Source: Escherichia coli | GTDB taxonomy: Bacteria > Pseudomonadota > Gammaproteobacteria > Enterobacterales > Enterobacteriaceae | Assembly (NCBI RefSeq): GCF_003334315.1 | Contig: NZ_QOWR01000130.1 | Direction: 5' to 3' (one strand) | DNA: 648 nucleotides | In this document: positions 1 to 648 of the stretch, in pieces | How the letters are laid out: each line of letters begins with the position of its first letter | Numbering within the stretch: position 1 is the first letter of the stretch | The notes under the pieces: generated by a model | What the model was told of the DNA's origin: nothing | What the model saw: the letters and a program-made list of their open reading frames with translations, nothing else | Database searches by the model: none | Program-made: the position numbers and the translations under genes

Positions 1-438
1 AGGCCGCAGTCGGTAACCTCGCGCATACAGCCGGGCAGTGACGTCATCGTCTGCGCGGAAATGGACGAACAGTGGGGCTATGTCGGGGCTAAATCGCGCC
101 AGCGCTGGCTGTTTTACGCGTATGACAGTCTCCGGAAGACGGTTGTTGCGCACGTATTCGGTGAACGCACTATGGCGACGCTGGGGCGTCTTATGAGCCT
201 GCTGTCACCCTTTGACGTGGTGATATGGATGACGGATGGCTGGCCGCTGTATGAATCCCGCCTGAAGGGAAAGCTGCACGTAATCAGCAAGCGATATACG
301 CAGCGAATTGAGCGGCATAACCTGAATCTGAGGCAGCACCTGGCACGGCTGGGACGGAAGTCGCTGTCGTTCTCAAAATCGGTGGAGCTGCATGACAAAG
401 TCATCGGGCATTATCTGAACATAAAACACTATCAATAA
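1..438 (+). CDS. insB: IS1 transposase InsB reading frame (C-terminal part of the InsAB' frameshift-fusion transposase); 5'-partial at window edge
   Basis: Frame 1 is open from position 1 ([145 protein letters not shown]) with a TAA stop at 436..438. The ATG at 61 reported by the ORF track is an internal methionine. From established knowledge, InsB is expressed as InsAB' via a -1 frameshift at a site just upstream of this window, not from that ATG. Confidence 0.92.
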
Positions 439-453
439 GTTGGAGTCATTACC
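431..453. repeat. IS1 terminal inverted repeat (right end, IRR), ~23 bp
   Basis: The IS1 terminus GGTAATGACTCCAACTTATTGAT appears as its reverse complement at the element boundary. The exact inner limit of the IR is approximate. The insB stop codon lies inside it. Confidence 0.8.
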
Positions 454-648
454 CCAAACATCATATAATAATTGATATAAATTATACAAACCCAAAGGAT
501 CCATCCTTATTATCGGATTCAGTGGGTAATTATACAGGTTCCATCCCCCCTCCAGCCCAATGGGGTCTTGTGTAATATACCGCCCCTGCAACGGATCGTA
601 GTACCGGTGACGGTTATAGTACAGCCCTGATTCCTCATCATGCTGCTG
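454..648 (-). pseudogene. Rhs-family (YD-repeat / RHS repeat-associated core domain) protein, 3' end of core plus first 11 codons of the C-terminal variable region; interrupted by IS1, 5'-partial at window edge
   Basis: Minus-strand translation from 648, with no stops: [65 protein letters not shown]. This contains the hallmark Rhs core terminus ([10 protein letters not shown]...GRYI(T/S)QDPIGL...NLYxYxxNP....DPxGL), with [10 protein letters not shown] encoded at 487..516. The frame runs directly into IS1 sequence at 453. GC-rich core-like codon usage at 541..648 gives way to very AT-rich sequence at 454..~500, as expected at a core/toxin boundary. Confidence 0.85.

Follow-up and report, generated by a model that had tools for sequence, protein, structure and literature searches.

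Probable IS1 truncation of an RhsE-site rhs gene in Escherichia coli, with an accidental 26-codon read-through tail

The DNA analysed here, called the window throughout, is a stretch of 648 nucleotides from Escherichia coli in which one end of an insertion sequence abuts the 3′ part of an rhs gene. Positions 1..453 (plus strand) are the right-hand 453 bp of IS1 (approximately IS1 positions 316-768), recognized by their identity to IS1A-family and IS1B copies: identity with an annotated IS1A-family copy in EC09 (L002) is 99.8% across the full 453 bp, and with IS1B copies 99.3%. The right terminal inverted repeat, read directly from the letters, occupies 431..453 (plus strand; GGTAATGACTCCAACTTATTGAT when read on the minus strand), and the last base of the repeat (...AAGTTGGAGTCATTACC) is position 453, exactly where the rhs sequence breaks, which places the insertion junction at 453|454. 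In the ORF list, the 3′ part of insB appears as a plus-strand frame at 61..438, with its stop codon at 436..438. One IS1 end is contained in the window, and the left end lies beyond the 648 bases.

The remaining 195 bases (454..648) belong to rhs and are read on the minus strand, where the frame is open from position 648 for 91 codons and ends at a TGA stop at 373..375. Residues 1-54 of its translation (487..648) are the end of the Rhs core, the aspartyl autoprotease plug, and are matched by two family profiles. Positions 1208-1261 of the 1261 in NCBIfam NF041261 (RHS_core) align to them (E = 1.7e-30), only these 54 final positions being covered since the gene runs off the end of the window, and TIGR03696 (Rhs_assc_core) scores 71.8 bits over the same residues against a cut-off of 32.5. 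The sole Pfam match, a weak one to OCRE at residues 4-28 of the core (E = 0.021), was dismissed as noise. Published definitions describe the Rhs aspartyl protease as two DPxGL motifs set 17 or 18 residues apart, with a PxxxxDPxGL motif at the core boundary (PMC8636562, PMC9637101), and a 17-residue spacing has been described for Rhs1 (PMC8636562). Both motifs are present in the window: DPIGL at 553..567 and, after 17 residues, DPLGL at 487..501, the latter forming part of the PxxxxDPxGL motif (487..516) that ends the core. A cut directly after the second DPxGL sets the C-terminal domain of Rhs proteins free within the cage (PMC8636562, PMC8765631, PMC9637101). The predicted self-cleavage site in the window, positioned from two of these papers (PMC8636562, PMC8765631), is directly after the last leucine of DPLGL, between 487 and 486 on the minus strand. 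Past this point the frame encodes 37 residues, of which 11 are a stub of the native toxin tip (454..486, GC 0.15, identical to L001 7163..7195 of the E. coli CP53 chromosome) and 26 are encoded by IS1 (376..453). Since the terminal repeat ends at 453 and insB stops at 436..438, these 26 codons are IS1 sequence that is mostly antisense to insB.

The first-pass annotation of this DNA had described a chimeric read-through frame, an Rhs core fused to a 26-residue IS1-encoded tail antisense to insB, and had taken the ORF called at 373..591 to be the 3′ end of that frame rather than a gene of its own. The structural claims are borne out. Positions 373..648 of the minus strand form one open frame across the junction, the tail lies inside IS1, and the TTG from which the shorter ORF was called (589..591) is Leu-20, an internal codon of the larger frame. 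The fusion and its frame stand, but the implied direct join of core to IS1 does not, as 11 native tip codons lie between the two. The tail had also been expected to resemble no known domain, and it matched no family in Pfam or NCBIfam; the whole 37-residue peptide had no family match either. The further statement that the product would carry the tail in place of a toxin needs amending: since Rhs self-cleavage takes place directly after DPLGL (PMC8636562, PMC8765631), the tail would instead be released in the cage, as a 37-residue fragment, if this protein behaves as those in the Rhs papers do. The computed properties of that peptide are a mass of 4.6 kDa, an acidic character with a pI of 4.1, and a GRAVY of 0.25.

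A promoter scan of the window returned none, and a terminator scan picked out two weak terminator-like hairpins where shuffled sequences would give 0.5. One of them, TTGGGGTAATGACTCCAA with a T-rich tail (440..457, minus strand), spans the junction, drawing on the end of the rhs sequence and on the IS1 terminal repeat; its match to the consensus is weak and it is probably a chance feature.

The rhs portion of the window could be traced to a native allele. All 195 bases are 100% identical to the chromosome of E. coli CP53 and to about 110 other complete genomes, and the same 195 bp are 100% identical in EC09 (L002) and AMSCJX03 (L003). The CP53 locus runs yncG, yncH, vgrG, rhs, two small ORFs, an old IS1 fragment, an H-rpt (ISEc5) transposase gene and pptA, which places the allele at the vgrG-linked RhsE site of E. 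coli, between yncH and pptA; in published work this site corresponds to b1455-b1461 (PMC3032704). vgrG also lies directly upstream of rhs in AMSCJX03, PEC240 and ATCC 8739, as it does in CP53. The CP53 protein (WP_122056947.1, "RHS element core protein") is intact at 1,402 aa. It carries RHS repeats and, at its N-terminus, DUF6531, and the whole length of the RHS_core profile aligns to it, with 2,768 bits. At the junction, the uninterrupted CP53 gene reads ...gatgtttgg followed by catgatgattc..., whereas in the window ...gatgtttgg is followed by ggtaatgactcc. Past this point the CP53 frame runs for 402 bp, or 134 codons, comprising 133 residues and a stop at L001 7595..7597. Hence the window keeps 11 of the 144 tip residues ahead of IS1, and 133 are lost from the reading frame. 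Because the rhs bases of the window are identical to those of an intact gene that continues for another 134 codons, the insertion removes the toxin.

The native 144-residue tip is glycine-rich and had no match in Pfam, NCBIfam or the PDB sequences. Similarly, the two small ORFs downstream of it in CP53 (L001 7609..8003) had no NCBIfam match. The first encodes 61 aa with a lipoprotein-like signal (MKKYIFLVLFLLCGC), and the second, of 69 aa, overlaps the first through a TAATG stop/start. Judged from sequence, the CP53 tip and its small ORFs (L001 7163..8003) look like an uncharacterized toxin/immunity module. Several strains share a short, diverged IS1 transposase fragment in one position, past the tip and the small ORFs (L001 8025..8123, L002 8803..8901 and L007 7707..7805). 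It appears to be an old remnant belonging to the conserved locus and separate from the recent insertions described below.

The exact junction was not recovered outside this window in any collection searched. A 249-bp query spanning it found no contiguous match in 5,426 complete E. coli genomes, where it was recovered only as two separate pieces, and found none among plasmids and phages. The exact junction pattern gave 0 matches both in species-representative genomes and in JGI metagenomes. Looked up as exact products, the 91-aa partial product, the 72-aa product of the shorter ORF and the two 1,295-aa chimeras predicted from the upstream sequences of CP53 and AMSCJX03 likewise had no record.

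An open run of 26 codons calls for little explanation. Its chance is 0.29 with uniform codons and 0.39 at the base composition found here, and the three frames that enter this end of IS1 give runs of 26, 6 and 0 codons. With these probabilities, and with one frame of three open, the open tail is no more than chance expectation, and about one IS1 element in three inserted this way round will yield this same tail. In public protein data, Rhs C-termini are joined to the tail at seven or more further junction positions (P0001/P0004, P0002, P0003, P0007, P0008, P0016 and P0044), P0007 differing from the tail of the window by two residues; with the RefSeq RhsC of STEC388 included, there are at least eight other Rhs::IS1 junctions with the same tail. 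The protein search listed proteins of up to 160 aa only, so that a full-length copy of the chimera could escape its candidate step. Seven of these records (P0001-P0004, P0008, P0016 and P0044), partial entries named "RHS repeat-associated core domain-containing protein," resemble the window in having the end of the core joined in frame to the same IS1 tail, but six or more other junction positions are represented among them, some within the core, and all of the records lie on short contigs. Two full-length proteins offer closer parallels. The STEC388 "rhs element protein RhsC" (WP_250696811.1) has IS1 in the same orientation a few codons past DPLGL, with the identical 26-aa tail, and the ATCC 8739 "RHS element core protein" (WP_000014857.1) also reads into an IS1 of the same orientation a few codons past DPLGL. 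Both differ from the window in belonging to other rhs loci or alleles and in their junction positions. The ATCC 8739 IS1 (L005 6191..6643) is moreover only 92% identical to that of the window and is entered in another frame, giving a different short tail; it is a diverged variant in the same kind of target site.

Insertions of IS1 into this very allele have also occurred elsewhere. In AMSCJX03, IS1 interrupts the RhsE-locus rhs at the same nucleotide as in the window (between L003 7195 and 7196), but it is oriented the other way round: IRL adjoins rhs, and the tail is GDAANLLI before the stop; the far end of this IS1 is joined to a truncated H-rpt transposase gene, the mark of a deletion. In M37H, IS1 lies 12 bp downstream of the window's junction (between L007 6112 and 6113), again unlike the window in its opposite orientation, with IRL next to rhs, and in its read-through tail (GDAANLLI before the stop); here there is a clean 9-bp target duplication (GATGATTCA), beyond which the tip is retained. 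We considered whether the window and AMSCJX03 insertions could stem from one event, the nucleotide being the same, and rejected this by reasoning from their opposite orientation: when IS copies recombine, a given flank stays attached to the same IS end, so the same site in opposite orientation implies independent insertions. Counting the window, AMSCJX03 and M37H, IS1 has entered this tip allele three times independently, all within 12 bp. GC content drops from about 0.6 in the core to a local minimum of 0.30 exactly at the insertion point. IS1 prefers AT-rich targets, and this preference combined with the GC minimum is a sufficient explanation for the clustering. The core/tip boundary looks like a local IS1 hot spot, and the clustered hits offer a small example of target-site preference shaping the decay of toxin genes. 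Other elements have reached the locus as well. In EC09 (L002 2088..7597), the same allele is split by ISEc1 (H-rpt), with a separate IS1A immediately past an intact tip, illustrating that one locus can gather several different IS hits.

We interpret the window as IS1 truncation of a vgrG-linked rhs gene at the RhsE site, with an accidental 26-codon read-through tail that has no function of its own, and we give this reading a probability of about 0.9. On this reading IS1 has inserted into the AT-rich start of the toxin tip, 11 codons past PxxxxDPxGL, separating the core from the remaining 133 toxin residues and leaving the gene unable to deliver that toxin. The frame entering IS1 is by chance free of stops for 26 codons, which is why a gene caller sees a "chimeric" ORF. 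If the upstream rhs is intact and expressed, we infer by analogy with characterized Rhs proteins that the product would be a toxin-less cage, self-cleaved after DPLGL, with a 37-residue peptide in place of the toxin. A simple insertion and an IS1-mediated deletion or rearrangement both fit the one IS1 end in the window. A simple insertion would have left GATGTTTGG followed by CATGATGATTC at the flank of the IS1 left end, with 9 bp duplicated and the tip and downstream ORFs retained. The kind of event is already known and routine, and the tail is found many times in public annotation. The biological weight of the finding is small, as it adds one more strain-specific IS inactivation of a polymorphic-toxin gene.

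The alternative that deserves most attention concerns expression rather than DNA. The upstream rhs may be broken, truncated or without a start codon, in which case the window would be part of an orphan or dead fragment and no chimeric protein would be made. Precedents exist close at hand: the EC09 allele split by ISEc1 is annotated as two pseudogene pieces, vgrG and rhs upstream of the insertion are partly deleted in M37H, and K-12 rhsE is listed as a pseudogene (PMC3032704). Yet all 1,269 codons from ATG to the junction are open in CP53 and in AMSCJX03, the latter with IS1 at the same nucleotide. We therefore regard a dead upstream gene as a substantial possibility, although the less probable state of the two; it agrees with IS1 truncation on what the DNA contains and departs from it on expression only. 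A bolder proposal is that the toxin-less Rhs is both made and retained, its self-cleaving cage and PAAR-like N-terminus loading onto VgrG and supporting T6SS assembly or firing while the cell is spared a toxin, and that the hot spot recurrently "disarms" the effector. If this were true, the AT-rich first 45 bp or so of the tip would be an IS1 hot spot at which the effector loses its toxin and its structural role is kept. The Rhs encapsulation cage is reportedly required for type VI secretion (Donato et al. 2020, cited in PMC8636562 and PMC8765631). Both protease motifs are intact in the window, independent IS1 hits recur within 12 bp, and full-length read-through proteins stand in RefSeq for ATCC 8739 and STEC388. 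However, the preference of IS1 for AT-rich DNA, acting at a GC minimum, is a simpler account of the recurrence; the junction has not spread, as none of 5,426 complete genomes contains it; and the neighbouring cases show further decay. Nothing here favours a retained cage over simple decay, and we consider retention improbable.

Two more readings were weighed. Multi-copy sequences on both sides of the junction (IS1 and the rhs core), the short length of 648 bases, and a junction found nowhere else in the collections searched are what one might expect if an assembler had wrongly joined two repeats. Such an artefact seems very unlikely to us, however: the switch from rhs to IS1 comes precisely at the final base of the IS1 repeat, inside the AT-rich tip, which is unique, and not inside the repeated core, and a real genome, AMSCJX03, has IS1 at the same nucleotide. 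The other reading takes 373..591 to be a small gene in its own right, encoding 72 aa from a TTG start, as its place in a mechanical ORF list would have it. Its frame, though, is open upstream to the edge of the window, the supposed start codes for Leu-20, around which the match to the Rhs core profile is unbroken, and its 72-aa product has no exact record among those looked up; we give the independent gene virtually no credence, the continuity of Rhs homology across the supposed start refuting it. IS1 truncation of rhs remains the reading we prefer.

For annotation, ORFs that end in this 26-aa tail are IS1-truncated genes and not carriers of a new C-terminal domain. Some of them are named as intact Rhs proteins in RefSeq. 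Read-through ORFs are presented there as intact proteins in STEC388 (WP_250696811.1, L006 2422..6279) and in ATCC 8739 (WP_000014857.1, L005 2389..6195), the former overlapping the IS1A transposase gene by 66 bp. Their equivalents in AMSCJX03 and PEC240 are flagged as pseudogenes, and the same type of event is thus annotated inconsistently.

Follow-up and report, generated by a model that had tools for sequence, protein, structure and literature searches.

An open insB' frame at the edge of an Escherichia coli IS1/Rhs junction probably represents the C-terminal part of the frameshift transposase InsAB'

The reading frame that is open from the first base of the window (the whole 648-nucleotide stretch of Escherichia coli DNA analysed here) appears to encode the C-terminal 145 residues of the IS1 frameshift transposase InsAB' rather than a separate gene, and the start of the window is likely a technical boundary. 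The probability of this reading is placed at roughly 0.9. Bases 1–453 constitute the right-hand 59% of an IS1 element, and the remaining bases, 454–648, belong to an Rhs core gene, of which they hold the 3' end (minus strand). The identity of the element, the coordinates, frames and domains, the right end and the junction with Rhs were obtained from the analyses reported here; the frameshift and the absence of a separate InsB protein are taken from the literature. IS1 frameshift biology has been established since about 1989–1991, and what is described is textbook IS1 biology, already known and with nothing novel in it.

Window 1–453 was aligned with nt 316–768 of the IS1A element of E. coli K-12 MG1655 (NC_000913.3, 19796–20563, 768 bp), which was used as reference. 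All 453 positions were identical, with no mismatches, a result far beyond chance, and 452 of the 453 were also identical in the IS1A of EC09. Judged by its sequence, the IS1 portion belongs to a canonical element of the K-12 IS1A/IS1E type. The right terminal inverted repeat (IRR, window 426–453; ...AAGTTGGAGTCATTACC) ends at base 453, abutting the target DNA, and this base coincides with the end of K-12 IS1A (...GTTGGAGTCATTACC). The IRR is 28 bp long (PMC12903888). From base 454 onwards the window is 100% identical to uninterrupted Rhs alleles, which fixes the right end of IS1 at 453.

In frame 1 of the plus strand the first stop codon after base 1 is the TAA at 436–438, and the 145-aa translation of this frame ends ...NIKHYQ. 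This translation matched the complete Pfam model DDE_Tnp_IS1 (PF03400, model 1–131 of 131, E 4.3e-78) and, from profile position 82 of 199 onwards, the NCBIfam model for the IS1 family transposase (transpos_IS1, NF033558), with 138 bits against a cut-off of 100. Since the latter match starts at position 82, the frame begins mid-protein; a preliminary description of this DNA had already stated that the InsB frame is open from base 1 and starts inside the protein, and this was confirmed. The window protein is an exact match to residues 23–167 of Swiss-Prot INSB1_ECOLI.

No ATG, GTG or TTG was found in frame 1 within window 1–60, the first being the ATG at 61, which corresponds to IS1 nt 376 and to Met108 of InsAB'. 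The insB frame opens at IS1 nt 229, and from that point to window 61 start codons of these three types occur only at nt 250 and nt 376, both of them ATG. The ATG at nt 250 sits 65 nt upstream of the window, and the classical 167-aa 'InsB' (K-12 insB1, b0021; Swiss-Prot INSB1_ECOLI) begins with it. The earlier statement that insB has no independent start here is correct within the window, where none occurs in the first 60 bases, but it does not hold upstream, where the classical InsB has its ATG. The lack of an in-frame start in window 1–60 is consistent with expression of this segment solely as InsAB'.

In K-12 IS1A the slippery motif A6C (AAAAAAC) occupies nt 307–313 and is followed by TC, window base 1 being nt 316. 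In reference IS1 the motif ends two bases before window base 1 (...CGTCACTTAAAAAACTC/AGGCCGCAGTCGG..., the slash marking the start of the window), in agreement with the proposal in the preliminary description that it lies immediately upstream of this point. TTAAAAAACTC is present directly upstream of the equivalent of the window start in four full-length copies (K-12 IS1A, EC09 IS1A, STEC388 IS1A and AMSCJX03 IS1B). In CP035879.1 the same 453 nt occur unchanged in six full-length IS1 copies, each time downstream of ...CACTTAAAAAACTC and the 91-aa InsA gene. In every full-length IS1 examined that carries the exact 453 bases, TTAAAAAACTC and insA were located directly upstream, and the check suggested beforehand, alignment to an IS1 reference, recovered both motif and insA in the references. 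In the reference, insA starts at IS1 nt 56 and terminates with the TAA at nt 329–331, which falls at window 14–16 in frame 2 and is the only frame-2 stop within window 1–60. The first 60 bases of the window include the end of the insA/insB' overlap, unmentioned in the preliminary description: the 3' end of insA (1–16, plus strand) is formed by its last four sense codons, GGC CGC AGT CGG (G-R-S-R) at 2–13, and by the stop.

InsAB' was rebuilt by introducing a -1 slip at A6C. The resulting protein has 232 aa, ending ...LRHLKKLRPQSVTS..., and the downstream part of the transframe gene contained in the window (1–438, plus strand) provides residues 88–232, comprising the DDE catalytic domain, as supported by the IS1A identity and the PF03400 match. 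In NCBI RefSeq the elements of EC09, STEC388 and AMSCJX03 each carry a CDS joined from two pieces, with the note 'programmed frameshift'. According to the literature, the transposase is the 232-aa frameshift product InsAB', and insB gives no separate protein; InsA is a repressor, and transposition increases about 1,000-fold when the slip is no longer required (PMC12428005, PMC12903888). In the proposed mechanism, ribosomes translating insA would occasionally slip back one base at the A6C run (IS1 nt 307–313), bypass the insA stop at window 14–16 and continue in the insB' frame to the stop at 436–438. The product, InsAB', would join the zinc-finger and helix-turn-helix DNA-binding part contributed by insA to the DDE catalytic part contributed by insB'. 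When no slip takes place, the 91-aa repressor InsA alone would be made.

One question is whether the internal ORF that starts at Met108 of InsAB' (61–438, plus strand; 125 aa), or the classical 167-aa InsB, might be translated alone and have a function of its own. We regard this as extremely improbable. A great number of records, K-12 insB1 and Swiss-Prot INSB1_ECOLI among them, list these products as proteins in their own right; these stand-alone InsB entries, however, are gene-caller or historical annotations and not experiments, and the literature describes no demonstrated InsB protein, insB' being expressed as InsAB' only (PMC12428005, PMC12903888). The 125-aa product would also be devoid of the zinc finger and the HTH, on which binding to the IS1 ends depends, and the sole purine-rich stretch that precedes the ATG at 61, GCGGAA, lies directly against it, leaving hardly any spacer. 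From the ORF list and the InsAB' reconstruction, the 125-aa ORF is best considered a gene-caller product and probably not an independent gene.

In the gene-call collection 6,544 blocks contain the exact 125-aa product, and among the matches listed it was found in six places directly after the 91-aa InsA gene in complete IS1 copies. At least 1,000 contigs bear its sequence, and the names given to it include 'insertion element IS1 protein InsB', 'InsB', 'IS1 transposase' and 'hypothetical protein'. The preliminary description had warned that annotating 61–438 as a stand-alone 125-aa protein would be misleading. This warning is pertinent because the ORF is widely called alone, directly after the 91-aa insA call in full-length IS1 copies. 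The miscall is very common in public data, and as a matter of annotation hygiene the appropriate label for the frame at 1–438 is partial IS1 transposase (C-terminal part of InsAB', 5'-incomplete), not 125-aa protein. A 96-aa ATG ORF lies antisense to insB' (window 114–404, minus strand); it is a mechanical ORF inside IS1, without coding evidence.

The presence of an RNA structure downstream of the slip site was also analysed, a possible downstream pseudoknot having been mentioned in the literature (PMC12428005, PMC12903888). Folding of window 1–90 gave a minimum free energy of -29.5 kcal/mol, no better than that of shuffled sequence (z +0.57), and when the slip motif was added to these 90 bases the fold was still no better than the shuffles (z +0.27). 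An Rfam scan of the window provided no credible match up to E = 1; the single hit, to the C/D-box snoRNA sR33 at 600–645 on the minus strand, was rejected as a chance match (E 0.73, 16.7 bits compared with a gathering score of 37). We claim no frameshift-stimulating structure for window 1–90. Sekine and Ohtsubo (1992) are said to have found that downstream structures are non-essential and that the insA stop codon affects the efficiency.

At the other side of the junction, window 454–648 (minus strand) shows 100% identity over the 3' end of the core to numerous E. coli Rhs genes located close to pptA/ydcC. The translation of this flank matched positions 1208–1261 of 1261 of the NCBIfam model RHS_core (E 6.7e-31) and reached 73.6 bits with TIGR03696, whose cut-off is 32.5. 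The PxxxxDPxGL motif can be read in the Rhs translation, its DPLGL being encoded at 487–501, and is followed by the variable C-terminal domain. The first 11 codons of this domain end at base 454, and IS1 sits 11 codons after DPLGL, inside the variable domain. Beyond the junction the interrupted Rhs frame continues into IS1 on the minus strand (373–453) for 26 codons, up to a stop at 373–375. The insertion thus removes the C-terminal toxin domain of the Rhs protein; inactivation of the toxin domain is the more consequential local fact, although the event is of a routine kind.

The uninterrupted target in CP53 reads ...ATCATCATG/CCAAACATCATAT, where the slash marks the insertion point. IS1 generates a direct target duplication of 9 bp (sometimes 8 bp). 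Bases 454–462, CCAAACATC, are the predicted right-hand copy of the 9-bp duplication, the left-hand copy lying outside the window.

The same junction base was found next to an IS1 end in one other genome. In AMSCJX03 (NZ_CP058355.1, L003 1763–2530) an IS1B element in the opposite orientation abuts Rhs at the same base (…GCATCACC/CCAAACATCAT…); among 5,426 genomes no other had an IS1 end at that position. The flanks of this IS1B show no 9-bp duplication (CAGACGCCA vs CCAAACATC), and neither the C-terminal region of Rhs nor the genes downstream are present. This arrangement suggests that the site may be a recurrent IS1 target and that an IS1-mediated deletion may have followed there. EC09 contains a complete IS1A (L001 2186–2953) in this Rhs locus as well, flanked by the Rhs gene and 'dsORF-e4'. 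Its right end, at L001 2953, is 451 bp more distant from the core than that of the IS1 in the window; the flank common to both starts at L001 3405. Since this IS1A lies elsewhere in the same Rhs locus, the locus has been hit by IS1 repeatedly. In addition, a 99-nt pseudogene annotated as 'IS1 family transposase, partial' is located downstream of Rhs in EC09 (L001 1699–1797) and in CP53 (L004 1573–1671). The EC09 copy has about 79% similarity to window 379–419, and this partial sequence looks like an old IS1-family remnant that forms a fixed part of the Rhs locus.

Another question is whether the IS1 copy is complete upstream of the window or is a true 5'-truncated remnant, which would lack IRL, insA and A6C, encode no transposase and be immobile. 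The upstream bases of this copy lie outside the window. In window orientation the IS1/Rhs junction was absent from 5,426 complete E. coli genomes, both in whole-window and in junction searches, the best full-coverage E. coli matches consisting of two separate pieces or of other Rhs/IS1 pairs at 87–93% identity. The exact 39-mer spanning the junction was not found in viral, genome (species-representative) or metagenome contigs, and the plasmid and phage collections contained no IS1/Rhs junction. At the protein level there was no exact product on record for the 91-aa minus-strand partial Rhs/IS1 chimera or for the 1,295-aa chimera composed of the CP53 Rhs N-terminus and the IS1-encoded tail. The junction being missing from all six collections searched leaves some room for a truncated copy, as does the 99-nt 'IS1 family transposase, partial' of EC09 and CP53, which shows that IS1 fragments are known in the Rhs locus. 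Against truncation, the 453 nt show no mismatch to the transposition-competent K-12 IS1A/IS1E (PMC12428005) and with it no sign of decay. Contigs from unrelated drafts start at the same base, at the base before it or behind a stretch of Ns, and the flank differs from one to the next. The 145-aa product was inspected in six places and had six different flanks, a pattern typical of assembly breaks inside a repeat, and the 648-base piece is bounded by repeats (IS1 and the Rhs core), as would be expected of a short assembly contig. Taken with this evidence, a truncated remnant is improbable. The most likely origin of the window start is the sampling or the assembly of the sequence rather than a biological truncation, and from the identity to K-12 IS1 and the contig-break pattern we infer that the copy is probably complete upstream.

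A complete copy would show IS1 nt 1–315 upstream of the window (GGTGATGCTGCC...TTAAAAAACTC). Its predicted left flank would be CCAAACATC, preceded by the rest of the Rhs C-terminal domain (...ATGAATCATCATG), and for a simple insertion with a 9-bp duplication the predicted left junction is AATCATCATGCCAAACATCGGTGATGCTGCCAACTTACT.

Many draft contigs begin within a codon or two of IS1 nt 316, just after A6C. In the gene-call collection the products at such edges are distributed over 41 blocks (146 aa), 177 blocks (145 aa) and 366 blocks (144 aa). The idea that nt 316 is a uniquely recurrent contig boundary was rejected, as these numbers show that contigs often start at adjacent positions too. 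Just before nt 316 there are three positions at which IS1A differs from IS1B, and these differences may be a cause of contig breaks there.

A stronger form of truncation would have the copy cut just after the slip site and an orphan InsB' segment expressed, from the ATG at 61 or as a fusion to a host frame, with a regulatory or dominant-negative role; in a weaker variant, the position after A6C would be a recurrent biological breakpoint. If true, the orphan InsB' would be an IS1 catalytic fragment deprived of the DNA-binding part. We give this proposal hardly any credence, and an assembly or sampling edge within a complete IS1 copy remains the preferred reading.

Three known systems can be compared with the window. 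The IS3 family (IS911, IS150; orfA–orfB) appears to share with IS1 the general arrangement in which an upstream regulatory, DNA-binding ORF is fused by a -1 slip to a catalytic DDE ORF. In the IS3 family and in IS1, -1 slippage on an A-rich heptamer keeps transposase levels low. The two differ in family and in the fold family of their transposases; IS3-family sites usually rely on a stem-loop or pseudoknot downstream, whereas window 1–90 has neither a better-than-shuffled fold nor an Rfam match. With K-12 IS1A/IS1E the window shares the insB' frame, the insA stop and the IRR, and its protein equals InsB1 residues 23–167. It differs from these elements in that only 453 of the 768 bp are included, IRL, the promoter, most of insA and A6C lying outside, and in that the insertion is in the Rhs C-terminal domain, which is none of the K-12 sites. 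Finally, the flank has the same core 3' end, DPLGL included, as many E. coli Rhs genes of the RhsD/RhsE-type locus adjoining ydcC/pptA; the intact CP53 allele runs for 134 more residues, whereas here the frame ends in a 26-residue tail encoded by IS1.

Follow-up and report, generated by a model that had tools for sequence, protein, structure and literature searches.

The window considered here, a stretch of DNA of 648 nucleotides analysed over its whole length, joins the end of an insertion sequence to the end of an rhs gene. This raises the question of which organism carries such a junction, by which event it was formed, and what it leaves of the Rhs protein. The window very probably holds the right end of an IS1A-type element where it meets a chromosomal rhs gene, of the allele known from the RhsE locus, in E. 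coli sensu lato (including Shigella), and the gene is expected to be a pseudogene without its toxin. An Rhs toxin gene cut by IS1 is ordinary, well-described biology, and nothing in it is new. As context, the value of the result is that the origin is fixed as an E. coli/Shigella chromosome.

The features of the window are collected in Table 1. The IS1/Rhs boundary is exact at 453/454: the alignment with the rhs gene of E. coli CP53 is identical from position 648 down to 454, and no alignment is found beyond. The composition shifts at the same point, with a G+C content of 55% at 1-453, 15% at 454-486, and 50% at 487-648. The truncated rhs gene lies on the minus strand and is convergent with the IS1 transposase frame. 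In a search for structured RNA, no Rfam family was detected at threshold within the window.

Table 1. Features of the 648-nucleotide window, with positions counted from its first letter.
Feature	Positions	Strand	Basis and remarks
IS1 (IS1A type), 3' 453 bp of the 768-bp element	1..453	+	100% identity to IS1A-family copies
IS1 transposase reading frame, C-terminal part (insB' portion), frame 1	1..438	+	NF033558 match; stop at 436-438
IS1 ORF in the program-made list	61-438	+	
IS1 right terminal inverted repeat (IRR)	431..453		Reverse complement is GGTAATGACTCCAACTTATTGAT; equals the IRR of complete copies
First 9 target bases, CCAAACATC, predicted target-site duplication	454..462		Predicted for a simple insertion
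Rhs variable C-terminal toxin domain (CT), codons 1-11	454..486	-	Identical to the CT start of the intact CP53 gene
Rhs core, last 54 codons	487..648	-	Translation and profile matches; ORF runs past 648
PxxxxDPxGL motif, core/toxin boundary	487..516	-	Translation; Enterobacteriaceae motif definition (PMC3150448)
DPIG of the aspartyl-protease signature	556-567	-	Followed by 18 residues, then DPLG
Read-through of the rhs frame into the IS1 end, 26-residue tail and stop (373-375)	373..453	-	Translation

The left part of the window belongs to IS1, an element of 768 bp with terminal inverted repeats that generates target duplications of 8-9 bp and is found across enteric bacteria (PMC12428005). The first letter of the window falls near IS1 position 316, which leaves 59% of the element, its right-hand side, inside it; the left inverted repeat and the A6C frameshift site of insA/insB' belong to the part outside. 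The translation of 1-438, from the IS1-type DDE transposase InsAB', matches the C-terminal 118 positions of the NCBIfam equivalog NF033558 (transpos_IS1; profile 82-199 of 199) with 138 bits, at a cut-off of 100 bits. Full-length E. coli copies of IS1 measure 768 bp, with GGTGATGCTGCCAACTTACTGAT at the left end and GGTAATGACTCCAACTTATTGAT at the right end, and positions 1-453 of the window show one mismatch to the corresponding 3' part of the complete IS1A copies in EC09 (L002) and in a second locus (L013). On plasmids of E. coli, Salmonella enterica, and Shigella sonnei, copies of the IS1A family match the segment at 100%.

The same segment is present in 5,223 of the 5,426 complete E. coli genomes searched with megablast, and the median genome has 11 such places. 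In the plasmid collection, the best 5,000 records are all at least 99% identical to it. These comprise 2,571 records from Escherichia, 1,668 from Klebsiella, 304 from Salmonella, 199 from Enterobacter, 97 from Citrobacter, and 89 from Shigella, as well as a few from Providencia and Serratia. The original prediction had relied on IS1 as an enterobacterial marker that is especially abundant in Shigella. The element is indeed present; it occurs natively in essentially all E. coli and has expanded more than any other insertion sequence in Shigella (PMC7373316). Taken alone, it is weak evidence of an E. coli/Shigella origin, because identical plasmid copies occur in Klebsiella, Salmonella, Enterobacter, Citrobacter, Providencia, and Serratia.

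The right part of the window encodes the end of an Rhs core on the minus strand. Its translation corresponds to the last 54 positions of the profile NF041261 (RHS_core, 1208-1261 of 1261) with an E-value of 6.7e-31; the whole-protein cut-off of this profile, 2000 bits, is out of reach for a fragment of 54 residues. Against TIGR03696, the core end scores 73.6 bits (cut-off 32.5). The autoprotease signature DPxG-(18)-DPxG and the boundary motif PxxxxDPxGL are both found in the translation. In the paired DPxG motifs, the catalytic aspartate of C-terminal autocleavage sits in the second motif (PMC8636562), while PxxxxDPxGL marks the border of the variable C-terminal toxin domain in Enterobacteriaceae (PMC3150448). 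The core is followed by 11 residues of the toxin domain and then by the IS1-encoded tail of 26 residues. The previously proposed likeness to E. coli Rhs core ends is upheld by 100% nucleotide identity in E. coli.

The taxonomic origin can be read from this flank. When positions 454-648 were searched against the complete E. coli genomes, as had been proposed with the original prediction, 195 of 195 bases were identical in at least 30 chromosomes (E = 8e-97), an agreement well outside anything that chance would give. Overall, 110 records match at 99% or more, 1,219 at 95-99%, and 2,186 at 80-90%, the last of which we take to be other rhs paralogues. Nearly all matching places in these genomes are chromosomal (9,917 of 9,925). 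Across taxa, the flank identity is 95.9-100% in E. coli, about 77-83% in Klebsiella and Salmonella, and 60-80% in Burkholderia, Ralstonia, Halomonas, and others. In the all-taxa plasmid set, searched at blastn sensitivity, the best match is again to E. coli (95.9%), followed by E. coli, Klebsiella, and Salmonella at 77-83%, and Burkholderia, Ralstonia, Halomonas, and others appear in the 60-80% band only. The best matches therefore lie within Enterobacteriaceae, with E. coli leading at 100%, and the enterobacterial (E. coli/Shigella-type) origin that had been predicted is confirmed by a flank that is 100% identical to E. coli chromosomes at a conserved locus. The species-level signal comes from the Rhs flank and not from IS1. 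Protein relatives with a named source are overwhelmingly from E. coli, in addition to Shigella sonnei, E. albertii, and other Enterobacteriaceae; a few lower-ranked matches are named Serratia, Streptococcus infantis, and Halomonas/Vreelandella.

A peptide-pattern scan of the GTDB species representatives returned six loci. Three of these are genuine Enterobacteriaceae, namely Trabulsiella guamensis, T. odontotermitis, and Superficieibacter, with protein identities of 41-80%. The other three are contigs of metagenome-assembled genomes (MAGs) labelled Collinsella sp., Sporosarcina psychrophila, and Bacillota, and their protein identities of 84-97% could suggest a non-enterobacterial source, such as a gut Collinsella or a member of the Bacillota, that had acquired an rhs segment. 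Such a source is hardly credible. The contigs are MAG fragments of only 1.2-3.5 kb, and the whole 1,212 bp of the Collinsella contig (L003, JAIJJM010000863.1) match the E. coli CP53 locus at 98.1% identity. Likewise, E. coli chromosomes match all 3,534 bp of the Bacillota contig (L005, JAEWTL010000046.1) at 99.5% identity. Both carry an E. coli-type ISAs1 and ydcD context, which marks them as misbinned E. coli contigs, and they match the window flank at only 95.9% and about 80%, respectively, compared with 100% for E. coli. For the Sporosarcina contig (L004, DYWT01000153.1), a local comparison places its Rhs and ISAs1 segments at 87-97% identity to E. coli loci. All three are probably binning contaminants in public MAGs. 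Given the whole-length E. coli identities, a non-enterobacterial origin drawn from the MAG matches was rejected as contamination.

With the origin in E. coli sensu lato, the interrupted gene can be placed. In CP53, the identical segment of 195 bp is part of an intact rhs gene encoding 1,402 amino acids (L001 5599-9807, minus strand; WP_122056947.1). This gene is located directly downstream of vgrG and upstream of ISAs1/ydcC-pptA-yddH-nhoA-yddE-narI (narV in K-12). Linkage to vgrG, or else a PAAR-like N-terminus, is what would be expected of an effector delivered by a T6SS. Comparison of CP53 with K-12 MG1655 gives 98.7% identity in the flanking genes and 93% in the core, and by this comparison the neighbourhood is that of the K-12 RhsE locus. 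The E. coli gene with the 100% identical segment contains the YD-repeat Pfam domains PF05593, PF25023, and PF03527 and ends in a CT of 145 residues, after which small ORFs follow. As only 11 of the 145 CT residues are left in the window, 134 are displaced by IS1.

The displaced CT (L001 5599-6033, minus strand) is glycine-rich, with repeated motifs that include GHAGLGVAFA, GHAGIGGGINAA, GGGVGGHFA, and GIGAGV. It has no family match in Pfam, NCBIfam, or the PDB sequences, and is thus regarded as an uncharacterised Rhs toxin. A membrane-active role may be guessed from its composition, and this is only a guess. The ORF following the toxin (L001 5193-5587, minus strand; L002 3319-3699) opens with MKKYIFLVLFLLCGCS, a lipoprotein-like signal. 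The CP53 annotation divides it into two small hypothetical proteins and the EC09 annotation gives a single "RHS element protein dsORF-e4"; it looks like an immunity gene with a frameshift in CP53. An IS1A copy with the 9-bp duplication CACAATAAA is inserted about 12 codons into this putative immunity gene in EC09. Further downstream of the rhs module, a short and highly diverged remnant of an IS1-family transposase is annotated in both strains (CP53 L001 5073-5171; EC09 L002 3199-3297). A relationship of the window IS1 to this remnant was ruled out, since the match extends over just 29 bases at 83%; the remnant is hence an old, unrelated IS1-family relic at the locus.

The exact junction was searched for in several collections. 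A megablast search with the whole window did not find an identical junction in the 5,426 complete E. coli genomes, where the best full-length match in a single piece is 93.1% identical and lies in a different rhs gene. A 50-mer across 453/454 had no match in the JGI metagenome contigs, and a 36-mer spanning the junction had none in the GTDB species representatives. At the protein level, a search with the fusion peptide of 91 residues returned other IS1/rhs fusions only and not that of the window. The modelled fusion protein of 1,295 residues has no exact record, and its homology search gave no match at 100% coverage. The source is presumably a strain outside the collections searched.

Absence from all complete RefSeq genomes of E. 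coli would also be compatible with a source in Shigella or enteroinvasive E. coli (EIEC) with an expanded IS1 population, a reading that is plausible and yet falls somewhat short of being probable. Shigella and EIEC genomes carry hundreds of IS insertions, of which 42-73% are IS1 (PMC7373316), and Shigella sonnei is represented both by Rhs proteins among the relatives and by a plasmid with the identical IS1 3' segment. However, E. coli strains with at least 40 IS1 places occur among the complete genomes. Moreover, strain-private IS1 insertions are common, and strain-specific ones beside rhs ends occur in ordinary E. coli. The assignment made here stays with E. coli sensu lato, Shigella included.

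Turning to the event itself, IS1 prefers AT-rich targets. In the proposed mechanism, the element would have transposed by simple insertion into a very AT-rich target located 11 codons past the PxxxxDPxGL boundary. The insertion would have cut 134 of the 145 toxin residues off from the Rhs shell with its autoprotease, and would have added an IS-encoded tail of 26 residues to the truncated Rhs. A simple insertion further predicts a 9-bp duplication, CCAAACATC, at the left end of the element outside the window. Four of the five related IS1/rhs junctions that were examined are simple insertions with 9-bp duplications. On this analysis, a simple transposition of IS1 with a 9-bp duplication is the most likely event behind the junction.

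The nearest known arrangement is that of EC09, which would allow a different course of events. EC09 has the identical flank and an IS1A copy in the same orientation, one mismatch away from the window IS1 and 451 bp further out from the window breakpoint. IS1 causes deletions adjacent to its insertion site. The element could therefore have entered an EC09-like neighbouring site first, and an adjacent deletion starting from its right end could then have removed the toxin-coding DNA up to position 454. In STEC388, an IS1 copy lies beside an rhs end without a target duplication, and deletions are mentioned in the literature (PMC12428005). Still, a deletion is unlikely here, as the EC09-type arrangement is rare, the 9-bp duplications are carried by four of the five related junctions, and no feature of the window demands one.

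Simple insertion, the preferred event, makes specific predictions for the sequence beyond the window. In that case the left flank should read CCAAACATC, with ...GAATCATCATG and the remaining toxin-coding DNA ahead of it. On the left side, a further 315 bp of IS1 are expected beyond the window, followed either by CCAAACATC, the 400 bp of toxin-coding DNA that were displaced, and an immunity gene, or by the endpoint of a deletion. On the right side, the rhs core should run on for about 3.7 kb before vgrG is reached. By either mechanism, the product of the truncated gene would be the same, namely a shell with its autoprotease and without a toxin, and we infer that the gene is a pseudogenised effector. 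Insertion sequences are well known to cause gene decay in E. coli, above all in Shigella, and the window adds one more polymorphic-toxin gene inactivated by such an element.

Other rhs genes are interrupted by IS1 at comparable positions. At least four genomic junctions (L010-L013, each at 3453; in rhsC, rhsB, and the rhs gene of ATCC 8739) have breakpoints 3-13 codons past DPLGL in complete E. coli genomes. About eight further junctions derive from partial proteins, and their breakpoints start within the core end and reach as far as 41 residues beyond DPLGL. In STEC388 (L010 1-3453), two IS1A copies bracket the gene of the heat-stable enterotoxin ST-II (stb) beside rhsC. The missing target duplication at the copy abutting rhsC suggests a composite transposon or recombination, and not a simple insertion.

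It is conceivable, if distinctly doubtful, that the AT-rich start of Rhs toxin-coding regions, their first few dozen bases, is a preferred landing site of IS1. Within about 40 bp, at least four events compare with about one expected at random, a possible enrichment by an estimate that ignores clonality, non-essentiality, and AT preference. Within about 800 bp, 33 genomes compare with about 20 expected, which by this rough estimate is no clear enrichment. The IS1/rhs queries used were biased in orientation and position. If the preference were real, IS1 would recurrently disarm Rhs effectors shortly past the DPxGL cleavage motif, or would provide portable homology for swaps of toxin tips.

Compared with known systems, the IS1 part of the window has no distinctive feature. 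It shares the transposase C-terminus, the right inverted repeat, and the AT-rich target with IS1 of the IS1A/IS1E consensus type, as known from E. coli K-12 and enterobacterial plasmids. The Rhs part is closest to the intact, vgrG-linked alleles of the RhsE locus exemplified by CP53, which agree with the window in every residue of the core end and of CT positions 1-11; unlike in CP53, the toxin domain of the window is cut off by IS1. The rhsE pseudogene of K-12 is more distant and carries another CT. Its last core stretch of about 160 bp (L009 5328-5488, aligned with window positions 488-648) is 81% identical, compared with 93% for the core upstream, and the exchange point of the toxin tip thus seems to lie upstream of DPxGL rather than at the motif. 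The IS1-interrupted rhs genes described above represent independent events that differ from the window in the nucleotides of the junction, the rhs paralogue, and the CT type, and the junction of the window occurs in none of them. In IS1 orientation and read-through tail, however, the loci of ATCC 8739, STEC388, SEV1, and 806883-9-2019 correspond to the window, and the partial proteins P0001-P0004, P0007, P0008, P0016, and P0044 are E. coli Rhs fragments that end in the same tail of 26 residues.

Follow-up and report, generated by a model that had tools for sequence, protein, structure and literature searches.

What has become of the toxin end of a rhs gene when its reading frame runs into an insertion sequence only a few codons after the conserved core? 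The question is raised by 648 nucleotides of Escherichia coli DNA (contig NZ_QOWR01000130.1 of assembly GCF_003334315.1; the whole stretch is called the window), in which the right end of an IS1 element abuts the end of an Rhs core encoded on the minus strand. The features of the window are the following.

1..453, plus strand: the 3' 453 bp of IS1 (IS1 positions 316-768), 99.8% identical to the complete 768-bp IS1 of EC09.
1..438, plus strand: the C-terminal part of the insB' transposase frame, open from base 1, with the stop codon TAA at 436-438.
373..453, minus strand: continuation of the rhs frame through 26 IS1-encoded codons, with the stop codon TGA at 373-375.
431..453, plus strand: the right terminal inverted repeat of IS1, with the reverse complement GGTAATGACTCCAACTTATTGAT, the same as the end of the EC09 IS1.
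454..462, no strand assigned: CCAAACATC, the 9 bp beside the IS1 end, which would be one copy of the target-site duplication if the transposition was simple.
454..486, minus strand: the first 11 codons of the toxin tip, 15% GC, 100% identical to the intact allele.
487..516, minus strand: the PxxxxDPxGL motif at the core end, read from the translation, with DPLGL at 487-501.
487..648, minus strand: the final 54 codons of the Rhs core, by match to TIGR03696 (RHS repeat-associated core domain) and NF041261.

The left part of the window is IS1, as an earlier note on this DNA had named it. Positions 1-453 match the IS1 copy of EC09 (L002:5686-6453) with 1 mismatch in 454 nt (99.8%), the terminal inverted repeat is that of IS1, and the ORF at 61-438 (+) matches the profile NF033558 (transpos_IS1) with an E-value of 1.5e-36 and 126 bits (cutoff 100), over positions 100-199 of 199, the C-terminal half of the profile. 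As a 9-bp target duplication fixes the ends of the EC09 element, the window can be numbered against it: bases 1 and 453 are IS1 positions 316 and 768, and the first 315 bp of the element fall outside the window. Compared with IS1 of the IS1A/IS1B type, the window shares the inverted repeat, the InsB frame and the 99.8% identity, and its AT-rich target agrees with the published preference, whereas it holds 453 bp of an element that, when complete, has 768 bp with insA, a frameshift site and a left inverted repeat. Among 5,426 complete E. coli genomes, thousands of records match the IS1 part at 99% identity or more. The element is multi-copy: a genome has a median of about 11 places that match, rhs matches counted in.

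The right part, 454-648 on the minus strand, is an open frame of 65 codons, of which 54 belong to the core and 11 to the tip. Residues 1-54 match TIGR03696 with 73.6 bits (cutoff 32.5; E 1.4e-20) over profile positions 22-76 of 76, the check by which the earlier note had proposed to establish that this frame is an Rhs core end. They also match NF041261 (RHS_core) with an E-value of 6.7e-31 and 107 bits over positions 1208-1261 of 1261, a score to be read against a whole-protein cutoff of 2000 bits, as the fragment covers only the last 54 positions. Both profiles end at L54, which places the core end at window position 487. DPLGL marks the boundary between core and tip, since the family profiles stop there and other alleles diverge directly after it; the note had assigned this role to DPxGL and the assignment stands, but its motif coordinates need correction, as 487-516 encodes the ten residues PxxxxDPxGL and the leading N lies at 517-519. 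All 195 nt outside IS1 are 100% identical to genes annotated as 'RHS element core protein' in many E. coli genomes, a length and identity by which the Rhs assignment is far beyond chance. The gene is seen here as 65 codons only and runs on past the window edge at 648; a full-length Rhs protein has about 1,400 aa, with a long YD-repeat shell upstream, and a relative with the identical 195 nt (CP53) has a full-length rhs CDS of 4,209 nt.

An aspartyl-protease plug closes the Rhs core and cuts the chain after the L of DPxGL. In Tse5 of Pseudomonas aeruginosa, for which a structure is solved, D1141 and D1164 are catalytic and cleavage falls between L1168 and I1169, after the L of DPxGL (PMC10684867). 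The window has the equivalent residues, the Asp of QDPIGL at 565-567 and that of MDPLGL at 499-501, both intact, together with the DPxGL motif. By their spacing and by analogy with Tse5 we infer that they form the aspartyl-protease pair, and on the same analogy self-cleavage is expected after the L at 487. Tse5 serves solely as a mechanistic model for the core end: its organism and its N-terminal region differ, and its tip has no sequence similarity to the intact tip described below.

What the gene looks like when uninterrupted can be read from its relatives. About 110 complete E. coli records carry the 195 nt at 99% identity or more, many of them at 100%. The rhs gene of CP53 (L001:5599-9807) directly follows vgrG and encodes a tip of 144 residues after DPLGL; its neighborhood, narI-yddE-nhoA-yddH-pptA-ydcC ... 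rhs-vgrG, is syntenic with that of K-12 rhsE and is the RhsE locus. The same placement of vgrG directly upstream of rhs is found in EC09, ATCC 8739 and PEC240. From these relatives the chromosomal site of the window is inferred to be of the RhsE-locus type. Rhs genes in general have a core ending in PxxxxDPxGL, a low-GC variable tip and a small downstream ORF (PMC2935791). The RhsE-locus protein is a clade I, vgrG-linked T6SS effector, for which K-12 rhsE (b1456) is the reference pseudogene. The window shares with the annotated genes of this locus the identical 195 nt and the PxxxxDPxGL core end, and the intact allele adds the low-GC tip and the small downstream ORF; the tip is intact there, while in the window it is cut by IS1 after 11 codons, so that the window holds no complete variable tip followed by an immunity gene. 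The GC content is 63.5% in the core, 40.9% in the tip of the intact allele and 15% in window 454-486.

The locus carries other mobile DNA as well. Downstream of the tip and immunity region, CP53 (L001 5073-5171) and EC09 (L002 5199-5297) retain a diverged IS1 remnant, annotated as a 99-nt partial transposase. Its conservation in both points to an older visit of IS1 to the RhsE locus; the remnant gave no blastn match to the IS1 of the window (E <= 1e-3). At the edge of the RhsE locus of ATCC 8739 a group II intron (ltrA reverse transcriptase/maturase) adjoins a truncated ISAs1 (H-repeat) transposase (L004 1042-3344), and the same locus also has two orphan Rhs tip fragments with a small ORF after each.

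Alignment of the window with the intact allele of CP53 defines the junction. The intact allele reads ...TCATCATG followed by CCAAACATCA, and the window reads ...GTCATTACC followed by CCAAACATCA, so homology begins exactly at 454. With the inverted repeat ending at 453, the boundary between IS1 and rhs falls at 453/454, where the earlier note had drawn it. From DPLGL downstream to the IS1 end there are 33 nt (11 codons), in agreement with the 11 remaining tip codons (454-486) counted in that note. As the intact tip has 144 residues after DPLGL and 11 are left, 133 of them are cut off from the gene by IS1; the note had called the toxin domain severed or replaced, and by this comparison it is severed.

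Minor observations at the junction concern its sequence and its regulatory content. The 12 nt displaced by IS1 (L001 5989-6000, TGAATCATCATG) match the IS1 end at 442-453 (GGAGTCATTACC) in 7 of 12 positions. Homology between targets and IS1 ends was reported in older work on target choice by IS1 and Tn9; the likeness seen here is weak and may be due to chance. A weak hairpin with a T-poor tail, returned by the scan for terminator-like patterns, spans the IS1/rhs junction at 440-457 (-) (TTGGGGTAATGACTCCAA) and is probably fortuitous. Terminator-like patterns numbered 2, both weak, against 0.5 expected and were treated as chance, as was a sub-threshold Rfam match to sR33 (16.7 bits, gathering score 37). 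No promoter-like site was found in the window.

In its intact form (L001 5599-6033, -) the severed tip has 144 aa, 16% of them Gly, with several small-xxx-G-xxx-small motifs. Its first 14 residues, YNLY[QE]L[LI]YDVWHDD, are conserved in the few homologues, all of them Rhs-linked, and tip homologues were found only in E. coli, Citrobacter (C. sedlakii) and Enterobacter. By this conservation the 11 residues in the window are the true start of a tip family, and the intact tip is a putative, uncharacterised glycine-rich Rhs toxin family. It gave no match in Pfam or NCBIfam and no sequence match in the PDB at E<=10. An AlphaFold2 model built on a shallow alignment of 13 sequences consists mostly of beta strands with a mean pLDDT of 52.5, a value so low that no fold is claimed. 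P0127 is a predicted 231-aa protein on a Logan contig of 1,549 bp that joins an N-terminal PapD-like pilus-chaperone domain (PF00345) to tip residues ~28-144 at 100% identity; it is either an odd chimera or a misassembly.

Downstream of the tip, in a region of 28.6% GC, lies the immunity candidate. Removal of IS1 and one copy of the duplication from EC09 restores an ORF of 131 aa with a lipoprotein-type signal peptide (MKKYIFLVLFLLCGC...), annotated as dsORF-e4. Two 'hypothetical proteins' of CP53 (61 and 69 aa; L001 5193-5587) are dsORF-e4 split by a 1-nt poly-A shift, either a genuine frameshift or an error in sequencing the homopolymer. The candidate has no match in NCBIfam, and against Pfam only weak matches to DUF5851, DUF3887 and DUF4019. 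Its putative location in the envelope, together with the Gly-rich tip, suggests a toxin that would act on the membrane or in the periplasm. Our guess, from the 16% Gly and the lipoprotein-like immunity candidate, is a glycine-zipper pore-former of the kind proposed for Tse5.

How did IS1 come to lie at this point? The explanation that we consider probable is a simple transposition of IS1 into the AT-rich start of the tip; it would have been a recent event, with the target in the first 30 nt, where the sequence is extremely rich in A and T. AT-rich DNA is the preferred target of IS1, which generates duplications of 8 or 9 bp, and in mutation-accumulation lines IS1A made 233 new insertions compared with 43 recombination or deletion events (PMC5009759). 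The event looks recent because the 195 nt show no substitutions relative to the intact allele; the IS1 part differs from the EC09 copy by 1 in 454 nt. Among five comparable IS1 copies, four are flanked by perfect 9-bp duplications.

EC09, L002 5686-6453, duplication CACAATAAA: IS1 within the immunity candidate dsORF-e4, in the signal-peptide codons.
PEC240, L024, duplication CATGTTAAG: IS1 within an ISAs1 element.
ATCC 8739, L004, duplication CGGGGCCGT: IS1 9 codons past DPLGL.
806883 (806883-9-2019), L005, duplication TAAATTCAT: IS1 3 codons past DPLGL.

A simple insertion makes definite predictions for the DNA to the left of the window. A second CCAAACATC, the rest of the tip and dsORF-e4 should lie just past the left end of IS1, some 315 bp beyond window position 1. 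Toward IS1 the order would be ...TATGAATCATCATG (the tip continuation), then CCAAACATC, then the left end of IS1, GGTGATGCTGCC; read outward in the minus-strand sense, CCAAACATC (or its 8-bp form) would be followed by ...CATGATGATTCATATGG.

The junction itself appears to be confined to this lineage. The window and a 70-nt junction probe found two-piece or diverged matches only, and no exact junction, in the 5,426 complete E. coli genomes. Junction patterns of 33 nt and 27 nt were absent from GTDB representative genomes and JGI metagenome contigs, and the exact junction was absent from the plasmid collection. A 20-nt pattern returned 17 loci, all of them chance matches of 20-35 nt in unrelated organisms. 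In the protein collection, the chimeric Rhs-IS1 tail met no identical tail junction, only other Rhs fragments truncated by IS1.

Deletion, recombination and larger rearrangement are, taken together, an unlikely origin of the junction. The most serious of them, which by itself we also regard as unlikely, is an IS1-mediated adjacent deletion or an IS1-IS1 recombination, by which the 133 tip codons would be gone and no target duplication would exist. The deletion would have run from the right end of a pre-existing downstream IS1 into the tip, or a second, nearby IS1 would have inserted and then recombined. EC09 offers a concrete starting point: it has the same rhs allele and a 768-bp IS1 in the same orientation (1 of 454 nt different) whose right end lies 451 bp farther out, and one adjacent deletion from that arrangement would yield exactly the junction of the window. 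IS1A hops locally and its deletions occur mostly between nearby copies, and this behavior, with the 43 recombination or deletion events, also speaks for a deletion (PMC5009759), as does STEC388, where an IS1 at an Rhs tip lacks a duplication, so that not every IS1 copy at a tip is a simple insertion. Against this, the arrangement of the EC09 type occurs in one listed genome among the roughly 110 records with the allele, so the ancestor that a deletion needs is rare; insertions exceed deletions by about 5 to 1 in the mutation-accumulation lines (PMC5009759); and four of the five neighboring IS1 cases are simple insertions. A deletion would place the dsORF-e4 sequence ...CCACACAATAAA (the EC09 flank) or other non-tip DNA at the left end of IS1.

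Improbable, in our estimate, is a structure in which the IS1 forms one side of a larger, IS1-bounded cargo segment, or has taken part in an IS1-IS1 inversion, with unrelated DNA beyond it and the rest of the tip kilobases away. The precedent is STEC388 (L003), in which a 3.56-kb IS1-stb-IS1 segment interrupts a different Rhs tip 12 codons past DPLGL. The segment (2891-6453) consists of inverted IS1 copies at 2891-3658 (-) and 5686-6453 (+) that bracket the gene for the heat-stable enterotoxin, stb (ST-II), and IS256/DDE remnants. It replaces 11 bp (AATGCAAATAT) of the tip at the metJ-rpmE locus and has no target duplication; past the second IS1 the tip continues, as a DUF4329 fragment. This is one case among five, however, and nothing in the window hints at such a structure. 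A misjoin of the contig through the repeated IS1 is very improbable: although IS1 is multi-copy and the junction is absent from every other record searched, the join unites the last base of the IS1 inverted repeat with the start of perfect homology, as is typical of a real insertion junction, and a misjoin inside the IS1 repeat would still leave a genuine junction of IS1 end and rhs.

The consequence of the truncation for the protein can be outlined. With the upstream rhs gene intact, the Rhs shell with both catalytic Asp would still be made. The truncated Rhs would probably still cleave itself after DPLGL and release a 37-residue hybrid peptide and no toxin; as this peptide would replace the toxin, the T6SS effector is presumably disarmed. 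IS1 would also interrupt rhs-driven transcription into the immunity gene.

These observations describe an ordinary gene inactivation by known elements, and the interruption of a rhs variable end by an insertion sequence is already known. That it is not a new system had been the view of the earlier note, and the comparisons bear it out, as the components are known at 99.8-100% identity and the arrangement occurs in genomes already annotated, for example ATCC 8739. The arrangement also agrees with what has been published on Rhs cores whose tips are displaced or decayed (PMC2935791). The proper annotation is an IS1-disrupted rhs pseudogene of the RhsE-locus type, and the strain should be scored as being without this T6SS toxin, though the immunity gene may remain. 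The junction of the IS1 end with CCAAACATC, absent from the collections searched, can serve as a lineage-specific typing marker. Beyond annotation the case carries little weight; the destroyed tip family, of which the window holds 11 codons, is of more interest.

Other IS1 copies at Rhs tips allow a comparison with the window. In ATCC 8739 (RhsE locus), 806883-9-2019 and STEC388 (metJ-rpmE locus), IS1 has the same orientation, with its right end facing the core, and lies 9, 3 and 12 codons after DPLGL, respectively, compared with 11 in the window. In ATCC 8739 and 806883 the remainder of the tip is annotated across IS1, and two of the three cases are divergent IS1 variants, with 94.8% and 93.6% identity. 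Their tips and insertion points differ from those of the window, which argues for independent events. EC09 differs in kind: its tip is intact and its immunity candidate is interrupted by IS1, and the rhs gene itself is split by ISEc1. STEC388 stands apart for the enterotoxin gene parked inside an Rhs toxin tip.

Independent IS1 ends at 3, 9, 11 and 12 codons past DPLGL, in three different tips and all in one orientation, might be taken to mean that the first 10-40 nt after DPxGL, where the GC content falls from ~63% to ~15%, are a preferred landing site. On that view IS1 would repeatedly switch off T6SS Rhs toxins, with a bias in orientation, and would also supply a mobile stretch of homology that assists tip exchange or the entry of cargo, as with the IS1-stb-IS1 segment of STEC388; the window would be a further instance. 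We consider this doubtful. The cases of IS1 at a tip came from queries that return window-like arrangements only, which is an ascertainment bias. An IS1 end no more than about 800 bp from a core end was observed in 33 genomes against ~14 expected, where the observed genomes are not independent and the expectation is a rough one (~8 IS1 copies, ~4 core ends, a joining distance of 820 bp, one orientation and a 5-Mb genome). With this bias, and with 33 against ~14 in genomes that are not independent, an IS1 hot spot at Rhs tips is not supported.

Truncation by IS1 has left its mark on Rhs proteins in the protein collection. The partial E. coli proteins P0001-P0004, P0007, P0008, P0016 and P0044 end in the same 26-residue IS1 read-through peptide, with fusion points from about 25 codons before DPxGL to 44 after it. 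As these points vary around the boundary of core and tip, the proteins stem from separate IS1 hits, all with one orientation and frame.

Follow-up and report, generated by a model that had tools for sequence, protein, structure and literature searches.

A probable Rhs effector gene of the Escherichia coli RhsE locus truncated by IS1, and the predicted fold of the toxin domain of its intact copies

The window, the whole 648-nucleotide stretch of Escherichia coli DNA analysed here, carries the truncated end of an Rhs gene set against one end of an IS1 element. In the explanation that very probably holds as a whole, positions 454–648 are the 3' end of the vgrG-linked Rhs effector gene of the E. 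coli RhsE locus, and the AT-richness of the last part of this gene is the compositional signature of a horizontally exchanged toxin/immunity cassette. Identity and truncation, taken jointly, are close to certain: IS1 interrupts the Rhs gene exactly after codon 11 of the toxin domain.

Organisation of the window

The minus-strand frame is open from position 648 down to 454, and its translation yields the end of an Rhs core, two DPxGL motifs and a stub of 11 residues (Table 1). The core portion present amounts to the last 54 codons (162 nt), with both DPxGL motifs intact, and the boundary motif PxxxxDPxGL can be recognised. The two DPxGL motifs are 17 residues apart, the arrangement described for the Rhs aspartyl autoprotease, in which the second motif provides the catalytic aspartate and the chain is cleaved after it; both this definition and mutagenesis of the motifs come from work on a homologous Rhs protein (PMC8636562). 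Over positions 568–648, paralogous cores are 83 to 88% identical to the window. The spacer between the DPxGL motifs varies among Rhs paralogues. A search of positions 454–540 against Rfam gave a single match, with an E-value of 0.73, which is noise, and no promoter-like site was found in that interval. A terminator-like hairpin at 457–440 was rejected as such: it is made up of the IS1 end plus 4 nt of target DNA.

Table 1. Features of the window, with their positions, the strand on which each is read and the evidence or remarks.
Feature	Position	Strand	Evidence or remark
IS1 element, 3' 453 bp	1..453	+	NCBIfam NF033558 transpos_IS1, E 3.8e-40; InsB C-terminal frame to 438
IS1 terminal inverted repeat	431..453	-	Minus-strand reading is GGTAATGACTCCAACTTATTGAT; adjoins the stub directly
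IS1-encoded read-through tail of the truncated Rhs ORF	373..453	-	26 codons and a stop at 375-373
11-codon stub, toxin-domain residues 1-11	454..486	-	15% GC; start of the 144-residue RhsE-locus C-terminal domain
Second DPxGL motif (DPLGL), with the catalytic Asp; functional core/toxin boundary	487..501	-	Sequence; definition from PMC8636562
17-residue spacer between the DPxGL motifs	502..552	-	GC declines from about 540, inside the spacer
First DPxGL motif (DPIGL)	553..567	-	Sequence; PMC8636562
End of the conserved GC-rich Rhs core	568..648	-	ORF continues past the window edge

The intact gene and the identity of the stub

Each of the 40 E. coli chromosomes listed contains the 195 bp of positions 454–648 with 100% identity, and an identity of at least 99% is seen in 110 records. 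CP53 and UMNK88 have this sequence within an uninterrupted gene for a 1402-residue 'RHS element core protein', in the gene order of the RhsE locus, yncG-yncH-vgrG-rhs-dsORF-e4-(old IS1 remnant)-ydcC(ISAs1)-pptA. There, the stub runs in frame into HDDSYGTSS... and the protein ends in ...CRTWQECWVN, which gives a C-terminal domain of 144 residues, corresponding to residues 1259–1402 of the UMNK88 protein WP_000014895.1. Intact Rhs proteins with the same stub, which the sequence-only reading had proposed to look for, therefore exist, and intact homologues with an unrelated sequence after DPLGL were not seen for this core variant. The intact homologue contains DUF6531, at least nine RHS_repeat matches and the RHS family PF03527 (E 2.6e-18), the latter at residues 1154–1190, about 50 residues upstream of the first codon of the window; a Pfam PAAR_motif match is weak (E 0.28). 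In all five RhsE-locus copies of the cassette that were opened, vgrG is located immediately upstream.

In Citrobacter sedlakii, Enterobacter and further assemblies the stub is kept as YNLY[Q/E]L[L/I]YDVWHDDSYGTSS, while the core ends that precede it differ among the homologues (NPVMKIDPLGL, DPIQQIDPLGL and NPILQIDPLGL). Paralogous E. coli Rhs cores match the query as far as DPLGL (position 160 at most) and never into the stub. In K-12 the same chromosomal site has a different tip, in which DPMGL is followed directly by DAIENMTSGG... and then by ydcD. Since the stub is conserved across differing cores and absent from paralogous cores, it is the true start of an exchangeable toxin module. The earlier claim of a horizontally exchanged Rhs module at this junction is borne out, the stub travelling with its domain and the K-12 tip being another one; exchange of Rhs tips has been described as C-terminal displacement (Jackson et al. 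2009, PMC2935791; see also PMC8636562). That the stub would identify a lost module stands in part: the module is the RhsE-locus tip that comes with dsORF-e4, but calling it lost goes beyond the evidence, as the window does not include the other end of the IS1.

It has to be considered whether the AT-rich stretch might be non-coding junk or a deletion scar beside the IS1, as it is 33 nt long, extremely AT-rich and abuts a mobile element. However, the identical 33 nt stand in frame within uninterrupted 1402-residue reading frames in more than 1300 genomes, and other genera have kept the stub peptide along with the domain that follows it, making this origin exceedingly improbable. The window copy could also be a dissociated (orphan) Rhs tip located downstream of a main rhs gene, given that Enterobacteriaceae commonly have orphan tips in which the hyperconserved core end is retained (PMC2935791) and that only 162 nt of core are visible. 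The distribution of the cassette argues against this. Of 5426 complete E. coli genomes, 1373 contain the 842-bp cassette formed by the toxin and immunity genes, 1361 of them with an identity of at least 99%, and O157:H7 and O111 strains are among the carriers. It is essentially single-copy, occupying 1400 places in the 1373 genomes, and at every locus inspected it is part of a full-length vgrG-linked gene. An orphan tip is thus improbable, and the end of a full-length effector gene is the preferred identity.

Base composition around the core/toxin boundary

The sharp compositional shift that had been noticed is real: the GC content is 55.6% at 541–648 and falls to 23.4% at 454–500, for which about 20% had been estimated by eye; it is 29.9% over 454–540 and 15.2% over 454–486. 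Compared with 55% GC in the rest of the window, the low GC content has a binomial probability of about 1e-5 to 2e-6, and an equally AT-rich 47-mer occurred in only 3 of 2000 shuffles of the window. Positions 487–540 have a GC content of 39%, that is, the drop begins about 54 nt upstream of the cleavage motif, so 454–540 consists of 54 nt of core end and 33 nt of toxin domain. The proposal that this whole interval is the start of the C-terminal domain accordingly holds for the 33 nt at 454–486 and not for the 54 nt at 487–540.

The trough in GC content extends from about 410 to 500, reaching beyond 454 because the IS1 end is also AT-rich. Position 454 is the last base before the terminal inverted repeat of the IS1 and not a compositional edge. 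This contribution of the IS1 end, with the lowest-GC 87-mer of the window starting at 410, could suggest that the trough reflects only the AT-rich IS1 terminus and is uninformative about the Rhs gene. Such a reading is very improbable, as 454–500 lies outside the IS1 and is as AT-rich in intact genes that have no IS1 (30% GC at 7151–7250 of locus L002). The intact homologue shows the same gradient at full scale, its GC content falling from 63% (core) through 41% (C-terminal domain) to 28% (downstream ORF), the last two values showing that the entire cassette is AT-rich, and no intact homologues with a normal GC content over this stretch were seen. The signature of an exchanged cassette is therefore retained as the explanation.

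Truncation of the gene by IS1

Positions 1–453 match thousands of plasmid copies of IS1A and IS1B with 98 to 99.6% identity, and the IS1A copy of E. coli EC09 with 99.8% identity. The plus-strand ORF at 61–438 is the C-terminal part of InsB and scores 138 bits with NF033558, against a cut-off of 100. The terminal repeat, ...AAGTTGGAGTCATTACC, finishes at 453; we take this end of the element to be IRR. An identical terminal sequence borders complete IS1 copies in L003 and L004, each with 9-bp target duplications. The Rhs gene of the window is an ordinary IS1-inactivated gene, a known kind of disruption, with a canonical IS1 end against a very AT-rich target. The sole oddity compared with other IS1 insertional inactivations is that a second strain has been hit at the same nucleotide in the opposite orientation.

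The truncated Rhs protein could still be made and cleaved, in which case the cleaved product would only be a 37-residue nonsense peptide, of 11 native and 26 IS1-encoded residues. With nothing but this peptide to release from the Rhs shell, the toxin would therefore be dead in the window copy. The 26-codon IS1 tail recurs as the end of many ORFs that happen to be fused to an IS1 terminus.

The remainder of the cassette may persist beyond the far end of the IS1. A simple insertion would give, in this order, the IRL of the IS1, the 9-bp repeat of GATGTTTGG, then CATGATGATTCATATGG... and dsORF-e4, and an IS1-mediated deletion would give an unrelated flank without duplication, as in AMSCJX03. The junction between the stub and the IS1 has no contiguous match among 5426 complete E. 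coli genomes, where the two-piece matches H56 and H57 are other IS1 insertions and not the window junction. The exact 42-nt junction is absent from the genome contigs searched and the exact 30-nt junction from metagenome contigs. With the fusion tail as query, all protein matches were unrelated IS1 read-through ORFs or further Rhs-IS1 fusions, and an assumed full-length fusion protein had no exact counterpart on record.

IS1 prefers AT-rich target DNA, and the extremely AT-rich patch of 33 nt (15% GC) is probably the reason why the element landed there. In AMSCJX03, an IS1 is located at the identical nucleotide, directly after ...GATGTTTGG, in the orientation opposite to that of the window copy. 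At its other end this IS1 adjoins the 3' portion of ydcC, without a target duplication, and 2186 bp have been deleted (L002 7196–9381), comprising the remaining toxin sequence, dsORF-e4 and the 5' portion of ydcC. A derivation of the window junction from the AMSCJX03 junction by inversion between IS1 copies was rejected by reasoning: inversion keeps the same IS1 end on the stub, and the two insertions are therefore independent. EC09 has an IS1 within the codons for the dsORF-e4 signal peptide, flanked by the duplication TTTATTGTG. In PEC240 an ISAs1 fragment interrupts the toxin after about 68 residues, and an IS1 with the duplication CTTAACATG is also present. IS1 read-through fusions occur at other Rhs tips too (P0053, P0067 and P0143).

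Sequence and predicted structure of the toxin domain

The 144-residue domain has no match in Pfam, even at E<=10, none in NCBIfam and none among the PDB sequences, either with phmmer and the single sequence or with the family profile. A HMMER scan of 1.84e9 cluster representatives gave 23 matches at E<=1e-3. Of eight distant ones that were read, all but a single low-complexity match are Rhs C-termini or short fragments; Pseudomonas is the origin of one of the eight, and further assemblies or metagenomes are the origin of the others. A second, profile-based database search added no distant members. In composition the domain is 16% glycine, with abundant serine, valine, alanine and threonine. 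The invariant or near-invariant positions are mostly glycines, together with four cysteines (C54, C60, C135 and C141), and no obvious catalytic set of His, Glu, Asp or Ser is found among the conserved positions. The cysteine positions satisfy 54+141 = 60+135, as would be expected if antiparallel strands were linked by two cross-strand disulfides, with a predicted pairing of C54 with C141 and of C60 with C135. Among the distant members, one is without both C60 and C135 and another, a fragment, is without C60 only; the paired loss is, in these sequences, a weak sign of disulfide pairing.

The AlphaFold2 model, calculated from an alignment of 12 sequences, has a pLDDT of 77 and a pTM of 0.65. It contains eight beta-strands after an N-terminal helix of low confidence, which is the stub region. 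When the model is compared with the PDB using Foldseek, VapD ranks first and VapB and VapG have the highest probabilities (0.84); E-values are between 0.02 and 0.24, none reaching 1e-3, and TM-scores between 0.3 and 0.5. A Vap-like eight-stranded beta-barrel is, judging from this model, a likely but not established fold for the domain. The classification of the full domain that had been proposed earlier thus yields no family in Pfam or NCBIfam, but it does yield a predicted eight-stranded fold.

In AFDB50, Foldseek finds the same predicted fold at the C-termini of Rhs/YD-shell proteins of many genera, among them Hafnia, Buttiauxella, Salmonella, Yokenella, Neisseria, Diaphorobacter, Luteibacter and Treponema. 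It is also present in one exoprotein of the ShlA/FhaA type and, more distantly, in SYLF/Ysc84 domains. Judging from these model-based matches, the domain may belong to a wider, as yet unnamed structural class of polymorphic-toxin tips. A term search of the 2012 polymorphic-toxin catalogue gave no comparable beta-barrel toxin domain, and the literature searched contained nothing linking Rhs to Vap, SYLF or DUF4019. It also contained no experiment on the RhsE toxin linked to dsORF-e4, the only mention being an in-silico note on the RhsE protein of EDL933 (PMC7216683).

The downstream immunity candidate

An ORF of 131 residues, named 'RHS element protein dsORF-e4' in RefSeq and recorded as WP_000759875.1, begins 11 nt after the toxin gene, and its N-terminus, MKKYIFLVLFLLCGCSP, is a lipoprotein-type signal. 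Seven cassettes were read, with eight downstream ORFs, the toxins of L011 and L012 being identical. Homologous downstream ORFs are present in six of the seven, from E. coli, Citrobacter, Enterobacter, Pseudomonas and further assemblies; in the seventh, L010, whose toxin (P0039) diverges most, an unrelated membrane protein is encoded downstream instead. Signal peptides with a lipobox are found in six of the eight ORFs, in Enterobacteriaceae and on two metagenome contigs, while the Pseudomonas ORF is homologous without having a canonical lipobox. An exported lipoprotein partner is typical for T6SS effectors that act in the periplasm.

When six homologues are compared with DUF4019 (PF13211), two match at E<=1e-3 and four at E<=0.1, with a best E-value of 1.4e-7. 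The E. coli dsORF-e4 itself matches DUF4019 weakly (E 3.5e-3) and scores about equally with DUF5851 and DUF3887. These sequence matches place the immunity candidates weakly in DUF4019. In many strains, O157:H7 included, dsORF-e4 is split by a change from A8 to A7 while the toxin gene is apparently intact. A split dsORF-e4 beside an intact toxin gene is awkward, fitting poorly with a potent self-targeting toxin.

Proposed mode of action

The exported lipoprotein partner, the four conserved cysteines and the missing catalytic residues are the reasons for the following putative mechanism. The T6SS would deliver the Rhs cocoon into the target cell and the aspartyl protease would free the toxin domain after DPLGL, in the target periplasm. 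There, the freed domain would oxidise and fold, and then perturb a membrane. In sibling cells, the periplasm-facing lipoprotein dsORF-e4 would neutralise it. The parts of this proposal differ in strength. A periplasmic site of action is somewhat favoured. Membrane permeabilisation by the domain is a tentative suggestion that we would put below even chances. The complete proposal, of a new class of T6SS/Rhs cargo in which a cysteine-stapled Vap-like eight-stranded beta-barrel folds in the target periplasm, kills non-enzymatically through permeabilisation or depolarisation of a membrane and is countered by a DUF4019-type lipoprotein, is more doubtful still.

The intact domain might instead be an enzyme or act in the cytoplasm, for example as a nuclease or NADase, and not be a barrel acting in the periplasm or on a membrane. 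Characterised Rhs tips are mostly enzymes (PMC8636562, PMC6730261), and the fold assignment comes from a model of medium confidence. Nevertheless, the cognate downstream proteins have lipoprotein signal peptides and hence are exported from the cytoplasm, the conserved positions are mainly glycine and cysteine without a His/Glu/Asp/Ser catalytic set, the enzymatic toxin families in Pfam and NCBIfam give no match, and four conserved cysteines would suit an oxidising compartment. We consider an enzymatic or cytoplasmic toxin unlikely, though with appreciable weight, and the periplasm-acting barrel is kept as the working proposal.

Comparison with known systems

The window gene shares with other E. 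coli Rhs elements the GC-rich core, the PxxxxDPxGL boundary, the AT-rich tip and the small downstream ORF. The RhsE locus of K-12, with its rhsE pseudogene and ydcD, is located at the same chromosomal site (yncH ... ydcC-pptA); the window differs from it in having the tip that is linked to dsORF-e4, cut after 11 codons by IS1. The RhsE protein of EDL933 (z2257) is encoded downstream of vgrG2 and has been assigned a putative immunity protein of 61 residues with a lipoprotein signal, EDL933_2188 (PMC7216683). By description it is alike: O157:H7 cassettes are 99.5 to 99.6% identical and have their downstream ORF split in two, and the 61-residue lipoprotein-signal protein fits the split dsORF-e4 of O157:H7 genomes.

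The Vap proteins of R. equi (PF05526; PDB entries 4cv7, 5aeo and 4csb) have only about 10% sequence identity to the toxin domain, which has no Pfam match and therefore does not belong to the Vap family by sequence. VapA, VapB, VapD and VapG, which an actinobacterial intracellular pathogen secretes or displays on its surface, act on host vacuoles, and they are neither T6SS cargo nor provided with an immunity partner. Membrane activity and neutralisation of vacuolar pH have been described for VapA and VapN, with much lower activity for VapB (PMC10100859). By analogy, this membrane activity would be a precedent for such a fold acting on membranes, not a proof. Against the analogy stands that VapB, the best structural match, is reported to have only weak membrane activity (PMC10100859).

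Tse5 of Pseudomonas aeruginosa is an Rhs protein with a pore-forming C-terminal toxin (PMC10684867). It resembles the toxin proposed here in being a Gly-rich, non-enzymatic tip that is delivered by an Rhs protein and is proposed to act on the target membrane, and thus offers a precedent for the mechanism. No sequence similarity to Tse5 or to the glycine-zipper toxins was detected, and no Pfam Gly-zipper match. Glycine-zipper toxins are helical. The 144-residue domain differs from helical toxins of the Tse5-CT/Ssp6 type in that it is predicted to be all-beta, apart from the low-confidence N-terminal helix; [GAS]xxx[GAS] strings do occur in it, but within predicted strands. A further difference from Tse5 is that the immunity candidate of the RhsE-locus toxin is a lipoprotein. 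A paper on the pore-former Ssp4 proved to be unrelated.

Significance

Taken by itself, the window shows a routine pseudogene in which IS1 has inactivated an Rhs effector gene, and its annotation should state this and name the cassette that was hit. The several IS1 events at this one locus, two of them at the same nucleotide, indicate that AT-rich Rhs tips attract IS-mediated decay. The disrupted module is a very common toxin/immunity pair of the E. coli T6SS that has neither a family name nor a Pfam model, and it offers an experimental lead, both the predicted fold and the predicted site of action being testable. If the toxin is indeed Vap-like and acts in the periplasm, a beta-barrel class would join the short list of non-enzymatic T6SS toxins, and roughly one in four complete E. 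coli genomes would contain a new class of cargo. It would also provide a bacterial model for the membrane action of Vap-type barrels, and would link the so far unexplained action of the R. equi Vap proteins on membranes to a fold of antibacterial toxins that occurs at the Rhs C-termini of many genera.

Insertion sequences in the toxin cassette

In E. coli strain AMSCJX03 (NZ_CP058355.1), an IS1 lies at the same nucleotide as the IS1 of the window, at the end of the 11-codon stub with which the Rhs toxin domain begins. It is inserted in the opposite orientation, with its IRL end adjoining the stub, while its far end is fused to the 3' part of ydcC. Between these points 2186 bp have been deleted, comprising the remaining toxin sequence, dsORF-e4 (the downstream immunity-type reading frame) and the 5' part of ydcC; a target duplication is absent. 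IS1 has thus inserted twice, independently, at one position. This suggests that the opening stretch of the toxin domain, at 15% GC, is a hot spot for insertion.

Coordinates of features at the RhsE loci compared
Feature	Strain (locus)	Coordinates
IS1 junctions (window counterpart, 453/454)	AMSCJX03 (L005)	6077/6078 and 6845/6846
IS1 in dsORF-e4	EC09 (L003)	6529-7296
Cassette disruption by ISAs1 fragment carrying an IS1	PEC240 (L004)	6240-7244
IS1-family transposase remnant, short, diverged, just 3' of dsORF-e4	UMNK88 (L002)	8026-8124
Same remnant	CP53 (L001)	8025-8123
A8 tract of dsORF-e4	UMNK88 (L002)	7775-7782
A7 counterpart	CP53 (L001)	7775-7781
RhsE locus with rhsE pseudogene	K-12 MG1655 (L013)	3891-6405

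EC09 and PEC240 show additional, independent damage to this cassette. An IS1 flanked by the 9-bp duplication TTTATTGTG interrupts the part of dsORF-e4 that encodes the signal peptide in EC09. The PEC240 toxin domain breaks off about 68 residues in, at an ISAs1 fragment that in turn contains an IS1 with the duplication CTTAACATG. The IS1-family remnant is present in both intact loci opened (CP53 and UMNK88) and also in EC09, which has gained a newer IS1 as well. The remnant suggests that an IS1-family element inserted long ago at the 3' edge of the cassette, possibly in connection with the arrival of the cassette.

Three other Rhs genes (products P0053, P0067 and P0143) are fused to the same 26-residue IS1 read-through tail as in the window. 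One is cut 8 residues past the DPLGL of a different tip, another inside the spacer between DPxGL motifs. IS1 insertions seem to be recurrent at Rhs core/tip junctions.

The A-tract of dsORF-e4

In CP53, loss of one nucleotide from the A-tract splits dsORF-e4 into reading frames of 61 and 69 amino acids, while the toxin gene is intact. Judging from split annotation and a match length of 841 nucleotides, the same loss occurs in O157:H7 and other strains, again with an intact toxin gene, and the 61-residue frame agrees with the 61-residue "immunity protein" reported for EDL933. The change may reflect on/off switching by strand slippage, or else immunity in early decay.

Predicted fold of the toxin domain

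Among AFDB50 matches to the AlphaFold2 model of the toxin domain (mc022ed04f92b), the predicted barrel recurs, at 14-28% identity, at the Rhs/YD-shell carboxy-termini of many genera, including Buttiauxella, Salmonella, Yokenella, Neisseria, Diaphorobacter and Treponema, and in one ShlA/FhaA-type exoprotein. These matches also indicate a resemblance of the predicted barrel to SYLF/Ysc84 lipid-binding domains. Polymorphic-toxin tips with the modelled barrel may form a structural superfamily that has no name.

The RhsE locus of K-12

At the RhsE locus of K-12 MG1655, where vgrG is absent, only a 5'-truncated rhsE pseudogene is found. Its tip differs, with DPMGL followed by DAIENMTSGG..., and overlaps ydcD. 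The truncated gene with another tip at the same locus shows that a single chromosomal site undergoes both tip replacement and decay.

What the first reader, a model, noticed from the sequence alone, without database searches (positions are those of the whole stretch)
454..462. Candidate IS1 target-site duplication at the insertion junction
IS1 transposition generates 8-9 bp direct duplications (established knowledge). The bases immediately flanking the IS1 end (ccaaacatc, 454..462) would be repeated at the other IS1 boundary if this is a simple insertion. Its presence or absence distinguishes insertion from IS1-mediated deletion or recombination.
Basis: inference. Interest (0 to 1): 0.3.

Follow-up and report, generated by a model that had tools for sequence, protein, structure and literature searches.

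The report
Target bases beside an IS1 end
The nine bases are ordinary host DNA next to the right end of a common jumping gene (IS1) that has cut off the toxin end of an E. coli Rhs gene; whether they are repeated at the other end cannot be seen here, though about three in four comparable IS1 copies show such a repeat.

Summary
IS1 ends at base 453 (…GTTGGAGTCATTACC), and 454-462 (CCAAACATC) are the first nine bases of target DNA. Uninterrupted copies of the site in complete E. coli genomes read …GAATCATCATG|CCAAACATC|ATATAAT… and match the window from exactly base 454.

The target is the AT-rich start (28% GC) of the toxin "tip" of the Rhs gene at the rhsE locus, on the minus strand, 11 codons after the DPLGL core-end motif. 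The 9-mer encodes D-V-W.

The duplication itself cannot be checked. The left IS1 end lies about 315 bases before the window starts. Neither this junction nor the predicted left junction is in any collection I could search.

As a substitute I measured a base rate. Of 16 independent full-length IS1 copies next to Rhs genes in complete E. coli genomes, 10 have a perfect 9-bp duplication, 2 have an 8-bp one and 4 have none. My estimates are therefore about 0.6 for exactly this 9-mer repeated, 0.1 for an 8-bp repeat and 0.25-0.3 for deletion or rearrangement.

One side observation: strain AMSCJX03 has the opposite IS1 end joined to the very same base, with a 2,185-bp deletion on its other side. That points to a locally preferred target.

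This is textbook IS1 biology and of low interest.

The parts
1..453 (+). 3' 453 bases of a 768-bp IS1 element (IS1A/IS1B type). The window starts inside the element.
   Evidence: It has 3 mismatches to the last 453 bases of the complete IS1 of AMSCJX03. Matching E. coli records annotate it as an IS1A/IS1B family transposase.
61..438 (+). C-terminal part of the IS1 transposase reading frame (insB), with its stop codon at 436-438.
   Evidence: ORF list. NCBIfam NF033558 transpos_IS1, E = 1.5e-36, 126 bits against a cut-off of 100.
431..453 (+). IS1 right terminal inverted repeat (IRR). The outermost base is 453.
   Evidence: The same terminal sequence ends all 16 full-length IS1 copies examined. 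The only perfect IHF-consensus match in the window (430-442) lies in it.
454..462 (.). CCAAACATC: the first nine target bases outside the IRR and the candidate target-site duplication. On the minus strand they are the codons D-V-W of the Rhs gene.
   Evidence: The empty sites carry this 9-mer once, preceded by ...catcatg. It occurs once in the window.
454..486 (-). First 11 codons ([11 protein letters not shown]) of the variable toxin tip of the Rhs gene. This is the AT-rich stretch (28% GC) in which IS1 landed.
   Evidence: Translation, the full-length CP53 protein and the GC profile.
487..516 (-). PxxxxDPxGL motif ([10 protein letters not shown]) marking the end of the conserved Rhs core.
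   Evidence: Translation. The stretch is 100% identical to genes annotated as RHS element core protein.
487..648 (-). End of the Rhs core at the rhsE chromosomal position. The gene runs off the window.
   Evidence: VgrG lies upstream, and ydcC/pptA/yddH lie downstream. PMC3032704 places rhsE at b1455-b1461.
373..648 (-). Fusion reading frame: Rhs ...LLYDVW followed by 26 IS1-encoded residues ([26 protein letters not shown]), with the stop at 373-375. The toxin domain is cut off.
   Evidence: The same IS1-encoded tail is seen on other Rhs fragments in public data.

Best explanation
Shown: 454-462 is the target DNA joined to the right end of an IS1 copy. That copy transposed into the AT-rich beginning of the toxin-encoding tip of the Rhs gene at the rhsE locus, exactly between the codons ...D-V-W and H-D-D... 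The Rhs gene now ends in a 26-residue IS1-encoded tail and has lost its toxin domain.

Inferred: the event was a simple insertion. IS1 transposase cuts the two target strands 9 bases apart, joins the IS1 3' ends to them, and repair of the gaps copies the 9 bases. On this reading CCAAACATC also lies directly outside the left inverted repeat, 315-323 bases before the window's first base, giving ...GAATCATCATG-CCAAACATC-GGTGATGCTGCC.... The severed toxin tip and its downstream small genes would then still sit on the far side of IS1.

The IS1/target junction itself is near certain. The duplication is a probability taken from a base rate.
For: - IS1 identity and end.
- Empty site with one copy of the 9-mer, continuous with the toxin tip, in three independent genomes. 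Identity to the window begins exactly at 454.
- The target sits at the local GC minimum (28%) beside the 54-60% GC Rhs core. This fits IS1's reported preference for AT-rich DNA and its lack of a target motif (PMC5009759).
- IS1 makes 8- or 9-bp duplications (PMC5009759; PMC12428005, citing Grindley 1978).
- Base rate: of 16 independent 768-bp IS1 copies next to Rhs genes in complete E. coli genomes, 10 have a perfect 9-bp duplication, 2 have a perfect 8-bp one and 4 have none. The loci were chosen without regard to their left flank.
Against: - The left end is outside the window, so the duplication is not observed.
- The predicted left junction is absent from 5,426 complete E. coli genomes. Allowing duplications of 7-13 bases and either IS1 end, it is also absent from species-representative genomes and JGI metagenomes. 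This is weak evidence, because the right junction is absent from the same collections.
- At this very base, another strain carries an IS1 with no duplication and a 2,185-bp deletion.
- The base rate rests on only 16 copies.
Confidence: 0.6

Rival explanations
1. The junction is real, but the IS1 copy is not a simple insertion. It could be the product of an IS1-mediated adjacent deletion, an intramolecular replicative inversion, or homologous recombination between two IS1 copies. In each case the left end is flanked by unrelated DNA. After an inversion, the second copy of the 9-mer would sit, as GATGTTTGG, next to the IRL end of another, inverted IS1 copy.
For: - 4 of 16 comparable IS1 copies lack any duplication. 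Examples are fdrA|IS1|rhsD in SW070919 and ydcD'|IS1|rhsD' in C3728.
- AMSCJX03 shows exactly this kind of outcome at the same base: its other IS1 end lies in ydcC and 2,185 bp are missing.
- The predicted duplication-bearing left junction was found nowhere.
Against: - Most comparable copies (12 of 16) are simple insertions.
- Not finding the left junction says little, because the right junction is missing from the same collections too.
Confidence: 0.27
2. It is a simple insertion, but with an 8-bp duplication. Only CCAAACAT (454-461) would be repeated, so the reader's coordinates are one base too long.
For: 2 of the 12 duplications measured are 8 bp. The literature gives 8 or 9 bp for IS1 (PMC5009759, PMC12428005).
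Against: 10 of the 12 are 9 bp.
Confidence: 0.1
3. It is an assembly artefact: a contig wrongly joined through a collapsed IS1 repeat, so this IS1 and this flank are not adjacent in the real genome.
For: IS1 is present in many copies per genome (median 11 places per genome, up to 66). This exact junction is found in no other public record searched.
Against: - The join falls precisely at the last base of the IS1 inverted repeat and at a clean break in an otherwise continuous gene, as a real transposition junction does.
- A misjoin inside the repeat would still require a real IS1-end/flank junction somewhere in that genome.
Confidence: 0.03

Closest known systems
Simple IS1 insertions with 9-bp target-site duplication (Grindley 1978, as cited in PMC12428005). 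Examples here: the IS1 copies in EC09 (CACAATAAA) and ATCC 8739 (CGGGGCCGT).
   Same: Same element (over 99% identical), the same terminal repeat joined to target DNA, an AT-rich target with no motif, and the same kind of locus (downstream end of an Rhs gene).
   Different: In those cases both ends are visible and the duplication is observed. Here only the right end is in the window.
IS1-mediated adjacent deletion. Example here: AMSCJX03 at the same rhsE locus.
   Same: An IS1 end is joined to exactly the same base (CCAAACATC...), and the Rhs toxin tip is lost from the gene.
   Different: The orientation is opposite (IRL rather than IRR at the junction). In AMSCJX03 there is demonstrably no duplication and 2,185 bp are missing. 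Whether the window's copy also carries a deletion is unknown.
Rhs genes with displaced or orphan C-terminal tips and IS-type elements (H-repeat/ISAs1) downstream, as summarised in PMC3032704.
   Same: The break lies just after the PxxxxDPxGL core end, where Rhs genes normally change tips. If the insertion is simple, the severed tip becomes an orphan fragment downstream.
   Different: Here the break was made by IS1 transposition, not by recombination that brings in a new tip. No new toxin is attached, only a 26-residue IS1-encoded tail.

Membership tests
IS1 insertion sequence | Terminal inverted repeat of about 23 bp ending GGTAATGACTCC.../...GGAGTCATTACC | tested here: met
   431-453 is identical to the IRR of the full-length IS1 copies. 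The left repeat is outside the window.
IS1 insertion sequence | Encodes the IS1 transposase (InsA/InsB, InsAB' by frameshift) | tested here: met
   The InsB part (61-438) matches NF033558 at 126 bits, above the cut-off of 100. insA and the frameshift site are outside the window.
IS1 insertion sequence | Element length of 768 bp | not testable with these tools
   Only the last 453 bases are in the window, and the source contig could not be retrieved.
Target-site duplication of a simple IS1 insertion | The same 8-9 bases in direct orientation immediately outside both ends | tested here: inconclusive
   Only one copy is visible. The predicted left junction was not found in any collection, but neither was the right junction. 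The base rate is 12 of 16.
Target-site duplication of a simple IS1 insertion | An uninterrupted site exists that carries the sequence once, with both flanks continuous | tested here: met
   CP53, EC09 and PEC240 read ...catcatg|CCAAACATC|atataat.... 109 records are at least 99% identical to the query 440-648, of which 454-648 is the flank.
Rhs (YD-repeat) polymorphic toxin gene | Conserved core ending in PxxxxDPxGL, followed by a variable tip | tested here: met
   [10 protein letters not shown] is at 487-516 on the minus strand. The stretch is 100% identical to annotated RHS element core proteins, and VgrG lies upstream in relatives.

The most novel reading that the evidence does not exclude
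The bond between ...CATCATG and CCAAACATC, 11 codons after the Rhs core end, is a true IS1 hot spot used repeatedly and in both orientations. More broadly, the abrupt GC-rich core to AT-rich tip transition of Rhs genes would draw IS1 in, so that IS1 is a recurrent agent that decapitates Rhs toxins or creates orphan tips.

The evidence does not exclude this:
- Two independent junctions (IRR here, IRL in AMSCJX03) share one base.
- At least seven other IS1-Rhs fusion points exist in public protein fragments.
Probability: 0.2. Interest if true: 0.3.

Novelty: already known. Interest (0 to 1): 0.08.

Why it matters
It matters little beyond annotating this genome. The junction shows that this strain's Rhs toxin at the rhsE locus has been inactivated by IS1.

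Knowing whether the 9-mer is duplicated would show what survives:
- If it is, the toxin tip and its presumed immunity genes survive as an orphan on the other side of IS1.
- If it is not, they were probably deleted or moved elsewhere.

The mechanism involved (8-9 bp staggered cuts and a preference for AT-rich DNA) is textbook. The only mildly interesting point is that the same base has been used twice by IS1 in different strains.

Tried and rejected
**1. Finding the source contig.**
- The exact 33-base junction is absent from species-representative genomes, JGI metagenomes and IMG/VR.
- The junction is also absent from 5,426 complete E. coli genomes, from PLSDB plasmids and from phages.

**2. 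Finding the predicted left junction.**
- It is absent from the E. coli genomes.
- Allowing 7-13 duplicated bases and either IS1 end, it is absent from representative genomes and metagenomes.

**3. Reaching the source through the Rhs-IS1 fusion protein.**
- A 91-aa query found only other fusion points.
- A reconstructed 1,295-aa fusion matched no cluster representative of the right length with the tail.
- Exact look-ups of two reconstructed alleles found nothing. The alleles differ at 12 of 1,269 residues, so further guessing was abandoned.

**4. An IHF-binding site beside the target** (recalled from memory as a feature of an IS1 hot spot). The only consensus match is inside IS1's own end at 430-442, and at least one such match turns up in 74 of 200 shuffles. 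The flank has none within 1 mismatch. Rejected.

**5. The 24-nt inverted repeat 448-471/507-530** (71% complementary). It straddles the IS1 end and AT-rich flank. I judged it chance and did not pursue it.

**6. Deriving the window's junction from the AMSCJX03 junction.** Recombination inside IS1 never changes which IS1 end is joined to which flank, so IRR|CCAAACATC and IRL|CCAAACATC must come from separate strand-transfer events. Rejected by reasoning, not by a tool.

Full report
**What is in the window**

Bases 1-453 are the 3' part of an IS1 element.
- They differ at three positions from the last 453 bases of a complete 768-bp IS1 in E. coli AMSCJX03.
- The reading frame at 61-438 matches the curated IS1 transposase model NF033558 at 126 bits, above its cut-off of 100.
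- 431-453 is the right terminal inverted repeat, ...ATCAATAAGTTGGAGTCATTACC.

From 454 onward the minus strand encodes the end of an Rhs protein...[51 protein letters not shown].
- [10 protein letters not shown] (487-516) is the PxxxxDPxGL motif that closes the conserved Rhs core.
- The 11 codons after it (454-486) are the start of the variable toxin tip.
- The stretch 454-648 is 100% identical to genes annotated as 'RHS element core protein' in many complete E. coli genomes.
- In those genomes the gene follows a VgrG gene and is followed by two small ORFs, an ISAs1-type element (ydcC), pptA and yddH. This is the rhsE chromosomal position, b1455-b1461 (PMC3032704).

**Check of the observation**

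Both are right.
- Sixteen full-length IS1 copies in other loci end with the same bases and are followed by unrelated DNA.
- Uninterrupted copies of the site in CP53, EC09 and PEC240 read ...gaatcatcatg|CCAAACATC|atataataattg..., with identity to the window starting exactly at 454.
- The base before the 9-mer is g in the empty site and c in IS1, so the boundary has no slack.
- On the minus strand the 9-mer is the three codons D-V-W, so IS1 sits exactly between codons.
- The Rhs frame reads on into IS1 for 26 residues ([26 protein letters not shown]) and stops at 373-375.
- The 133-residue toxin domain seen in CP53 (HDDSYGTSSIDITGSGDL...) is cut off.

The 9-mer occurs once in the window. The left IS1 end would lie about 315 bases before the window begins.

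**Attempts to see the other end**

I could not retrieve the source contig.
- The exact junction is absent from 5,426 complete E. coli genomes.
- It is also absent from species-representative genomes, JGI metagenomes, IMG/VR, plasmids and phages.

I then built the left junction that a simple insertion predicts: empty-site left flank + CCAAACATC + IS1 left end.
- It is absent from the E. coli genomes.
- Allowing duplications of 7-13 bases and either IS1 end, it is also absent from the two large collections.

The fusion protein was not found either.
- A 91-aa query found only other fusion points.
- A reconstructed full-length protein matched no suitable cluster representative.
- Exact look-ups of two reconstructed alleles found nothing.

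Because both junctions are missing from the same collections, these negatives say only that this insertion allele is not in the searchable data.

**Base rate as a substitute**

From the records in which an IS1 3' end lies next to Rhs sequence, I fetched 16 loci with distinct junctions. I compared the bases outside both IS1 ends (analysis).

| Outcome | Copies |
|---|---|
| Perfect 9-bp direct duplication | 10 |
| Perfect 8-bp direct duplication | 2 |
| No duplication | 4 |

- The four without a duplication have obviously rearranged left flanks. Examples are fdrA|IS1|rhsD (SW070919), a truncated ydcD joined through IS1 to a truncated rhsD (C3728), and AMSCJX03.
- The loci were picked without reference to their left flank, so the sample should not be biased for or against duplications. 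It is small, though.
- This agrees with the literature: IS1 makes 8- or 9-bp duplications, has no clear target motif and prefers AT-rich DNA (PMC5009759; PMC12428005, citing Grindley 1978).
- The target here is the GC minimum of the region: 28% for 454-520, against 54-60% in the adjacent Rhs core.

**Most likely explanation and rivals**

The shown part is that an IS1 end was joined by transposition to the first bases of the Rhs toxin tip. The inferred part is how the event resolved. My estimates from the base rate are:

| Reading | Probability |
|---|---|
| Simple insertion with CCAAACATC repeated outside the left end | about 0.6 |
| Simple insertion with only CCAAACAT repeated | about 0.1 |
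| IS1-mediated deletion, inversion or IS1 x IS1 recombination, with no direct copy at the left end | about 0.27 |
| Assembly artefact | about 0.03 |

Reading about 330 bases upstream of the window in the source contig would settle it.

**Side observation**

In AMSCJX03 the left end of an IS1 (...GTTGGCAGCATCACC) is joined to exactly the same base, in the opposite orientation.
- Its other end lies inside ydcC. There is no duplication, and 2,185 bp of the parental locus are missing.
- By reasoning, recombination within IS1 cannot change which IS1 end is attached to which flank. The two junctions must therefore come from two separate strand-transfer events at one bond.
- Public protein fragments also show IS1-encoded tails fused to Rhs at seven or more other positions around the core end.
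- This suggests, but does not prove, that the AT-rich start of Rhs tips is a favoured IS1 target and that this bond is a local hot spot.
- An IHF site beside the target was looked for and not found. The only consensus match is inside IS1's own end.

**Verdict**

The decisive test cannot be run on this window or on any sequence I could reach. This is an ordinary IS1/target junction that inactivates an Rhs toxin gene. Novelty: already known. Interest: low.

Noticed in passing
L002 (E. coli AMSCJX03, NZ_CP058355.1) 2247-3014 and junction at 3014|3015; equivalent to window 453|454: An IS1 in the opposite orientation has its left end joined to exactly the same base as in the window (…GCAGCATCACC|CCAAACATC…). 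Its other end lies in ydcC with no duplication, and 2,185 bp of the parental locus are deleted. Two independent IS1 strand transfers at one bond suggest a local hot spot.
   Followed up: partly
window 373-648, minus strand: The Rhs frame reads through the junction and gains a 26-residue IS1-encoded tail ([26 protein letters not shown]). The toxin domain is removed exactly at a codon boundary.
   Followed up: yes
proteins P0001-P0004, P0007, P0008, P0016, P0044: Public E. coli protein fragments carry the same IS1-encoded tail fused to Rhs at seven or more other positions around the core end. IS1 insertions near Rhs core/tip boundaries are therefore recurrent.
   Followed up: partly
L001 (E. coli CP53) 2073-2171, about 830 bp left of the target site: A strongly diverged fragment of an IS1-type transposase 3' end, annotated 'IS1 family transposase, incomplete', lies between the Rhs downstream ORFs and ydcC. 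It has the same orientation as the window's IS1. EC09 (L003) carries the same annotated fragment.
   Followed up: no
L001 2599-3000, minus strand (the toxin tip that the window's IS1 cuts off): The 133-residue tip is rich in glycine-zipper-like runs (GGHAGLG, GHAGIGGG, VGGGVGGH, GIGAG). That composition would suit a membrane-acting toxin. It matches no NCBIfam family. Two small ORFs follow it and could be immunity genes.
   Followed up: partly
window 430-442: A perfect match to the IHF consensus WATCAANNNNTTR lies inside the IS1 right end. From memory, IHF is known to bind IS1 ends. At least one such match appears in 74 of 200 shuffles, so it is not significant on its own.
   Followed up: yes
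L004 (E. coli STEC388, NZ_CP041425.1) 1-2953: Two IS1 copies bracket the heat-stable enterotoxin ST-II gene (stb) and transposase remnants, directly beside rhsC. The IS1 next to rhsC has no target duplication, so this may be a composite-transposon-like block joined to an Rhs gene.
   Followed up: no
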